This document shows, piece after piece, positions 1 to 64,000 of a DNA stretch of 64,000 bases (the stretch's first letter is position 1; each line of letters begins with the position of its first letter). Made by a program: the position numbers and the translations under genes. The DNA is taken from assembly GCA_950072105.1 (NCBI GenBank), contig CATMOE010000010.1, forward strand, positions 4,438 to 68,437, read 5' to 3'. The DNA is from an uncultured Dehalococcoidia bacterium (GTDB lineage: Bacteria > Chloroflexota > Dehalococcoidia > Lucifugimonadales > UBA3495). The notes below the pieces were generated by a model. That model was not told the origin of the DNA. It did not search any database and saw only the letters and a list, made by a program, of their open reading frames with translations.

Positions 1-2077
1 AGACCTGTGGGTCGGTGACGTGGTACCGCAGAAACATCTGAGTTTGGGCGGTGAACAGCCCTATGGGATATCGTATGTGATCTTGTAGGTCTTGAGGCAT
101 CTGGTCAAAGTCTTTGAGCAGGCCGGGAAATGCCTTCCGGTACATCTGAACCAGCGGATCGCCTGGTTGGATCACGTAAAATTCAATTGACCCGTTGTAG
201 GCATCCACCGCGACTTTGACGCTGTTGCGGATGTAGTTGAACCCTCCTAATATCTCCCGATTCTCCGGCCTAGGTAATGGGCGATCAGTCTGGGCCGAAT
301 ATGGTATTCGATCGGTGGCAGTGTATGCGTCTTGAAGCCACCATAGTTTACCAGCTTGGTCCAGCACGGGGTAGGGGTCGTGATCCAGTTTGAGGAAAGG
401 CGCCACAGCCTTGACTCTGGACCTGATTTCCCTGCGGTACTGGATCCGGCTTTCGGGCGTAATCTGACCGCTTAGCAGGATGTTGATGTCGCCGAACTGG
501 GAGGCGTAAGCGACACGGCGTAAGCGTGAACCCAGCACTACTCCGCCACTGCCGCCGTAGTGTTGTAGTCCTTCGCTGGGTCCTACTTCTGTCAGGGCGC
601 TGTTGACGATGGCGAAGCTATCGGGCGTTTCGCCATAGTACAAGCCAGGGCGCTCAATCTTAAAATCTCCCTTGATAGGAATATCTTGGAGCAGGAACTC
701 CGGGCGGCCTTCGCCCGGCGTGAATTCAGTGGCTGGACTCATAACCAACCCGTAGCCGTGGGTGTATTGCAGCCTTTCATTCACCCAATTCTTGGCATCC
801 TCTGGCAAGTTGTCTTGATTCAACTCGCGGGCTGCTACCAGCACCTGTCGGATCTCGCCGTTCACCGGGTAGCGGTCCCAGTCGATGTTGAGAAAATTGT
901 AGTAAAGCTCCATGAATTGGAGCTGATTGTAGGCATCTTGCAAGGGTTGAAGGTCCCACAGCCGTATATTATCCAGAACGGACGCGCTATCTTCGATGGC
1001 TTCGGCAGTTAGCTTGGGGTTCGCTCGGAATGTAGACTCCTGTATCTGGTCCAAACCGTACGCCCAGCGGGTAGCCTGGATGTTGCGCTGAATATAGACC
1101 CGTTCCAGCTCGAACTCGTTGGGCTCCACCTGGAACCTCTGGAACAGCAAAGGATAAGCGAACCCCACCAACAATGCGGCGATCACCCAAAGACTGAACG
1201 CGCCAGCCATCAGCCTGAGACCGGAAAAGTAAATGCCGACCACGAATCCCAACGCTGCCAGAGCGGCTATGCCGGTCAACAGCCATAAAACCGGCATACG
1301 CGCGTGCACATCGGTGTAGGTAGCGCCAAATACAACCCCGGAGCCGGAAAGCACCAACTCGTATACGCCGAGTGCGTGACCGGCGGCGATGGTCAACATC
1401 AGGATCACCCCCAGCACCGCCAGATGATTGAGCATCCGCGCCGACAGGGGAAACGCAATGCCACGCAAAGAATAAACCGCCGCATACAGGGACAGCGCGG
1501 CTACGATCAGGGTGATCGCCAGGCCGAGAAACCAGCCTTGAAGGAAGTGCAGTAATCGTAAGGTCGCTACGTAGAAGGTGGCATCAAGCCCGAACTGGGG
1601 ATCGGCGACTCCAAATGGAAGCCGGTTGAAATACAGCAGCACTGTCTCCCAACGGTCCTGGGCCACCGAGCCGAATATCAGGCTGGCTATGATCACGGTC
1701 ATGCCCGCGCCGAGCACCACCAGCGCCCAAAGCAAGCGGTAACTCTCAGCCGATAGGGAACGGGTAAACGCACCCCTAGAGTATCGGAACGCAAAGTAAA
1801 GGCTGGCGGTCAGAGCCAGTCCGGAAACCAGGGCGCCGGCTAGGAACAGCCAGATTTTCAAGAAGAGAATCTTAGTGAAAACGCTCCGGTATCCCAGGTG
1901 GTCGAACCACAGCCAATCGGTGTATACCGATCGCGCCCACCACAAAATGAGAAAGCCAAGAACGAAAATGGCCAGCACGGAACCGGCGCGCTGGAACAGA
2001 CGCAGGTTGGACTCCGAAATTCCGGGGGGATTCGGCGCGGGGGGTAGCTCAGCGTCGTTGGAAAGGTTGTAACTCAT
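1..2077 (-). CDS. UPF0182 family integral membrane protein (N-terminal ~690 aa; C-terminus runs off the left window edge)
   Basis: Not in the ORF track because it is open to the window edge. My reverse-strand translation from the ATG at 2075-2077 reads MSYNLSNDAELPPAPNPPGISESNLRLFQRAGSVLAIFVLGFLILWWARSVYTDWLWFDHLGY... It shows several hydrophobic helices, then a soluble part (..RLQYTHGYGLVMSP.., ..IRYPIGLFTAQTQMFLRYH..) typical of UPF0182/COG1615. No stop down to base 1. Confidence 0.75.
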   Translation of the reverse strand, partial: MSYNLSNDAELPPAPNPPGISESNLRLFQRAGSVLAIFVLGFLILWWARSVYTDWLWFDHLGYRSVFTKILFLKIWLFLAGALVSGLALTASLYFAFRYSRGAFTRSLSAESYRLLWALVVLGAGMTVIIASLIFGSVAQDRWETVLLYFNRLPFGVADPQFGLDATFYVATLRLLHFLQGWFLGLAITLIVAALSLYAAVYSLRGIAFPLSARMLNHLAVLGVILMLTIAAGHALGVYELVLSGSGVVFGATYTDVHARMPVLWLLTGIAALAALGFVVGIYFSGLRLMAGAFSLWVIAALLVGFAYPLLFQRFQVEPNEFELERVYIQRNIQATRWAYGLDQIQESTFRANPKLTAEAIEDSASVLDNIRLWDLQPLQDAYNQLQFMELYYNFLNIDWDRYPVNGEIRQVLVAARELNQDNLPEDAKNWVNERLQYTHGYGLVMSPATEFTPGEGRPEFLLQDIPIKGDFKIERPGLYYGETPDSFAIVNSALTEVGPSEGLQHYGGSGGVVLGSRLRRVAYASQFGDINILLSGQITPESRIQYRREIRSRVKAVAPFLKLDHDPYPVLDQAGKLWWLQDAYTATDRIPYSAQTDRPLPRPENREILGGFNYIRNSVKVAVDAYNGSIEFYVIQPGDPLVQMYRKAFPGLLKDFDQMPQDLQDHIRYPIGLFTAQTQMFLRYHVTDPQV

Positions 2078-2101
2078 CGGGGTTCCGCGGCAGCGCCGTC
2101 C

Positions 2102-2905
2102 TTATCGAGAAGGACGCAATTGATTGACGATGGTCGTGCCGGTGGAGCGTCCGTTCAGACAATCCAAAAGAGCTTCGGGTTTCCGTCCGTCGATGATATC
2201 GGCCACGGGAGACCGCTCCAGGGCCCGCAAGCAAGCCGCAAGTTTGGGAATCATACCGCCGCGGACAACGCCCGACTGAAACAGCAGACTGGCCCGGCGC
2301 TGGTCCAGACGGCGAATGACACGGCCCGCGCCATCCATGACGCCTTCCACGTCGGTCAAGAATATCAAGCGCTCCGCTCCCAAAGCATGAGCCAACTCCC
2401 CGGCAACGGTGTCTCCGTTGATGTTGAGCGGGCCACCCGAATGGTCCGAATCGTCCTGACATTGCCTAGCAAGAGGAGCAATCATTGGCATGTAGCCGCC
2501 GTTTAGAAGGGCTGTAATGGCCCCGGTGTTGACCGACGCAATCTCGCCCACATAACCCAATTCCGGGTCCGCGACGCGGGCTTCCAGCAACCCGCCGTCG
2601 ATGCCGCTGATCCCGATGGCGCGCCCGCCTAGAACGTGCATCCGGGCCACCAACTTTTTATTGATCAAGCCGCTGAGAACCGCGACCACAATCTCCAAGC
2701 TGGCCTCGTCGGTGACTCTCAGTCCGTTGACGAAGCGAGGCCGGATTCCCTGACGCTGCATCCATTGGGAGATCACGTTGCCCCCACCGTGGACCACCAC
2801 AACATCCACCCCTTGATTCTGTAGGGTCACCAAGTCTTTTAAGGTGGTGTCGTGACTTCCAAGGGTGCTGCCTCCGATTTTTACCACGATCGGTGGGGCA
2901 GCCAC
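2102..2905 (-). CDS. argB: acetylglutamate kinase
   Basis: 267 aa. IVVKIGGSTLG amino-acid-kinase N-terminus, VVVHGGG motif, and position downstream of argJ. Confidence 0.9.
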   Translation of the reverse strand: MAAPPIVVKIGGSTLGSHDTTLKDLVTLQNQGVDVVVVHGGGNVISQWMQRQGIRPRFVNGLRVTDEASLEIVVAVLSGLINKKLVARMHVLGGRAIGISGIDGGLLEARVADPELGYVGEIASVNTGAITALLNGGYMPMIAPLARQCQDDSDHSGGPLNINGDTVAGELAHALGAERLIFLTDVEGVMDGAGRVIRRLDQRRASLLFQSGVVRGGMIPKLAACLRALERSPVADIIDGRKPEALLDCLNGRSTGTTIVNQLRPSR

Positions 2906-3133
2906 TCAGACCTCCAGTTGCTAGAATTACCAGGATCGGAATAACCGGGAATGAATCTCAAAAGGGATATTTTTGATGCAAGACAAAGAACCCGGGGGAA
3001 GACGCAAGGCTTAGTAAGCTTTATCGAGTTGCCTGAGTCAATGTCGTCCGTATCGGCATGGGGAGATACAGGTTCGGTTTTCGGTTGACTCCACCGGACG
3101 GCGTGGAAAACATGACGAGCGATAGCGGCAACA

Positions 3134-4351
3134 TCACGTGGTGTAAGCGCTATTGATAATGACGTATTCTTCGGTTAGATCACAGCCCCATGCGGTTGCT
3201 TCGCCCTCACCAAGGTTGAGTTGAAGCCGGAAAGTAACCTCCGCGCTCCTCATCAACGCCACCACCGCGTCACGGTGGAAGGGAATGGGCAATCCACTCT
3301 GCATGATGCAAACGCCGTTCACGAAGAGGTCCACCTTGCTCTCTTCGACACGGGCTCCACTACGCCCCAGCGCCATGAGAACCCGGCCCCAGTTGGGATC
3401 GGCGCCGTAAACCGCCGACTTTACCAGGTTGGATGACGCTACGGTGCGCGCGCCGATGCGAGCATCTTGGATCGATGCCGCTCCTGCCACTTCGACTATT
3501 ATAAGACGGGTAGCGCCCTCCCCATCCCGGGCAATCTCCCGGGATAAGTGGATGCAGGCCTCCATCAAAGCGTCTTTGAAGATATCTGCGCCCGGGGACC
3601 CTGCTGAGACGGGGTCGTTGCCCGCCAAACCGTTGGCCAGCACAACGACTATGTCGTTGGTGCTGGAGTCTCCGTCTATCGTCAACATATTGTAGGAGAA
3701 ATCCGCAACTTCCCGTAGTGTCTGCTGCAAGAATTCTTTTTCTACCGCAAGATCTGTCGTCACGAAGGACAGCATGGTTGCCATGTTCGGGTGAATCATG
3801 CCGGAACCTTTGGCAACGCCACCTATACTGGCTTGGTGACCGTCCACTTCAAAAGTGACGGCGACCTCTTTCGGCCTGGTATCGGTCGTCATCATTGCCC
3901 GGGCCAACGCGGAACCACCATCGGCGGCCATTTCGATGACTTCGATGCCGTTGCGAATCAAAGCCATGGGGAGTTCGACGCCGATGACGCCGGTACTACA
4001 AACCACTATTTCATCCGGCTGCACACCTAGGCGATTGCCTGCCAGGACAGCCATTTCCTGGGCATCCTTGTATCCTTGATCACCTACACAAGTGTTGGCG
4101 ATGCCGGCGTTGACCACCAGCCCCCTTATCTGACCTTGGTCGACGTGTTCCTTGGTCACCGTGACGCAGGCAGACCGGATGGCGTTGGTCGTATAGACCC
4201 CGGCGGCAGTGCAAGGCGCCTCCGAAAGAATCAAGCCCAAGTCCAGCTTATCCTCAGCAAAGGTTTTCAGTCCGGCGTAGGTCGCGCCGGCGCTAAAGCC
4301 CCGGGGGGTGGTAACCGTTCCACCGTCTACAAATTCGATTGCACCAGCCAT
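3134..4351 (-). CDS. argJ: bifunctional glutamate N-acetyltransferase / amino-acid acetyltransferase
   Basis: ArgJ-like sequence, including the autoprocessing region ..HPNMATMLSFVTTD.. I prefer the internal Met38 (MAGAIEFVDGG.., cat at 4349-4351). The 37 residues upstream in the track ORF look non-homologous. Confidence 0.9.
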   Translation of the reverse strand: MAGAIEFVDGGTVTTPRGFSAGATYAGLKTFAEDKLDLGLILSEAPCTAAGVYTTNAIRSACVTVTKEHVDQGQIRGLVVNAGIANTCVGDQGYKDAQEMAVLAGNRLGVQPDEIVVCSTGVIGVELPMALIRNGIEVIEMAADGGSALARAMMTTDTRPKEVAVTFEVDGHQASIGGVAKGSGMIHPNMATMLSFVTTDLAVEKEFLQQTLREVADFSYNMLTIDGDSSTNDIVVVLANGLAGNDPVSAGSPGADIFKDALMEACIHLSREIARDGEGATRLIIVEVAGAASIQDARIGARTVASSNLVKSAVYGADPNWGRVLMALGRSGARVEESKVDLFVNGVCIMQSGLPIPFHRDAVVALMRSAEVTFRLQLNLGEGEATAWGCDLTEEYVIINSAYTT

Positions 4352-4553
4352 AAATCCGTCGGTCCTTGAATCGGGAATCCAGGATGATATTAGGGCCACG
4401 AGTATATCACACAGCCCCGGCAACCAAAAATAAAAGGGGGTTCCAGCCAAGGCCCAGGTCATCGGTAATCATCGCTAAATATACTCAGCTACCCAGGCCG
4501 TGGACTCGGCCATGCCCACCGCCTATAATCCTTCGTGGAGAATGTGAATTACG

Positions 4554-5855
4554 ATGGTGGTTTTTCGCCCCTTCCGCGGTTGGAAATACAATCCCGACGT
4601 GGTCGGCGACCTGGCCAAGGTCGTCAGTCCTCCCTACGACTTGATCACCCCTGAGCTTCAGGAGTCTCTCCTTAAACGCAGCCCCTACAACGTAGTGCAC
4701 CTTGAAGCGGGGGAGAACCTGGACTGGAACGCCCCCGGTGGAAATACCTACCGGAACACCACCGACTTGTTCGAGGAGTGGCTGCGGCGGGGAGTGTTGC
4801 GCCGGGAGCCAGAACCATGTTTCTACCTGTCCCAGCACATCTTTACATTCCAAGGTGAAACCAAGAGCCGGATCGGCATTACCGGATGTATCGGCCTGGC
4901 TGAGTACGACAGCCATGAAGTGTTCCCCCACGAATTCACTGAGGAACCCGCGGTGTTGGACCGGGTAGCCCTGATGGAGGCCTGCAACGCCAACTTCAGT
5001 CCGATAATGAGCTTGTACCGAGACCCGGCAAAGTACCTGAACCGGATATTTGAAGAAGTTATGTCCACAACGCCCGACATTCATATTCGCCCAGACGAGG
5101 ATCAAGAACTCAGCCTTTGGCTGCTTTCTTCGCCGGAGCAACAAACGCGGATCCGCCAGTTCTTCAACGACACCCCAGTTTTTCTGGCGGATGGACACCA
5201 TCGATACGAGGCGGCGCTCCGGTTCCAAGCCAAACGAGCCAAAGCCGGTGGATATGAAATCGTATCTCCCCAAGAGAATGACTCCATTATGATGACCCTG
5301 ATCGAATTCGATGATCCGGGCCTGCTGGTGCTGCCTTACCACCGGGTGGTCGAAGGTCTAACCAGTGAGTTGTTGGCCCAGTTGCAGCATCGCTTGCTCC
5401 AGCTATTCGACGTGAATCCCGGCGGGTTGCCACCTGTAGACACCGCGGAAGATCTGTTGGAGCAGGTTGTCGGCCAAAACAACGATGCCAAAGCCGTAGG
5501 GATGTTGGGACCTTCAGGGGAGAGTCCCCGTTTGTTGTCCCTTAAGCAAGAAGTTGATTGGCAAGAATGGGGTCCATTAGCTGTCTCTGAGGCATGGATC
5601 TTGGAGGAGCAGGTCTTGAAGCCGGTCCTTGGCGACTTGTTGCCGGACCGGGTGACCTACATACACGACCATGTGCAGGCCATGGCGCAGGTGAATTCCG
5701 GTGCCTCGCAGATGGCCTTTCTCGTTAAACCCTTCCCCATGGACCAATTCTACGATGTCGTTAGTCAGGGCCAAAGGTTGCCCCGCAAATCCACCTTCTT
5801 CTACCCCAAACTTCCCACGGGCCTGGTCATAAACCAGCTTGACGGCTCTCTCTGA
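4554..5855 (+). CDS. DUF1015 domain-containing protein
   Basis: 433 aa. N-terminus MVVFRPFRGWKYNP..VVSPPYDLI and ..FLADGHHRYEAAL.. are hallmark DUF1015 motifs. Confidence 0.8.
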   Translation: MVVFRPFRGWKYNPDVVGDLAKVVSPPYDLITPELQESLLKRSPYNVVHLEAGENLDWNAPGGNTYRNTTDLFEEWLRRGVLRREPEPCFYLSQHIFTFQGETKSRIGITGCIGLAEYDSHEVFPHEFTEEPAVLDRVALMEACNANFSPIMSLYRDPAKYLNRIFEEVMSTTPDIHIRPDEDQELSLWLLSSPEQQTRIRQFFNDTPVFLADGHHRYEAALRFQAKRAKAGGYEIVSPQENDSIMMTLIEFDDPGLLVLPYHRVVEGLTSELLAQLQHRLLQLFDVNPGGLPPVDTAEDLLEQVVGQNNDAKAVGMLGPSGESPRLLSLKQEVDWQEWGPLAVSEAWILEEQVLKPVLGDLLPDRVTYIHDHVQAMAQVNSGASQMAFLVKPFPMDQFYDVVSQGQRLPRKSTFFYPKLPTGLVINQLDGSL

Positions 5856-5887
5856 TCTAGTCCTTTTAAATTGGGTTGGTACTAGAA

Positions 5888-5956
5888 CCGTCATCCCGGC
5901 GAAGGCCGGGATCCAGCAAACGCGCCACTGGATTCCCGCTTACGCGGGAAAGACGG
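5888..5956. repeat. composite palindromic intergenic element (two hairpins closed by an outer 5-bp stem)
   Basis: Outer stem ccgtc 5888-5892 pairs with gacgg 5952-5956. Hairpin 1 is atcccggc/gccgggat (5893-5912). Hairpin 2 is ttcccgc/gcgggaa (5933-5950). Sits between convergent genes. This is the type that translates to spurious VIPAKAGIQ / IPAYAG peptides. Confidence 0.6.
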
Positions 5957-5982
5957 TCCTGAGGAAGATACGCCGCCGGGAG

Positions 5983-6441
5983 TTACCTTGAGTCTTGCCG
6001 TTGCTGATAACTTTCGGTGATGGCCAATTCGGCCTTTTTACTGTAATCAGCGATGAACTTCTCCAGGCGAAGAATCTCCGCGGATGTCTCTTCATTATCC
6101 CCGGCTGATTGTGCTTGCTGTTTAAGCGACGATACTGAGCGGCGAGCCTCGTCCACCTGTCCCACCAGTTCCAAGGCTTCCAGTTCGTAGACGGCCGTTT
6201 TCTTAAACTCCAGGATCCGACGATGAGTAGCCACTGCGTCGTTCAAACGCTCTTCAATCTCGCCCATGGAGGTTAAAGAAGCGTCAAGTGAAATAGCGCC
6301 GTAGACGACTTGCCGGGGTAATCTTCGAAGCTGGGTCCGGAACTGATCGATCAGCGCCTCGGTCTGCTCTTCTTTGCCCTGTATCTCGGCCAGTCTGATG
6401 CGCAGGCTGCCCATCGCCATTTGCAATTGGGAGGTAGACAA
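5983..6441 (-). CDS. hypothetical coiled-coil protein
   Basis: 152-aa ORF, heptad-like charged sequence, no recognised motif. The TTG start is uncertain; an internal Met8 start is possible. Confidence 0.4.
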   Translation of the reverse strand: MSTSQLQMAMGSLRIRLAEIQGKEEQTEALIDQFRTQLRRLPRQVVYGAISLDASLTSMGEIEERLNDAVATHRRILEFKKTAVYELEALELVGQVDEARRSVSSLKQQAQSAGDNEETSAEILRLEKFIADYSKKAELAITESYQQRQDSR

Positions 6442-6530
6442 TGTCAGGCCCTTACTTCACAGTTCCTTAGACCGGTCGAATAGAAAGCCGAATGGAGATA
6501 ACAGCTCGTCCACGGAGCGATGGCGATGCT

Positions 6531-7643
6531 CTAGCCGGCCCGGAAGCCAACCTTGGGCAGGATGAGTCTCAGCGTCTCCAGCACCTCTTCGATGTCCTCG
6601 CGGGTTACGTGTCCCAGATGGCCTATGCGGAAAATACTGCTCGATAGTTTTCCCTGTCCTCCGGCAAGCACCACATTGTGCTCGTTGCGGGCCAAGCTCC
6701 TCAACATCGAGCCGTCAATTCCCTCGGGAATCTTGATAGCGGTCACCGTATTGGAAGCGTAGGCTTCGTCCGACACCAACAGTTCTAGACCCAGGTCCTT
6801 GATACCGTCACGGGTTAGCTGACTTATGCGGGCATGGCGTTCGAAAACGTTCTCCATCCCTTCCTCCAGCAGCTTATCCAAAGCCAATGACAGACCGTAC
6901 ATCAGAGCTACGTTGGGGGTGAAAGGGGTCTGACCTCGCTCAAGAAACTGGCTGGCCGCTTTCAAGTCGAAATAATAGCGGGGCATAGTGGCTGTTTCCG
7001 CGGCTTCCCAGGCAGTCTTACTCATGGTGATGAATGCCAATCCGGGCGGAATCATGAACCCTTTCTGAGACGCCGTGGCCACGACATCGCAGTTCCAACC
7101 GTCCACCGGCAGGGGTACACAGGCCAAACTGCTCACCGCGTCGACCAGCAGTAGTTTCTGGAATTCTCCCTTTACTACTTCAGCGATGGCTTGGAGAGGA
7201 TGGGTCACGCCCGTCGAAGTTTCGTTATGGGTAACTAGGACCGCTTTTATCCCAGGCTCGGCCTGCAAGGCGGTGCGAATCGCATCGGGTTCTATCGGAG
7301 AACCCCACTCAAAATTCAACCGCTGGACATCGGCGCCGTGGGTCTCCACCATCTCGGTGAACCGGTCTCCAAAGGACCCGGCGGAAGCCGAAAGCACTTT
7401 GTCTCCCGGAGACAGCGTGTTGACGATGGCCGCTTCCAATGCTCCAGTCCCCGAAGCAGTCAATATAAAAATGTCGTTGGTGGTCATGAAGACCTGCTTC
7501 AACTGCTCGGTGGCTGCGGTGATAATCTCCAGAAACTCCGGGCCGCGGTGATCAATCATCGGGTTGGACATCGCCTCGACGATGTCTGAAGGGACCGGCG
7601 TCGGTCCAGGTGTCCGCAGGTTTTGCTTGGGGATATTAACCAT
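6531..7643 (-). CDS. class V aminotransferase (alanine-glyoxylate / serine-pyruvate aminotransferase family)
   Basis: 370 aa. N-terminus ..LRTPGPTPVPSDIVEAMSNPMIDHRGPEF.. and overall class V PLP-enzyme pattern. GGAGAA RBS upstream. Confidence 0.85.
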   Translation of the reverse strand: MVNIPKQNLRTPGPTPVPSDIVEAMSNPMIDHRGPEFLEIITAATEQLKQVFMTTNDIFILTASGTGALEAAIVNTLSPGDKVLSASAGSFGDRFTEMVETHGADVQRLNFEWGSPIEPDAIRTALQAEPGIKAVLVTHNETSTGVTHPLQAIAEVVKGEFQKLLLVDAVSSLACVPLPVDGWNCDVVATASQKGFMIPPGLAFITMSKTAWEAAETATMPRYYFDLKAASQFLERGQTPFTPNVALMYGLSLALDKLLEEGMENVFERHARISQLTRDGIKDLGLELLVSDEAYASNTVTAIKIPEGIDGSMLRSLARNEHNVVLAGGQGKLSSSIFRIGHLGHVTREDIEEVLETLRLILPKVGFRAG

Positions 7644-7927
7644 AAGTTCTCCGATACGGGGCCATCGGCCTTTGAGGCGTTGCCCTTCTAGCTACATTAA
7701 ACGGGATGACTGATGATTCTACAGATTGGTTTGTGTTTCGATTCTATGGACTTTGCCCTCTGCGGAAATCCAAGCGGACTGCTTAACATTAAAACGAGCC
7801 GGTCGTGTGGACCGGCCACGTGGAATCATGAGTGCATCGTTTGTTTTCATTCTCTAGGGACAAAAAAATTATAGCATGGACCATTTCGGGCTGCCAAACT
7901 CGGTCACGCCCCGTCCGGAACACCCGG

Positions 7928-7936
7928 TGATATAAT
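7928..7936 (+). promoter_or_regulatory. extended -10 promoter element (TGaTATAAT) upstream of the Crp/Fnr gene
   Basis: tgatataat at 7928-7936, 37 nt before the ATG at 7973. No convincing -35. Confidence 0.3.
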
Positions 7937-7972
7937 GACCGAAGCTGTCACAGTCACCGGGAGATAGCCAAT

Positions 7973-8656
7973 ATGGTCGACGTAGAATTTTTGACCAGCG
8001 TGCCTATATTCGCTAGTCTGAAAGAAGAGCAGCTCCAATCTCTGCCCGGCAAGTTGCAGCCGCGAAGCTACCAGCGGGGCGAGGTGATTTTCCACGAGGA
8101 CGACCCCGCCGACCGTATGCACATCATCGTCGAGGGCCGGGTGAAGATTTCCATCGCCTCCGAAGACGGGCGGGAACGGGACATAGCCCTATTTCAATCC
8201 GGTGACTGCTTTGGCGAAATGGCCCTGTTGGACGGGTCCAACCGATCGGCGACGGCCACGGCTGTGGACGCCACCGAAACCATGGTCCTCTTGCGGCAAG
8301 ATTTCCTTGATTTCCTAGGCGAAAACCCCGAGCTGGCTGCGGACGTAAACGCCCTTCTTGTCCAGCGGTTGCGCAACGTAAACCAACTGTTGGGAGACAT
8401 GGTCTTCCTGGACGTGCCTACCCGCGTGGCCAAACAGTTATTGACCTTGGCTGAAACGTATGCGGCGGATGCCAAGCCTGGGGACGCGATAGTCGTTCCC
8501 ATGGGACAAGATGAATTGGCCCGCTTGGTGGGCGCCAGCCGGGAAACAGTGAGCCGCGCTCTGAACAGCTATCGCCGAATGGGGTTCGTGGACACGTCGC
8601 ACCGGCGCATCACCATCACCGACCTTCCCGGCCTAGAGAGAATGGCCTCGTTCTGA
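7973..8656 (+). CDS. Crp/Fnr family transcriptional regulator
   Basis: 227 aa. cNMP-binding domain (..GDCFGEMALLDG..RSATA..) and a C-terminal HTH (..SRETVSRALNSY..). Confidence 0.85.
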   Translation: MVDVEFLTSVPIFASLKEEQLQSLPGKLQPRSYQRGEVIFHEDDPADRMHIIVEGRVKISIASEDGRERDIALFQSGDCFGEMALLDGSNRSATATAVDATETMVLLRQDFLDFLGENPELAADVNALLVQRLRNVNQLLGDMVFLDVPTRVAKQLLTLAETYAADAKPGDAIVVPMGQDELARLVGASRETVSRALNSYRRMGFVDTSHRRITITDLPGLERMASF

Positions 8657-8692
8657 GCGTTCCCAGCCTCAACCCCATGCTATAATTTCCCC

Positions 8693-10912
8693 ATGACGCC
8701 TACCTCCGATATTCTCGAAGGATTGAATCCAGGGCAAAAAGAGGCCGTCGAAACTATCGACGGCCCTTTGCTTATCATCGCCGGCCCAGGCTCCGGCAAG
8801 ACCCGGGTCATCACCCACCGTATCGCCTACCTGGTCCGGGTTTGCGGGATCAGCCCCTACCGCATCCTCGCCATGACCTTCACCAACAAGGCCGCCCGGG
8901 AGATGCGGGACCGGCTGCAGCGGTTGGTGGGCACCCGCGCCGAATCGCTGACCGTGGGCACATTTCACTCCTTTTGCGCTCAATTGTTACGGCGGGAAGG
9001 GGGTCAGATCGGCCTTTCCTCGAGTTTCACCATCTACGATGCGGACGACCAGCTTTCGTTGATCAAGCAGGGCCTACAGATGGCGGATCTGGATCCCAAG
9101 CAAACGCCTCCTCAAGCCGTCCGCAGCGTGATATCACGGGCCAAGAGCCTGCTGATGGACTCTCGAGGCCTGGCCCAGCACAGCCAGAATTATTTCGAGG
9201 AGATATCCGCCCGGGTATACCACCACTACGAGGAATTGCTGTCCCGCAACAGCGCCGTGGACTTCGACGACCTGCTCATGAAGTCTGCCCAATTACTACA
9301 AGATCATCCCGAAGTGCGGGATAGGTACCAACAGCGTTACGAGTACTTGATGGTGGACGAGTTCCAGGACACCAACGTGGCCCAGTACCGGCTGTCCAGC
9401 CTTTTGACCGGCGATGATCAGAACATCTGCGTGGTGGGAGATCCGGATCAGTCGATCTACTCATGGCGCAGCGCGGACATCCGCAATATTCTCAGCTTCC
9501 AAAGCGACTACCCTCGGACCAAAACCATAAACCTGGAGCAGAATTACCGGTCCACCAGCAACATCCTGGAAGCCGCCCAAAGCCTGATCTCGGTAAATGG
9601 CATGCGCCTGGAAAAGGGCCTATTCACCGAAAACGCCAAAGGAGAGGCAGTCGTGGTTCACGAGGCCTACGACGAGCAGGAAGAGGCCGGTTTCGCCATC
9701 GGCGAGATCGAGCGGCTGGTGCGCCAGGAAAGGATCAAACCGGGTGACTGCGCGGTGATGTACCGGGTTAACGCCCAGTCTCGGGCTTTGGAAGAGGCCT
9801 GTTTGCACCGGGGGATGCCGTACCGCCTCGTGGGCGGCGTCCGGTTCTACCACCGGCGGGAGGTCAAAGACCTGATGGCTTACCTCCGCCTGATCCACAA
9901 CCCATTGGACGAGGTCAACTTGACCAGGGTCATCGGAGTTCCCCCGAGGGGCATCGGAGCCAAGTCCATGCAGGACCTCACCCGTTGGGCCCGGGAGCAG
10001 GACATCACCCTCATGGGAGCCATGCAGCAGATCGCCGCCGCCCGATCCCAAGGTCAACCCAGTCCGGTCCAGTTGGCTACCCGGGCGTCCAACGCCATCG
10101 CAAACTTCGCCGACATGATCGAGGTACTGGTCCAACGGGCCGACCAGGTCCCAATCTTGGATCTGATCGACCAGGTGTTGGAGGACACCGGTCTCCGGAG
10201 TTTCATCCAGAACAGCGACGACCGGCCCGATGAGCGGTGGGACAACGTCAAGGAGTTCCGGAACACCGCCCAGGAGTTCAACGCCGAGGATCCGGGAGAC
10301 GGATTGGCCAGCTTGCTGGAAAAGGTCTCTCTGGTGGCCGACGTCGATAATTACGAAGATTCGGAAGAGTCATTAACGCTCATCACCTTGCACCAGGCAA
10401 AAGGGCTGGAATTCCCGGTAGTCTTCATCGTCGGTTTGGAGGAAGGCTTACTTCCTCACAGCCGTTCCATGGATAGCGAAGAACAATTGGAAGAGGAGCG
10501 GCGGCTATGCTACGTGGGCATCACCCGCGCCCAGCGGCGGCTCTACTTGGTGAGAGCCTTTCGCCGCGGTTTTATGGGGAACAGCGGCCCTACTATGTCG
10601 TCCCGCTTCCTGCGGGAGATTCCCGCCAACCTGGTAGCCCCCGCTCATCAAACTCAGACTAAACCTAAGCCGTCAACGCCCATCAACCGCAACAACTGGT
10701 CGACGCCCGTCAACGGAGATGTCACCCCCACTCCCGTTCGCGCGGTGCCCGGTATCGGCGATCTCGTCCGTCACACCACCTTCGGAGAAGGAGTGGTCAT
10801 GGAATGCCTGGCCGTCTCCGGCGACCACGAAGTAACCGTCCACTTCAAAGGCCAAGTAGGAATCAAACGCCTCCTCCTCAGCTTCGCCCCCCTGGAAAAG
10901 ATCGAAGGGTAG
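8693..10912 (+). CDS. pcrA: ATP-dependent DNA helicase PcrA/UvrD
   Basis: 739 aa. Walker A AGPGSGKTRV, motifs TFHSFC, VDEFQDTN, QNYRS, VGITRA. C-terminal Tudor-like tail. Confidence 0.9.
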   Translation: MTPTSDILEGLNPGQKEAVETIDGPLLIIAGPGSGKTRVITHRIAYLVRVCGISPYRILAMTFTNKAAREMRDRLQRLVGTRAESLTVGTFHSFCAQLLRREGGQIGLSSSFTIYDADDQLSLIKQGLQMADLDPKQTPPQAVRSVISRAKSLLMDSRGLAQHSQNYFEEISARVYHHYEELLSRNSAVDFDDLLMKSAQLLQDHPEVRDRYQQRYEYLMVDEFQDTNVAQYRLSSLLTGDDQNICVVGDPDQSIYSWRSADIRNILSFQSDYPRTKTINLEQNYRSTSNILEAAQSLISVNGMRLEKGLFTENAKGEAVVVHEAYDEQEEAGFAIGEIERLVRQERIKPGDCAVMYRVNAQSRALEEACLHRGMPYRLVGGVRFYHRREVKDLMAYLRLIHNPLDEVNLTRVIGVPPRGIGAKSMQDLTRWAREQDITLMGAMQQIAAARSQGQPSPVQLATRASNAIANFADMIEVLVQRADQVPILDLIDQVLEDTGLRSFIQNSDDRPDERWDNVKEFRNTAQEFNAEDPGDGLASLLEKVSLVADVDNYEDSEESLTLITLHQAKGLEFPVVFIVGLEEGLLPHSRSMDSEEQLEEERRLCYVGITRAQRRLYLVRAFRRGFMGNSGPTMSSRFLREIPANLVAPAHQTQTKPKPSTPINRNNWSTPVNGDVTPTPVRAVPGIGDLVRHTTFGEGVVMECLAVSGDHEVTVHFKGQVGIKRLLLSFAPLEKIEG

Positions 10913-11049
10913 CTAGCGGTCAGCGGTCAGCGGTCTACCAATTTTTTGAAGGCCATACGCCTATCTTCCCCCTTTCGTAAGGGGGGACCGAGGGGGATTT
11001 CCCCGCCACACCAATCAACTTGCTGAAGGCTGACGGCTGATAGCTCACG
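10910..11049. repeat. MITE/REP-like element bounded by inverted heptamer-repeat blocks
   Basis: Left block TAGCTAGCGGTCAGCGGTCAGCGGTC starts with the pcrA TAG stop (10910-10912). Right block is gctgaaggctgacggctgatagctca (about 11022-11047). An internal hairpin tccccctt/aaggggga lies at about 10966-10990. Confidence 0.6.
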
Positions 11050-11121
11050 CCTCCCCGTCATTGACAGATGCCGCCACCAAGGCGATGATGGTCCAAAATC
11101 CCCCACGTCAGGAGCGACATA

Positions 11122-12216
11122 ATGAAAGCCGCCGTTTTCTACGAAGTCAACCAACCTCTGGTCGTTGAGGAAGTCGAGTTGGACGACCCTAAAGCCGGTG
11201 AGGTGATGGTCAAGATCGGGGCCGCCGGCGTCTGCCGGTCAGACCGGCACTTCATGCACGGGGACGCCCCCATCGCCCGGCCCGTGGTTTTGGGACACGA
11301 GGGAGCGGGCACCGTGGAAAAAGTGGGACCCGGCGTTACGTCGGTTCACCCGGGTGACCAGGTCATCCTTTCATTCGTGCCGGCTTGCGGCCTCTGCAAG
11401 TCTTGCCTAGAAGGGCATTCCAATCTTTGCGACAGCCATGCGGCCACCGGTCCCTTCATGTACGACGGGACTACCCGGCTGCATAAGGGTGACCAAGCCA
11501 TCCACCACATGGGTAAGGTTGCCTGCTTCGCCGAATACGCCGTAGTGCCCGAGACCGGTTGCGTGCCGGTTCCGTCGCCCATCCCCATGGATAAGGCCGC
11601 GATGATCGGCTGCTGCGTGCCCACCGGAGTCGGGGCCGTCCTGTTCAGCGCCAAGGTCACGCCGGGCAGCACCGTAGCGGTTGTAGGCTGCGGCGGAGTG
11701 GGTCTGAACGTCATCATGGGCGCCAAACTGGTGAATGCCGCCAAGATAATCGCCGTGGACATTCGGGAGAGCCAGTTGGAGTTCGCGATGAAATTCGGCG
11801 CAACCCACTCGGTCAATGCCTCGGATCGGGACCCGGTGGCTCAGGTAAAGGAGCTGACCGGCGGCAAGGGCGCCGATTTTACGTTCGAAGTTTTCGGCTC
11901 GGCCGATACCACCAAAGCCGCCTACGACATGTGCGGCAAGCGCGGGACGGTGACCGTCGTGGGCATCGCGCCCATCGGCGCTGAGGCCTCCATCAACGCC
12001 GTCGACCTGGTACGCAACGAAAAAACCCTGCGGGGGACTTACTACGGTTCGGCCCGCTCCCGCACCGACATGCCCACCATGGTGGACATGTACCAATCGG
12101 GAAAACTGAACCTGGACGACTTGGTGGTCCGCCACTACTCCTTGGACCAGATCAACGAAGCCTACGACGACATGGACAAGGGCGAGGTTGGCCGGGGGGC
12201 GATCGTCTTCGACTAG
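11122..12216 (+). CDS. zinc-dependent alcohol dehydrogenase family protein
   Basis: 364 aa. GVCRSD, GHEGAG, and the structural-zinc cluster CGLCKSCLEGHSNLC. Confidence 0.85.
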   Translation: MKAAVFYEVNQPLVVEEVELDDPKAGEVMVKIGAAGVCRSDRHFMHGDAPIARPVVLGHEGAGTVEKVGPGVTSVHPGDQVILSFVPACGLCKSCLEGHSNLCDSHAATGPFMYDGTTRLHKGDQAIHHMGKVACFAEYAVVPETGCVPVPSPIPMDKAAMIGCCVPTGVGAVLFSAKVTPGSTVAVVGCGGVGLNVIMGAKLVNAAKIIAVDIRESQLEFAMKFGATHSVNASDRDPVAQVKELTGGKGADFTFEVFGSADTTKAAYDMCGKRGTVTVVGIAPIGAEASINAVDLVRNEKTLRGTYYGSARSRTDMPTMVDMYQSGKLNLDDLVVRHYSLDQINEAYDDMDKGEVGRGAIVFD

Positions 12217-12420
12217 CTAACAGCGGTCAGCGGTCAGCCGCCAGCCAATAAATCCAGATGTGTTTTTGGGCAGAATAATGCCGCGTTATCGTAGTCCGGC
12301 GCAATTAGGATACCGGAGGCTTTACGCCTTTGGTGGAGATAGTACAGAGTTAATGGTTATGACACTCGGCTTGTGGCCCGCGGTCCTGAGCGCTGAAAGC
12401 TGATGGCTGATAGCTCAAAT
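12214..12420. repeat. second MITE/REP-like element bounded by inverted heptamer-repeat blocks
   Basis: Left block TAGCTAACAGCGGTCAGCGGTCAGCC starts with the ADH TAG stop (12214-12216). Right block gctgaaagctgatggctgatagctca (about 12392-12417) is 23/26 identical to the right block of the first element and overlaps the annotated GNAT start. Confidence 0.6.
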
Positions 12421-12855
12421 TCCGACCCAATCACCGTCAAGCTGGTTGAAACCAAGGCTGAGTTGGAATCGGCCATCAGCGTGCGCTTCCGTGTGTTCGT
12501 TGCGGAGCAAAACGTACCGCCAGAAGAGGAGTTGGACGAGGAAGACGCCGCCGCCACTCACGTCATCGCGTTGCATCACGGAAGCATCGTTGGCACCGGG
12601 CGTCTGCTGTCCGGAGAACCTGCCGTCGCCATCATCGGTCGGATGGCGGTGGATAAGAGTTGGCGCAGGCAAGGGGTAGGAGGCCTGATCCTAGAGTTCC
12701 TGGAGGACGAGGCCCGGACCCAAGGGATGCGCCAAAGCGTCCTTCACGCCCAAGAGTACGTCAAGAGTTTCTATGCCGCCCACGGCTACCGGGAACACGG
12801 GGACCCCTTCATGGAAGTGGACATTCTCCACATCGAGATGCGCAAAGACCTCTAG
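12403..12855 (+). CDS. GNAT family N-acetyltransferase
   Basis: 150 aa. Acetyl-CoA site ..RRQGVGGLILEFLE.. The ATG lies inside the repeat block, so the start is uncertain. Confidence 0.8.
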   Translation: MADSSNSDPITVKLVETKAELESAISVRFRVFVAEQNVPPEEELDEEDAAATHVIALHHGSIVGTGRLLSGEPAVAIIGRMAVDKSWRRQGVGGLILEFLEDEARTQGMRQSVLHAQEYVKSFYAAHGYREHGDPFMEVDILHIEMRKDL

Positions 12856-12862
12856 TTGGGTC

Positions 12863-13168
12863 CTAGGCCGCTACAGGAACCTTTTCAATGACCCTAACTT
12901 CCATCTTGGCGATGTGGCTGGTAGGCAGGCCGCCGAGAGCGGAACGCCCCGGAGAGGCGAAGTAGGCGGCTTCCTTTTCCGGAATCTCTTCAACGCTGTT
13001 AAACGACCGGACCCAAAGAAATTCGGTACGGTCGGCGTTGATCCAACTGGCCTCGATCGGAATTCCCAATCCCTGATGTATGGGCCGGATGTGTTCCTCG
13101 AACAACTTGAGCCAGGAGTCCATCATCCCACTATTGATCGTGTAGATCCGCAACTGTGAAACCATCAC
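12863..13168 (-). CDS. NIPSNAP family protein
   Basis: 101 aa. MMVSQLRIYTI..W..F.. pattern of the NIPSNAP/dimeric alpha-beta barrel. AGGAGAAG RBS. Confidence 0.55.
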   Translation of the reverse strand: MMVSQLRIYTINSGMMDSWLKLFEEHIRPIHQGLGIPIEASWINADRTEFLWVRSFNSVEEIPEKEAAYFASPGRSALGGLPTSHIAKMEVRVIEKVPVAA

Positions 13169-13204
13169 TCTTCTCCTACGTAGATTACGCGGTTAACATT
13201 TGGC

Positions 13205-13228
13205 TTAAAGCTGATCGCTGATAGCTAG
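13205..13228. repeat. solo heptamer-repeat block abutting a stop codon
   Basis: On the minus strand it reads TAGCTATCAGCGATCAGC. Its TAG (13225-13227) is the stop of the enolase-superfamily gene. Confidence 0.55.
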
Positions 13229-14313
13229 GCCACTTGGTATTGCTTGATTGTCTCTTGGTTGAATGCCAGCCCCAACCCGGGTTTGTCCGGCACCACAAGC
13301 TCTCCGTTTTCCATCTTGGGTGTTTCTTCCCAAAGCCGCAGGGTCCAAGGCATGTACTCGACCGTCAATCCGTTGGGTATGGCCGAGATCAAATGAACGT
13401 GGATTTCGGGCACCAGGTGACTTACCACCGGGATGTTGAACGCCTCGGCCATGCCGGCCACCTTTTTCCACTGGGTGATTCCGCCTACCCGAAGCAGGTC
13501 GATCATTACGATGTCGATGGACCGGTTCTCCAACATCTGGCGGAAGGGCGTGATCCCATAGACGTACTCACCGGCCGCGATGGGCGTGGTCAAGGCGTCG
13601 GCCACCCGGGCCAGTCCTTGGTAGTCGTCTTGGGCCACCACGTCTTCCAGCCAAAAGAGGTTGTACTCTTCGACCCTCTTGCCGATCTGTATGGCCTGGT
13701 TTACGTTCCATAGCTGGTTGATGTCGCACATCAGGTCTATGTCCGGTCCGATGCCTTCACGCATCACCCGCATCCGCTCCACTTCCAGAGCGGCCGTGGG
13801 CTCGGCTCCCATCTGCGTCTTCATCTGCTTGAATCCCATCTCTACCAGGCGAGGCCCCGCCTCGGCCAAGTATTCCAGGTTCATCGGCCGCATCAGCGCG
13901 CCGCTGGCGTAGGTAGGCGCCCGGTCCCGGTAGCCGCCCAAGAGCGAGCTAACCGTTACGTTCAACGCCTTGCCTTTAATGTCCCATAGGGCCATGTCCA
14001 CCGCCGAAAGGGCCAGGGTGAAGATGCCTCCCGGTCCGGAGCCGCTGCCGGCGGCGCGCAGGTCCGCCACGATGGACTCGACGGGCATGGGGTCTCGTCC
14101 GATGACCAATCCGCTGAGAGTGTCCACCGCCGCTCTAAGGGCGTTGGTTAACGCAGCTCCGAAAAAAGTTACGCCTACTCCCTGGATGCCCTCATCCGTT
14201 TCCAGTTCCAGTGTTACAAATTCCCGAGTAGCGTCCCCCACCGGCATACCCACTACCAAAGGGTTATCCGCTGGGGTCTGGATGATACGAGTCGTCGCGC
14301 GTGTTACTTTCAT
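13225..14313 (-). CDS. mandelate racemase / muconate lactonizing enzyme family protein (enolase superfamily)
   Basis: 362 aa. N-terminal capping-domain plus barrel pattern (..LMCDINQLW.., ..FWLEDV.., ..IAAGE..). Confidence 0.85.
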   Translation of the reverse strand: MKVTRATTRIIQTPADNPLVVGMPVGDATREFVTLELETDEGIQGVGVTFFGAALTNALRAAVDTLSGLVIGRDPMPVESIVADLRAAGSGSGPGGIFTLALSAVDMALWDIKGKALNVTVSSLLGGYRDRAPTYASGALMRPMNLEYLAEAGPRLVEMGFKQMKTQMGAEPTAALEVERMRVMREGIGPDIDLMCDINQLWNVNQAIQIGKRVEEYNLFWLEDVVAQDDYQGLARVADALTTPIAAGEYVYGITPFRQMLENRSIDIVMIDLLRVGGITQWKKVAGMAEAFNIPVVSHLVPEIHVHLISAIPNGLTVEYMPWTLRLWEETPKMENGELVVPDKPGLGLAFNQETIKQYQVA

Positions 14314-14505
14314 GTCCCTCTTTCTTCTTTAACAATGCATGTTGGGGTATCCGATCCGAACGCAAGACTGGCAAGGTCCGAATTTGGAGCCTCATTCTAT
14401 CACAGGCTCAGCGACCACCGTCGCGCCGAGCCTTTCGTCAGTCTGGCCCTTCCGCAGAAGGGGAATCCAGACCCAGGCGTGGATAAATCCGGATTTGTCC
14501 GGCGG

Positions 14506-14534
14506 TTGACATCGAGTCCTTAGCTGGTTATGAT
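14506..14534 (+). promoter_or_regulatory. sigma70-type promoter for the padR-arsM operon
   Basis: TTGACA (14506-14511), 17-nt spacer, TATGAT (14529-14534), 50 nt before the padR ATG. Confidence 0.45.
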
Positions 14535-14543
14535 ACTTAACGT

Positions 14544-14566
14544 GGTTTAGTAAACCCGGTTTAGTT
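14544..14566 (+). promoter_or_regulatory. candidate PadR operator
   Basis: Perfect palindrome ggttta-g-taaacc (14544-14556). The half-site ggtttagt is repeated 14 nt later (14558-14565). Lies between the -10 and the start codon. Confidence 0.3.
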
Positions 14567-14583
14567 ACGTAGACGCAGGGAAG

Positions 14584-14988
14584 ATGACTATACAGTTAAA
14601 CAAACAATCGATGCGGGACGAGGCGTACTGGGAGAACCTGGTTAAGCGCAGCCTTTGCCGGTTCCTCTTGCTGGGCCAACTGGCCAAGGGTCCAGTGCAT
14701 GGATACCAGCTTAACCTGGCCATCCGGGACGCCTGTCAGGGTTGCTGCGAACCCACCGAGGCCATGGTTTACTCCACTATGAAGGAACTGGTGGAGGGGG
14801 GCTACGTGGTTTACCGGATGGAGGAGCACCTGGGGCGCAAACGTAGGGTCTGCTGGCTAACAGACGAGGGCAAGGAGGCGTTCCGGGCGGCCGGCCGGGT
14901 GTGGCAAAAGATGCTACCCACGGTAGAGGAAACGGTGGCACAAGCGCTTGGAACTCAAGACGATGTTCCAATAGGGCGACAAAACTAA
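14584..14988 (+). CDS. PadR family transcriptional regulator
   Basis: 134 aa. ..LLLGQLAKGPVHGYQL.. winged-helix signature. Confidence 0.8.
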   Translation: MTIQLNKQSMRDEAYWENLVKRSLCRFLLLGQLAKGPVHGYQLNLAIRDACQGCCEPTEAMVYSTMKELVEGGYVVYRMEEHLGRKRRVCWLTDEGKEAFRAAGRVWQKMLPTVEETVAQALGTQDDVPIGRQN

Positions 14989-14999
14989 AGATTAGGAGT

Positions 15000-15785
15000 A
15001 TGGCAATGACTACGAACTCAGAAGAGATCAAGCGGCTGGTGCGAGAGAGATACGGGGCCCGGGCCAAGGGAGTCATCGAACTCACCGTGGTCCAGCCTGA
15101 CTGTGGCAGCGATCCAGGGTGCTGCAGCCCGGCGGACACGGAGCGTGCGCTCCGCCTTTACACGGAGGGTCAGATCGCCGGACTACCCGCGGAATCCATC
15201 GCCGCCTCGGCGGGCTGCGGCAATCCCACCGCCCTGGCCGGTTTGAAAGTCGGTGAGAGGGTGCTTGACCTGGGCTCCGGAGGCGGAATCGACTGCTTTC
15301 TAGCGTCCCAGCAGGTGGGACCGGGAGGCCACGTCACCGGCCTGGACATGACCGACGACATGCTGAATCTAGCCCGTAAGAACCAGGCCAACCTGGGCAT
15401 CACCAACGTGGAGTTCGTCAAAGGCGAGATTGAAAATATGCCACTCCCCGACGCAAACGTGGACGTGGTCATATCCAACTGCGTAGTCTGCCTGTCCCCC
15501 GATAAGGACGCCGTCTTTCGTGAGTCCTTCCGGGTCTTATCCCCCGGCGGCCGCCTTCATCTCTCGGACATGATGTCCATGACCGACGAAGGCCCAACCC
15601 GCACCGACCCCGAAGCCTGGGCTTCATGTATCGCCGGGGCCGAGCACCGGGACATCTACCTGGGACGGCTAAGGGATGCAGGCTTCGTGGACATCGACAT
15701 CTCCGAAGAGAACATCCGGTTCGACGACGAAGGCGTCCCCATGAACGTGGTCAGCGTCAAGGTCGTGGCCAGAAAACCCGCCTAG
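15000..15785 (+). CDS. arsM: arsenite S-adenosylmethionine methyltransferase-like protein
   Basis: I start at the ATG at 15000 (AGGAG RBS). The track ORF is extended upstream into padR. Shows N-terminal Cys cluster CGSDPGCC, CGNP, SAM motif VLDLGSGGG, and VISNCVVCLSPDK. Confidence 0.75.
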   Translation: MAMTTNSEEIKRLVRERYGARAKGVIELTVVQPDCGSDPGCCSPADTERALRLYTEGQIAGLPAESIAASAGCGNPTALAGLKVGERVLDLGSGGGIDCFLASQQVGPGGHVTGLDMTDDMLNLARKNQANLGITNVEFVKGEIENMPLPDANVDVVISNCVVCLSPDKDAVFRESFRVLSPGGRLHLSDMMSMTDEGPTRTDPEAWASCIAGAEHRDIYLGRLRDAGFVDIDISEENIRFDDEGVPMNVVSVKVVARKPA

Positions 15786-15812
15786 AACCCTACCGCTATC
15801 ACAAGGGAAAAA

Positions 15813-15840
15813 GTAGGGGCGCACGGCCGTGCGCCCCTAC
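15813..15840. terminator. perfect 12-bp GC-rich hairpin between convergent genes (terminator-like / REP-like)
   Basis: gtaggggcgcac-ggcc-gtgcgcccctac. No clear U-tract. Lies between the arsM stop and the PIG-L stop. Confidence 0.45.
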
Positions 15841-15914
15841 TACTTTGAGAGCCTGAACCTCCCTCCTTGCGAAGGGGGACTATAGGTGGGTCGTGTTCTG
15901 ATTGGCGCCACCCA

Positions 15915-16637
15915 TTACTCCAGTTGAAAGACCTTGAACGCCTCGGCGAATTCGAACCCCACTTTCTTCCCGGTGCTGTTGCGCCATTGCCTCATGTCGA
16001 CCTCAGCGTCCTCTTCCGATACCTGGGTCTGATGTGCCTTCAAGGCGTCCACGGCGGTATCCATATAGGCGCTCACGTCCACGAACTTGTCGGCCGTGTC
16101 GCCGTGGAACATCATCCAGACTTCCTTCACCTTATGGGGTTCAAGCCCTTCCCGGAGTAACTCTGGGAAAGTTAGGCGGTCTCTGGAACTGGGGAACACG
16201 GCGGACAGGGCCGCTTCTCCCGAGGCGAAGTGGTCGGGATGGCCCAGATAGCCTTCACCGTCCACGCTCCGCACCGGATTCATGCAGATCAGCACATCGG
16301 GCCGGTGTCGGCGGATCTCCCGGGCAATGTCCCGGCGCAGCTCTAACGTCGGCTCCAGCATGGAGTCCTCGTATCCCAAGAAGACGATGTCTTTCAACCC
16401 AAGCACCTTCCCAGCGTCCAGTTGCTCCTGTTTGCGAATCTCCACCAGCCGTCCGCTGGTCATCTCCGGGTCTTCGCTGCCTTTACTGCCGTCGGTGCAC
16501 AGAACGTACACCACCTCCCAACCTTCGGCGCACCACTTGGCCACCGTTCCGGCGCATCCCCACTCGGCGTCGTCGGCATGGGCAACCACCACCATGGCAC
16601 GCTGGTGATGCGCTCCATCGCTAGCCATTGAATCCAT
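15915..16637 (-). CDS. PIG-L/LmbE family deacetylase
   Basis: 240 aa. ..VVAHADDAEWGCAGT.. and ..HPDH.. zinc-site motifs. The start may be Met4 (16628) given GGAGG spacing. Confidence 0.85.
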   Translation of the reverse strand: MDSMASDGAHHQRAMVVVAHADDAEWGCAGTVAKWCAEGWEVVYVLCTDGSKGSEDPEMTSGRLVEIRKQEQLDAGKVLGLKDIVFLGYEDSMLEPTLELRRDIAREIRRHRPDVLICMNPVRSVDGEGYLGHPDHFASGEAALSAVFPSSRDRLTFPELLREGLEPHKVKEVWMMFHGDTADKFVDVSAYMDTAVDALKAHQTQVSEEDAEVDMRQWRNSTGKKVGFEFAEAFKVFQLE

Positions 16638-16660
16638 CCTCCGTTGTGTCTGATGGTCTC

Positions 16661-16716
16661 GATCAAACCCAGAAAAACACCCTCAGGTGTTGGTTTGATC
16701 TACCAGACCTGAGGGT
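16661..16716 (-). promoter_or_regulatory. structured 5' leader of the PIG-L gene (interleaved complementary arms plus U-run)
   Basis: Arms are A 16661-16669 gatcaaacc, B 16679-16688 accctcaggt, A' 16692-16700 ggtttgatc, B' 16707-16716 acctgagggt. A pairs with A' and B with B', giving a pseudoknot topology. On the minus strand the B'/B hairpin is followed by GTTTTTCT. Confidence 0.3.
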
Positions 16717-16879
16717 CCTTGGGCCGAGGTCATCTAATTTCATTCAGTGATTCCCAGTTTAGCACAGGACTGGTGCGGTCTAGTCTCCCGATCCTTGCTA
16801 TCGAAAGGCGCCGATGCTAGCCTTGAAATACCTCGACATTGCCACGTCCGGTTAACGAACTCAGGCGACTGGAGCAACC

Positions 16880-17305
16880 ATGCCCAGACTCTGGGCCAAA
16901 ACGGTAACCTACGATTCCGTCTCCGTGGGCGACCAACTTCCCATCCTGGCCAAGTGGGAGACGGAGGAAACCATCGCCGGCTTCAACTCCCTTTTACATC
17001 CCGGCGACGAGCCAAAAAGTTCTACGCCCTCCGCCGCCGGACAAGCCTCTGTTCCCGCCCTGTCCGCCTACGTTTTGGAGTTGTTGGAGAAGGGCTTCCC
17101 CATCGCCAGCATCCTTGCGGCCGGCAGCAGCCTGGCGATCGAATCGATACTTCCGGTACATGCTGAAGATGTAATTACATTAACTGGACGGGTGGTGGAT
17201 AAACGGCAGGAAGGAGACCGGCGGGTGATAGCTTGCCAGGTGTTGGTGGAAAATCAGGACGGACAAACCGTGGCCGAAGCCTTAGCCGAAGTCTGCTTGC
17301 CGTAA
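16880..17305 (+). CDS. hotdog-fold (MaoC-like) protein
   Basis: 141 aa. Weak resemblance only: the C-terminal ..VITLTGRVVDKR..VIACQVLVENQDG.. pattern is like hotdog dehydratases. Confidence 0.35.
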   Translation: MPRLWAKTVTYDSVSVGDQLPILAKWETEETIAGFNSLLHPGDEPKSSTPSAAGQASVPALSAYVLELLEKGFPIASILAAGSSLAIESILPVHAEDVITLTGRVVDKRQEGDRRVIACQVLVENQDGQTVAEALAEVCLP

Positions 17306-17344
17306 TACAAGTGCCAGATGGGTTACGCGTATGGGGTCCGGTAT

Positions 17345-17836
17345 CTAGAAAGGATGGCGGGAAGACCGGCCGGGCCGGGACCCTCTCCTCCGCTGCCGCC
17401 GGACCTGTCTCGGCGCCCGGATCCGGGGAGGCTTCTTGCCCTCGGCAAGGCCTGCCGCGTCTCTACTCCCGCCTGAGCCAAAGTTCCCCCGCTCACGAGA
17501 CCAAAGAAATTGGGTGTATGCCGCCAACAACAATCCCGGCGCGACGATGATCGCGGTGAGCCAGGGGTTGACAACAAGATCAGGCGAGAAGACCTGAAAT
17601 ATGACCAAGAACCCCCCGGACATAAGCATTGCCCAGGCCACGGTGCCAGTTATGAAATTTCGGTGCCAGGGAGACCGCAGTATCAAGATGGACCATGTCG
17701 GCCAAAGAAGCGGGACCGCCAATCCAATGCTGAATTGAATCACCGGCCATCCGAGGATGAAAGTGAGCGCCAGGAACCAGGGGTTGTAGTACCAGGGGCG
17801 TTTTTGTTCCAGAGATACGGTCTGCTCTTGGGCCAT
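17345..17836 (-). CDS. hypothetical membrane protein with Arg-rich tail
   Basis: 163 aa. About 4 hydrophobic helices, basic C-terminus. No recognised family. Confidence 0.5.
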   Translation of the reverse strand: MAQEQTVSLEQKRPWYYNPWFLALTFILGWPVIQFSIGLAVPLLWPTWSILILRSPWHRNFITGTVAWAMLMSGGFLVIFQVFSPDLVVNPWLTAIIVAPGLLLAAYTQFLWSRERGNFGSGGSRDAAGLAEGKKPPRIRAPRQVRRQRRRGSRPGRSSRHPF

Positions 17837-17901
17837 TGTGTCCGTCCGGGACGAGCGATGGAATTATTGACTGATATTCCGCAGATCAATCGCGCGCTTG
17901 G

Positions 17902-18267
17902 TCAGTTTCGGGCCAGCAATAGGTGGAATTCTAACATCTCTATGGGGCGCTGTTTTCTGATGGACTCCACCGCGTATTCCACGCACATTCGGGCGAACCC
18001 GGAGAACTCAAAAATGTTAGCGCCCAATACGACCAAGGGCACTTCCCGCTCAAACTCCACCCGAAGCTGGCTACCGTCCTCGTGATCGATCTCCAGATCG
18101 ATCCGGCCTTCGGTTAGCTTTTCAATCTTCTCTTGAATGCGCTGGACGAACACTTCGTCTTCCATACCGGTAAACTCCGAGTCACAACCGTCTTCCCGCC
18201 CCGTGGATCTAAGTTGGAGACTGTCATGGGATACTAAGCCAATCTCAATCCGAACCGGCCGTCCCAT
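17902..18267 (-). CDS. hypothetical acidic protein
   Basis: 121-aa ORF. No recognised motif. Confidence 0.4.
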   Translation of the reverse strand: MGRPVRIEIGLVSHDSLQLRSTGREDGCDSEFTGMEDEVFVQRIQEKIEKLTEGRIDLEIDHEDGSQLRVEFEREVPLVVLGANIFEFSGFARMCVEYAVESIRKQRPIEMLEFHLLLARN

Positions 18268-18389
18268 GCCTGAACAAGCTTACCAAGCGAGGCTAGATAA
18301 GTCTAACACATTGCGCCGCCCAACTCGATATCGTACGACCTAATGAGGCCCTATCAGCGTAAATATTAGTATGGTTTAAGTATCATGTC

Positions 18390-18418
18390 TTGACACCCTT
18401 TTGAGGCTTAACGATAAT
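18390..18418 (+). promoter_or_regulatory. sigma70-type promoter in front of the sulfur gene cluster
   Basis: TTGACA (18390-18395), 17-nt spacer, GATAAT (18413-18418), 48 nt before the ATG at 18466. Confidence 0.45.
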
Positions 18419-18465
18419 TGACGAAACGTTCAGGCTGAGAAAGAAGGCCGCACAGGAGGACAATA

Positions 18466-19050
18466 ATGACCACGGTAAAGTACTCGCTGGACCAGTTCGT
18501 CAGCGACATGGAAGGATTGATCTCCGGTAAGCCGGACCAGCAGAAACTATTCGACACAGGATCATCTTGGTTGGAGAAGCTCATCCAGGACCCCAACGCC
18601 CTTCCGGAGCAATACCGGTCGCCCGTGGGCAAGGGCTCAAGGCCCAACCACGGCTCCTACGCCCTGTATCAGGGGGACAGCGGGCTGTTGGTGACCGCCG
18701 TGGTTTGGGGCCCAGGCGACCACGCGTCTCCCCACGATCACGGCACCTGGGGAATGATCGGCGTAATGGACAATGCCCTCACTGAGACCCGTTTTCGCCG
18801 GGTGGACGACCGCACCAAGGAAGGATTTGCGACGCTGGAGAAAGACCGCACATCCCAGTTCAAACCCGGGGAAATAACTCTCCTGATCCCGGAAGTGGAC
18901 GAGATTCACCAGATGGACAACTTCACCGACCGCCCCACCGTGGAGATTCACGTCTATGGCGACGATCTTAGAGGGCTGAACCGGAGCCGGTACAACTTGG
19001 AGACGGGCAAGATCACCCCCTTCGCCACCGAGAAATACGACAACTGCTAG
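18466..19050 (+). CDS. cysteine dioxygenase type I family cupin (thiol dioxygenase)
   Basis: 194 aa. ..ASPHDHGTWGMIGVMDN..E..F.. metal-binding cupin pattern typical of bacterial CDO / 3-mercaptopropionate dioxygenase homologues. AGGAGG RBS. Confidence 0.7.
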   Translation: MTTVKYSLDQFVSDMEGLISGKPDQQKLFDTGSSWLEKLIQDPNALPEQYRSPVGKGSRPNHGSYALYQGDSGLLVTAVVWGPGDHASPHDHGTWGMIGVMDNALTETRFRRVDDRTKEGFATLEKDRTSQFKPGEITLLIPEVDEIHQMDNFTDRPTVEIHVYGDDLRGLNRSRYNLETGKITPFATEKYDNC

Positions 19051-19252
19051 TGGATTCCTGTTTGAGTAAATAATCGAGGGGGGACGCCGGAAACCGGCCT
19101 TCTGTTCACGTCAGCGCATGGGGACAATGCCGCAATCACAACCGCATGAAAAACGATAGATACACCAACGAGACAAGAATCGGCAACTGGCTGGAGTTGA
19201 CATTTTCAGCCGGCGCCATTGTTTCCCAAGTTTCCCAAATCGCAGACCGCCC

Positions 19253-20596
19253 ATGGTGAAGCTGGACGAAACCCCGGCAGCGGGCCGCTTAAGTTCCCTC
19301 CATCATTACGGCTGGGCGATCGTGGGCATGGCCACCGTCCTCCAACTGACCACCAACTTCATCAGCCAGGCTTTCTCCATCCTCATTGTTATCATGCAAG
19401 ATGAGTTTGGCTGGACTCTGACCTCAATCATCTTTGCCTACTTCTTCCGAAGCATCGTCAGCGCGTTGTTGTCGCCGGTGGCTGGCTGGATGGCGGATCG
19501 ATACGGCTCACGTCGGACCCTGGTTATAGCAGGCATATGCTATACCAGCGGTCTGCTCTTACTTAGCACCATCAGCACCCAGTGGCAACTATACCTCTAC
19601 TACAGCTTGATTCTGGGCGTCGCTCAATCCCTGTTCCGGGTCAACATCCCCACCACCGTCGCCGCCTGGTTCAAGAAACGTCTTGGGGTGGCGGTTGGTA
19701 TCCAGCAGTCGGCAGGGGGGATGGGCAGCTCCATCATGGCCCCAGCGCTGGCCCTGCTTCTGTCAAGAACCGATTGGGAGACCGCATTCTGGATCATCCC
19801 GGCGATCGGGGGAACTATCGTCTTTTCCCTGGTGGCCTTTTTCCACGGCGACCCCGCCGACCGGGGAAAGAGACCCTACGGCGCGACTGACAACGACCCA
19901 CCGCCAGTTGATACTAGCAATCCAGCCATAACCAAGCTACGGAGCAAAGCATTCCTCAAGCAGGCCAAGCAAACTCGGGCATTCTGGAACCTCATTGGCA
20001 TCCATTACCTGGGTTGCATGGGGCATTCCATCGTCATGGTGGGCGTCGTATTCTTCGCTACCCGGCCAGAGCAGGGCGTCTCTCTGCAGGCCGCCGCCTT
20101 CATCATCTCGATCTACACCCTGACCGCCAGCGGGAGCCGGTTCGCCGTCCCAGTGCTGGCAGACATGTTCGGGGCCAAATGGGTCATGGCCGTTGCTTAT
20201 ACTATCCAGGGGATCTCGGTGGCGTTGCTCTTCTGGACCCATGACGCCTGGCAGTTCTACCTGTTCGCCACCGTGTTCGGTGTAGGATTGGGCGGCGAGA
20301 TGTCGGCGTTCTTGGTGATAGACCGCCAGTATTTTGGGATGGGCCCCGTCCGCACGATCTTCGGCTTCCAAAACCTGGGGTCCGGAATCGGGATGGCCGT
20401 TGGCGGACTTCTGGGCGGCGTAATATTCGACATTTACGGCTCTTATGACATAGCTTGGGTCATTTCTATCGCTACTAGCTTGGGAGGCGCTGCCTTCATA
20501 TTGCTCTTGGAGCCCACCTCCCGCGTGCTGATTCCCGATTGGGAAGACGCCTTGCCGCCGGAGGCCCGGACACCGTCCCCGGTAGCATCAGGGTGA
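19253..20596 (+). CDS. MFS transporter (paralogue 1)
   Basis: 447 aa, about 12 hydrophobic helices, ..GWMADRYGSRR.. MFS loop motif. Confidence 0.85.
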   Translation: MVKLDETPAAGRLSSLHHYGWAIVGMATVLQLTTNFISQAFSILIVIMQDEFGWTLTSIIFAYFFRSIVSALLSPVAGWMADRYGSRRTLVIAGICYTSGLLLLSTISTQWQLYLYYSLILGVAQSLFRVNIPTTVAAWFKKRLGVAVGIQQSAGGMGSSIMAPALALLLSRTDWETAFWIIPAIGGTIVFSLVAFFHGDPADRGKRPYGATDNDPPPVDTSNPAITKLRSKAFLKQAKQTRAFWNLIGIHYLGCMGHSIVMVGVVFFATRPEQGVSLQAAAFIISIYTLTASGSRFAVPVLADMFGAKWVMAVAYTIQGISVALLFWTHDAWQFYLFATVFGVGLGGEMSAFLVIDRQYFGMGPVRTIFGFQNLGSGIGMAVGGLLGGVIFDIYGSYDIAWVISIATSLGGAAFILLLEPTSRVLIPDWEDALPPEARTPSPVASG

Positions 20597-20601
20597 CGGC
20601 C

Positions 20602-20638
20602 CTCACCCCGGCCCCTCTCCTAGCGGGAGAGGGGTGAC
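20602..20638. repeat. GC-rich palindromic hairpin (REP/terminator-like)
   Basis: cccctctcc (20612-20620), tagcg loop, ggagagggg (20626-20634), extended by tcac/gtga. Lies between the MFS and rhodanese genes. Confidence 0.45.
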
Positions 20639-20695
20639 TCAGATATATTCAGGCGTAAAATCCGAATAACCACTCTCGACGGAGGTGCATCAACC

Positions 20696-22273
20696 ATGGC
20701 TAAGAAGATCGCGGCAGAGGACCTGAGCTCGTTGCTAGAGGGTAACAGCCAGTTTGCGTTGATCGACGTGCGGGAGGCGGGTGAGTATAACAGCACCCAC
20801 ATCATCGACTCCAGCCTGATTCCTCGCAGGCAATTGGAATCCCAGATGTCCGCCGCAGTGCCGGTAAAGGGTTGCCAGGTAGTTATATGCGACGACGACG
20901 GCCGGCGGGCAGGTCTGGCCGCCGAAACTCTGGAGCGCATGGGCTACAGCGATGTTTCGGTATTGGACGGGGGCATCAACCAGTGGTCCACCCTGGACTT
21001 CCCCACCGAGTGGGGGAGCAACGTAATCAGCAAGGTGTTCGGCGAGAAGATGGAAGTAGTCCACCACGTACCCGAGATCGACGCCACCGAGCTGCACGAG
21101 CGGATAGAGCGCGGGGACAAGCTGGTTATCCTGGACACCCGCACCCCGGAAGAGTACCAACGGTTCTGTATCCCCGGCGGCCGGAGCGTTCCCGGCGGTG
21201 AGTTGGCCCTGCGGGTCACCGACATCACCAAAGACCTGGACAAAGACACCACGGTCATCGTCAACTGCGCCGGACGCACCCGCAGCATCATCGGGACCAG
21301 GGTGCTACAACGGATGGGATTGACCAACATCTTTGGATTGAAAAACGGCACCTCGGGCTGGGTGTTGGCCGGCTACGAGCTAGAAACCGGAGCCGACCGG
21401 CTTGACCTGCCCGAGCCCTCTCCCGAAGGCTTAGCCGCCGCCGAAGCCTACGCCGATACGCTTGCCGCCGAAGACGGCGTCCGCTACATGGATATTCCCA
21501 GACTTCAGGCCATGTTGGCTAATAGAGAGAAAGAACCCGCGTTTTTCGTCGACGTGCGCAGAGCCGAAGAGTACGAAGCCGGCCATATCCCCGGCTTCCG
21601 CTGGTTCCCCGGTGGCCAGGTAGTCCAACGGTCCGACGACGTGCTGGTGGTCAAGAATTGCCCGGTGGTCTTCGCTTGCGACCAGAAGGCCCGTTCCACT
21701 TTCATTGCCTCCTGGTACCGCCAATTTGGCTTTGACGAAGTTTACGCCGTGGAAGGCGGTACCTCAGCGTGGGCCGCCGCGGGGTTGGACCTGGAAAAGG
21801 GTGTGCCCGAAGAGGCCCCGTACGGCCTGGCCCAAGCCAAAGAGCGGGTCAGGCCCCTATCTCCTCAGGACCTCCAAGTTGCCTCACCCCAGGTCACATT
21901 ATTTGTGGATACCAGCCAGGACTTCGCCAGAGGCCACGTTCCCGGAGCCCGATGGGCGCCACGGGGTTGGCTGGAGTTTCACATCGCAGGCCTGGCGCCG
22001 GATAAGAAGGCAAGCATCGCGGTCACCGGTAACGACGGGGCCAACGCCGCCTTGGCCGGAGCCACCCTGATGGACCTGGGATATGAGAATGTCTCGGTCC
22101 TGGAAGGCGGAATGGCCGCGTGGAACAGGGCTGGATTGGCTGTGGAATCCGGATTGTCCGGCGTGATGTCCCCGCCTACCGACATGGTGCCCTCCGGACC
22201 GGACCGGAACTACGCCGACATGATGACCTATCTCCGCTGGGAAACCGCCTTGGGAGAGAAATTCGCCGGTTAG
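20696..22273 (+). CDS. four-domain rhodanese-like sulfurtransferase
   Basis: 525 aa. Three CX4R active-site loops (CDDDGRR, CAGRTRS, CDQKARS). The fourth domain lacks the Cys (VTGNDGANA). Confidence 0.85.
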   Translation: MAKKIAAEDLSSLLEGNSQFALIDVREAGEYNSTHIIDSSLIPRRQLESQMSAAVPVKGCQVVICDDDGRRAGLAAETLERMGYSDVSVLDGGINQWSTLDFPTEWGSNVISKVFGEKMEVVHHVPEIDATELHERIERGDKLVILDTRTPEEYQRFCIPGGRSVPGGELALRVTDITKDLDKDTTVIVNCAGRTRSIIGTRVLQRMGLTNIFGLKNGTSGWVLAGYELETGADRLDLPEPSPEGLAAAEAYADTLAAEDGVRYMDIPRLQAMLANREKEPAFFVDVRRAEEYEAGHIPGFRWFPGGQVVQRSDDVLVVKNCPVVFACDQKARSTFIASWYRQFGFDEVYAVEGGTSAWAAAGLDLEKGVPEEAPYGLAQAKERVRPLSPQDLQVASPQVTLFVDTSQDFARGHVPGARWAPRGWLEFHIAGLAPDKKASIAVTGNDGANAALAGATLMDLGYENVSVLEGGMAAWNRAGLAVESGLSGVMSPPTDMVPSGPDRNYADMMTYLRWETALGEKFAG

Positions 22274-22297
22274 GCTCAGTCAAAGTCTAGCAGGCTG

Positions 22298-22372
22298 GTC
22301 CTTCGACAGGCTCAGGACGAACGGAAAGCGATCCAACCAGCCCCACCGTTCGTGGTGAGCTTGTCGAACCAC
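22298..22372. repeat. palindromic repeat family A, copy 1
   Basis: ccttcgacaggctcaggacgaacgg...ccgttcgtggtgagcttgtcgaaccac. The arms are mutually complementary. Near-identical copies lie at 53454-53524 and 61544-61611. Confidence 0.8.
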
Positions 22373-22433
22373 CTTTTGGGTTCACTTCTCAAGATGTACG
22401 GCCAATCCCAATCAACACCGCAAGGAAAACAAG

Positions 22434-23594
22434 ATGACCTATTTCCCATTGACCAAAGGGCAGGAAGAGTGGCGAGACCGGGCGGCGGATATTGCCGCCA
22501 AGGAGCTGGCTCCCCGGGCAGAAGAAACCGACCGGTTGGGACGCTATCCCCAAGAATCACTCGATGCCTTGAAGCGGGAAGGCCTTTTCGGCCTCCGCGT
22601 CTCCAAAGAGCACGGCGGAGTGGGCGCCGACATGGTCACCACTTCCTTGGTTATCGAGGAACTGGCCAAAAAATGCCCCTCGACATGCATGTGCTACAAG
22701 ATGCACCTAGAGGCGGCGGAGATCATCTGCCAGATTCCCACCGACTACCAGATAGAAAAGTTCGTCAAGCCCATGGCCAAAGGAGAGGTGTTCACCAGCA
22801 TCGCCGGCAGCGAGACCTGGGGCGAGGGTGACAACTGGACCGCTGCCCAGACCGCCTCCGCCGTCACCAAGGTGCCCGGCGGATACCAACTGGACGGCAT
22901 CCGAAAGTCCTACGTCACCTCGGCGGGACACGCCACCCACTTCCAATTTCACTGCCGGGTCGGCGAAGACTCTCCGCAAAGCGCCGCCAGCCGTCTGATC
23001 GTCGCGGCGGACGAGATCGATTGGGAGATCCTGGAGCCGTGGAACGGTTTAGGCATGCGAGGCAATTCCAGCTCTCCGGTCAAGTTCAGCGGTTTCGTCC
23101 CGGAAGAGAATCGCCTTGGCGAGGAGCACACCGTTGCCGCAGCGACAACCCACTTTGCCCGCCCGGTGGTCGCCCTCACTTACGCCGCCGCCTACCTAGG
23201 TATCGCCTCTGGCGCCTACGAGTTGGCGATGGAGGAGATGGTCCGCCGCCACCCCAGCGGTGCCAGGCGGCTGGACAGCGCCATCAACCAGCGGCGCATG
23301 GCCGAGATGGGAACCCAGATCGAAGCGGCGCGAGCCCTGCTTTTGTCGGCTTCGTCGTCCTTCGACCAAGACCGGGCGTCCTCCCATCTACTTTACATGC
23401 AGGCCAAGGTCGCCTGCTCCGAAGCAGGAGTAAGGGTGACCCAGGACTTGATGACGTCGTTCGGAGGCGCGGCTTTTGCCGGACGGATGCCCTTCGAGCG
23501 GTATTTCCGGGACGCCCGGGCCGGCATGGTCATGGGCATGGCCAACGACCTGGCCTACCAAAACATGATTCCCCTCATGTTTCCGGAGAATTAA
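22434..23594 (+). CDS. acyl-CoA dehydrogenase-fold flavoprotein (non-canonical; no Glu in the YEGT position)
   Basis: 386 aa. ACAD N-, middle- and C-domain pattern. The C-terminal region ..FERYFRDARAGMVMGMANDL.. aligns to ..RDAKIYQIYEGTSQI.. of classical ACADs, with Gly in place of the catalytic Glu. Confidence 0.8.
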   Translation: MTYFPLTKGQEEWRDRAADIAAKELAPRAEETDRLGRYPQESLDALKREGLFGLRVSKEHGGVGADMVTTSLVIEELAKKCPSTCMCYKMHLEAAEIICQIPTDYQIEKFVKPMAKGEVFTSIAGSETWGEGDNWTAAQTASAVTKVPGGYQLDGIRKSYVTSAGHATHFQFHCRVGEDSPQSAASRLIVAADEIDWEILEPWNGLGMRGNSSSPVKFSGFVPEENRLGEEHTVAAATTHFARPVVALTYAAAYLGIASGAYELAMEEMVRRHPSGARRLDSAINQRRMAEMGTQIEAARALLLSASSSFDQDRASSHLLYMQAKVACSEAGVRVTQDLMTSFGGAAFAGRMPFERYFRDARAGMVMGMANDLAYQNMIPLMFPEN

Positions 23595-23670
23595 GCCCGG
23601 CCTTCACGTATAAGAAAACCGTAGTACAATGAGGCAAGAATAGTCGTGACAATCCATCCTAGGAAGCACC

Positions 23671-24021
23671 ATGCCACTTATTGAGCACAGCGAGATACCG
23701 ATGCCAGCGGCGGTGGACAACCGCCGGGAGCGGGAGATTGTCTCCCACAAACAAGGCGCGGTTTCGCTTACCATCAAAGAGATCGAGCTATACCCCGGCT
23801 GGGAAGGACGCCTGCACACGCACCCGACGGACATCGCCATCATGGTAATGGCCGGTGCCGTGCAACTTGTTCTCGGAGACGAAGTCTCCACCATTCGAGC
23901 GGGCACGACCGTGCTGGCCCCGCCCGGCGTGCCTCACAAGCTGGTTAACCAACTATGGATCCCGGTTCGGTTGCTGGTGACCTATCCAGCCGCCGACCTG
24001 GACACTAACTATCTCGAGTAA
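23671..24021 (+). CDS. cupin domain-containing protein
   Basis: 116 aa. ..GRLHTHPTD..(x)..GVPHKL.. cupin_2 His pattern. Confidence 0.7.
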   Translation: MPLIEHSEIPMPAAVDNRREREIVSHKQGAVSLTIKEIELYPGWEGRLHTHPTDIAIMVMAGAVQLVLGDEVSTIRAGTTVLAPPGVPHKLVNQLWIPVRLLVTYPAADLDTNYLE

Positions 24022-24043
24022 AACTAAGCCCAGGAGTCTAAAC

Positions 24044-25150
24044 ATGGCCACCCAAATCACCCAGACCGCGTTAAAGCCTCAAATCATTCCCACCAACGCC
24101 GGATTGCGCACCTTCGCCGCGCCCCCAACGGCGTTACAAGAAGATATCGTGCCCAATGATTTGTTCTACATCCGCAATCATTGGAAGGACTGCCCGGAGA
24201 TCGACCAGGCCACCTACCGGCTGGCGGTTGACGGCCAAGTAAGCACCCCCTTAAGTTTGAGCTATGAAGACTTGAAACAACTGCCTCAGAAAAGGTTCCA
24301 AGTCACCTTCGAGTGCTGCGGAAACAGCCCCGTGCCCGACTACTGGTCCAAGGCCCTGCGCATCAGCACGGTGATGGAAGGTATCAAGGGACACGGAATC
24401 ATGGGCAACGCCGAGTGGGCTGGGGTTTCTTTACGGGACGTGCTGGAGAAAGCCGGGGTGAAGGATTCCGCGGTAGAGGTCATGTTCGAGGGCGCCGACC
24501 ACGGTCCAGACGAAACCGTGGGGGATCCGCCGGAAGTTACCTACGAGCGCAGCCTGCCCATCGCCAAAGCGATGCACCCCGATACCCTCCTGGCTTACGA
24601 GATGAACGGTGAGCCGTTGCCCCTGAACCACGGCTTCCCTCTGCGTCTGCTGGTTTCGGGCTGGTACGGCATGAACTCGGTCAAGTGGCTGGTGGGCATC
24701 CACGTGCTGGACCACGAGTTCAAAGGCTTCTACATGACCGATAGGTACATCACCACCAATGAACCGGGTTCGGCGGCGCCATATACCTTCTACACCAAGA
24801 TGAAGGTCAAGTCCATCATCACCAACCCCGCCCCTGGTGAGATTGTCCCCGCAACTGGATACACCCTAGCCGGGGCGGCATGGTCCGGTGAAGACCAGAT
24901 CACCAAAGTCGAGATCAGCACCGATGCCGGCGCAACTTGGAACCTGGTAGACACAGTCCGGCCTCGCAGCGACTATTCATGGAACCGGTGGGAGCACCAG
25001 TGGACCCCACCAGGTCCCGGTAAATATACCCTGATGTGCCGGGCCACTAACGACCAAGGCGACACCCAGCCCATGGAATTCCCCAACAAGTGGGACGGCC
25101 GGGGTTACGGCAACAACATGGTGTTCCCCCACGAGGTTGAGGTTCGCTAG
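24044..25150 (+). CDS. sulfite oxidase-fold molybdopterin oxidoreductase
   Basis: 368 aa. ..FYIRNH.., ..FECCGNS.. (Mo-ligand Cys region), ..GFPLRLLVSGWYGMNSVKWL.., plus a C-terminal dimerisation domain. No twin-arginine signal and no haem motif. Confidence 0.85.
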   Translation: MATQITQTALKPQIIPTNAGLRTFAAPPTALQEDIVPNDLFYIRNHWKDCPEIDQATYRLAVDGQVSTPLSLSYEDLKQLPQKRFQVTFECCGNSPVPDYWSKALRISTVMEGIKGHGIMGNAEWAGVSLRDVLEKAGVKDSAVEVMFEGADHGPDETVGDPPEVTYERSLPIAKAMHPDTLLAYEMNGEPLPLNHGFPLRLLVSGWYGMNSVKWLVGIHVLDHEFKGFYMTDRYITTNEPGSAAPYTFYTKMKVKSIITNPAPGEIVPATGYTLAGAAWSGEDQITKVEISTDAGATWNLVDTVRPRSDYSWNRWEHQWTPPGPGKYTLMCRATNDQGDTQPMEFPNKWDGRGYGNNMVFPHEVEVR

Positions 25151-25151
25151 C

Positions 25152-25430
25152 ATGAAGGCTGTTCCCCTTCCCGTTTCGTTTATTCTGGTGCTTTGCCTGA
25201 CCATCGCCCTGATGATTTTCTTCGGGGCATGGGCGGTTTCGGCCGACGTAGGCGAACGGGATAGGGTATTTGCCTTCGCCGTACCCGGCGGTACAGCTGC
25301 CCTGACCTCACATGCCAACGCCACCGGACCACTGGCACTGGGAGAAAGTAGCGCCATTGAAGACGGTCGCACCGCCGCCTCGGAGACATGGTGGGGCAGC
25401 GGCCTGCTCAGAGCGTGCCCGCTGCACTAG
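25152..25430 (+). CDS. small signal-peptide/membrane-anchored hypothetical protein
   Basis: The ATG lies 1 nt after the upstream stop. MKAVPLPVSFILVLCLTIALMIFFGAWAVSA then a soluble tail. No CxxCH. Confidence 0.35.
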   Translation: MKAVPLPVSFILVLCLTIALMIFFGAWAVSADVGERDRVFAFAVPGGTAALTSHANATGPLALGESSAIEDGRTAASETWWGSGLLRACPLH

Positions 25431-25515
25431 GCGCCGAGGCCAACTCCTCCCGATGCTCACTCTCCATGAAGAGATATTTCATTAGACCATCCCCGTGGCT
25501 GAGTATTATTGATTC

Positions 25516-26904
25516 ATGCTTAACCTAAGCGCTTCCAGGCTACCCTGGGGGCTGCATTACTGTTGGATAATCGTGGCCGTCTTGGCCACGGTGCAGATTC
25601 TCGCTACCTCCATCAGCATGGCCGCCGGTATTCTTTTGCCGCCCTTGACCGACCCAGATGGCCGCTTCGGCTGGAGTGTCGGTACTATCGTCATGGGGCT
25701 GGCGGCCTATTACATGGTCGGAGCTATTTTCGCCCCAGTCAGCGGTTGGCTAGGCGACCGGTACGGCGCCCGGCGCATGATGTTCGCCGGCGCCATTCTG
25801 TACGGCGTCAGCATGGTGTTGCTGGGATTTGTCCGCGAGTTATGGCAGTTCTTCATCGTCTTCGGTTTTTTGCTATCACTGACCCAATCCATCGCCATGG
25901 TGCCTTTGATGGCGTCGGTCAGCGGCTGGTTTCGGCGGCGGTTGGGATTGGGAACCGGGATCCTGTGGGCCGCGGGCGGCTTAGGCACGGCCATCGTAGC
26001 ACCGCTTACCGGCTACTTATTGGAGAATTACGGTTGGCAGATGACGTTCTGGAGCATCGGCGTCATCGGCTGCGGGATCTTGATTCTCCTAAACCTCCTG
26101 CTCCGCAATAAGCCGGAGGATATCGGCGTCAAGCCCTATGGGGCAGCCGACGACGACCCACCTCCTACTGTCCGTAGCGCCACAGCGGAAAAACTGCGTC
26201 TAAAAGTGTTCAACCAGCATGTCCGGCGGACCAGAGCATTCTGGAACCTTCCGGCCATTCACGGACTGGGGTGCGCCGGACATGGCATAGTCCTGATCTT
26301 CTCAATTCCATTCGCCGTTGAGCAGGGTGTCGGCCTGACCCAGGCGGCGGTGATCCTTACGATAATTTCTCTGGTCAGCATCTCCAGCAGACTTCTGACC
26401 CCGGTTCTGGCGGAACGGTACGGCTCCAAACGTATCATGGCCAGTTGCCTGTTCGTTCAGGGCATTACCGTGCTTATCCTTTTTGGGGCCCATGACCTGT
26501 GGACTTTTTATCTGTTCGCCGCCCTGTTCGGCATAGGATTCGGCGGCGAGTGGACCGGATATCTGGTGATAAACCGGCAATACTTCGGCAACGGACCCAT
26601 GGGGACCCTCTACGGATCACAGATGACCGGAGCGCTGATGGGACACGCGATAACCACGGCCCTTGGCGGCGTGGTGTTCGAGATATTCAGATCTTCCGGC
26701 ATCTTAGACCCCTACGATGTCATATTCGCCTTGTCCGTCGCCTTCAGCCTGGCGGGAGCGGCAGTTATCTTGACTTTGGAACCCACCTCCAAAACGCTCA
26801 TTCCCGATTGGGAGATGTCGTTACCCGAAGAGGCCCGCTCCGGAGGCGCTGGGATTCCCGGTGCTCGAACCACGCCGCTCGAGCCCGCCGCCGGGGACGG
26901 ATAA
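25516..26904 (+). CDS. MFS transporter (paralogue 2)
   Basis: 462 aa. Collinear with 19253-20596, including ..GWLGDRYGARR.. and the C-terminal ..LEPTSKTLIPDWE..LPEEAR.. (compare ..LEPTSRVLIPDWE..LPPEAR..). Confidence 0.85.
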   Translation: MLNLSASRLPWGLHYCWIIVAVLATVQILATSISMAAGILLPPLTDPDGRFGWSVGTIVMGLAAYYMVGAIFAPVSGWLGDRYGARRMMFAGAILYGVSMVLLGFVRELWQFFIVFGFLLSLTQSIAMVPLMASVSGWFRRRLGLGTGILWAAGGLGTAIVAPLTGYLLENYGWQMTFWSIGVIGCGILILLNLLLRNKPEDIGVKPYGAADDDPPPTVRSATAEKLRLKVFNQHVRRTRAFWNLPAIHGLGCAGHGIVLIFSIPFAVEQGVGLTQAAVILTIISLVSISSRLLTPVLAERYGSKRIMASCLFVQGITVLILFGAHDLWTFYLFAALFGIGFGGEWTGYLVINRQYFGNGPMGTLYGSQMTGALMGHAITTALGGVVFEIFRSSGILDPYDVIFALSVAFSLAGAAVILTLEPTSKTLIPDWEMSLPEEARSGGAGIPGARTTPLEPAAGDG

Positions 26905-26935
26905 AGCCGGCAAAGCTGTAGAGAGGAACGCAAGC

Positions 26936-27610
26936 ATGCCCAAACTTATCGACCTCACCCTAACCCTGGGAAGCCCGCGGGTTTCCGCCGTTCCGGGCCT
27001 GATCGGCGTGACCATGTCGCCGTTGCAGACCCACGAGTCCCACACGCGTTCCAACACCAAACTGACCCTGGCCACCCACATCGGCACCCACGTCGACGCT
27101 CCCTACCACTTTCATCCCGATGGGACCACTGTTGACGATATGCCTTTGGAGCGCTACATGGGACCGGCGCTCCTCTTGGACCTGCGCCAGTCGGCCCAGA
27201 GCAAGACGCCGATCTCCGTAGCGGACTTAGAGCAGGCCGGGGCCGCGCCCGGCACGATAAAGGACAACATCGTAGTTCTGTTCACGGGCTGGGCGCACAA
27301 CGAGTCGGGAAAAGAGGGATTCTACTCCGACGGGCCTTACCTCAGCACGGAGGGGGCGGGTTACCTGGCAAGGCATGAAGTCAACGCCGTAGCTGTCGAC
27401 TTTCCCATCGACAAACATCCGCCGACTCCGCAATCCACAATGAGCGATTTCCCGGTGCACCGGCTTCTGTTGGGCCTGGGCATACCGCTCATCGAAAACC
27501 TGATTAACCTGGACCAACTGGTAGGCTTCAATTTCGAGCTTTGGGCGTTGCCTTTGAAGCTGAAAGGCGGTGACGGGGCCGCCGCTCGCGCCGTCGCCCG
27601 CATTCTCTAA
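26936..27610 (+). CDS. cyclase family protein (kynurenine formamidase-like fold)
   Basis: Start moved to the ATG at 26936 (GAGAGGA RBS). ..HIGTHVDAPYHF.. signature. Confidence 0.8.
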   Translation: MPKLIDLTLTLGSPRVSAVPGLIGVTMSPLQTHESHTRSNTKLTLATHIGTHVDAPYHFHPDGTTVDDMPLERYMGPALLLDLRQSAQSKTPISVADLEQAGAAPGTIKDNIVVLFTGWAHNESGKEGFYSDGPYLSTEGAGYLARHEVNAVAVDFPIDKHPPTPQSTMSDFPVHRLLLGLGIPLIENLINLDQLVGFNFELWALPLKLKGGDGAAARAVARIL

Positions 27611-27631
27611 ACTCAATCCGGAAGTACTCCC

Positions 27632-28285
27632 ATGACCGGCAAATCCACCGGCAAGAGCGCCACCTCCATACTCCTGGCCACCGGAAATCCGGCCAAGCAG
27701 CAGAAACTCGCCTGGCTGGTTGAAGCCCTTAACTTGTCTCCCACGACTCCCCAACAGTTAGGCCTATCCGGAGTCCCCGAAGAGAAAGGCGGCACCCACC
27801 ACGAGATTGCCCGGGCCAAAGCGCGAGAGTGGTCGCTGGCGGGGTCAACATTGGCCATCGCCTCCGACGGCGGCTTGGTCCTTCCGGCGCTGGGCGATAG
27901 CTGGGAAAGCCTCTACACCCACCGATTCGCCGGACCGGCGGCCGACGACCAAGAGAGAACGCGCCGGTTATTGGAGTTGATGGAACCCTACCAAGGCGGC
28001 GAACGCGAGGCTTCTTGGGTGGAAGGCTTATGCGTTGCCGACCGGGGCCGGGTATTGGCCTCCTGGGAACTTCGGGGAGGCACTGGGGTTATCGCCGAAA
28101 CGCCGGACGACGGCCCCGCGATTCCCGGATTCTGGGCCTTTTCAGTCTGGTATTTCCCTCAATTTGGCCGGACTTACAATCAACTCACCCCGGTCGAGCT
28201 TGAGTCTCTTGATGACCATTGGACCAGCCTGCGCCGGTTGGTAAGACGGTACTTCCAATCTCACTTCGTGTCCACCGGACATTGA
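27632..28285 (+). CDS. divergent Ham1/ITPase-like (non-canonical NTP pyrophosphatase family) protein
   Basis: 217 aa. ..ILLATGNPAKQQKL.., ..IASDGGLVLPAL.. resemble Ham1 motifs, but the rest is divergent. Confidence 0.45.
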   Translation: MTGKSTGKSATSILLATGNPAKQQKLAWLVEALNLSPTTPQQLGLSGVPEEKGGTHHEIARAKAREWSLAGSTLAIASDGGLVLPALGDSWESLYTHRFAGPAADDQERTRRLLELMEPYQGGEREASWVEGLCVADRGRVLASWELRGGTGVIAETPDDGPAIPGFWAFSVWYFPQFGRTYNQLTPVELESLDDHWTSLRRLVRRYFQSHFVSTGH

Positions 28286-28364
28286 TTACCCACCTGTGGT
28301 ACCCAAGCTCCCGGATACGCTACAATGGTTTCACCCGTTACCACCCTGACTACATTATTGGAGT

Positions 28365-29321
28365 TTGCCATTGACTTCCGCCATTAAGATGCCCGCCTCC
28401 ATCGACGAGGTCCAGAAGATTCTCCGCGAGCAGCATTACATCAGCGACCGCAGCTTGGCGGTGCCCATATTCTTGAGCTTAAAGCTGCAACGGCCCCTGT
28501 TCCTAGAGGGTGAGGCCGGTGTCGGCAAAACGGAGATTGCCCGGGCCCTGGCTGCCGCGCTGGATACTGAGTTGATCCACCTTCAGTGCTACGAAGGCCT
28601 GGACATCAACCACGCCGTCTACGAATGGAATCACGCCCGCCAGATCCTGGAAATACGCCTGATGGAATCGTCCGGCCAGGTCGACCGGGAGAGCGCCACC
28701 GCCGACCTGTTCAGCGAGCGGTTCTTGATCAAACGCCCCCTTCTGCAGGCCATCGACGAAAGCCGGGAGAAGTCTCCAGTCCTGCTCATCGACGAGTTGG
28801 ACCGGGCCGATGAGGAGTTCGAGGGATTCCTGCTGGAGATGCTGGGTAACTTCCAGATCACGATTCCAGAATTGGGTACTTACAAGGCAGTCCATCCACC
28901 CATCGTTATAATCACCTCCAACCGGACTCGGGAAGTCCACGACGCGCTGAAGCGCCGCTGCCTGTACTACTGGATAGAATATCCAGACTTCCAGAAAGAG
29001 CTCCAAATCATCACCGACAAGATCCCCGAAGCTCCCCGCCAGTTGGCGCAACAGGTGACTGGATTCATTCAGGAATTGCGGGAGACCGAACTTTATAAGA
29101 TTCCGGGGGTGTCGGAAACCCTGGACTGGACGTCGGCCCTCCTGGCTTTAAATCAGTCCGAGTTGGACCCCCAGGTTATCGACGACACCATGGGTATCGT
29201 GCTCAAGTACCAGGACGACATCGAAATGGTGCGAGGCGAGCCGGTGCGGGCCATGTTGGAGCGGTCCAAAAACCGAGGCCCCCGACGGGGAAGACGGGGT
29301 GGCGGCGGTGGCGGTCCGTGA
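28365..29321 (+). CDS. MoxR-family AAA+ ATPase (CoxD-like)
   Basis: 318 aa. Walker A GEAGVGKTE, Walker B LLIDELDRA, Gly/Arg-rich tail. The exact start (TTG 28365/28371 or ATG 28389) is uncertain. Confidence 0.85.
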   Translation: MPLTSAIKMPASIDEVQKILREQHYISDRSLAVPIFLSLKLQRPLFLEGEAGVGKTEIARALAAALDTELIHLQCYEGLDINHAVYEWNHARQILEIRLMESSGQVDRESATADLFSERFLIKRPLLQAIDESREKSPVLLIDELDRADEEFEGFLLEMLGNFQITIPELGTYKAVHPPIVIITSNRTREVHDALKRRCLYYWIEYPDFQKELQIITDKIPEAPRQLAQQVTGFIQELRETELYKIPGVSETLDWTSALLALNQSELDPQVIDDTMGIVLKYQDDIEMVRGEPVRAMLERSKNRGPRRGRRGGGGGGP

Positions 29322-30631
29322 CCTCGCCTGCCAACGGCGCCCATCAGGACGACGGCCACATCCTACACAACCTGATGATGTTCGGCGAGACGTTGCGCAA
29401 GATTGGGTTGGACGTGGGTTCAGGCAACATGCTGGACCTGGTTCGTGCGTTGGAGTACACCCCCATCAGCCTTAAACAGGAATTCCAGCAAGCGGCGCGC
29501 TCAATACTGGTCCACCGGAAACAGGACATTGCCCTGTTCGACGAAGCCTTCCAGGTGTTCTGGCGGCGTCCGGCCAGCGGCCAAACCACCCTCGACCTGC
29601 GGTCAATGGGAGAGCAACGCCGTTACCGGAACCCTCAAGTCGCTCCACCTAAGGGCGGCGACGAGGGTAACAGCACAGCCACCGAGGGAGATGACGATGA
29701 TGCCGGCGACCGGGTGGACCTGACCAGGACCTACAGCGCCAGGGAAGTGCTGCGGCAGAAAGACTTTTCAGACTTCAATGGCTTGGAGATCTCCGAAGCC
29801 AAACGAATGATGTCGGACCTGTCTTGGGACCTAGGAAACCGGCGAACCCGCCGGACCGCGCCGGGAAATGGCTCTTGGATAGACCTGCGCCGCACCCTAA
29901 GGCAGAACCTCAAGTACGGCGGCGAACTCTTGGAGTTGCCGCGACGGGAGCGCAAAGACAAGCCCCGGCACCTGATCTTGATATGCGACGTCAGCGGCTC
30001 CATGGAACGGTACACCCGGATGCTGCTACACTTCATCCACTCTGTAGCAAAGGGCCAGCGGCAGGTGGAGGCATTTTTATTCGCCACCCAGTTAACCCGG
30101 ATCACCCGGTATCTGAACTACCGCAGCATCGATCAGGCGGTCACTGAAGTGTCCCGGGCCGTCCCTGACTGGGCCGGGGGCACTCGCATCGGGCAAGCGC
30201 TCAAGACGTTCAATTTCCAGTGGTTGCGGCGAGTCCGGGGCAGTGGGGCCGTGGTGCTGGTGATTTCCGACGGATGGGACCGGGGCGAGCCGGAGTTGCT
30301 ATCTCAAGAGATTTCACGGCTGCAACGCAGTTGCCACCGGCTGATCTGGCTCAACCCACTGCTGGGGTCCGCCGATTACCAACCGTTGACCCGGGGAATC
30401 CAAGCCGCTCGACCCTACATAGACGACTTTTTACCGGTCAACAACCTAAATAGCCTGGATGCCCTTGCTCAACACTTGAGCAACCTGAATCCTCAACGCA
30501 GTCTCGGACCCCGTTACCGTCCTCCACTGCCCGACGAGCCGGCCCCCGAGGCATCGACAACCGAACGCCAGGAGATCAATCCGGCCCTCGGGCCCACATT
30601 CCGGCATCCGCTGTGGGGCCGCAATCCATAA
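29318..30631 (+). CDS. VWA domain-containing protein (CoxE-like)
   Basis: 437 aa. MIDAS-type ..LICDVSGSM.. and ..VISDGWD.. Shows a 4-nt GTGA overlap with the MoxR gene. Confidence 0.8.
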   Translation: MTSPANGAHQDDGHILHNLMMFGETLRKIGLDVGSGNMLDLVRALEYTPISLKQEFQQAARSILVHRKQDIALFDEAFQVFWRRPASGQTTLDLRSMGEQRRYRNPQVAPPKGGDEGNSTATEGDDDDAGDRVDLTRTYSAREVLRQKDFSDFNGLEISEAKRMMSDLSWDLGNRRTRRTAPGNGSWIDLRRTLRQNLKYGGELLELPRRERKDKPRHLILICDVSGSMERYTRMLLHFIHSVAKGQRQVEAFLFATQLTRITRYLNYRSIDQAVTEVSRAVPDWAGGTRIGQALKTFNFQWLRRVRGSGAVVLVISDGWDRGEPELLSQEISRLQRSCHRLIWLNPLLGSADYQPLTRGIQAARPYIDDFLPVNNLNSLDALAQHLSNLNPQRSLGPRYRPPLPDEPAPEASTTERQEINPALGPTFRHPLWGRNP

Positions 30632-30664
30632 CCTATGCCCTGCTATATGAATCAAGAGGTTTAG

Positions 30665-31366
30665 ATGCCCTCCTGTCCTTACTGCGCTCATCAGGTCGAA
30701 TCGAATCACATTTTCTGCGGCGGTTGCGGCAAGGCCCTCCCCGCGGAATCCACCGCAGACCCCGAAGAGGCGCTGACCGGGCAGCCACCGCGCACTTTGG
30801 CCTACCGGATCTCGCCAACCCGTATCCTGGTGATGACGTTCCTGTCCGACGGGCTCTATCTGTTCTATTGGTTCTACATCACGTGGCAACAATATCGAGA
30901 CCACACCGGAAACCAAGTGTTCCCCATGTGGCACACTTTGAGCCTAATGATTCCAATCTACGGGCTATTCCGTACTCACGCCCACATGCGCTCTTTCAAG
31001 GAACTGATGCAAGACGCCGGCGTTTTTTGCTCCATCGCAGTAGGATGGGCAGTAGTTCTCGTTTTGATCTCCACCGCGTTGGATAATGCATCACTCAGGG
31101 TAAATGGGGGCTTTTTCAATTTCGGTGAAGTCTCGTTTGGGGCTGCCTTGATCAGCGCCTTGCTGGACCTGGCATCCATCGCTGTTGTTTTGGGGCTTCT
31201 TTTACACGTTCAGCAGAACTTGAACCGGTACTGGGCCAGCCTGGACAACGTGACTCTGGTTGACCTGAACGTTGGTGCGGGAGAGGTTATCCTAGCCGTC
31301 GTCGGGGTCCTAACCTGGATAATTAGCTTGATTAGCATCATCAGCCCGGCATTTCGGACGCTTTAA
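30665..31366 (+). CDS. zinc-ribbon membrane protein (DUF4234-like)
   Basis: 233 aa. N-terminal CPYC..(x)..CGGCG zinc ribbon followed by about 4 hydrophobic helices (..LYLFYWFYITW..). Confidence 0.55.
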   Translation: MPSCPYCAHQVESNHIFCGGCGKALPAESTADPEEALTGQPPRTLAYRISPTRILVMTFLSDGLYLFYWFYITWQQYRDHTGNQVFPMWHTLSLMIPIYGLFRTHAHMRSFKELMQDAGVFCSIAVGWAVVLVLISTALDNASLRVNGGFFNFGEVSFGAALISALLDLASIAVVLGLLLHVQQNLNRYWASLDNVTLVDLNVGAGEVILAVVGVLTWIISLISIISPAFRTL

Positions 31367-31416
31367 CCGGCGGGCAAACCGCCCTTGGCGATCACGACCC
31401 GCCAGGGACATCTCGG

Positions 31417-32199
31417 TCAGCGGCTCAAGCTGAATCGCTCCCGCAGACCGAGCTCCACGATGACAAAGGCCGCCCCCGCCAACAGACCTCCGGCAACTGC
31501 GTCCAGGATGAAATGATTGCCGGTGATGGTGATCGCCAAGAAGGTAACTCCCGGATACAAAATCCCCAAATATTTCGCCCACCCCGGTAGACTCCGCAGG
31601 CACAGAACACCCAGGATAACCGTCCAGCAGAAGTGGAGGCTGGGCATGGCGGCGTCGAGATTGTAGGTGGGAGCCATCGCTGGCCCCCCGTATAAGGAAG
31701 GTCCCAGAACTTGGATGGTATTTACAAAATGGGCGGTCATACCGAAAGGCGGAGAAACCGGGAAAATAGCGAAAACCAACAATGCGAGTACCAGGCTGAC
31801 CGCGACAACCGTCCGGTAGTAGTAAAACCGGGACCGGCTCCGAATGAAAAGGACTAGGCCCACTCCCAAGACAACAGGCCAGTAAGTAATGATGTAAACC
31901 CAGTTCAGAACTACCACCAGGATTTCGGCGTTTCCCAGCATCCAGGCTTGCCACGCCGGTTCCCAGAACATCCCGACCTTTCTTTCCAAGGAGACGACTC
32001 GGAGGGCGTTTTGCAGTCCGGCTTCGTCCGGTTGGGAATAGAACAACCCCCGGGTAATCAGGTAAATAAGATAGAACCCAATTATCAGTCCCAAGTCGGC
32101 GGCATGGGGCTTCCATATCCGCAAATGCTTCACCCCAATCGTTCCAGCGCATCGGCCATTTTGGAAATCTCTATTCCTCGACCATGCTACTCTGCGCAT
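31417..32199 (-). CDS. PAP2-superfamily-like integral membrane protein
   Basis: 260 aa, multi-pass. ..AMPSLHFCW.. and ..GNHFILD.. resemble PAP2_C / phosphatidic-acid-phosphatase-type motifs. Confidence 0.5.
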   Translation of the reverse strand: MRRVAWSRNRDFQNGRCAGTIGVKHLRIWKPHAADLGLIIGFYLIYLITRGLFYSQPDEAGLQNALRVVSLERKVGMFWEPAWQAWMLGNAEILVVVLNWVYIITYWPVVLGVGLVLFIRSRSRFYYYRTVVAVSLVLALLVFAIFPVSPPFGMTAHFVNTIQVLGPSLYGGPAMAPTYNLDAAMPSLHFCWTVILGVLCLRSLPGWAKYLGILYPGVTFLAITITGNHFILDAVAGGLLAGAAFVIVELGLRERFSLSR

Positions 32200-32355
32200 C
32201 TGGCTGCTTCAACTGCCAGCCTTGGGGATTACTTCTCATGCCGCCAACCTTTCCGGATAGCGTTTGACTGGCTACGGAACGGATAGTATCCTTGGGCCTG
32301 CTCCATCAAATGGGGCTAGTCGCCTGCCTCAATCAGTTTGGAGGGACCGGGCCAC

Positions 32356-32820
32356 ATGGCTTCCAGAAACCGCGTGTTCACCGATGATCAGAGAGACTTG
32401 CTGTCCAACGTCCTAAACCGGCTCATCCCGCCGGAAGGCGAGCTACCCGGCGCGGGCGATCTGGGTTTAGCCGCCTTTCTGGAGGGAGTGGTCGAAGGGG
32501 AAGCCCGAAAAAATAGAATGTTCAATGAGGGGCTGGCACAGATAGAGATCGCCGCCGTGATCAGGGAACCGTCCGGCTTTCAAGCCCTCAACGACGAAGG
32601 AAAAGACGCGGCTCTGAAAGAGGTTGAGGCATCACATCCGGAGTTCTTTGACGAATTGGTGCGGCAGACCTACAACGGGTATTATACCAATCCCAACATC
32701 TTCCAGCTCATCGGTTACCCGGAACGACTCGCTCAGGGGACCAGCGGCAGCCTAGACTTACTGGACGAGAGCCTTCTGGAACAACAGCGAAAGCGAGCGC
32801 CTTTTTGGAGAAAATCCTAA
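32356..32820 (+). CDS. gluconate 2-dehydrogenase subunit 3 family protein
   Basis: Start taken at the ATG at 32356 (GGAGGG RBS). ..LNRLIPPEGELPGAGDLG.. is typical of this small-subunit family. No GMC large subunit is adjacent. Confidence 0.5.
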   Translation: MASRNRVFTDDQRDLLSNVLNRLIPPEGELPGAGDLGLAAFLEGVVEGEARKNRMFNEGLAQIEIAAVIREPSGFQALNDEGKDAALKEVEASHPEFFDELVRQTYNGYYTNPNIFQLIGYPERLAQGTSGSLDLLDESLLEQQRKRAPFWRKS

Positions 32821-32938
32821 CCGTAGCCGTATATCGTCCGGAAATCCACATTCGATTGGCAAGCAGCAACTAACGGGGATATCCCCACCGTTGCAAGCCT
32901 GATTCCCATTCTGCGATCATCCGGTTTCTAAGCCAACA

Positions 32939-33844
32939 TCAGGCCGTTAGAGCCAACTCTAGCTGGCGCTGCTGTCCCCGGAGATTTTTCGTGGGCTCCA
33001 TCACCTGTAGACCCCATTCCCATCGGGCCTTGTCCACCGCTTTGAGCACCATGCTGGTGTAGTCCTTTGGAGCGTAGGTCTTACGATACATCTTGTCGTA
33101 CGCCGTGGTCAGGTGCGGGTAGGTTTCTCGAAGCATCGGCATGAACCACTCTTTAGAGCCGGGCTTCAAGAACAATACGTTGGCTCCCAAGAATTGAGCC
33201 TTATGCTCGGCAGCGGCGGCAGCCACTTCGTTGATGCTTTCTTCGCTGTCCGAGATACCGGGAAGCAGGGGAGCCATCATAACCCCGGCGGTTATCCCGT
33301 TCTCCACCAGGAACTGCATGGCCTCCATGCGGGCCATGGGTCCGGGGGCCCCTGGCTCATTAGTCTTCCAGACCTGCTCGTCCATGCTGCCGATACTGAA
33401 GTTGATCCTCACGTCAGCCACTTCGCTCAGTTCTTGCAAAACGTCCAGGTCCCGGCGCACCAGAACCCCTTTGGTGGTCAAGGATGCCGGGTTGCCGAAC
33501 TCGGTGAGCACTTGCAGGATTCGCCTGGTCAACCCGTACTCTGCTTCGGCGGGTTCGTAGGGGTCCGACGCAGTGCCTATGGCAATAGCCTCTCCCATCC
33601 ACCTGGGCCGCCTTAGCTCCTCCCGAAGAACCTCCGGGGCGTTAACCTTGGCGAAAACCCTCTGCTCGAACTCCAATCCGGAGTCCATTCCCCAGTATTC
33701 GTGGGTAGGCCGGGCGTAACAGTAAGTGCAGGCGTGGCGGCAGCCGCGGTAGGGATTCAACGTCCACCGGAAGGGAAACCCCGGGACGTCCAAACGGTTG
33801 AGCATAGACTTGCAGTGGATTTCCTGTACGTCAGCGCCTGCCAT
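32939..33844 (-). CDS. radical SAM protein (SplB / Rv2578c-like)
   Basis: 301 aa. CRHACTYCYAR CxxxCxxC cluster near the N-terminus. AGGAG RBS. Confidence 0.85.
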   Translation of the reverse strand: MAGADVQEIHCKSMLNRLDVPGFPFRWTLNPYRGCRHACTYCYARPTHEYWGMDSGLEFEQRVFAKVNAPEVLREELRRPRWMGEAIAIGTASDPYEPAEAEYGLTRRILQVLTEFGNPASLTTKGVLVRRDLDVLQELSEVADVRINFSIGSMDEQVWKTNEPGAPGPMARMEAMQFLVENGITAGVMMAPLLPGISDSEESINEVAAAAAEHKAQFLGANVLFLKPGSKEWFMPMLRETYPHLTTAYDKMYRKTYAPKDYTSMVLKAVDKARWEWGLQVMEPTKNLRGQQRQLELALTA

Positions 33845-34036
33845 GGAGACTCCTTAAGTAGGGCAACAAATTAACTCATTTGTTCTAATACTAAGGGCGG
33901 CCACACTCAAGGTCAAGGGAAGGATGTCATATTTGTCGTGGTACGATCGGCCCGGCTCTCACAAGCCGGCCGTCTTAGAGGCACGGTTAAGTGCGGGTGA
34001 AAACCCGGTATCAAGGTTTACGGGATCAGAGGAACC

Positions 34037-35440
34037 CTACCGCCGATAGAGGTTTCCAGCGGAGGTTCGTTCGCAGTTCAGACGGCGGTTCAGGTGCAAG
34101 CCTTCCAGGATAAAGTCCACCGCTGAGGCTACAACCTCGGCTCTCTCGTCGCTGGTCAATTGCTTCACGGCGTCGGCCAATCCGTCAACCTCCGTCAGCA
34201 ATGCCATATATTCGGCGGCCGGCTTTTCGCTACTCGTCTCCGCCGTGTGGCCCATATCGAATGCCGTAACGATCCGCTCCAACTGGTCCACGTCAAACCG
34301 TGAGCCGAAGATACGCAGCACGGCGCGGCGCGTAAGATCGTCGGTAACCCGGCTTTCCCGGCCTTCCTCAAAGGTTTCCAGTTCTATCTTGCCGGAAAAC
34401 GAAGCCACGATATACGGCAGGTCGGTGGTCCTGGGACAGACCCATTGATCACCGTGGATGATTGAGCGGCGCAGCGCGTTTCCCAACAGCGTTTCGTAGT
34501 TGGAGATGGATACTCGAACACTCACTCCGGAGCGCTGATTGATCTCGCTACTCTCCCTTGCCTGACTGGTGATCTCCGCCAGAATCTCTTTTATGTAGTC
34601 CGGAATCACCATGCTGTCCTCGTCGGGGAACCGGGTCCGCTCCTGATCCATGATGGTGATTTCGTCTTCAGTGGTCTTGGGGTAGTGGGTATGGATCTGA
34701 GACCCGTAGCGGTCTTTCAGCGGCGTCACGATGCGTCCGCGGTTGGTGTAGTCCTCTGGGTTAGCGGTGGAAACCACGTAAACGTCCAAGGGCAACCGGA
34801 TGCGGTAACCCTTGATCTGCACGTCACGCTCTTCCATGAGATTGAACAACCCCACCTGGATGCGCTCGGCTAGATCGGGCAGCTCATTGATACAAAAGAT
34901 TCCCCGGTTGGTGCGCGGCACCAGACCGTAGTGGATAACCAACTCATCCGAAAGGTAATGCCCTTCGGCGACCTTGATCGGGTCGATCTCACCGATAAGG
35001 TCGGCGATGGAGATGTCCGGAGTGGCTAGTTTCTCCGAATAACGCTCGTCTCTGGAAAGCCATTGGATCCCGGTTTCGTCTCCGTCGGCGGCGATTTTAT
35101 CCCGGCAGACCCGGCAGACCGGGGCGTAGGGGTTATCGTTTATCTCGCAGTCCGCGATCTTAGGAATCGATTCGTCCAACAGTGTGACCAGACTGCGGAT
35201 CACCCGGGACTTGGCCTGGCCTCGCTCTCCAAGAAGAATCACGTCCTGGCCTGCCAAGATGGCGTTCTCCAGTTGAGGAATGACTGTATGCTCAAAGCCA
35301 ATTATGCCGGGGAAAACGATCTCTTCCGCTTTGATCTTGGCTATAAGATTCTTGCGCATCTCTTCGCGTACCGGTATCACCTGATAACCGCTGGCACGCA
35401 GTTCTCCGATGGTTCCTGGCAAGGTCGTTGAGGTCATCAT
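34037..35440 (-). CDS. AAA+ ATPase, Mg-chelatase ChlI/BchI-like
   Basis: 467 aa. Walker A-like GERGQAKS, Walker B ..FCINELPDL.., ..VSTANPEDY..RGRI.. No D/H chelatase partner or VWA partner is adjacent. Confidence 0.6.
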   Translation of the reverse strand: MMTSTTLPGTIGELRASGYQVIPVREEMRKNLIAKIKAEEIVFPGIIGFEHTVIPQLENAILAGQDVILLGERGQAKSRVIRSLVTLLDESIPKIADCEINDNPYAPVCRVCRDKIAADGDETGIQWLSRDERYSEKLATPDISIADLIGEIDPIKVAEGHYLSDELVIHYGLVPRTNRGIFCINELPDLAERIQVGLFNLMEERDVQIKGYRIRLPLDVYVVSTANPEDYTNRGRIVTPLKDRYGSQIHTHYPKTTEDEITIMDQERTRFPDEDSMVIPDYIKEILAEITSQARESSEINQRSGVSVRVSISNYETLLGNALRRSIIHGDQWVCPRTTDLPYIVASFSGKIELETFEEGRESRVTDDLTRRAVLRIFGSRFDVDQLERIVTAFDMGHTAETSSEKPAAEYMALLTEVDGLADAVKQLTSDERAEVVASAVDFILEGLHLNRRLNCERTSAGNLYRR

Positions 35441-35711
35441 TAAAGCTCCGCTTCAGAATCGTATCAGTATAGCCCATGCAGGCTGGAGGCGATAGAGAAT
35501 GCCATAACCATCGGTCGATCTGTTCAGATGCCCCAGCTGTATTGCAAATGTTACGTTTGGGAGGAAGTAATAAGTTTCGCGAACCAAGCTTCCAGCCTCA
35601 CAGGGTGGCCCAGCAAGGTAGGATTGGCTAGAGATAATTTCCAAGCAGCGGCGCCTTAGTCTATAATTACTATTAAGAAACCATCAAGAACCGTCCTTTC
35701 GGAGCAGCGTG

Positions 35712-36083
35712 ATGTTCCATCGACTCGCCCTTCCATTAATATTCTTCCTGTTCCCCCGCGTGGGGCCGCCTCTTTTCCGGTTCATCAGGCTCATTTGGCG
35801 GCTGAACTTCGACAAGCGCGTGCCCCTGGTTTTGCGGGCATTGGTTCCGCTGGCCATCGTTTACTTTCTGCTTCCCATTGATTTGATACCGGACACCCTT
35901 GGCTATCTGGGCAAATTCGACGACCTTATTATCTTGGCGATGGCGGCGTTGCTGTTGACGAAGCTGGCGCCGCGGCACGTGGTAGACGAGCACAGTGGCA
36001 ACAAGCCGAAAGATGACCGTCCCCAAGAAAAGGACCCTGACAAGATTGTGGAGGGGTCCTCCCACATCGTCGACGATGAGTAA
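35712..36083 (+). CDS. DUF1232 (YkvA-like) membrane protein
   Basis: ..YFLLPIDLIPDTLGYLGKFDDLIIL.. is the DUF1232 signature. ATG at 35712, 7 nt after GGAG. Confidence 0.7.
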   Translation: MFHRLALPLIFFLFPRVGPPLFRFIRLIWRLNFDKRVPLVLRALVPLAIVYFLLPIDLIPDTLGYLGKFDDLIILAMAALLLTKLAPRHVVDEHSGNKPKDDRPQEKDPDKIVEGSSHIVDDE

Positions 36084-36152
36084 TCCTCGAGAATCCCGGC
36101 GAACAGCCGGAATTTAATCCCATTTTCAAGCCGCTTGAATACACGCCGATAA

Positions 36153-37382
36153 ATGCTAGCTGATCCCACTTCCCCGACGTCCATCGTCCCGCCATCTGGG
36201 ATGGCCCTCTACATCCATGTCCCCTTCTGCAAGACGAAGTGCCCCTACTGCGACTTCAATACCTACCAAGGTATCGAACGGATGATGGATCCTTATATGG
36301 GCGCCGTGACTCAAGAAATCACCCAGTGGGGGCGGGTGCTGGAAGGGGCGTCCATAAACTCGGTGTTTTTCGGTGGGGGTACGCCATCTTATCTCAAAGA
36401 AGGTTCCATCGACCGCATATTGGAGTCGGCTCGCTCCTCTTTCCAGCTTAAGGACGGCGCGGAAATCACGATAGAAGCCAACCCCGGCGACCTGGACCTG
36501 CCAGCCTGTCAGCGGCTGATTAACGCCGGGGTTAACCGTCTCAGCATTGGTGTGCAGAGTCTGGACAACGAATTATTGAGTCTCCTGGGCCGCCGTCACG
36601 ACGCCGATCAAGCCATGGCGGCTCTGGCAATCGCCCGGAGCGGCGGGTTTTCCAACATCAACCTGGATTTTATGTACGGACTGCCTCACCAGACGATGCT
36701 CCAGTGGCAGGACACCATGCAGCGTATGGTGTCCCAGCATCCCGACCACATTTCCCTATATTGCCTCACCCTTGAAGAAGGCACGCCGCTGCATCGATGG
36801 GTTGAAACGGGAAAGCTTCCCCAGGCTGACGAGGACCTGGCCGCCGACATGTATCACTACGCCGCCGATCTGATGGAACAAGAAGGCTACCAACATTACG
36901 AGATCTCCAACTGGTGCCTGCCAGGCTCTGAGTGCCGGCACAATCTGTGCTACTGGCTCAATCAACCGTATCTTGGCGTTGGTCCCGGAGCTCACTCCAG
37001 CCTAGGCGCGTACCGTTTCTGGGACATTTCTTCCCCCGGAACCTACATCGCTTCGGTCAACGACTGGGCAACCAAGAACCCCCAGCCGGCCATCGGACTA
37101 ACCGAAGAGGTCTTGAATAGCGTATTGCCCGTGGACCACCACGAACACATCGATGAGAACACTTTCTTGGCGGAGACCATGTTTTTGGGACTACGGCTGC
37201 TTGAAGGCATGGATCTAGCCGAAGTCTCAGCCCGCATAGGAATAGACCTGGGCGAGCGTTACCGGTCGGAGATCCAGGACCTCACCGAATTGGGGCTGCT
37301 GGAGCAAGAAGGACCTCTGCTACGCCTAACCAAACCAGCCCACCTGATCGCCAACCAGGTTTTCACCCGGTTCGTTGGGTGA
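36153..37382 (+). CDS. hemW: radical SAM family haem chaperone HemW
   Basis: ..LYIHVPFCKTKCPYCDFN.., ..FFGGGTPS.., HemN_C-type C-terminus. The start may be Met17 (36201). Confidence 0.85.
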   Translation: MLADPTSPTSIVPPSGMALYIHVPFCKTKCPYCDFNTYQGIERMMDPYMGAVTQEITQWGRVLEGASINSVFFGGGTPSYLKEGSIDRILESARSSFQLKDGAEITIEANPGDLDLPACQRLINAGVNRLSIGVQSLDNELLSLLGRRHDADQAMAALAIARSGGFSNINLDFMYGLPHQTMLQWQDTMQRMVSQHPDHISLYCLTLEEGTPLHRWVETGKLPQADEDLAADMYHYAADLMEQEGYQHYEISNWCLPGSECRHNLCYWLNQPYLGVGPGAHSSLGAYRFWDISSPGTYIASVNDWATKNPQPAIGLTEEVLNSVLPVDHHEHIDENTFLAETMFLGLRLLEGMDLAEVSARIGIDLGERYRSEIQDLTELGLLEQEGPLLRLTKPAHLIANQVFTRFVG

Positions 37383-37391
37383 GTTTGGGGC

Positions 37392-37724
37392 ATGCTGCTT
37401 CCCCGTCGCGAGAGCGCGTACATTCCACCCGCAAAATTAACCGGGTATCTCCTATCTGAAACACACCCTGTTGGCAGATTTAAGGCTCGATTTTTTTATG
37501 CCGTCGGATACGATTCCACTAATGCCCAATCACTTGAGCGGGCGTTGATCAACATCGCCCATGAACAGGAAGTCACTGATACTATTTCCACGTCCTACGG
37601 TACAATATATGTCATAGACGGTACTCTCCAAACACCGAGGGGAACCGATTTACAAATTAGAACAGTGTGGATCATAGTGCCAGGTGAATCTAGTTCGCGA
37701 TTGGTAACCGCCTATCCAGGTTGA
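37392..37724 (+). CDS. DUF6883 domain-containing protein (candidate toxin-like partner)
   Basis: 110 aa. ..KLTGYLLSETHPVGRFKARFF..GY.. and the C-terminal ..RLVTAYP match my memory of the DUF6883 pattern. Starts 9 nt after the hemW stop. Visibly AT-richer than flanks. Confidence 0.55.
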   Translation: MLLPRRESAYIPPAKLTGYLLSETHPVGRFKARFFYAVGYDSTNAQSLERALINIAHEQEVTDTISTSYGTIYVIDGTLQTPRGTDLQIRTVWIIVPGESSSRLVTAYPG

Positions 37725-37746
37725 GCGTTCATCGGGGAGAGTTTTT

Positions 37747-37977
37747 ATGGTTAAAGAGCTAGACACCGTCGTCCTGACCCACGCCATAAAAGAACACGGA
37801 CTGGAAGGTGGCGATATCGGAGCGGTAGTTCATTGCTATCCCGAGGGAACTGCTTTTGAAGTCGAGTTCCTCACCGCCGAGGGCAAAACCATAGCTTTGC
37901 TTACCCTAGACGAGACTGACGTCCGGCCCATGGGCGGCAGCGAGATCCTCCACGTTCGAGAATTCACGCCGGTGTAG
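37747..37977 (+). CDS. DUF4926 domain-containing protein
   Basis: 76 aa. MVKELDTVVLTHAIKEHGLEGGDIGAVVH..FEVEF.. pattern. GGGGAGAG RBS. Confidence 0.6.
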   Translation: MVKELDTVVLTHAIKEHGLEGGDIGAVVHCYPEGTAFEVEFLTAEGKTIALLTLDETDVRPMGGSEILHVREFTPV

Positions 37978-38123
37978 CAGAATTCCGGAAATCGCATATG
38001 GTGCGACCCTACGTTTCTCACTACCAGTTAGGGATTCCTTCAATTGATAGCTCAGGCGTATGGGTTTGGCTACCCCATTCTCGCCGCCGATGCTATTCTT
38101 TAGGGACACCGCCCTCAAGGACT

Positions 38124-38260
38124 AACCGCCCATGTACGTAATCGGCACCGCGGGCCACGTGGACCACGGCAAGTCTACCTTGGTCAAAGCCCTGACCAAC
38201 ATTGATCCCGACCGGCTCAAAGAGGAAAAAGAGCAGGTAGTGACAGTTCTTCCGAGATAA
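38124..38260 (+). pseudogene. duplicated 5' fragment of selB (RBS region plus first 34 codons, then 8 unrelated codons and TAA)
   Basis: 38124-38237 matches 39158-39271 at 109/114 positions. ATG at 38132 encodes [34 protein letters not shown], then QVVTVLPR and a stop at 38258-38260. Confidence 0.85.
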
Positions 38261-39157
38261 TCATCGCTTAGAAAGATTCAATATGATTCGTGAGTTACAA
38301 ACAGTTGTGCTTACGCACGATATCAAAGAGTTTGACTTAAAGATGGGCGACATTGGCACCGTAGTCCATCGGCACGGCGGCGACGAGTTCGAAGTTGAAT
38401 TTCGTATGACCGGAGGTAGGTCGAAAGCCGTAATTACTCTAACCGGGAATGATTTACTCTCCGAAAATCTTGGATCTGAAGAGGTGCCTTCTGGAAAATC
38501 AACTGAACACCCCTATGACCAGCAGATCCAAGAGGAGATATTGCCGTTTCTTCAAGACACGGCGTTTAATCATCTTGGGCATCTGAAGCGTGGCCTTCTG
38601 AGCACATTCTCGGTGATGTTGGATCAACATTGCTCTATCGATTGCGATGCCACGACACTATCTCTGGCGCTTCATGGCCATGGTCTAGGATTTGCCAGAT
38701 TATTCAAGGACCCGAACTTCAGAACCTTGACGACCGTATACTTCAATCTCGCAAACGATAATGATTACCTGGAAGCATGTTCGTTCCTCCGATTGTCGCT
38801 TCCTTCCGCGGAGCGTTTACAGGCGTTTAGAGAATTGAGCCAAAAAATACCGGAATTAGTATCTTCCAGGTATCCGGGTGGGCGGACACCACCTTTGAAC
38901 ATGGAATCGATGTTGTTCAGTAAGCTCTTTGAGATGTTGCTGTGCTACTCTCATGCAATCGCTGGCTTCAGTAACGCTATATACCGGTCCAACTTGATAC
39001 TTGAAGAGGAACTACTTTCTTAAAGTGCGGCACTACATAATGGGCGGTTCGGTGTACCACCCTAAGTACGCGATATTCCAATCAACACACGTAATGTCAG
39101 GCGTCTCTAGTGGCTAAAATGAGAAACTTTAAATCCGTCCATGTGCTAAATCGAGGA
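38238..39157 (+). mobile_element. 920-bp AT-richer insert bracketed by the 114-bp selB-5' direct repeats (single-gene cassette; no recombinase)
   Basis: Bounded by direct repeats 38124-38237 and 39158-39271. Composition is visibly lower in GC than neighbours. Contains only ORF 38283-39023. Confidence 0.45.
38283..39023 (+). CDS. DUF4926-like N-terminal domain fused to an unrecognised ~180-aa C-terminal domain
   Basis: 246 aa. Residues 1-60 (MIRELQTVVLTHDIKEFDLKMGDIGTVVH..FEVEF..) are about half identical to ORF 37747-37977. I cannot assign the C-terminal part to any family. Confidence 0.6.
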   Translation: MIRELQTVVLTHDIKEFDLKMGDIGTVVHRHGGDEFEVEFRMTGGRSKAVITLTGNDLLSENLGSEEVPSGKSTEHPYDQQIQEEILPFLQDTAFNHLGHLKRGLLSTFSVMLDQHCSIDCDATTLSLALHGHGLGFARLFKDPNFRTLTTVYFNLANDNDYLEACSFLRLSLPSAERLQAFRELSQKIPELVSSRYPGGRTPPLNMESMLFSKLFEMLLCYSHAIAGFSNAIYRSNLILEEELLS

Positions 39158-39271
39158 AACCGCCCATGTACGTAATCGGTACCGCGGGCCACGTGGACCA
39201 CGGCAAGTCCACCTTGGTCAAAGCCCTGACCAACATAGACCCCGACCGGCTCAAAGAGGAAAAAGAGCGGG
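39158..39271. repeat. right copy of the 114-bp direct repeat (native selB RBS plus first 35 codons)
   Basis: Direct comparison with 38124-38237 shows differences only at codons 5, 15, 24, 25 (all synonymous third positions) and codon 35 (CGG versus CAG at the junction). Confidence 0.85.
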
Positions 39272-41031
39272 AGATGACCATTGACCTGGGCTTTGCCTGG
39301 CTGACCTTGCCCAGCGGACGGGAAATCTCCATCGTCGATGTGCCCGGACACGAGCGGTTCATCAAGAACATGCTGGCCGGCGTCGGCGGAGTTGACCTAG
39401 CCATGCTGATCGTCGCGGCCGACGAAAGCGTCATGCCCCAGACCCGGGAACACCTGGCTATCCTCGATATCCTCCAGATCCGCAAAGGGATAGTCGTCAT
39501 CACCAAGACGGACACGGTTGACGAGGAACTGGTGGAGTTGGTCAAGGCCGAAGTGGAAGATTTCCTGGAAGGGACGTCCTTCCAGGGATGCCCCACGGTG
39601 GGCGTTTCCGCCTACACCGGCGACGGCCTTGACGAGCTCAAGTCCGTCCTAGATCAGGTGCTAGATAACACAGAGTCTCGGCGGGACCTGGGACGGCCCA
39701 GGCTGCCCGTGGACCGTAGTTTTACCATCTCTGGGTTCGGGACCGTGGTCACCGGAACGCTTATCGACGGTGCTCTTACCGTGGGCCAGGAGGTGGAGCT
39801 GGCCAATTCGGGCCGCCACGCCCGGATCCGCGGTCTCCAAAGCCACCAATCCAAAGTGGACCAAGCCCAACCCGGCGTTCGTTTAGCGGTAAATCTATCG
39901 GGCCTGTCCCGCAACGACGTGCCGCGGGGCGAAGTGCTTACTTCCGCCGGTTGGCTGCGCCGGACCAATCGATTGGACGCCAGGGTCAGGATGGTCAAAG
40001 GCGCGCCCCACTCCCTTCGTCACAACGAGGGCGTCACATTCCATCTATTTACCAGCGAGACCACCGCTCGCGTCAGGCTTCTGGACGCCGACCGCTTGGC
40101 CGCTGGGGAAGACGGCTGGGTCCAGATACTCCTCACCGAACCCCTGCCCATGGTCAAGGGCGACTTCTTCGTTCTGCGCTCGTCCGAAGACACACTGGGC
40201 GGCGGACAAGTGGTGGACCCCAACCCACGCCGCAGGCATCGCCGCTTCGTCGCTGAAGTCGTGGACCGGTTGATGACGCTGGACCAGGGTTCCGGCGAAG
40301 ACGTTCTCCTTAGTGTGGCCGACCAGTGGGGCCCCTGCGACACTTCGGTTCTGTCCCAGCGCTCCAATCTTCCCGTTTCCGAAGTTCTAGAGCGCATCGA
40401 AGCGCTGGAGTCTCAGGGCGACGTGGTAGTCCTGGGCGAATTGGGAACCGACAGCGGCGCCGTCGTTTACTCCACTCAAGGATGGAGCGCCATGACCGGC
40501 AAGCTTTTCCAGGCATTGCGCGCGTACCACGACCAATATCCTCTGCGCCGGGGGGCTCCCTCCCAAGAGATCCGCAGCCGGTTGGGTCTCTCTCAGCCCA
40601 TTTTCCTTAGGGCGCAAGCCCGGTTGACTGACCAAGAGTACTTAGTAGAAGAGGGGACGCATCTACGCCTTCCCGACCATCAAGTTGCCATGACTCCGGA
40701 GATGGAGGAAAAGGTTTCGGCATACATCAAAGCGTTGGAGCAAGACCCCTACTCTCCGCCCAGCGACCGGCCTTTGGACCCCGAGTTGCTGGGCGTTCTG
40801 GCGGAAGAGGGCAAGGTTGTACGGGTGAACGATACGATAGTGTTCGCCGCTTCTGCTTACCAAGAAATGACCGATCGCATCACCGAACACCTGAAGTCCA
40901 ACGGCAGCATTACGGTGGCCGAAGCCAGGACCATGTTCGACACCAGCCGCAAGTACATTCTTCCCCTTTTAGAGTATTTGGATCAACAGCGCGTTACTCG
41001 CCGGGTTGGCGACGAACGGGTGCTGCGGTAA
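39166..41031 (+). CDS. selB: selenocysteine-specific translation elongation factor
   Basis: 621 aa. G-motifs [21 protein letters not shown]. Long C-terminal winged-helix extension characteristic of bacterial SelB. Confidence 0.9.
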
Positions 41032-41037
41032 CCGGCC

Positions 41038-42246
41038 ATGCCCCTAGACCTGGGACAAACAATGCTCCAGTTGGACCTGGTGAGCCGGGGTCTGGTTGCC
41101 GATAGCGGCCAACGGGAAGCCCGCCTGACGGCCTTTGTCGACGCCGCATCCAAGGTCGACGCCGCGACGGCCATCGCCAAGACTGGATATGACCCAGAGC
41201 GCCCCTTTCTCGCCGCCCAGGTGCTGGACAGTTTGCTGGGCGCCTACGCCCCGGTAGAACCGCCCATGGACTGGTGCACGGTGGCCGTGGACGGGTCACA
41301 CATCGACGTGGACCGCCACCTACCCGTGGGCTGCTACCTGATCAACATGGGCGGCTGTTCATTGACCTACGGCTCTCAGCCTGACGCCAGTTTCTTCAGT
41401 CAGCCTAGCCTTTACCACCGGCCGGAAGACTTGTATCTAACCGATCCGTCAAACCCAAACTATGAAGAACCGGTGGCCGGTCCCCTGCTAGGTTTGATCC
41501 GTACTGTTCAGGAGTTGGAGCGCCTAGCCCAAGCGGTAGCAGACGTCCCAGCCGGTCTGCCCACTCTGGCGTTGGTCGACGGCTCCTTGGTCATGTGGGG
41601 ACTGTCGGGCCGGGGCTATCCTCCGTTCGTCAAAGAAGCCATCATCCAAGAGCGGCTGTTGCCGGCCCTGAACCAACTGCGGGAAGAGTCCCAACATCGC
41701 CCGCTTTGCCTGGCAGCCTACGTTTCCCTGCCCCGCAGCGCCGAGGTAGTAAACGCGGCCCGGACCAGTCTGTGCCCTACGGAACTTTCCCAGTGCCGGA
41801 GCCGTTGCAACAATCGCCGCAGCATCCAGGCGCCCTGCGACCTATCGAACGATTTCATCGACCGGGACTTGTTTCAACGAACGCTAGACCCGGGCTGGCG
41901 GTCGGCAACCTATTTGACCAACTCCTCGGTACCCAGGGAGAGCTACGGCGAACACCAGATCTGCTTCTTTTACCTGAACTGCGGCGAGGAGATCGGACGG
42001 ATCGAGCTGCCCCAGTGGGTCGCCCAAGACGAGAGGTTGCTATCCCTGTGCCACAGCCTGGTGCTAGACCAGTGCCGGCGCGGCCAGGGCTACCCGGTGG
42101 CCATCTCCGAGGCCCATGAGCAAGCGGTAATCAACGGCGCCGACCGCCAATTTTTCAAGCAGATGCTAGCGGAAGCCCTGGAACGAGAAGGCTTGCCGGT
42201 GTACACATCGGAAAAAGACCGCTCCAAACGCACGCCCTGGCTGTGA
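41038..42246 (+). CDS. nurA: NurA-domain nuclease
   Basis: 402 aa. ..VAVDGSHIDVDRH.. and ..LALVDGSLVMWGL.. NurA catalytic-Asp motifs. ATG lies 6 nt after the selB stop. No HerA in the window. Confidence 0.75.
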   Translation: MPLDLGQTMLQLDLVSRGLVADSGQREARLTAFVDAASKVDAATAIAKTGYDPERPFLAAQVLDSLLGAYAPVEPPMDWCTVAVDGSHIDVDRHLPVGCYLINMGGCSLTYGSQPDASFFSQPSLYHRPEDLYLTDPSNPNYEEPVAGPLLGLIRTVQELERLAQAVADVPAGLPTLALVDGSLVMWGLSGRGYPPFVKEAIIQERLLPALNQLREESQHRPLCLAAYVSLPRSAEVVNAARTSLCPTELSQCRSRCNNRRSIQAPCDLSNDFIDRDLFQRTLDPGWRSATYLTNSSVPRESYGEHQICFFYLNCGEEIGRIELPQWVAQDERLLSLCHSLVLDQCRRGQGYPVAISEAHEQAVINGADRQFFKQMLAEALEREGLPVYTSEKDRSKRTPWL

Positions 42247-42324
42247 CGCCACGGACTCAAATCGTTGGCCCTCCAAAGATCAAGCTAATCTTGAATCAAC
42301 TAAAAATCCCCGGGGAGGCGTTAC

Positions 42325-43299
42325 ATGTTGCGTACCCGTATCTGTGACCTGCTGGGAATAGAGCACCCCATCATCAGCGCTCCCATGGCGGGCACGGCGA
42401 CAGCCGAGCTGGCGGCCGCTGTCTCCAACGCCGGTGGCTTTGGGATGATCGGATCGCGCGGGCAGCCAGACCCCGAGTGGCTGCGAGAGCAGATCTATAC
42501 CACCAGAGAGCTTACCGACCGGCCTTTTGGCGTGGGGTTCATCTCCTCTGCGCCGGGAATGGAGAGAGCAGTTGAGGTGGCCATCGAGGAGAAGGTTGCG
42601 GCCATCAGCCATTCCTTCGCCGACGTGACTCCCTATGTCGCCGCCGCCCAGGCGGCCGGGATAAAGGTCCTGGCTCAAGTACAAACGGTGGCCCTCGCGG
42701 AAAGCGCAGCCCTCGCCGGGGTTGACGTGATCACGGCCCAGGGCACCGAAGCCGGGGGTCATACCGGACACAACAGTACGCTACCCCTGGTCGCGGCAGT
42801 TGTCGATATCGCCGGCGGCATCCCAGTACTGGCCTCGGGAGGTATCGGCGATGGTCGCGGCCTGGCCGCGGTATTGATGTTGGGGGCAGAGGGAGCCTGG
42901 ATCGGGACCCGGTTCGTCGCCAGCCTTGAGTGGGGCGGTCCCGATTGGGCTCGGCAAAAGGTCGCTGAAGCATCTACCGACGACACCTTGCTGACCAGGG
43001 TCTACGACCTGGCAGGGGCGGCGCCCTTCCCGCCGGAAATTGGTCACCGCGTGCTGCGCAACGACTTCACCGATACATGGCACGGGCGCGATCAGGAAAT
43101 AATCGCCCGTCGGCAAGAGTTACAAGACCAAATTGACGCTGCCGGACGGGCGGGAGATACCCGCATCGCCTCGGTGAACGCCGGTGGCGCTACCGGACTG
43201 ATTGACCGGGTTGAGCCGGCAGGAGACATTGTCCGGAGAATCGTGGCCGAGACCGAGGCGATCTTACGGAGTCGACCCGGACAGGTGCTGGGCGGATAA
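42325..43299 (+). CDS. nitronate monooxygenase (NMO/2-nitropropane dioxygenase family)
   Basis: 324 aa. ..IISAPMAGTATAELAAAVSNAGGFGMIG.. and ..GTEAGGH.. motifs. Confidence 0.85.
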   Translation: MLRTRICDLLGIEHPIISAPMAGTATAELAAAVSNAGGFGMIGSRGQPDPEWLREQIYTTRELTDRPFGVGFISSAPGMERAVEVAIEEKVAAISHSFADVTPYVAAAQAAGIKVLAQVQTVALAESAALAGVDVITAQGTEAGGHTGHNSTLPLVAAVVDIAGGIPVLASGGIGDGRGLAAVLMLGAEGAWIGTRFVASLEWGGPDWARQKVAEASTDDTLLTRVYDLAGAAPFPPEIGHRVLRNDFTDTWHGRDQEIIARRQELQDQIDAAGRAGDTRIASVNAGGATGLIDRVEPAGDIVRRIVAETEAILRSRPGQVLGG

Positions 43300-43318
43300 G
43301 ACTGCGCAACTCCAAATC

Positions 43319-44590
43319 TCAACGCATGGCACCGGCCTTCTGCGGTTCGCTTTTCGGTAAACTTTGTTCCGCCGCCAAGTAATCCGTAAACTCCTGGATA
43401 CTGCCGAAGCTGGCGACCAACTTCAGGAAATCCTCCAATGAATCGCTGCGCCGCCGCAACTCTTTCAACTGTTCGTTGATGGGGCTTACCGACGCCGGAC
43501 TGGCGGCGTAGGAGCCGTGAAAAGCGAAGAAGGCTTGGTTGATTTTCCTGATCAATCTGCCATTGGCTGCTAGGAACTGGCGGCGTTCCTCCATGTACGC
43601 CTCGGCCTCCTCAATCTTGCCTTGGGCCAAAAGCTCCTCGGCCTCCATCCGGGTCTCCCGCAACGCCTCGTTGAAATCGAATACCTCTGGTGCCGCTCCC
43701 GCCGCTGGACCCGAGTTCCGGTTAACGACTTCACCGGTCATGGCGGTGTAGGCCAGATCGCCGATCTCCTCTCCACCCATGGTGGCTGCTGTTTCGTTCA
43801 GCGTGGTCATTTCCGAGCTGTCCCAGAAGTGCTGACCCAAAGGTTGGAAGAAAAACCAATGGTGCAGCCATTCATGGGCGGTGATCACCACGGCGTGGTG
43901 GAGACTGCTTGTATCGGACACTACGCTGGGGTAAGTGGCAACCCCTCCCGTGTCCTCCACCAACGCCGCCAAGTTTTCTTCCCGCAAAACCAACCCCTCG
44001 ATTCTGTCCCTCACCTCGTCGCTGATACCGGGCTCTAAAAGGATTGTCTGTTGGCGGTGGATCCGGTCCCGGGGAGATAGCACTAGAACGGTGGGAGAAC
44101 TGGAATACACCGTGTCCACCGGAGGAAAAAGAAAGCCGATGCGAGACTTGAAATTTGCCTCGCCGAGAATGGTGCTTATCTCGGCCTCCACGGCCTCTTC
44201 CACTTGGGGCCGCAGGGCCCGGCGCCGTTCTTCAATCTGCTCAATCTCGGCCCTCAGTGACAGAGTTTCCGCGTCAGAAAGGGGTTCACCGGTAGTGGTT
44301 GACGACAACAATCGACGCTCTGCGTCTCTTTGTTGCCGTCCCAACTTAAAAAATTCTTGGGCAAGCTGGTTCTTAATGCTCCGGCCATTTTCAGACGCCC
44401 ACGGGAGGAGGAGACCGGCTTGGCGCACCCATTTATCCAGGAAGTTGGACAGTTCCCATTGCAGCAGGCTGTAATGGTAGGGCGACACCGCCAGGTCCAA
44501 TGGGGAGGGCCGGAAGTCGCCTCCACCGGCGGCCAGCACCGCCACGGACAAGAAAACAAACAAGGCAGCGGTGCGGAGGACCTTGGGCAT
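43319..44590 (-). CDS. hypothetical membrane-anchored protein with HExxH motif (putative metallopeptidase)
   Basis: 423 aa. N-terminal hydrophobic anchor MPKVLRTAALFVFLSVAVLAAG, coiled-coil stretches, and HEWLH within ..VVITAHEWLHHWFF.. Confidence 0.4.
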   Translation of the reverse strand: MPKVLRTAALFVFLSVAVLAAGGGDFRPSPLDLAVSPYHYSLLQWELSNFLDKWVRQAGLLLPWASENGRSIKNQLAQEFFKLGRQQRDAERRLLSSTTTGEPLSDAETLSLRAEIEQIEERRRALRPQVEEAVEAEISTILGEANFKSRIGFLFPPVDTVYSSSPTVLVLSPRDRIHRQQTILLEPGISDEVRDRIEGLVLREENLAALVEDTGGVATYPSVVSDTSSLHHAVVITAHEWLHHWFFFQPLGQHFWDSSEMTTLNETAATMGGEEIGDLAYTAMTGEVVNRNSGPAAGAAPEVFDFNEALRETRMEAEELLAQGKIEEAEAYMEERRQFLAANGRLIRKINQAFFAFHGSYAASPASVSPINEQLKELRRRSDSLEDFLKLVASFGSIQEFTDYLAAEQSLPKSEPQKAGAMR

Positions 44591-44598
44591 GCGAACGA

Positions 44599-45762
44599 TC
44601 AGGCGAGGACGCGGTACCGGTAGCTGGAGGTCAGCAGGTCTCCCTCTTCAAAGCGGCTGAACCTTAAGGGGTTAATGTCGATGGAAGAGGCCCTGCCCTG
44701 GGTGATCAACTCGGCCATGGTCAATCCAATCATCGGCGAAAGCTTGAACCCGTGGCCGCTGAACCCCACGGCGCAATACAGACCCTCGATACCCGGCACC
44801 CGGTCCAAGATGGGGTGCCAGTCCGGCGTCACCGTAAAGAGACCCGACCAGCCACCGCGGAAATAGGAGTCGGCCATGGCCGGCATCCGGCGGGCCAGCT
44901 TGCCCAACGCCTCGGTCACCTCCGGCATGTCCACGCCTTCGTTGTAGCTGTCCACCTCGACTTCTTCCTCGCCAAACCCAATAAATGTCATGTTGGAACC
45001 GTCAGGACGGAAGGAGAAGGACTGGGCGATGTCTCCGACGATGGGATGATCCGGTATCCGGTCCAGGGGCCTGGTAAGCGTGGCTACTTGGTGCCGCACG
45101 GCGGATAGCGGCAGATCGATCCCCACTTTGGCCATTACCTGACGCGACCAAGGACCGGAAGCCACCACCGCCACGTTGGTCTCTCGCCTGCCTTCAGCCG
45201 TCAAAACCGCTTGTACCCGGCCGCCGGAAATCTCGATCCTCACGGCGGGGTTGCGCAGTTCGATCCGCGCCCCCATGTCTTTGGCTCTGTTGGCGTAAGA
45301 GGTGGTTAGCTGGTAGGGGTCGGCGTAACCTGACTCCGGCTCCCAGGCCAGGGCCTCGGACTCGTCGATCTCCACCATGGGAGCCAGTTCCCGCACCTGG
45401 GCGGCATCGACCAAGCCGGTGCTGATGCCCAAGTCTTGCTGCATGGCGATGTTCTTTTCCAACCCCGGACGGTCAACGTCCTCGACGATTACCAGGTACC
45501 CGGTTTTGACGAAGCCAGAGGTCCCGCCAACCATCTCGCCGAAATTCCTGAAGTACTTCAGGCTCTCCCAGGCCATGGAGGCGGTCACCGGATTGGAGTA
45601 ATGCATCCGGCAGATGGCCTGGGAACGGCCCGTGGAACCGGAACCCAGCACGTCTTGTTCCACCAGGACGGAGTTGGTTACTCCCAGTTTGGCCAGGTTG
45701 TACAGCATGCTGCACCCCATCACCCCGCCGCCGATGATTACTACGTCTGCTGATTGTTGCAT
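44599..45762 (-). CDS. FAD-dependent oxidoreductase (DAO / sarcosine-oxidase-beta-like)
   Basis: 387 aa. N-terminal dinucleotide fold DVVIIGGGVMGCS. Confidence 0.85.
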   Translation of the reverse strand: MQQSADVVIIGGGVMGCSMLYNLAKLGVTNSVLVEQDVLGSGSTGRSQAICRMHYSNPVTASMAWESLKYFRNFGEMVGGTSGFVKTGYLVIVEDVDRPGLEKNIAMQQDLGISTGLVDAAQVRELAPMVEIDESEALAWEPESGYADPYQLTTSYANRAKDMGARIELRNPAVRIEISGGRVQAVLTAEGRRETNVAVVASGPWSRQVMAKVGIDLPLSAVRHQVATLTRPLDRIPDHPIVGDIAQSFSFRPDGSNMTFIGFGEEEVEVDSYNEGVDMPEVTEALGKLARRMPAMADSYFRGGWSGLFTVTPDWHPILDRVPGIEGLYCAVGFSGHGFKLSPMIGLTMAELITQGRASSIDINPLRFSRFEEGDLLTSSYRYRVLA

Positions 45763-45815
45763 TTCTCGCTGTCTCCAACGGGTGCCTTAAAAGTAAACTG
45801 GGAATCTTCCTTCTT

Positions 45816-46916
45816 TCAGTCTACCAACAAGGGCAATTGTTCGTCGGGCGGACCGCTGGTGTTCGCAGCGTCCAAGTCCAATGGATAATATACTCTCGAA
45901 CGGGTTTTGCCTTCCAGCCTAAATACACCCACATTCACCATCTCGTTCAGATCCCGTGAGGCCGTAGCCGGGGAAACGCCGGTGATTTCCATGTAATCCG
46001 ACCGGGTCATCTGCCCGGTCTGGAGTGCGAAGACGTAGGCGTCTACGTGGCGCTGGGGCCAACCGCTGGCGGCCCAAGTGTCACGAACTAGCTGCATCAT
46101 CCGGTGCCATCCCGTCGTCCTTGCCACTAGATCGTCGGAAGCAGTCTTCAGTACCATGATGGAGAACTCCAGCCAGGGCGTGGCATCATACCCCACGGAG
46201 AACTCTTGCCCCAATGACCTACCGATGGCAGAAAAGTAATCGTCTTTGAGGTTCAAGAAAACCGACTCGGTGGAGATCAACTTCCTGAACCCGTAGGGCG
46301 ACCGCTGCAGCAGCAGGGTTTCCAGCCCTCGAGCCGTCCTTCCGTTTCCGTCCCAAAAGGGGTGGATGGCAACCAGATGCAGGTGGGCGATCCCAGCTTT
46401 CAGAACAGGGTGCACTCCGTCATCCTCCTTCAGCCATAGGGCGAAGGAACGCATCAACCCGGGAACGTCCCTCTGGTTCGGTGTTCGGAAATCGCCGACG
46501 GAGTTAGGTCCCTTCCGGTACACACCCGGTGTGAGCATTTCCGAGGCAGTCGATATGAAATATCGGTTGAGCTGCCGCATCACAAGTTCGTCTACCGGAA
46601 TATCTCCTTGATCGCTGATGAAGTCGATGAAGTCGTAGGCCTGAATAGCGTTGATGTTGGCCTGCTCATCCTCGGTAAATTTGCCCGTGAACCCCCCGCC
46701 GGCCAGATTCCTTACGGCTGTTTCGTCAAGGGTAGCTCCCTCGATCCTGGTCGTACCGGAGGACCGTCGAACTTGGACATCCCGATGAAACCAGGCTTCG
46801 TGCTTGGGCATCAACAGCATATTCTCGATCAACCATTGGTTCCGTTCGATTCCATCCAGGCAAACCTCGATATTGGGTGTAATGGTATAATTCGGCTGGA
46901 AGATACTATCATTCAT
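45816..46916 (-). CDS. Fic family protein (class II, N-terminal inhibitory motif) with C-terminal winged-helix
   Basis: Canonical Fic motif HPFWDGNGRTAR. N-terminal TTRIEG fits the (S/T)xxxE(G/N) inhibitory helix. Start taken at Met18 (46916), because the longer ORF start lies upstream of the only -10-like element. Confidence 0.85.
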   Translation of the reverse strand: MNDSIFQPNYTITPNIEVCLDGIERNQWLIENMLLMPKHEAWFHRDVQVRRSSGTTRIEGATLDETAVRNLAGGGFTGKFTEDEQANINAIQAYDFIDFISDQGDIPVDELVMRQLNRYFISTASEMLTPGVYRKGPNSVGDFRTPNQRDVPGLMRSFALWLKEDDGVHPVLKAGIAHLHLVAIHPFWDGNGRTARGLETLLLQRSPYGFRKLISTESVFLNLKDDYFSAIGRSLGQEFSVGYDATPWLEFSIMVLKTASDDLVARTTGWHRMMQLVRDTWAASGWPQRHVDAYVFALQTGQMTRSDYMEITGVSPATASRDLNEMVNVGVFRLEGKTRSRVYYPLDLDAANTSGPPDEQLPLLVD

Positions 46917-46954
46917 GGCATAGCAACCTAAGTAATACTCTCTGTTTGATAGAT

Positions 46955-46971
46955 ATGATAGTATCATTATA
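46955..46971 (-). promoter_or_regulatory. palindrome overlapping a TATAAT box upstream of fic
   Basis: Perfect inverted repeat atgata-g-tatcat (46955-46967). The minus-strand TATAAT is at 46966-46971. No good -35. Confidence 0.3.
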
Positions 46972-47043
46972 TAACATTCGGGTCAACCTGCCCTACACAG
47001 AACCAACTCCAGCCGTCCCACACGCAGTGACCGGCCACGCCTG

Positions 47044-47073
47044 TTGACAGTTGTTGACGTTCTCAGGTAGACT
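47044..47073 (+). promoter_or_regulatory. sigma70-type promoter of the sulfite-reductase leader
   Basis: TTGACA (47044-47049), 18-nt spacer, TAGACT (47068-47073). Confidence 0.4.
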
Positions 47074-47093
47074 TCATTCCAATGAGTCTCGTA

Positions 47094-47174
47094 TCGATTA
47101 ACTGCTGCATCTGTACCTGTCCCCCCACAGAGGGGGCAGGCTAGTCGTTCGTCCAACGACATCGTCTTAATCGA
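47094..47174 (+). ncRNA. structured leader: closing helix P1 enclosing two hairpins (candidate riboswitch aptamer or sRNA, class unknown)
   Basis: P1 is tcgattaa 47094-47101 with ttaatcga 47167-47174. P2 is 47116-47140 (9 bp, one bulged T, 6-nt loop). P3 is gtcgtt-cgtcc-aacgac 47144-47160. Confidence 0.4.
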
Positions 47175-47182
47175 CACCTGCG

Positions 47183-47218
47183 CCCACCAAGCACGCCGTT
47201 TGGTGGGTTTTTTATTTT
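47183..47218 (+). terminator. intrinsic terminator in the sulfite-reductase leader
   Basis: cccaccaa (47183-47190), 9-nt loop, ttggtggg (47200-47207), then TTTTTTATTTT. No U-run in the opposite orientation. The AGGAGG RBS lies 10 nt downstream. Confidence 0.7.
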
Positions 47219-47239
47219 GCCAAATCGTAGGAGGCCACG

Positions 47240-49114
47240 TTGACAAGTCCGACCGGAGGAACCCAGGTAATAAACCAGGAAAAGATTCACCAAGAGAGCA
47301 TGGCGCTGGCCCCGTCTGCTACGGGGATCATCCCCTTCATGGACGAAGAGATCGTCCGCCTGGAAGAGGAGTCCCAAAAGTTCCAGAACGGTGAACTGGA
47401 AAACGCCGAATTCACCCCTTTCCGGCTACGCCAGGGAGTGTATGGCCAGCGCCAAGCCGACGTTCAGATGATACGAGTCAAACTGCCCGGTGGGATCATC
47501 ACCGCCGACGGTTTGCAAATGTTTGGGAAGATCACCGAACGGTATGCGCCTCTGCAAAAAGGTCACATCACCACACGGGAGAACATCCAGATCCACCACA
47601 TTCCCTTGGACGAGTGCCCAGAAGTTTTGCGTTTGCTGGCAGAGGTGGGGTTGAGCACCAGAGAAGCGTGCGGCAACACCGTCAGAAACGTGATCAGCTC
47701 GCCTGGCGCGGGGATATGCCCCGACGAAGTTTTCGACCCGACACCCCACCTGACAGCCTACGTGCGGTTCGGCATTCGCCATCCCATCACGCAGAACTTC
47801 CCTCGCAAGTTCAAGACGGCCTTCACCGGATGCGACTCCCATGACACCGTGGCCGCCGCCATCCAGGACCTGACCTTCGTCTCTCAGATCAGAGAGACTG
47901 ACGGCGTTACCCAACGGGGGTTCAGAATATTCGTGGGCGGCGGCACATCCATCATGCCCCGGCTAGCCAAACCTTTGTACGACTTCCTGCCTGAGGACGA
48001 CTACTTGCGGCTGAGTTTGGCCATCTGGACGGTCTTCAACAACGCCCAGATGTTGCGCAAGAACCGTATGATGGCCCGGCTCAAGGTTCTCATCGACCGG
48101 ATCGGGCTGGATGATTTTCGCGCGCAAGTTGAGGAAGAACTGGAGAAGATAGGCCCCATAGACCCCAAGCCTTTGATGGAAGCCGAAGAGATCCATAGAG
48201 AAACCGCGCCGGCTGTGGAGCATCTCTCCTTCCCGGCCCTCAAACTCAACGGATCCTCTAACAACGGTCACCACGGAGACGATGAGTTCGATCACTGGAC
48301 GGAAACAAACGTTTCCGCTCAGAAGCAAGAAGGCTATTACCTGGTCTACGTCAAAATGACCCGTGGCGACATCACCGCAGCCCAGTTCCACGGTCTGGCA
48401 GACATTGTCCGCCGCTACACCGGCGGCCGCGCCCGAACCAACCAGGAGCAGAACCTGGCCCTCCGCTGGGTCCCTGGCCAGTCATTGAAAGAAGTATGGC
48501 AAGCATTGAAAGCCATTGGTTTGGCCGATGCCGACGTCCACACCATCGCTGACGTCGTTTCCTGCCCCGGAACCGACAGCTGCAAGCTGGGCATCACCTC
48601 GTCGATGGGCCTGTCCAAGGCCGTGACGGATGATATGGCGGGCTGGAACGGTTTGATGGAGGACGAAGGGGTCCGTAAGATCCGCATCAAGATAAGCGGC
48701 TGCCCCAACGGATGCGGGCTGCACCACATCGCCAACATAGGCTTCCACGGCGCGGCCGTTAAAGGCCCCGACGGCGATCAGATCCCGGCCTACGAGCTGT
48801 TCCTAGGCGGCAACTACGGCGATAACCGAGTGGAGGACTCCAGCATCGGCACGCGGATTCCCAAGGTGAAAGTCCCCGCCAAGGCCGTTCCGGGCGTCAT
48901 CAAACAGATCACCACCTACTACAAAGAGAACCGCCAGAACCAGGAGAGCTTCAACAAGTTCCTGGAAAGGGTCGGTATCGCCCAACTAACCGCCGTCGCC
49001 GCCCAAGCCCAGAGTATCACCGAGTCCACCGAAGCGGGTTCCGACCTTTACTTCGATTGGGAGCGGACCAACATATACAAGCTGGAACGCGGTGAAGGTG
49101 AGTGCATGGTCTAG
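47240..49114 (+). CDS. sulfite/nitrite reductase hemoprotein (ferredoxin-dependent type)
   Basis: 624 aa. Siroheme-[4Fe-4S] Cys motifs ..SCPGTDSCKLG.. and ..SGCPNGCGLHH.. TTG start 5 nt after AGGAGG. Confidence 0.85.
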   Translation: MTSPTGGTQVINQEKIHQESMALAPSATGIIPFMDEEIVRLEEESQKFQNGELENAEFTPFRLRQGVYGQRQADVQMIRVKLPGGIITADGLQMFGKITERYAPLQKGHITTRENIQIHHIPLDECPEVLRLLAEVGLSTREACGNTVRNVISSPGAGICPDEVFDPTPHLTAYVRFGIRHPITQNFPRKFKTAFTGCDSHDTVAAAIQDLTFVSQIRETDGVTQRGFRIFVGGGTSIMPRLAKPLYDFLPEDDYLRLSLAIWTVFNNAQMLRKNRMMARLKVLIDRIGLDDFRAQVEEELEKIGPIDPKPLMEAEEIHRETAPAVEHLSFPALKLNGSSNNGHHGDDEFDHWTETNVSAQKQEGYYLVYVKMTRGDITAAQFHGLADIVRRYTGGRARTNQEQNLALRWVPGQSLKEVWQALKAIGLADADVHTIADVVSCPGTDSCKLGITSSMGLSKAVTDDMAGWNGLMEDEGVRKIRIKISGCPNGCGLHHIANIGFHGAAVKGPDGDQIPAYELFLGGNYGDNRVEDSSIGTRIPKVKVPAKAVPGVIKQITTYYKENRQNQESFNKFLERVGIAQLTAVAAQAQSITESTEAGSDLYFDWERTNIYKLERGEGECMV

Positions 49115-49123
49115 GGTACGGGA

Positions 49124-49948
49124 GTGGCAGCCTCGCTAAGCGGCAAAGTCGTCGCCTTTTTGGAATCCCGCATGCAATCGGAGATGGCGGGGCTGATTGA
49201 ACGCCATGGAGGCACACCCTACCCTGCTCCGGTCCTTCAGGAGGTCTATCTGAAGGACAGCCCTGAAGTGCGGCGATTGATTCAGGATATCTGCGCCGAA
49301 CAGGTCGATATAGTCGTCCTGCTCACCGGCGTGGGCACCCAAGCCCTCGTCGAGACCGCCGCGTCCATGGGCCTGGAGCAAGATTTTCTCCGGAGCCTGA
49401 ACACCCGGACCATCATCGCCCGCAGCCCCAAGCCCGCCAGGGTGCTGCGCCGGCACAAGATTCACATCGACGTCATGCCGCCGGAACCCTACACCTCACA
49501 GGACTTGATCCAGGCCATACAGGATATGGACTTGTCCGGAAAAGAAGTGGCGGTGCAGGCATACGGCGGGCCCAACAGCTTCCTCAAACGCAGTTTGCAA
49601 GAAAGCGGCGCTAATGTTCGAGAAGTCACGCTGTATACCTGGGGGCTTCCCGAGGATACGGCGCCGGTGGTGCGGCTGATCGACGATCTGGCCCTGGGCG
49701 CGATCGATGCCATGGCATTCACCAGCCAACCCCAGGTTGAAAACCTGCTGACCGTCGCCGCTCAGATGGGAAGGGACGAATCCTTGAGGAAAAGTCTTGA
49801 CCAACCGTCGCTGGCGATCGCTTCCATAGGACCGGTTTGCAGCCGGAAGCTGAGGGAGAAGCACATCAAGATCGACGTGGAACCGGAGCACGTTCACATG
49901 GGCAACCTGATAGTCGCCCTAGCCGAACACTTGGGTCCGGACGTTTAA
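49124..49948 (+). CDS. hemD: uroporphyrinogen-III synthase family protein
   Basis: 274 aa. Two-lobed HemD-like pattern (..VVLLTGVGT.., ..AMAFTSQPQV.., ..IASIGPV..). Context is directly after a siroheme enzyme. Confidence 0.65.
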   Translation: MAASLSGKVVAFLESRMQSEMAGLIERHGGTPYPAPVLQEVYLKDSPEVRRLIQDICAEQVDIVVLLTGVGTQALVETAASMGLEQDFLRSLNTRTIIARSPKPARVLRRHKIHIDVMPPEPYTSQDLIQAIQDMDLSGKEVAVQAYGGPNSFLKRSLQESGANVREVTLYTWGLPEDTAPVVRLIDDLALGAIDAMAFTSQPQVENLLTVAAQMGRDESLRKSLDQPSLAIASIGPVCSRKLREKHIKIDVEPEHVHMGNLIVALAEHLGPDV

Positions 49949-49962
49949 AGGGCGGCCAAACT

Positions 49963-50364
49963 CTAGCCGCTTTTCAGCCAGTTCTTGATCCGGTCCCACG
50001 GGGACTGGACCTCATCCACGGATCTTCCCCGCCACTTCTTCTCATAGGAAATGGATCTGGGCGTGACAAAAAACAGAAGGTAGGACACGGCGAGTAAACC
50101 AAGGCCTACCCAGATCAATGGCCAAAACCAGATTCCCGCTATCAAAACGACCGCGCCGGTCAGCATTGCCTTTCCGGGTGAGACTCTTGGCAACCGCCAA
50201 CGATAATTTGGACCTGCCGCAGGGGCCTCCCGGCTGGCGCGAATCGGCCTGGGACCTCGATCGACAACGCTTCTCCGTTCCCCTTCCTGCGGCTGTTCGC
50301 TGGGAGGCGCCTCGCCGACCCTCTTCAAGATTTCCTCTATCTCGTCTTGGTACTTCTCAGGCAT
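49963..50364 (-). CDS. hypothetical membrane protein
   Basis: 133 aa. Charged N-terminus, two central hydrophobic helices. GGAGG RBS. Confidence 0.45.
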   Translation of the reverse strand: MPEKYQDEIEEILKRVGEAPPSEQPQEGERRSVVDRGPRPIRASREAPAAGPNYRWRLPRVSPGKAMLTGAVVLIAGIWFWPLIWVGLGLLAVSYLLFFVTPRSISYEKKWRGRSVDEVQSPWDRIKNWLKSG

Positions 50365-50771
50365 ACCGCCTCCAGTCAGGTAACTCTCGGTTGTGCCAGT
50401 AATTCTCTCTGGACCAGGCTGAAGGTTGGCTCCGATCGGTTCCGGCCCGATACCACCGTTAGGCTATCGATTCCCAGGCTGCATCTGAGCCTAAATAGAT
50501 ACAGGGGTGAATTATACCGTACCCTGACAGTCGCCGGGAAGAGGAGAATCCACTGAATTTCCCGTCCGTTCTCGATTCCGTCCCAGGACTAGTTGCGAAA
50601 TCACAACGGCCTGGCCTTCTTGGAGCACCTTTCTAGTCATTGGAGCCTTATTCTTCACTCTTGTGAATTGGCTCTTCATTGGGGTAGGATGCCGGAAGCA
50701 GGTACAATTCTCAACCGGTCCCCATGGAACCCCCGTGGTGGGAAAAGGATTATCACGTGGTTGAACAACTG

Positions 50772-51794
50772 ATGTTGAGTGTGGTCGACCAGTCTCCTGT
50801 GAGGGACGGCGACTCCGCCGGAGACGCTCTCCGAGATACCATCGAATTGGCGGCGGTGGTGGAAAAACTAGGATACCAACGGTATTGGCTGGCTGAGCAC
50901 CACAGCATCGCCAACTTCGCCGGGACCAGCCCGGAAATACTGATCGGACAGGTGGCCGCCCGCACCAAGACCATCCGGGTGGGCAGCGGCGGCGTGATGC
51001 TTTCCCATTACAGCGCGTTCAAGGTGGCGGAAAACTTCCGAATGTTGGAGGCGCTCTATCCCGGGCGCATCGACCTGGGCATCGGACGCGCCCCAGGAAG
51101 CGACCAACTGACCAACGCGGCCCTGTCCTACCCCAAACGCCCCGCTGACATCAGCCATTTCCCCCAACAGGTAACCGACGTGCTGGGCCACCTCGGGGGC
51201 AGTCTTGACGCCGAGCACATCTTTGCCGGCATCCGCGCCGGCCCCGTCCCCACAGGAATGCCCCATGTCTGGCTTCTGGGTTCCCGTTACGAAAGCGCAT
51301 ATATGGCGGCAAGCCTGGGCCTGCCCTTCGCCTACGCCCACTTTTTCGGCCTAGGAGTCGAAGAAGGTCCGCAAATAGTGGATGGATACCGTAAAAGCTT
51401 CAAACCGTCGGAATACCTGTCCGAGCCCAAGGTCAACATCGGCGTTCAGGTACTTTGCGCTGACACCGAAGAAGCGGCCCTACGCATAGCCTCGAGCCGC
51501 AACCTGGCCCGCCTCAAGTCGGTCACCGGACGGGCGAGGGGCGTACCCACCATCGAAGAAGCGCTGGCCTACGAGTACGCGCCCAACGAGGTAGCCTATA
51601 CCCAGCAATATACCAGGCTCTGCGTCGATGGCACGCCGGAGCAGGTGAAAGAACGGCTGGACGAACTGGCCGAGATGTACCAGACCCAAGATCTGAGCAT
51701 CGTTACGATCTGCTACGCCTTTGCCGACCGGGTCCGCTCCTACGAGTTGGTGGCTCAGGTCTGCGGGCTGGAGCAAGGGCCGGGTAGCTGCTAG
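50772..51794 (+). CDS. LLM class flavin-dependent oxidoreductase (luciferase family group 1)
   Basis: Start taken at MLSVVDQSPV.. (ATG 50772), as in this family. ..YQRYWLAEHH.. signature. Confidence 0.85.
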   Translation: MLSVVDQSPVRDGDSAGDALRDTIELAAVVEKLGYQRYWLAEHHSIANFAGTSPEILIGQVAARTKTIRVGSGGVMLSHYSAFKVAENFRMLEALYPGRIDLGIGRAPGSDQLTNAALSYPKRPADISHFPQQVTDVLGHLGGSLDAEHIFAGIRAGPVPTGMPHVWLLGSRYESAYMAASLGLPFAYAHFFGLGVEEGPQIVDGYRKSFKPSEYLSEPKVNIGVQVLCADTEEAALRIASSRNLARLKSVTGRARGVPTIEEALAYEYAPNEVAYTQQYTRLCVDGTPEQVKERLDELAEMYQTQDLSIVTICYAFADRVRSYELVAQVCGLEQGPGSC

Positions 51795-52646
51795 ATCCCC
51801 TTGAACCACTGGCCAAAATCGGCGGCCAATCCGCTATCCCCCTCCACCGCCAACCGGCCGGCGGCGATGGCCGGAGACGGGGCTAAGCGTCCGTTGAGCA
51901 GCAGCAGGAAGGTTTCCGTGTCGCATCGAAACGTCACGTCGGCGCGACCCTCCCCGGCATCTTCCAAACGGAACTGATCGCCAGCCATGGCAATCTCCAC
52001 GCTGATCGGGACTGGTTTACTCACGTCGAAGCGATAGCGTACCGGAGCCGGCAAGCTGGGGGCCCGGCCAAAATGCCCAGGGAAGAGACCCGGACGCAAT
52101 AGAGTTGGCGAGCAGAATCATGATTGAGGGCAGACACTCCCGGGATAGACCGGCATCCGGCTCCAGCGCGGAGCGGATGTCCCACTCGTGCAGAGCCAGT
52201 TCTTTTAACCTCAAGTCGATGAAATTACCTGCCGGGACGATACCGCCCGGGTGATAGCAGGGCGTTTCCAGCCGTTCCGGCCCCAACCCCGCCAGCACAT
52301 CGGCCAACTGACCGTCCCGCTGTTTGAGGGTCGCAAGCAATTGGTCGCCAAGCATCTCGGCGTTTGCGATGGCCCCTTGGGCGATGCGCTCACCGGAGGA
52401 CGCTCCGGTGGCGGTACCGGGATCAGGCCGGCCTTCGGGAGCGGTCGTATCTCCCTACAACCCGCACTCCACGGTTGTCGCATATAACTCCGATACTCCG
52501 CTCAAATGGGCTACAACGTGGCGCACCTCCCAACGGTCGCAGGCGCTTTGATGGGTCCACGCCGTTTCCGCCAGACCGGCCAGGTACCCTTGCACACGCT
52601 CCATCTCCGATCGGAGCACCTTCACCCGGTTCTCATGCATGGTCAT
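51791..52646 (-). pseudogene. disrupted DinB/mycothiol-dependent maleylpyruvate isomerase-family gene with SCP2-like C-terminus
   Basis: Three ORF pieces: 52455-52646, 52017-52355, 51791-52099. Pieces 1 and 2 share a frame and are separated by a TAG at 52455-52457. Read-through gives continuous sensible sequence. Piece 3 is in another frame, with a frameshift near 52020-52100. Confidence 0.6.
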
Positions 52647-52701
52647 GCTGATTTCCTTCTCGCCGGTGGTTGCTTGCGGTCACCCCGTTGAATCCCGTCT
52701 C

Positions 52702-53415
52702 CTACGACTCCAGTTGGTCGGCGAGATCCACAAAGTTGCTGGCAACGAAGTCGAAAGACGGGTCGGGAGTGGGGTCCGGTTTGTTGTTGGGGCCGCGCTC
52801 CATGGGACGGGGGACGAAGGCCGACTTGAGGCCAACCTTCTGCGCAGACAATAGATCGCCCTGGTGGGCCGCCACCATCATTACCTGGTGGGGTTTCAAG
52901 CCCAACAGGTCCACCGCCGTTTGGTAGCTCTCCGGGTCCGGTTTGTAATGTCTGGCCAACTCCGCGCCAAGGATGCAATCCCAGGGCAGGCCGGCGTATT
53001 TTCCCATGTTAGTCATTAAAGCAACGTTGCCGTTGGACATGGGCGCCAGGATGAAACGGCGTTTTAGCCGCCACAGTCCCGGCGCCGAATCGGGCCAGCC
53101 GTCCAGACGATGCCAGGCCAGGTTGAACTCGGCTTTAGTCTCCTCGCTGAGGCCATGGATCTCGAACTCGCCCAGCACGTCCTCCAGAGCCATCCTGTGC
53201 AGCGCGTCCAAGTTGGTCCAAGGCAACTCCCCGCTGCGTACTTTATCCATGTAGGGCCGGTATTTGGACCGCCAGGAATCTGCGAATGCCTCCCAGTCGG
53301 CCTTCAGACCGTTGGCTTTGCCGAATTCCTGGCCTTGCCTGGTAATGGAAGTCCGCCAATCAACCACCGTGCCAAAGACATCAAATATCAGGGCCTTCAC
53401 GCCGGAAGAGTCCAT
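52702..53415 (-). CDS. haloacid dehalogenase type II (HAD superfamily)
   Basis: 237 aa. ..ALIFDVFGTVVDW.. nucleophile motif and the type II dehalogenase pattern. Confidence 0.85.
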   Translation of the reverse strand: MDSSGVKALIFDVFGTVVDWRTSITRQGQEFGKANGLKADWEAFADSWRSKYRPYMDKVRSGELPWTNLDALHRMALEDVLGEFEIHGLSEETKAEFNLAWHRLDGWPDSAPGLWRLKRRFILAPMSNGNVALMTNMGKYAGLPWDCILGAELARHYKPDPESYQTAVDLLGLKPHQVMMVAAHQGDLLSAQKVGLKSAFVPRPMERGPNNKPDPTPDPSFDFVASNFVDLADQLES

Positions 53416-53453
53416 CTTCTTTTCCTCCCCAAATCCGTATAGCCAAAGTGGAC

Positions 53454-53524
53454 GATCCTTCGACAGGCTCAGGACGAACGGGGGAAATCAACCCCCTCCG
53501 TTCGTGGTGAGCTTGTCGAACCAC
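53454..53524. repeat. palindromic repeat family A, copy 2
   Basis: gatccttcgacaggctcaggacgaacggg..ccgttcgtggtgagcttgtcgaaccac. The arms are identical to copy 1. Confidence 0.8.
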
Positions 53525-53663
53525 ATTTCTAGGCAGTTACTAGATGCTCGTGGCCGAGGCTCATAGCCGCCCAGCATTGGCAAGATACCCACCGGTGGAC
53601 GGCTTGTCAAATGGCCGGTGATATAATCCTGGGCATCTTCCCGGTAAAGCTTAAAGAGGCAAA

Positions 53664-54626
53664 TTGAAACGAATTATTATCGACACCGACCCGGGCATCG
53701 ACGACGCAGCCGCCATCCTGCTGGCCTTGGCCAGCCCCGAACTGTCGGTGGACGCCGTCACTACCGTATTCGGTAACGGCCCGGTGGACAGATGCACCGC
53801 CAACGCTAGCCGGGTACTGCTGGCCGCCGGACGCACCGATATACCGGTTTATCAGGGAGCAGCCAAACCCTTGGTACGCCCGCCCAATGCCGGATGGGCC
53901 CTCCACATTCACGGCGACGATGCCCTGGGGAACACCGGCTTTCCCCTACCCGCCGAAACACCTCAACCCGGCGAAACCCGGCATGCGGCGCTGGAATTAG
54001 TCGACAGGGTTATGGCTTCCCCGGGGGAGATCACCATTGTGGCGCTGGGGCGATTGACCAACGTAGCGCTAGCCTTGAGCCTTGAGTCTCGGTTTGCCCA
54101 AAGCGTGGCTCGTATCGTCGTTATGGGGGGAGCGGTATACGTGCCGGGTAACGTCTCCCCAGTGGCGTCGGCCAACTTATACGAAGACCCGGAGGCGGCG
54201 TCCATCGTGTACTCCTCCGGAGCTCCCCTGGCCCAGGTCGGGCTGGACGTTTGCAACATGGTAAACATCAGCCGGGATCAGTTGGAACAGATCCAGCGAG
54301 CGGGAAAGGCCACCACGAGATTGCTGGCGGCCGCTACACCCTCGCTACACGATTCCTACGTGGCGCGCGGGCTTCTGAAAGAAGAGGAGGGGGTGCGTTA
54401 CAACGACATGCCGGCCATCGCCTTCATGGTAGACCCGGACCTGTTTGGCTGCTCGGACATGTTCGTGGAAATCGAAACCCAAAGCCCCACCTCCCGAGGC
54501 CAGACAGTGGCCCAACGTGCCGGCCCCGGCGTACCCCCGCCCAACGTCACCGTCTGCCTGGAGGTAGACGGTGACAGAGTTGCCCGGCTGTTCACGGAGC
54601 GTATCGTTGGCTACGGCGCACCGTGA
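53664..54626 (+). CDS. nucleoside hydrolase
   Basis: 320 aa. N-terminal IIIDTDPGIDDAAAI aspartate cluster. TTG start after AAGAGG. Confidence 0.85.
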   Translation: MKRIIIDTDPGIDDAAAILLALASPELSVDAVTTVFGNGPVDRCTANASRVLLAAGRTDIPVYQGAAKPLVRPPNAGWALHIHGDDALGNTGFPLPAETPQPGETRHAALELVDRVMASPGEITIVALGRLTNVALALSLESRFAQSVARIVVMGGAVYVPGNVSPVASANLYEDPEAASIVYSSGAPLAQVGLDVCNMVNISRDQLEQIQRAGKATTRLLAAATPSLHDSYVARGLLKEEEGVRYNDMPAIAFMVDPDLFGCSDMFVEIETQSPTSRGQTVAQRAGPGVPPPNVTVCLEVDGDRVARLFTERIVGYGAP

Positions 54627-54674
54627 ACACCAGTCAACTAGAACTACGTCTCAGACAAGTCGTACCGATGCCGA

Positions 54675-55145
54675 TTAAAGGCCGTCTACCGCCGCTTGGA
54701 CCTCGTCGTAATCAGGCTCGACTCCGGGATTGGGGCCGATCCATGTGTATCGGATCACGCCTTCCTTGTCTACGACAAAGACGGCTCTCTTGGCCGCCAC
54801 GTAGCCGTCCATGCCGGCGAAATTCTCCAGAGCCACGTCGTACTGGTTGACCACCTGACGGGTGAAATCGCTCAGCAGCGGGAAATTCAGGTTATTCTGG
54901 TCGCTGAAAACCTTCTGGGCGAACGCCCCATCTACGCTGATGCCGAGTACCTGACTGTTCAGGGAATTAAACCGTTCCATCCGGTCCCTGAAAGTGCACA
55001 TCTCAGTAGTGCAAACCCCGGTAAACGCTCCTGGGTAGAAGGCCAAGACCACGCTTTTGCCTCGAAACTCTGCCAAAGACCGCTGTTGCCGGTCAGCATC
55101 GTAAAGGGTGAAATCCGGCGCCGGTTGTCCCACTTCCACTGCCAT
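54675..55145 (-). CDS. peroxiredoxin (AhpC/TSA-Bcp type)
   Basis: 156 aa. ..FYPGAFTGVCTTEMC.. peroxidatic/resolving Cys region. AGGAGG RBS. Confidence 0.85.
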   Translation of the reverse strand: MAVEVGQPAPDFTLYDADRQQRSLAEFRGKSVVLAFYPGAFTGVCTTEMCTFRDRMERFNSLNSQVLGISVDGAFAQKVFSDQNNLNFPLLSDFTRQVVNQYDVALENFAGMDGYVAAKRAVFVVDKEGVIRYTWIGPNPGVEPDYDEVQAAVDGL

Positions 55146-55367
55146 AAATATCCTCCTGCACAGCCGCCAGCCAATCGCCGGCCGCTGGAAATCAATTATT
55201 CTAGCCGTATCTGTTCGGCTTTGGCCTATGTTAACACAGGCTCGGCGATCGGAAGCACCGGAGGCTACCTTTCAGCTTGGAAACAGCTACATCGTGGTAC
55301 AATTGCCCGGCTCCGTCTAGAAGGGCGGCAGATCAATCACTAGAGCGATCACGGGAGCAAGCAAGCT

Positions 55368-56969
55368 ATGTATTTTGATTCACGGCGTTCCACGGTCCTG
55401 GCAACCCACGGTATGGTCGCGACCAGCCAGCCCCTAGCGGCAATGGCCGGTGTACGCGTCTTGATGGACGGGGGCAACGCCGTGGACGCCGCCATCGCCA
55501 GCGCCGCGGTGCTCAACGTGGTGGAGCCGGTATCCACCGGCGTGGGCGGCGACATGTTCGCTCTGATATGGAACAACAAGGAAAAGAGTGTCCGGTCGAT
55601 AAACGGCAGCGGCCGCGCCCCCATGGGAGCGACGATCGATGCGCTGAAAGCCGAAGGACACAGCATGATGCCGCAAAAAGGCGTCCACTCTGTTACCGTG
55701 CCAGGAGCCGTCCATGGATGGGAAACCCTGCTGGAAAGCTGCGGGACCATGCCACTGTCCCATCTCCTGCAACCCGCGATAAAGTACGCCGAGGAAGGTT
55801 TTCCCGTATCCGACATCATCTCCTTCCAATGGTCCAAAATGGTGGAGACGCTATCCCGGCTCCCCTCCGGTCAGGAGATGTTGCTAAATGGAAAGGCCCC
55901 CAAGCACGGCGAGATGATGCGCATCCCCACGTTGGGCCGTACCCTGAGGGCCGTGGCCGAGGGAGGGTCGGAAGCCTTCTATAAAGGCGATATCGCGGCG
56001 AAGTTGGCGGAGTTCATACAGGAGCAGGGCGGGTGTATGACCACCGCCGACATGGCCAATCACACTTCCGATTGGCAGGACCCCATCTCCACCGACTACC
56101 GGGGCGTGACCTGCTGGGAATGCCCGCCCAGCGACCAGGGTGTGGCCGCTCTGGAAGCGTTGAACATCATCGAAGGTTACGACATCGCGGCGATGGGTTC
56201 CCAGACCGCCGACACGTATCACCATCTGATCGAGGCGATGCGTCTGGCTTTTGCCGACGCCTTCCAATACGTCGCCGACCCCGACTTCGCCCAGGTGCCG
56301 ACCGCCGAAATGCTGTCCAAAGACTTTGCCAAAAAGCGCCGCGCGCTGATAGATCCCAGGCGGGCTTTGGAAACCGTCCCTTACGGCAAGATCCAAGGCG
56401 GCAGCGACACCGTCTACATCAGCGCGGTGGACGGTGAAGGCAACGCTTGCTCCTTCATCTACAGCATCTATTCCAACTTTGGGTCCGGCATGGTGGTGCC
56501 AGGAACCGGCATAGTGCTGCACAATAGGGGCGCCCTCTTCTCGCTGGAACCCGGCCACGTCAACGCTCTGGAGGGAGGCAAACGACCCTACCACACCATA
56601 ATCCCCGGGCTGGCGACCAAGGACAACGAACTGTACCTTTGCTACGGCGTGATGGGCGCATTCATGCAACCCCAGGGGCACCTCCAAGTGATCAGCAACC
56701 TGGTGGACCACGGCATGGACGCTCAGGCTGCCCTTAATGCCCTGCGGTTCATCGTCACGGAAGCCGACGTTTCCTTGGAAGAAGGCATCTCTCCCCAGGT
56801 GTTAGCCGATCTGGATAACCGGGGACATAACACCAAGATGATCAGCAGCTACTACCGGGGCATGTCCGGCGGGATGGGCGGCGCCCAGTTGATCCAACGA
56901 GACCCCGGCACCGGCGTCCTACACGGCGCGTCCGAACCCCGTAAAGACGGCTGCGCCATCGGCTGGTAA
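55368..56969 (+). CDS. ggt: gamma-glutamyltransferase family protein
   Basis: 533 aa. Autoprocessing site ..GGSDTVYISAVD.. and overall GGT pattern. No signal peptide seen. Confidence 0.85.
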   Translation: MYFDSRRSTVLATHGMVATSQPLAAMAGVRVLMDGGNAVDAAIASAAVLNVVEPVSTGVGGDMFALIWNNKEKSVRSINGSGRAPMGATIDALKAEGHSMMPQKGVHSVTVPGAVHGWETLLESCGTMPLSHLLQPAIKYAEEGFPVSDIISFQWSKMVETLSRLPSGQEMLLNGKAPKHGEMMRIPTLGRTLRAVAEGGSEAFYKGDIAAKLAEFIQEQGGCMTTADMANHTSDWQDPISTDYRGVTCWECPPSDQGVAALEALNIIEGYDIAAMGSQTADTYHHLIEAMRLAFADAFQYVADPDFAQVPTAEMLSKDFAKKRRALIDPRRALETVPYGKIQGGSDTVYISAVDGEGNACSFIYSIYSNFGSGMVVPGTGIVLHNRGALFSLEPGHVNALEGGKRPYHTIIPGLATKDNELYLCYGVMGAFMQPQGHLQVISNLVDHGMDAQAALNALRFIVTEADVSLEEGISPQVLADLDNRGHNTKMISSYYRGMSGGMGGAQLIQRDPGTGVLHGASEPRKDGCAIGW

Positions 56970-57098
56970 GGATTGTAGAGGCCGGATCAGCTTGTAAGTC
57001 TTCCTGCGTTGACACTAACCGAACCCGCAGGTAGACTCCGAAATGTATCGCAAGTTCACACCGTCCTTAAAAGTTGGTTTGCATCGATAGGAGTTCCC

Positions 57099-58064
57099 AT
57101 GGCACAGCCAGATAAGAACCGGTCCTTTTACTCCAAATATTTTCGGGAAGGCGAAGTTCTGCACGGATTGCAGGTCCAGCCGGACGACCGCGAGTGGGTT
57201 CTATCCGTGCCTAAAGACGACGTTAAACCACATGATGTAGTCCTGTATCTGGGATGCAACGTGTTGAAAACCAGCAATCTAGTTCAGACGGTGGTGGATA
57301 TATTCAAGTTGATGGATGTGGACTTCGTCGCGGTGGGCGGCGCCTCTTATTGCTGCGGGATCCAGCATTTCCAGCGAGGGGACGAGTCAGCGGCTCGCTC
57401 GATGTCGCGCACAACCATGGATAATTTCAAAAAGTTCCAGCCCGAGCAGGTGGTGATGTGGTGTCCTTCCTGCATCTACTTCTACGATGACATCATGGAC
57501 CTAAAGGAAGAGATGCCCTTCCAGCACGTGACCGAATTCCTGATGCAGAACCTGGACAAGCTGGACTTCAAGCCCCAGCCGGAAGCGAAAGTGAGCCTGC
57601 ACTACCATACGGGAAGGGAACAATCGGACATTGAGGCCCGCTCCGCTTTTCAACTTCTGTCCTTATTACCGGGCATCGAAGTGGCCGACTTGGGTAGCGA
57701 TGCCCGGCTCAGCCGCCACTGCACGGCCGCGGCAAGGGAAAAAACCGGCGCCGAGATATGGGACGGCATCATCAAGGGATCATTCGACCGGGCCGTGGAA
57801 GAAAACGTGGACATCTACTCCACCCTATACCACGGTTGCCAGCGTGACCTTTGCCGCCACGAAAAAGACTACCCCCTAAGGGTTGACCACTACCTGACGT
57901 TGGTGGGACGGGCGCTGGGCATCGAACATGAGGACCTGTACAAGAAATACATGATGATGGGCGACCTGGAAGGCATCCTAGCTGAAACCAGCCCCTGTTC
58001 CGTTGCCAGCGGCATCAAGCCGGAAGAGGCCCGAGAGATCATACAGAAGACTTTCGTGAGCTAG
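57099..58064 (+). CDS. CCG-domain (HdrB/GlpC/LutA-like cysteine-rich) protein
   Basis: Start taken at the ATG at 57099 (TAGGAG RBS). ..LYLGCNVL..(x)..ASYCCGI.. and a second ..WCPSC.. cysteine-rich repeat. Confidence 0.65.
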   Translation: MAQPDKNRSFYSKYFREGEVLHGLQVQPDDREWVLSVPKDDVKPHDVVLYLGCNVLKTSNLVQTVVDIFKLMDVDFVAVGGASYCCGIQHFQRGDESAARSMSRTTMDNFKKFQPEQVVMWCPSCIYFYDDIMDLKEEMPFQHVTEFLMQNLDKLDFKPQPEAKVSLHYHTGREQSDIEARSAFQLLSLLPGIEVADLGSDARLSRHCTAAAREKTGAEIWDGIIKGSFDRAVEENVDIYSTLYHGCQRDLCRHEKDYPLRVDHYLTLVGRALGIEHEDLYKKYMMMGDLEGILAETSPCSVASGIKPEEAREIIQKTFVS

Positions 58065-58306
58065 GGCGGCCCTGACTTCTCGGAACCGGCTTCGTCCGGC
58101 GGCAGATGTCTGCTGCCGGCGGTTAGCCAGTTAGATCGCGTCATCACCTCTTTGGCAAACAACTCCATGAACCGCATCACCTTGTCTTGCTCCAATTTCT
58201 GATGTGCGTGTTGGCCCCGAACCACTGAACGTCGTGCCGGCGCTCCAGACCGGTTGACCCTCCCCCACGGTTCCCATACAATTGGCTTCCGAATCGTTCC
58301 TAGCAT
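58061..58306 (-). pseudogene. probable relic of the C-terminal end of an LLM-class oxidoreductase gene
   Basis: Only residues ..GQHAHQKLEQDKVMRFMELFAKEVM.. (about 58136-58216) resemble the conserved LLM C-terminal helix. The rest of the ORF is non-homologous. Confidence 0.25.
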
Positions 58307-58350
58307 ATTGAACGCAACGCCCTCGCGTATATCGGGAGGCAGGAGGAACC

Positions 58351-59178
58351 ATGGCGCAAGAAGGATATTCGCATCCGGAGTTCTTGGTGGATGCCGAGTG
58401 GGTGGACGCCCATAAGGACGATGCCAACGTTGTTATCGTTGATTGCGACGTCGAGGTAGGCTTTGTCCGGGGCCACATCCCCGAGTCCGTGTTGGTGCCC
58501 GACAACTACGAGAAGAACCCGGACACGGGCCGGGTCCTTCTGATGGAACCGGACCAGTTCAAGGCCATGTGTCAGGGACTGGGTATCGGTGACGACACTC
58601 TAGTCATCGCATACGACAACTCCCAGAGCCTCACTGCCGCCCGGCTGTGGTGGGCGCTTAACACCTATGGCCACGGCAACGTCAAGGTGCTGGACGGCGG
58701 GTGGCGCCGCTGGGTGTCCGAGGGCCACAAGATCAGCTTCGACCGTGCCCACCCCAACACCAACGTGACCTTCACTCCCAAGCGCGATGAGTCGCTGCTA
58801 GTCAAGGTCGACGAACTCAAAGCCGCCTGTAATCTGGACAGCGCGGTTATCTGGGACGTGCGGAGCAACGGAGAGTGGGACGGCAGCGCTGGCCGGGGCA
58901 ACAAGCGAGTCGGCCACGTACCGGGAGCGGTGCATCTGGAATGGTTCAACCTGATGGACCGGGACACGCACCAGTTCAAGTCCGCCGGAGACATACGGCG
59001 CATCTTGTCTGAGAATGGCATCACGCCGGACAAGAACGTTTACACGTATTGACAGGGTGGCATCCGAGCGGCGAACAGTGTGTTCGTCATGCAGTTGGTG
59101 GGATACAACAACACTAAGAACTACGATGGCTCCATGGGCGAATGGGCCAACATGGAGGACACTCCGCTGGAGGTCTAA
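58351..59178 (+). CDS. two-domain rhodanese (thiosulfate/3-mercaptopyruvate sulfurtransferase family) with predicted selenocysteine (TGA 59050-59052) in the catalytic loop
   Basis: The track ORF stops at TGA after ..NVYTY. The same frame continues QGGIRAANSVFVMQLVGYNNTKNYDGSMGEWANMEDTPLEV to TAA at 59176-59178. TGA therefore sits where the family has the catalytic Cys (Y-C-x-G-x-R-A), and the tail carries the conserved YDGSxxEW. Confidence 0.7.
59060..59092 (+). promoter_or_regulatory. SECIS-like hairpin 8 nt downstream of the in-frame TGA
   Basis: Lower stem gcat (59060-59063) pairs with atgc (59089-59092). A 6-nt bulge follows. Upper stem is ggcgaaca (59070-59077) with tgttcgtc (59081-59088, one G-U). 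Apical loop is GUG. Confidence 0.5.
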
Positions 59179-59249
59179 GCGGCAACCAAGCAATGAAATG
59201 ATATGAGGAGCTTCGGACGGACGACATAGCAACATACGTTATTGGCGCA

Positions 59250-59516
59250 GTGCTAAGTGTGAAAGACCCAGAGAAGTTCGCCGCCTACCAACAGGCCGCC
59301 GGACCCACCGTGGCCCTATACGGCGGCAAGATCTTGGGTGGCGGTACCAACATTGAAGTTGCCGACGGAACCTGGTCACCCATCGGCATGGTGGTGATCG
59401 AGTTCGAAACCATGGCCAAGGCCAAGGAGTGGTACACATCGCCGGAATACACCGCGGTAAAATCCGGGCGGTTGGACAGCACCGACGGCGGCTTGGTATT
59501 CCTGGACGCGGGTTAA
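59250..59516 (+). CDS. DUF1330 domain-containing protein
   Basis: ..VIEFETMAKAKEWYTSPEY.. is the DUF1330 signature. Homology seems to begin upstream of the GTG at 59250 (..ATYVIGAV..), where no canonical start codon exists. Confidence 0.65.
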   Translation: MLSVKDPEKFAAYQQAAGPTVALYGGKILGGGTNIEVADGTWSPIGMVVIEFETMAKAKEWYTSPEYTAVKSGRLDSTDGGLVFLDAG

Positions 59517-59576
59517 TCCACTGGTCCAGGACCATCCGCGACGACTGCTGTATCACTTGATTGACAGTTTCGAGAC

Positions 59577-60080
59577 GTGACTGTGGCCGAAGCCGAAGAC
59601 CACTCGGATATGACCCCCATATCGCGTCCCGCGGCGCGGGTGGTGTTGATCGACGCCAAGGACCGGTGCCTGTTGTTTAGGTGGAAACCTCCCAACGTAT
59701 GGATCACGCTGGGCGGTGGATTGGAGGCGAGCGAGACTTACGAACAGGCTGCGCTACGGGAGCTATGGGAGGAAACCGGGCTAACCGGTGTCGAATTGGG
59801 ACCTTGGGTTTGGAGCCGTACCACCGTTTTCAAATGGCGGGGCGTGCTATACGAGGCACACGAGCAGTTTTATCTCATCCGTGTCCAGGAGCATACCGTA
59901 TCCTTGGACGGTCTTGACTCCGTAGAAGTCGAGGAAATGACCGAGTATAAGTGGTGGTCCACCGAAGAAATCCTGGCCGCCAAGGATGTGGAGACGTTCG
60001 CCTCAAGAAGGCTGGGCGAGCTTTTACCGCCATTGATCGCCGGGAAAATCCCACCAGTCCCCATAGAAACCGGCACGTAA
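59577..60080 (+). CDS. NUDIX hydrolase
   Basis: 167 aa. Nudix box GGGLEASETYEQAALRELWEETG. The start may be the internal ATG (Met12). Confidence 0.8.
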   Translation: MTVAEAEDHSDMTPISRPAARVVLIDAKDRCLLFRWKPPNVWITLGGGLEASETYEQAALRELWEETGLTGVELGPWVWSRTTVFKWRGVLYEAHEQFYLIRVQEHTVSLDGLDSVEVEEMTEYKWWSTEEILAAKDVETFASRRLGELLPPLIAGKIPPVPIETGT

Positions 60081-60160
60081 ATCAACGGATCTTCACTGCG
60101 TAGCTCATCCTTTTCTGTCCGCCCCATCACAACCACGCCCCGGTGTCCCTCGCCCTCTCC

Positions 60161-60946
60161 CTACAACCCCAACCGCCGCACCAGTTCCTCGGCCGTGACC
60201 GTGGTTCCGCTTAGGCCCTTAGCGTCCTGGGCGGCTAGGTACTTGGCGGCTTTGACCATGTCGGCGGGGGTGGCCCAGGTCGATATGTCGGCGTCGGGGC
60301 GCTGGGCTAGGAAGCCCTCGGTGACCACCGGACGCAGGGGCTTTAATACGTTGACCGAGATGTTGTAGGGTCCCAACTCGGCCGCCAGACCCCAGGTGAA
60401 TCGCTCCAGCCCTACTTTGGCGGCGCCGTAATTCTGGCCGATCAGGGCGATGTCCGTGCTGTCGGCCGACAGGGTGGAAGAAAATATGTTGGTGGCCGCG
60501 TGAGAAGAGATGTTGATGATGCTGCCGCCGCCCTGTTCAATCATAATAGGGACCACCGACTTGCAGGCGATGAATGGCGCGCGCAGGTCGATGTCCATGA
60601 CCAAGTCCCACTCCTTAACCGTCATCTCCAGGAAAGGTGTGTAGCTGGCGATGGCGGCGTTGTTGATCAGCACATCCACCGCCCCGAATTCGTCAAGAGT
60701 ACGGTTCACCATGTGGCGGATGCTGTCCACTTCCCGCACGTTGGTGGGTATCGCCAGGGCTTTACCGCCGGCGTCTTCAATTTCTCCCACGGTGGAATGG
60801 ATGGTGCCCGGCAACATGGGGCGCGATTCCTCGGACCGGGCAGCCACCACCACGTAGGCGCCTTCTTCCGCCAAGCCTAACGCCATCGCCTTGCCGATAC
60901 CCCGGCTGGAACCAGTAACGATGACAACTTTTTCCGCTAAAGACAT
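60161..60946 (-). CDS. SDR family oxidoreductase
   Basis: 261 aa. TGSSRGIG cofactor motif, NNAA, and a YxxxK-type site (YGAAK). Confidence 0.85.
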   Translation of the reverse strand: MSLAEKVVIVTGSSRGIGKAMALGLAEEGAYVVVAARSEESRPMLPGTIHSTVGEIEDAGGKALAIPTNVREVDSIRHMVNRTLDEFGAVDVLINNAAIASYTPFLEMTVKEWDLVMDIDLRAPFIACKSVVPIMIEQGGGSIINISSHAATNIFSSTLSADSTDIALIGQNYGAAKVGLERFTWGLAAELGPYNISVNVLKPLRPVVTEGFLAQRPDADISTWATPADMVKAAKYLAAQDAKGLSGTTVTAEELVRRLGL

Positions 60947-61048
60947 CCTGCCGTCCTGTGGCCAAGACCCAACCGCACGACTCCTGCCCTGACCGTACTA
61001 AGGTTGTTTCCACTAAAGATCAGAACTGTAACCCGGCTTTGCTACCCT

Positions 61049-61360
61049 CTACTTTTCAGCCTGGTATGCAAGACGGATCTGGTAGCTGCTGAACTCGCCA
61101 TGACCCATGATGTAATCCGTGGGAGGCCCCGAGTGGGCTTGCTTGAAGCTATCGCTACGAAGCCACTGGTTATGATGCTCCTCCGACTCCCAACGGCTGA
61201 CCACTAGATATTCCTCGTGCTCTGAGTCGCCTTCTTGCCGCCACAACTCGAAATCCACGAATCCAGGCTCCCGAGCGACTTCACCCCGGCTACGAAACAA
61301 CTCTTCCAGTTCCTTGCCGTATCCCTTTTTAATCTTGATACGGTTGGTCCCTACGAACAT
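61049..61360 (-). CDS. antibiotic biosynthesis monooxygenase (ABM) family protein
   Basis: Start taken at MFVGTNRIKIKKG.. (cat 61358-61360, GAGGAG RBS 8 nt upstream). ..PGFVDFELW.. ABM pattern. Confidence 0.7.
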   Translation of the reverse strand: MFVGTNRIKIKKGYGKELEELFRSRGEVAREPGFVDFELWRQEGDSEHEEYLVVSRWESEEHHNQWLRSDSFKQAHSGPPTDYIMGHGEFSSYQIRLAYQAEK

Positions 61361-61543
61361 ATCTTCAACTCCTCTTCCAGAAACCTGTACCAACGAAGCG
61401 GCCCTATGACATTCGGACGTTGACCGCCGCCGGCCACAATGGCTAATATAGTAATCCCAATCCCCTTAGAAACAGGCCGTTGGTCCATTGACTCGAGACT
61501 GTGGACACCGGCCTGTTTCTTTTTCACCTCGTCCTGGATCCGA

Positions 61544-61611
61544 GTCCTTCGACGAGCTCAGGACGAACAGAGGGGAACCCCGCACCGTTCGGGGTGAGCT
61601 CGTCGAACCAC
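61544..61611. repeat. palindromic repeat family A, copy 3 (with compensatory stem changes)
   Basis: agtccttcgacgagctcaggacgaacag..ccgttcggggtgagctcgtcgaaccac. acgagc/gctcgt replaces acaggc/gcttgt of copies 1 and 2, so pairing is preserved. Confidence 0.8.
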
Positions 61612-61638
61612 GTCCCATGGCTTGCGCCAACAAGGCCT

Positions 61639-63645
61639 CTAGTTGTCAGCGGCCTGGACCGCGGCAGCCCGCCCCACGAAAACGTCGTACAGATCCCCGG
61701 CGAGCTCCATCACCGTAGCCAGGTCTTCTTGCAGCAGATACGCTTCATCCAACAACGATCGAGCCGCTTCATCAATCTTGTTCAAGTAACCCTCTTTGGA
61801 TGCGTAGCGCTCCTCGATAGAAAGGCGGGGGTCTCCCGAAGCCTCCCGGTCTTCAGCCTTGGCCGGGAAGGGGATGGTAGACCCCTTCAGAGTGCCGCCC
61901 GAGGCCCCGCCTGTCGACATGATTTCGCCGTTGCCTCCGATATCGGCGTGGCGCAGGTTCCAACCGGTGTACGTCGCCAGAGGGACCGTGATGAAAGGCA
62001 TCAATATGCCGGAGGTCTCGTTGCCGTCCCCGTCGACGGCGGACACCAGGTTCGGGTAGAGATTGCCTACCACCGGGGGGACCTTGGTTGGTACACCGGG
62101 GTCCGTGCCGAAGTCCAAGCGGGTAAACCGGCGTAGATGGACCGGCGGTTCAACACCTGGGATCGATGTCAATGTTTTCAACGCGGTTTCCGGGGAAACG
62201 GCGGTGCCATCGGAAATCTTAGGGTATCGGCTGGGGGGCGCGGGGTGTCCTGACGTGACCCAACGGTCTAGATTGACCAAGGCCGCCCGGAGCAGCGACC
62301 GATAGTCCAGGCAGTGATACAGCCGCTGGGTTCGTACGCCTTCAGCGTCTGTGTCGGTCAGTGGAAGGCCTCCTAAAGAGTGCTGCATTCCCCCCAAGAT
62401 GTAGATCCGCACGGCCTCGGGCGGATCCATATCATGGCTACCGGTCAGGTCGGTGTGCACCAACGCGCCGTGGCCGCCCCAGTACTCGGATGGAGTGCTC
62501 ACGTACATAATCTTGGGCAGCGGCCCTTGGACGGTCAACCGGGACAACAGGCCGTCGGTGATCCCGGTCTCCGGGTCGGTCTGTTCCGCGTCGCTGAAAG
62601 GGAACAAGCTATTTGTGCTTCGGCTGGCCTGGCTGGAGGGTTGGGCGAATCGCTGGTTGAACTCGCCCCGCTTGCCCCCGGCCACGTGGGGAATAAAACC
62701 GTCGAATACCGTGCGGCCTTCCTGGTCCCGGTTCACTGCCAGATGGAGAAACTGGCGCAGCCACCGGCCGGTCTGGGACACACCGAATGCATAGGCATGC
62801 TCCACGTCTCCGGCGCACGGGTTCCCGCTGTCCGCGGAACCCTGTTTCAGAAAGGACACGATGTCCCGGGTGGCCAGATGGCCTAGCCCAACCACGGGGG
62901 CGCCGGTGGTGGTGTACCTTACCTGGTAAACCTTGCCTGGAATAAACCCGGATTCCATGTAGATGTGCGAGGCGTTGGGCGCGCGGCGCCCGTCTTCCAA
63001 CCGGGCGAAGGCCCATTCTTCACGGGGAATGACCCGTTCCTCCCCATCCTCATGGTCTTGGACGGTGAGCACCGAGTCCCAGCTCTCAAGATTATTGGCC
63101 GGATAGGGCCGGTGTGCTCTATCGGAAAGATACTGAACCTGAGCCGGGGCGTTGATCTGGAAGGTGACCACTATCTCGCCGGAAACCGGACCGTCGGCAG
63201 TCCTGGCTTCGGGAAGCCGGGCCCGCAGCACTCCCGGCACGTCGGGAACATCGTGCTGCCAGCCGCACCAAACCACCGTATATCCCTGCCGCATCAGAAA
63301 CCCATTACCGGGGTTCGGCGGAGCGTCTGGGGCAACCTCTGGGGCGCTGTTGATGTTTCTCAAGGCCGTCGCTTTGCCCCGGTTGGGCACGTCCAACAGC
63401 ACACGGTGATTCCCTTTGGCCGGGTCCACCGGCACGAGGATGCGAAAGTCGGAGGAGAAAATCACCTGTCCCTGGGCGTCTACCGACGCCAGCTCCAAGT
63501 CGGCGATCCCCTGGTTAGCCGGATGGGCAGGGTCGATGGCGAAGTCAACAACTCCTTCCAATTGCTCGTAGGCCCCGGTGTTTCCAAACACCTGTCCTTC
63601 GGCAAACGGCTTCCGGTTATTAATCTCAAATCTGGTCACTGGCAT
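61639..63645 (-). CDS. large conserved hypothetical protein (function unknown; possibly hydrolase-like)
   Basis: 668-aa uninterrupted ORF with a GGAGG RBS. I recognise no catalytic motif with confidence. Confidence 0.6.
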   Translation of the reverse strand: MPVTRFEINNRKPFAEGQVFGNTGAYEQLEGVVDFAIDPAHPANQGIADLELASVDAQGQVIFSSDFRILVPVDPAKGNHRVLLDVPNRGKATALRNINSAPEVAPDAPPNPGNGFLMRQGYTVVWCGWQHDVPDVPGVLRARLPEARTADGPVSGEIVVTFQINAPAQVQYLSDRAHRPYPANNLESWDSVLTVQDHEDGEERVIPREEWAFARLEDGRRAPNASHIYMESGFIPGKVYQVRYTTTGAPVVGLGHLATRDIVSFLKQGSADSGNPCAGDVEHAYAFGVSQTGRWLRQFLHLAVNRDQEGRTVFDGFIPHVAGGKRGEFNQRFAQPSSQASRSTNSLFPFSDAEQTDPETGITDGLLSRLTVQGPLPKIMYVSTPSEYWGGHGALVHTDLTGSHDMDPPEAVRIYILGGMQHSLGGLPLTDTDAEGVRTQRLYHCLDYRSLLRAALVNLDRWVTSGHPAPPSRYPKISDGTAVSPETALKTLTSIPGVEPPVHLRRFTRLDFGTDPGVPTKVPPVVGNLYPNLVSAVDGDGNETSGILMPFITVPLATYTGWNLRHADIGGNGEIMSTGGASGGTLKGSTIPFPAKAEDREASGDPRLSIEERYASKEGYLNKIDEAARSLLDEAYLLQEDLATVMELAGDLYDVFVGRAAAVQAADN

Positions 63646-63840
63646 CGCTTACCTCCAGGTGGACCGTATATTTCTTCTAGCTTTATTTTTTCGGGGGTTA
63701 TTATCGCACTCATTTGGGCACTGACCGCATGATACCGACAGCCATTAACCCTGGCAAGCTTCATCGCCCTGGCCCGGACGATCCCGCCGATCCAGTCTGC
63801 TACAATTCCTGGGTCCGAAATTCTGGGGGAGGTAGCGGAA

Positions 63841-64000
63841 ATGCCACTGGAACGTTTTAACCCTGAGGGATTAGCCCAACCGGGTGGTTACCACCACGTT
63901 GTTAAGGACGGCAACACGATCTACGTTGCGGGTCAGGTGAGCCGGGACAAGGAAGGCAAAACCGTCGGCGTGGGTGACGCCGCCGCCCAGGCCGAACAGA
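63841..64000 (+). CDS. RidA/YjgF family protein (N-terminal part; runs off the right edge)
   Basis: MPLERFNPEGLAQPGGYHHVVKDGNTIYVAGQVSRDKEGK.. matches the RidA N-terminal pattern. GGGGGAGG RBS. Confidence 0.75.
   Translation, partial: MPLERFNPEGLAQPGGYHHVVKDGNTIYVAGQVSRDKEGKTVGVGDAAAQAEQ

What the first reader, a model, noticed from the sequence alone, without database searches (positions are those of the whole stretch)
58351..59178. Predicted selenocysteine in the catalytic loop of a rhodanese sulfurtransferase, with a SECIS-like hairpin
**Seen in sequence.**
- The ORF 58351-59052 ends at TGA (59050-59052) after ..PDKNVYTY.
- The same frame stays open for 41 more codons (QGGIRAANSVFVMQLVGYNNTKNYDGSMGEWANMEDTPLEV) to TAA at 59176-59178.
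- A hairpin starts 8 nt after the TGA (59060-59092). It has a 4-bp lower stem, a 6-nt bulge, an 8-bp upper stem and a GUG apex about 27 nt from the UGA.

**Established knowledge.**
- In two-domain rhodaneses (TST/MST), the catalytic Cys opens a six-residue loop (C-x-x-x-x-R) directly after a beta-strand, and the C-terminus carries YDGSxxEW.
- The TGA therefore falls exactly on the catalytic Cys position (U-Q-G-G-I-R).
- The hairpin distance and shape are compatible with bacterial SECIS elements.
- selB, which is needed only for Sec insertion, is encoded at 39166-41031 in the same window.

**Inference.** This is a Sec-containing sulfurtransferase, possibly a persulfide/perselenide carrier. From memory, rhodanese-related selenoproteins have been listed in ocean-metagenome selenoproteome surveys. 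I cannot verify that here.
Basis: partly seen in the sequence, partly recalled or inferred. Interest (0 to 1): 0.75.

Follow-up and report, generated by a model that had tools for sequence, protein, structure and literature searches.

The report
Selenocysteine rhodanese of marine SAR202 bacteria
This gene really does encode a sulfur-transfer enzyme whose catalytic cysteine is replaced by selenocysteine, read from an in-frame UGA, but the family was already predicted from ocean metagenomes in 2005; the only new point is that this lineage uses a different, shifted RNA hairpin after the UGA.

Summary

- **Gene:** ORF 58351-59052 ends at TGA. The frame runs 41 more codons to TAA at 59176-59178.
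- **Catalytic position:** the TGA aligns with the catalytic Cys of solved two-domain rhodaneses and of 12 full-length Cys homologues (TY-C-QGGIRA).
- **Conservation:** all 80 species-representative Dehalococcoidia/SAR202 genomes fetched (61-97 % identity) have TGA at this codon. The extension is conserved, with dN/dS 0.05-0.14.
- **Genetic code:** TGA is a normal stop for 7 of 21 other genes in the window.
- **Machinery:** selB (39166-41031) scores above the TIGR00475 cut-off. selA, selD and tRNA-Sec are not in the window.
- **Prior knowledge:** the protein is 63 % identical, with U aligned to C, to AACY01016424, the "Rhodanase-related sulfurtransferase" selenoprotein of Zhang et al. 2005. The family is also listed in the 2008 ocean survey and in the 2022 and 2026 reviews.
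- **New here:** the family's usual hairpin (CGUGC-GGC-GCACG, apex 21-23 nt from the UGA) is disrupted in the window's lineage. An overlapping 8-bp hairpin sits 8 nt further downstream (59070-59088, loop GUG).
- **Support for the hairpin:** synonymous-site constraint, the strongest in the gene, follows whichever hairpin a lineage carries.
- **Limits:** nothing has been shown experimentally, and compensatory covariation is weak.

The parts
58341..58346 (+). Shine-Dalgarno-like AGGAGG, 4 nt before the ATG
   Evidence: Read directly from the sequence.
58351..59178 (+). Full selenoprotein gene: 275 codons including the Sec codon, plus the TAA stop. It is a two-domain rhodanese sulfurtransferase.
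   Evidence: Translation. Pfam PF00581 matches twice, E = 6.6e-35. Best solved relative is 1uar, E = 3.5e-40. The gene is conserved end to end in 80 of 80 loci.
58393..58719 (+). N-terminal rhodanese domain (aa 15-123), non-catalytic. It has Asp89 (..IAYDNSQS..) where a catalytic Cys would sit.
   Evidence: Best Pfam stretch is 15-123. The internal repeat alignment puts YD opposite YC (second segment). Calling the N-terminal domain of two-domain rhodaneses inactive rests on established knowledge.
58798..59160 (+). C-terminal catalytic rhodanese domain (about aa 150-270). It is interrupted by the UGA and carries the NYDGSMGEW motif.
   Evidence: Alignments to solved structures and to Cys homologues. 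Domain borders are approximate.
59050..59052 (+). In-frame TGA read as selenocysteine (residue 234), at the catalytic Cys position. It is preceded by an invariant TAT and followed by an invariant C.
   Evidence: TGA in 80 of 80 orthologues and in 13 more distant relatives. Cys sits here in all 12 aligned full-length homologues and in solved structures.
59050..59067 (+). Six-residue active-site loop U-Q-G-G-I-R
   Evidence: Q235, G237 and R239 are invariant in the alignment with Cys forms. The 2026 review gives the motif UxxG for this family.
59070..59088 (+). SECIS-like hairpin of the window's lineage ('type A'): GGCGAACA / GUG / UGUUCGUC, loop at 59078-59080. It may extend by G19-C43 and C20-G42 (59068-59092).
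   Evidence: Fold. 98.8 % of cells are paired in 18 sequences, against 20-55 % when the partners are slid. Synonymous codon entropy is zero at codons 241-246 in this group. Three pairs join third-codon positions (21-39, 24-36, 27-33).
59064..59078 (+). Remnant of the family's ancestral hairpin ('type B', CCGUGC-GGC-GCACG[G]). In the window it is disrupted: CCGAGC-GGC-GAACAG.
   Evidence: Only 49 % of cells are paired in the window's group, and pairs 16-28, 18-26 and 19-25 are broken in at least 16 of 17 sequences. In 63 other SAR202 sequences these positions are invariant. The 5-bp core 16-20/24-28 is kept in relatives from contigs of 28-67 % GC.
59053..59175 (+). 41-codon extension translated after the UGA
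   Evidence: dN/dS is 0.05 in the window's group and 0.14 in the others, at or below the N-terminal part (0.11 and 0.16). GC3 is 0.80 after the TGA against 0.78 before it. Length is 41 codons in 74 of 81 sequences, with no frameshift.
59176..59178 (+). True stop codon TAA
   Evidence: Orthologues diverge completely just after their stop.
39166..41031 (+). selB, the selenocysteine-specific elongation factor (621 aa)
   Evidence: NCBIfam TIGR00475: 355.1 bits, cut-off 242.25, profile positions 2-580 of 581.

Best explanation
The gene at 58351-59178 encodes a 275-residue two-domain rhodanese-type sulfurtransferase of a marine Dehalococcoidia (SAR202-type) bacterium. The UGA at 59050-59052 is decoded as selenocysteine, not as a stop.

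**Shown here**
- The UGA sits on the catalytic Cys position.
- It is conserved in every orthologue examined.
- The sequence after it is translated, because it is under strong purifying selection.
- An RNA hairpin immediately downstream is under synonymous-site constraint.
- selB is on the same contig.

**Inferred decoding step**
SelB carrying Sec-tRNA(Sec) binds the hairpin on the mRNA as the ribosome reaches the UGA and delivers Sec. The window's lineage uses the hairpin at 59070-59088 (loop GUG, 28-30 nt from the UGA). Most of the family uses CGUGC-GGC-GCACG, whose apex is 21-23 nt from the UGA and whose spacing matches the E. coli fdhF SECIS. That comparison rests on my own knowledge.

**Inferred chemistry, by analogy with Cys rhodaneses**
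Sec234 is the nucleophile of a double-displacement reaction. It takes a sulfane sulfur from a donor such as thiosulfate or 3-mercaptopyruvate, forms an enzyme Se-S(-) intermediate, and passes the sulfur to a thiophilic acceptor. The loop Q-G-G-I-R cradles the anion. The selenolate is expected to be a better nucleophile and leaving group than a thiolate. The physiological donor and acceptor are unknown.
For: **Position of the UGA**
- phmmer against solved structures aligns the TGA with the loop Cys of 1uar (vvyCriaers) and of M. tuberculosis 3hwi/3aax (iayCrigers).
- All 12 full-length Cys homologues aligned have ..TYCQGGIRA.. there.
- About 100 of 150 cluster representatives have Cys at this position, and 29 stop exactly there.

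**Conservation**
- TGA is present in 80 of 80 species-representative genomes at 61-97 % identity.
- It is also present in 13 more distant sequences from contigs of 28-67 % GC.

**Translation past the UGA**
- dN/dS is 0.05 and 0.14 in the extension, against 0.11 and 0.16 upstream.
- GC3 is unchanged across the TGA, 0.78 then 0.80. It falls after ordinary TGA stops in the window.

**Not a recoded genome**
- TGA ends 7 of 21 family-supported genes in the window.

**Hairpin**
- The lowest synonymous-codon entropy of the whole gene lies in the 13-codon windows starting at codons 232-233. The mean is 0.30 against a gene mean of 0.66, Mann-Whitney p = 1e-4.
- The zero-entropy codons are 241-246 where the type-A hairpin lies and 235 plus 238-242 where type B lies.
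- The type-B core is invariant in 27 diverse sequences. Pair 15-29 appears as C-G, A-U and G-C. The covariation score is 0.084 against 0.034 +/- 0.012 for shuffles, with 0 of 500 shuffles reaching it.

**Machinery and family identity**
- selB scores above its curated cut-off.
- The protein is 63 % identical over 72 residues, U aligned to C, to the published Sargasso Sea selenoprotein AACY01016424.
Against: - There is no experimental evidence anywhere for Sec in this family. All literature entries are computational.
- selA, selD and tRNA-Sec are not in the 64-kb window. The rest of the genome could not be searched.
- Within SAR202 both hairpin stems are invariant, so there are no compensatory changes: 0 in type A and 2 non-significant pairs in type B. 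Support rests on synonymous-site constraint.
- The window's hairpin is 8 nt further from the UGA than the family norm, and its loop (GUN) differs from GGC. Its recognition by SelB is assumed.
- No Rfam family matches.
- Gene neighbourhood is not conserved, so the pathway cannot be inferred.
Confidence: 0.9

Rival explanations
1. The TGA is a genuine stop. The gene is a truncated or decaying rhodanese, or a sequencing or assembly error, and only the 233-residue product lacking the catalytic loop is made.
For: Every automatic gene call in public databases stops there: the best 120 relatives are all 232-234 aa. TGA is a normal stop elsewhere in the window.
Against: The same codon is TGA in 80 of 80 independent genomes and in more distant relatives. 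The 41 downstream codons keep frame, length and amino-acid sequence, with dN/dS 0.05-0.14. A 233-residue product would lack the catalytic residue and half of the catalytic domain.
Confidence: 0.02
2. The UGA is read through, but not as selenocysteine. Possible routes are near-cognate Trp or Cys insertion, or SelB-delivered Cys under selenium limitation. The hairpin would then only slow the ribosome or weaken termination.
For: The invariant UGA-C context and invariant upstream TAT would also favour leaky termination; that UGA-C is a weak terminator in E. coli is my own knowledge. No selA, selD or selC was seen in the window.
Against: The codon lies on the one residue where Sec replaces Cys in known Sec/Cys enzyme pairs. 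selB, which has no other known role, is on the contig. The conserved hairpin has the place and form of bacterial SECIS elements and was scored as one in the 2005 study. A Trp or Gly at the catalytic position would kill the enzyme, and lineages wanting Cys simply use TGC/TGT, as hundreds of homologues do.
Confidence: 0.05
3. In the window's lineage the 59070-59088 hairpin is not the SelB-binding element. The conserved GCGGCG or some other feature is what SelB recognises, and the stem is conserved for another reason such as mRNA stability, codon or amino-acid constraint.
For: There are no compensatory changes in the type-A stem. GCGGCG (positions 19-24) is invariant in both hairpin types. Spacing and loop differ from the family norm. 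The 61-nt region folds no better than shuffles.
Against: Synonymous positions 21, 24, 27, 33, 36 and 39 pair with one another and are frozen only in sequences with this hairpin. The same codons vary freely in type-B sequences (entropy 0.3-0.9 at codons 243-247), and codons 235-239 are free in type A but frozen in type B. The ancestral hairpin is destroyed in type A, so some replacement is needed if the UGA is still decoded, as the selected extension shows.
Confidence: 0.15

Closest known systems
[quoted passage not shown]
   Same: Same protein family and the same Sec position. The window protein is 63 % identical over 72 residues to AACY01016424, with U aligned. It shares the U-Q-[GA]-G-[IV]-R-A-A loop (UxxG), the C-terminal YDGSMGEWAN..DTPL motif and the marine origin.
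   Different: All three published Sargasso sequences, and most relatives, carry the CGUGC-GGC-GCACG hairpin with its apex 21-23 nt from the UGA. The window has that hairpin disrupted and an overlapping one 8 nt downstream. The published entries are short fragments with no organism assigned. Here the gene is full length and placed in Dehalococcoidia/SAR202.
Cys-containing two-domain rhodaneses: T. thermophilus rhodanese 1uar, M. tuberculosis CysA/SseA (3hwi, 3aax, 3hzu), A. vinelandii RhdA 1e0c, E. coli SseA 1urh, bovine rhodanese 1rhd
   Same: Same two-domain fold by sequence (E = 1e-20 to 3.5e-40). Same inactive N-terminal domain and same six-residue catalytic loop after a beta-strand. The loop ends in Arg, as in the thiosulfate-type loops CRIGER and, from my own knowledge, CQTHHR.
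   Different: The catalytic residue is Sec instead of Cys. Identity is only about 35-40 %. No NCBIfam equivalog is reached (best is 3-mercaptopyruvate sulfurtransferase, 114 bits against a cut-off of 250), so substrate specificity cannot be transferred.
Bacterial SECIS elements (E. coli fdhF type; the bSECIS consensus of Zhang & Gladyshev)
   Same: A stem-loop inside the coding sequence directly after the UGA, with a G at the start of a small apical loop and the apex within the 16-37 nt range of the consensus model (my own knowledge of that model). Type B starts 11-12 nt after the UGA, like fdhF.
   Different: The window's hairpin starts 17 nt after the UGA and has a 3-nt loop, GUG. No bulged U is evident. 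Binding by SelB is untested. No Rfam model matches.
Other rhodanese-domain selenoproteins (forms 1-3 and 5: PF00581 UxxS, COG0607 forms, NF041203 rhodanese_LYCAU CxU, TsoB NF045694)
   Same: A rhodanese domain containing Sec.
   Different: These are single-domain or fusion proteins with different motifs. NF041203 matches the window protein at only 37 bits against a cut-off of 115, and in the wrong region (residues 81-125). The window gene is not a member.

Membership tests
Two-domain rhodanese / sulfurtransferase (COG2897, SseA-like; Pfam PF00581 x2) | Two tandem rhodanese domains | tested here: met
   PF00581 matches in 2 stretches, 120 bits against a cut-off of 22. End-to-end alignment to 1uar, 3hwi and 1e0c.
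Two-domain rhodanese / sulfurtransferase (COG2897, SseA-like; Pfam PF00581 x2) | Catalytic Cys as first residue of a six-residue loop in the C-terminal domain | tested here: met
   The position is occupied by the UGA codon. Cys is aligned there in solved structures and in 12 of 12 full-length homologues. The feature is met as a Sec-for-Cys replacement.
Two-domain rhodanese / sulfurtransferase (COG2897, SseA-like; Pfam PF00581 x2) | Sulfurtransferase activity with thiosulfate or 3-mercaptopyruvate | not testable with these tools
   No NCBIfam equivalog cut-off is reached. An enzyme assay is needed.
Bacterial selenoprotein | In-frame UGA conserved among orthologues, with translated sequence downstream | tested here: met
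   80 of 80 orthologues plus 13 distant relatives have TGA. dN/dS of the extension is 0.05-0.14.
Bacterial selenoprotein | Cys-containing homologues align Cys to the UGA | tested here: met
Bacterial selenoprotein | SECIS stem-loop just downstream of the UGA with G in the apical loop | tested here: met
   A hairpin is present in all sequences and is under synonymous-site constraint. Covariation is seen only at the base of the type-B stem and is absent for the window's type-A stem. Function as a SelB site is untested.
Bacterial selenoprotein | Sec machinery in the genome (selA, selB, selC, selD) | tested here: inconclusive
   selB is present. There is no tRNA in the window, and no selA or selD among the 20 window ORFs scanned in NCBIfam. 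The rest of the genome is not available.
Bacterial selenoprotein | Selenium shown in the protein (75Se labelling or mass spectrometry) | not testable with these tools
   No experimental report was found in the papers read.
Rhodanese-related sulfurtransferase selenoprotein family of Zhang et al. 2005 ('form 4', UxxG) | Sequence homology to the published members with Sec at the same position and the UxxG motif | tested here: met
   BLASTP gives 63 % identity, E = 2e-34, with U/C aligned to AACY01016424. The loop U-Q-G-G fits UxxG.
Rhodanese-related sulfurtransferase selenoprotein family of Zhang et al. 2005 ('form 4', UxxG) | The family's SECIS hairpin CGUGC-GGC-GCACG, 15-29 nt after the UGA | tested here: not met
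   It is disrupted in the window and its 17 closest relatives: 49 % of cells paired and 3 of 6 pairs broken. It is replaced by the 59070-59088 hairpin. This is a difference in the RNA element, not in the protein family.

The most novel reading that the evidence does not exclude
The family's SECIS element has moved within one orthologous gene.

- The ancestral hairpin has its apex 21-23 nt from the UGA. A latent overlapping hairpin with its apex at 29-31 nt shares the segment G21-G24.
- In type-B sequences the latent stem is already 77 % paired and is blocked only by a C25-U35 mismatch.
- The single change C25 to A (His242Asn) both breaks the old stem (G19-C25) and completes the new one (A25-U35). 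G28 to A (Gly243Ser) then tightens it. L019 (AANG) looks like an intermediate.
- Carriers of the new hairpin fall into three robust groups, and one carrier of the old hairpin (L030) is nested among them. The switch therefore happened more than once, or moved by recombination, or L030 is an assembly chimera.

If the new hairpin is the working SECIS, this would be a natural experiment on how much spacing and loop variation a Chloroflexota SelB tolerates. It would also show an RNA signal and two amino acids next to an active site evolving together.

A second open reading is that this selenoenzyme is a core gene of SAR202 (80 species), which would tie part of deep-ocean sulfur metabolism to selenium supply.
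Probability: 0.55. Interest if true: 0.45.

Novelty: already known. Interest (0 to 1): 0.3.

Why it matters
The core claim, a rhodanese with selenocysteine at its catalytic position, has been in the computational literature since 2005. This is therefore confirmation rather than discovery.

It still has some practical value:
- **Annotation:** every one of the best 120 database entries for this gene is cut at the UGA, losing the active site. Annotations of a gene present in at least 80 Dehalococcoidia/SAR202 species are wrong.
- **Organism:** a family known only from anonymous fragments is now placed in SAR202, an abundant deep-ocean lineage linked to sulfur cycling. That suggests a selenium requirement there.
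- **Test case:** the shifted hairpin gives a small, testable case of SECIS turnover inside a coding sequence.

Tried and rejected
- **Rfam at gathering thresholds:** no match in the window.
- **ARAGORN:** no tRNA, hence no tRNA-Sec, in the window.
- **Folding energy of 59050-59110:** not better than shuffles (z = +0.22). Thermodynamic significance was dropped as an argument. Only the 25-nt core reaches z = -2.4.
- **Compensatory covariation within SAR202:** none for the window's hairpin and not significant for type B. Only the deeper alignment gave a signal.
pair 12-42 is broken in 6 of 17 sequences and it is not in the minimum-energy fold. Rejected.
- **Operon context:** the CCG-domain gene upstream is kept in 4 of 80 loci, the DUF1330 gene downstream in 18 of 80 and the SDR gene in 15 of 80. 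No functional inference was drawn.
- **Other in-frame TGA genes in the window:** a scan with a GC3 criterion found no other convincing candidate.
- **selA or selD among 20 window ORFs:** none found.
- The first tree script timed out.
- **Single derived clade for the window-type hairpin:** not supported. Monophyly has 25 % bootstrap, the backbone is unresolved, and L030 is nested with 100 %.
- **Dedicated NCBIfam selenoprotein model:** none fits. NF041203 scores 37 bits against a cut-off of 115.
Full report
**1. The observation**

The sequence is as described. ATG at 58351 is preceded by AGGAGG (58341-58346). The ORF runs to TGA at 59050-59052 after ..PDKNVYTY. The same frame then continues for 41 codons to TAA at 59176-59178.

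The 8-bp stem GGCGAACA/UGUUCGUC with loop GUG lies at 59070-59088. On its own it folds at -9.6 kcal/mol, with z = -2.4. The wider 61-nt region is no more stable than shuffled sequence (z = +0.22), so folding energy alone proves nothing.

One of its pairs is broken in 6 of 17 relatives.

**2. What the protein is**

Pfam finds two rhodanese domains. The best solved relatives are two-domain rhodaneses and sulfurtransferases: 1uar at 3.5e-40, M. tuberculosis 3hwi/3aax, A. vinelandii 1e0c, E. coli SseA 1urh and bovine rhodanese.

In those alignments the TGA falls on the Cys that opens the catalytic loop. The query reads ytyCqggira, 1uar reads vvyCriaers and 3hwi reads iayCrigers.

A search of 1.8 billion cluster representatives with the 233-residue N-terminal part gave 10,632 relatives. 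Of the best 150, about 100 have Cys at this position, typically ..TYCQxGxRA... Another 29 end exactly there. In an alignment with 12 full-length Cys forms (38-44 % identity), Cys is aligned to the TGA in every one, and Q235, G237 and R239 are invariant.

**3. Is the UGA conserved and read through?**

The best 120 database relatives (70-99 % identity) are all called at 232-234 residues, so all are cut at the same spot.

I fetched 80 loci from species-representative genomes. All are Dehalococcoidia, SAR202 or Chloroflexota metagenome-assembled genomes with 61-97 % identity, and the closest is ALOHA_A2.5_21 at 97 %.
- The codon aligned to the window's TGA is TGA in 80 of 80.
- Each is followed by a conserved extension (41 codons in 74 of 81 sequences) and a true stop.
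- After that stop the sequences diverge at once.

Nei-Gojobori estimates give dN/dS of 0.05 for the extension in the window's group and 0.14 in the others. The N-terminal part gives 0.11 and 0.16 (dS is near saturation, so the values are approximate).

GC3 is 0.78 before the TGA and 0.80 after it, whereas it drops after ordinary TGA stops in the window. TGA terminates 7 of 21 family-supported genes in the window, so the genome does not reassign UGA globally.

A truncated gene, a pseudogene or a sequencing error are therefore excluded.

**4. Sec machinery**

The ORF at 39166-41031 is selB (TIGR00475, 355 bits against a cut-off of 242, full-length match). No tRNA is present in the window. None of the 20 window ORFs scanned in NCBIfam is selA or selD. 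The rest of the genome could not be examined.

**5. The RNA element**

Folding the 66 nt after the UGA in all 81 sequences shows two different hairpins. Positions are numbered with the U of UGA as 1.

*Type B* occurs in 63 SAR202 sequences with the amino acids ..AAHG...
- It is C15CGUGC20 / G21GC23 / G24CACGG29 on a long lower stem.
- Positions 13-29 are invariant, including six synonymous sites.

*Type A* occurs in the window and 17 relatives with ..AANS...
- It is G21GCGAACA28 / G29U30N31 / U32GUUCGUC39, and positions 19-42 are almost invariant.
- Three of its pairs (21-39, 24-36, 27-33) join third-codon positions.

Synonymous-codon entropy along the gene is lowest in the 13-codon windows starting at codons 232-233. 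The mean there is 0.30 against a gene mean of 0.66, and Mann-Whitney p = 1e-4 for codons 235-248.

The footprint moves with the hairpin:
- In type A, codons 241-246 have zero entropy while 235-239 are free (0.5-0.85).
- In type B, codons 235 and 238-242 have zero entropy while those from 243 on are free.

The Tyr233 codon TAT and the C after the UGA are invariant in all 81 sequences.

Pair counts are as follows:
- Type A: 98.8 % paired, no compensatory change.
- Type B: 90.1 % paired, two double changes, not significant.
- Slid controls: 20-55 % paired.

Covariation inside SAR202 is therefore uninformative, because the stems do not vary.

To gain depth I fetched 11 more distant UGA-truncated relatives (31-48 % identity, contig GC 28-67 %) and took the three Sargasso Sea sequences from the 2005 supplement.
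- All have TGA, Q-[GAS]-G-[IVG]-R-A.., an extension and a stop.
- All keep the core CGUGC-G[GU]C-GCACG.
- In this 27-sequence alignment, pair 15-29 occurs as C-G (21), A-U (2) and G-C (2).
- The covariation score is 0.084 against 0.034 +/- 0.012 for shuffles, with 0 of 500 shuffles reaching it. RNAalifold recovers the same 6-bp stem.

Type B is therefore the ancestral, family-wide SECIS-like element. Its stem starts 11-12 nt after the UGA, as in E. coli fdhF (my own knowledge).

**6. The window's lineage has a relocated hairpin**

The ancestral stem is destroyed in type-A sequences: 49 % of cells are paired, and pairs 16-28, 18-26 and 19-25 are broken in at least 16 of 17.

Conversely, the type-A stem is latent in type-B sequences. 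It is 76.7 % paired there, and only pair 25-35 (C-U) never forms.
- C25 to A (His242Asn) both breaks the old stem and completes the new one.
- G28 to A (Gly243Ser) turns a G-U pair into A-U.
- L019 (AANG) has the intermediate state.

In neighbour-joining trees built without the hairpin codons, type-A carriers form three groups, each with 100 % bootstrap. The backbone is unresolved, with 25 % support for monophyly.

One type-B sequence, L030, nests inside a type-A group with 100 % support. The number of switches, recombination and assembly chimerism remain open questions.

**7. What is already known**

Zhang, Fomenko and Gladyshev (Genome Biol 2005, PMC1088965) list 'Rhodanese-related sulfurtransferase, COG2897' with 3 sequences among 15 new selenoprotein families of the Sargasso Sea. 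They drew the SECIS of AACY01016424.

Their supplement gives ..DKAIYTYuQAGVRAAHANFVLQLIG..YDGSMGEWANLEDTPLVK. The window protein is 63 % identical to it over 72 residues, with U aligned to C.

The 2008 GOS survey (PMC2398784) counts 8 Sec sequences against 3,367 Cys homologues. [quoted passage not shown] All of this is computational. I found no experimental characterisation and no paper linking SAR202 to this selenoprotein.

**8. Mechanism**

Shown here: the position, the conservation, translation past the UGA, the constrained hairpin and selB.

Inferred: SelB with Sec-tRNA(Sec) binds the hairpin and inserts Sec at residue 234. Sec234 acts as the nucleophile of the rhodanese double-displacement reaction, carrying sulfane sulfur as an Se-S(-) adduct within the loop U-Q-G-G-I-R.

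Substrates are unknown. No NCBIfam equivalog is reached and the gene neighbourhood is not conserved. The 'perselenide carrier' idea is not excluded, but nothing supports it.

**9. Verdict**

It is, however, an instance of an already predicted selenoprotein family.

New points of modest interest are:
- the placement in SAR202, with conservation in 80 species;
- the systematic truncation of this gene in public annotation;
- the relocated SECIS-like hairpin in the window's lineage.

Noticed in passing
window 41038-42246 (+), next to selB 39166-41031: A NurA-domain protein (PF09376, E = 2.8e-19) starts 7 nt after the selB stop. selB has no selA or selC beside it, which is an unusual arrangement for Sec genes.
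   Followed up: no
window 59202-59516 (+): A DUF1330 gene lies just downstream of the rhodanese. The Pfam match begins at about 59232, but the first canonical in-frame start is GTG at 59250. An SD-like GAGGAG sits at 59205-59210, so the real start may be non-canonical. A homologue lies downstream of the rhodanese in 18 of 80 related loci.
   Followed up: partly
window 57009-58064 (+): A CCG-domain (HdrD/GlpC-like cysteine-rich) protein lies directly upstream of the rhodanese, a possible thiol/disulfide partner. It is kept next to the rhodanese in only 4 of 80 loci.
   Followed up: partly
window 47240-49948 (+): A NirA/sulfite-reductase-like hemoprotein (624 aa) is followed by uroporphyrinogen-III synthase HemD. 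This is a sulfur or nitrogen assimilation module about 9 kb from the rhodanese.
   Followed up: no
database relatives P0001-P0120; e.g. P0066 named 'sulfurtransferase [Chloroflexota bacterium]': All of the best 120 public gene calls for this family end at the UGA (232-234 aa, 85 % of the true length) and so lack the catalytic residue. This is a systematic mis-annotation.
   Followed up: yes
L030:2800-2847 (JABMNL010000041.1, SAR202 bin.363): This sequence carries the ancestral type-B hairpin and ..AAHG.., yet it nests with 100 % bootstrap inside a clade whose other 12 members carry the relocated type-A hairpin. It could be a reversal, short-tract recombination or a chimeric assembly.
   Followed up: partly
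window 59047-59053 and the same place in L001-L080: The Tyr codon before the UGA is TAT and the base after the UGA is C in all 81 sequences. This conserved UGA context lies outside either hairpin's core.
   Followed up: partly
L093:812-859 (JGI 3300081965, 67 % GC): A distant Sec-type relative has loop GUC instead of GGC, a stem lengthened to GGGCGUGC/GCACGCCC, and a catalytic loop U-Q-S-G-G-R.
   Followed up: no
window 50724-51794 (+): An MsnO8-family luciferase-like monooxygenase (TIGR03558, 377 bits). This enzyme class is expanded in SAR202 (my own knowledge), which fits the taxonomic placement of the window.
   Followed up: no
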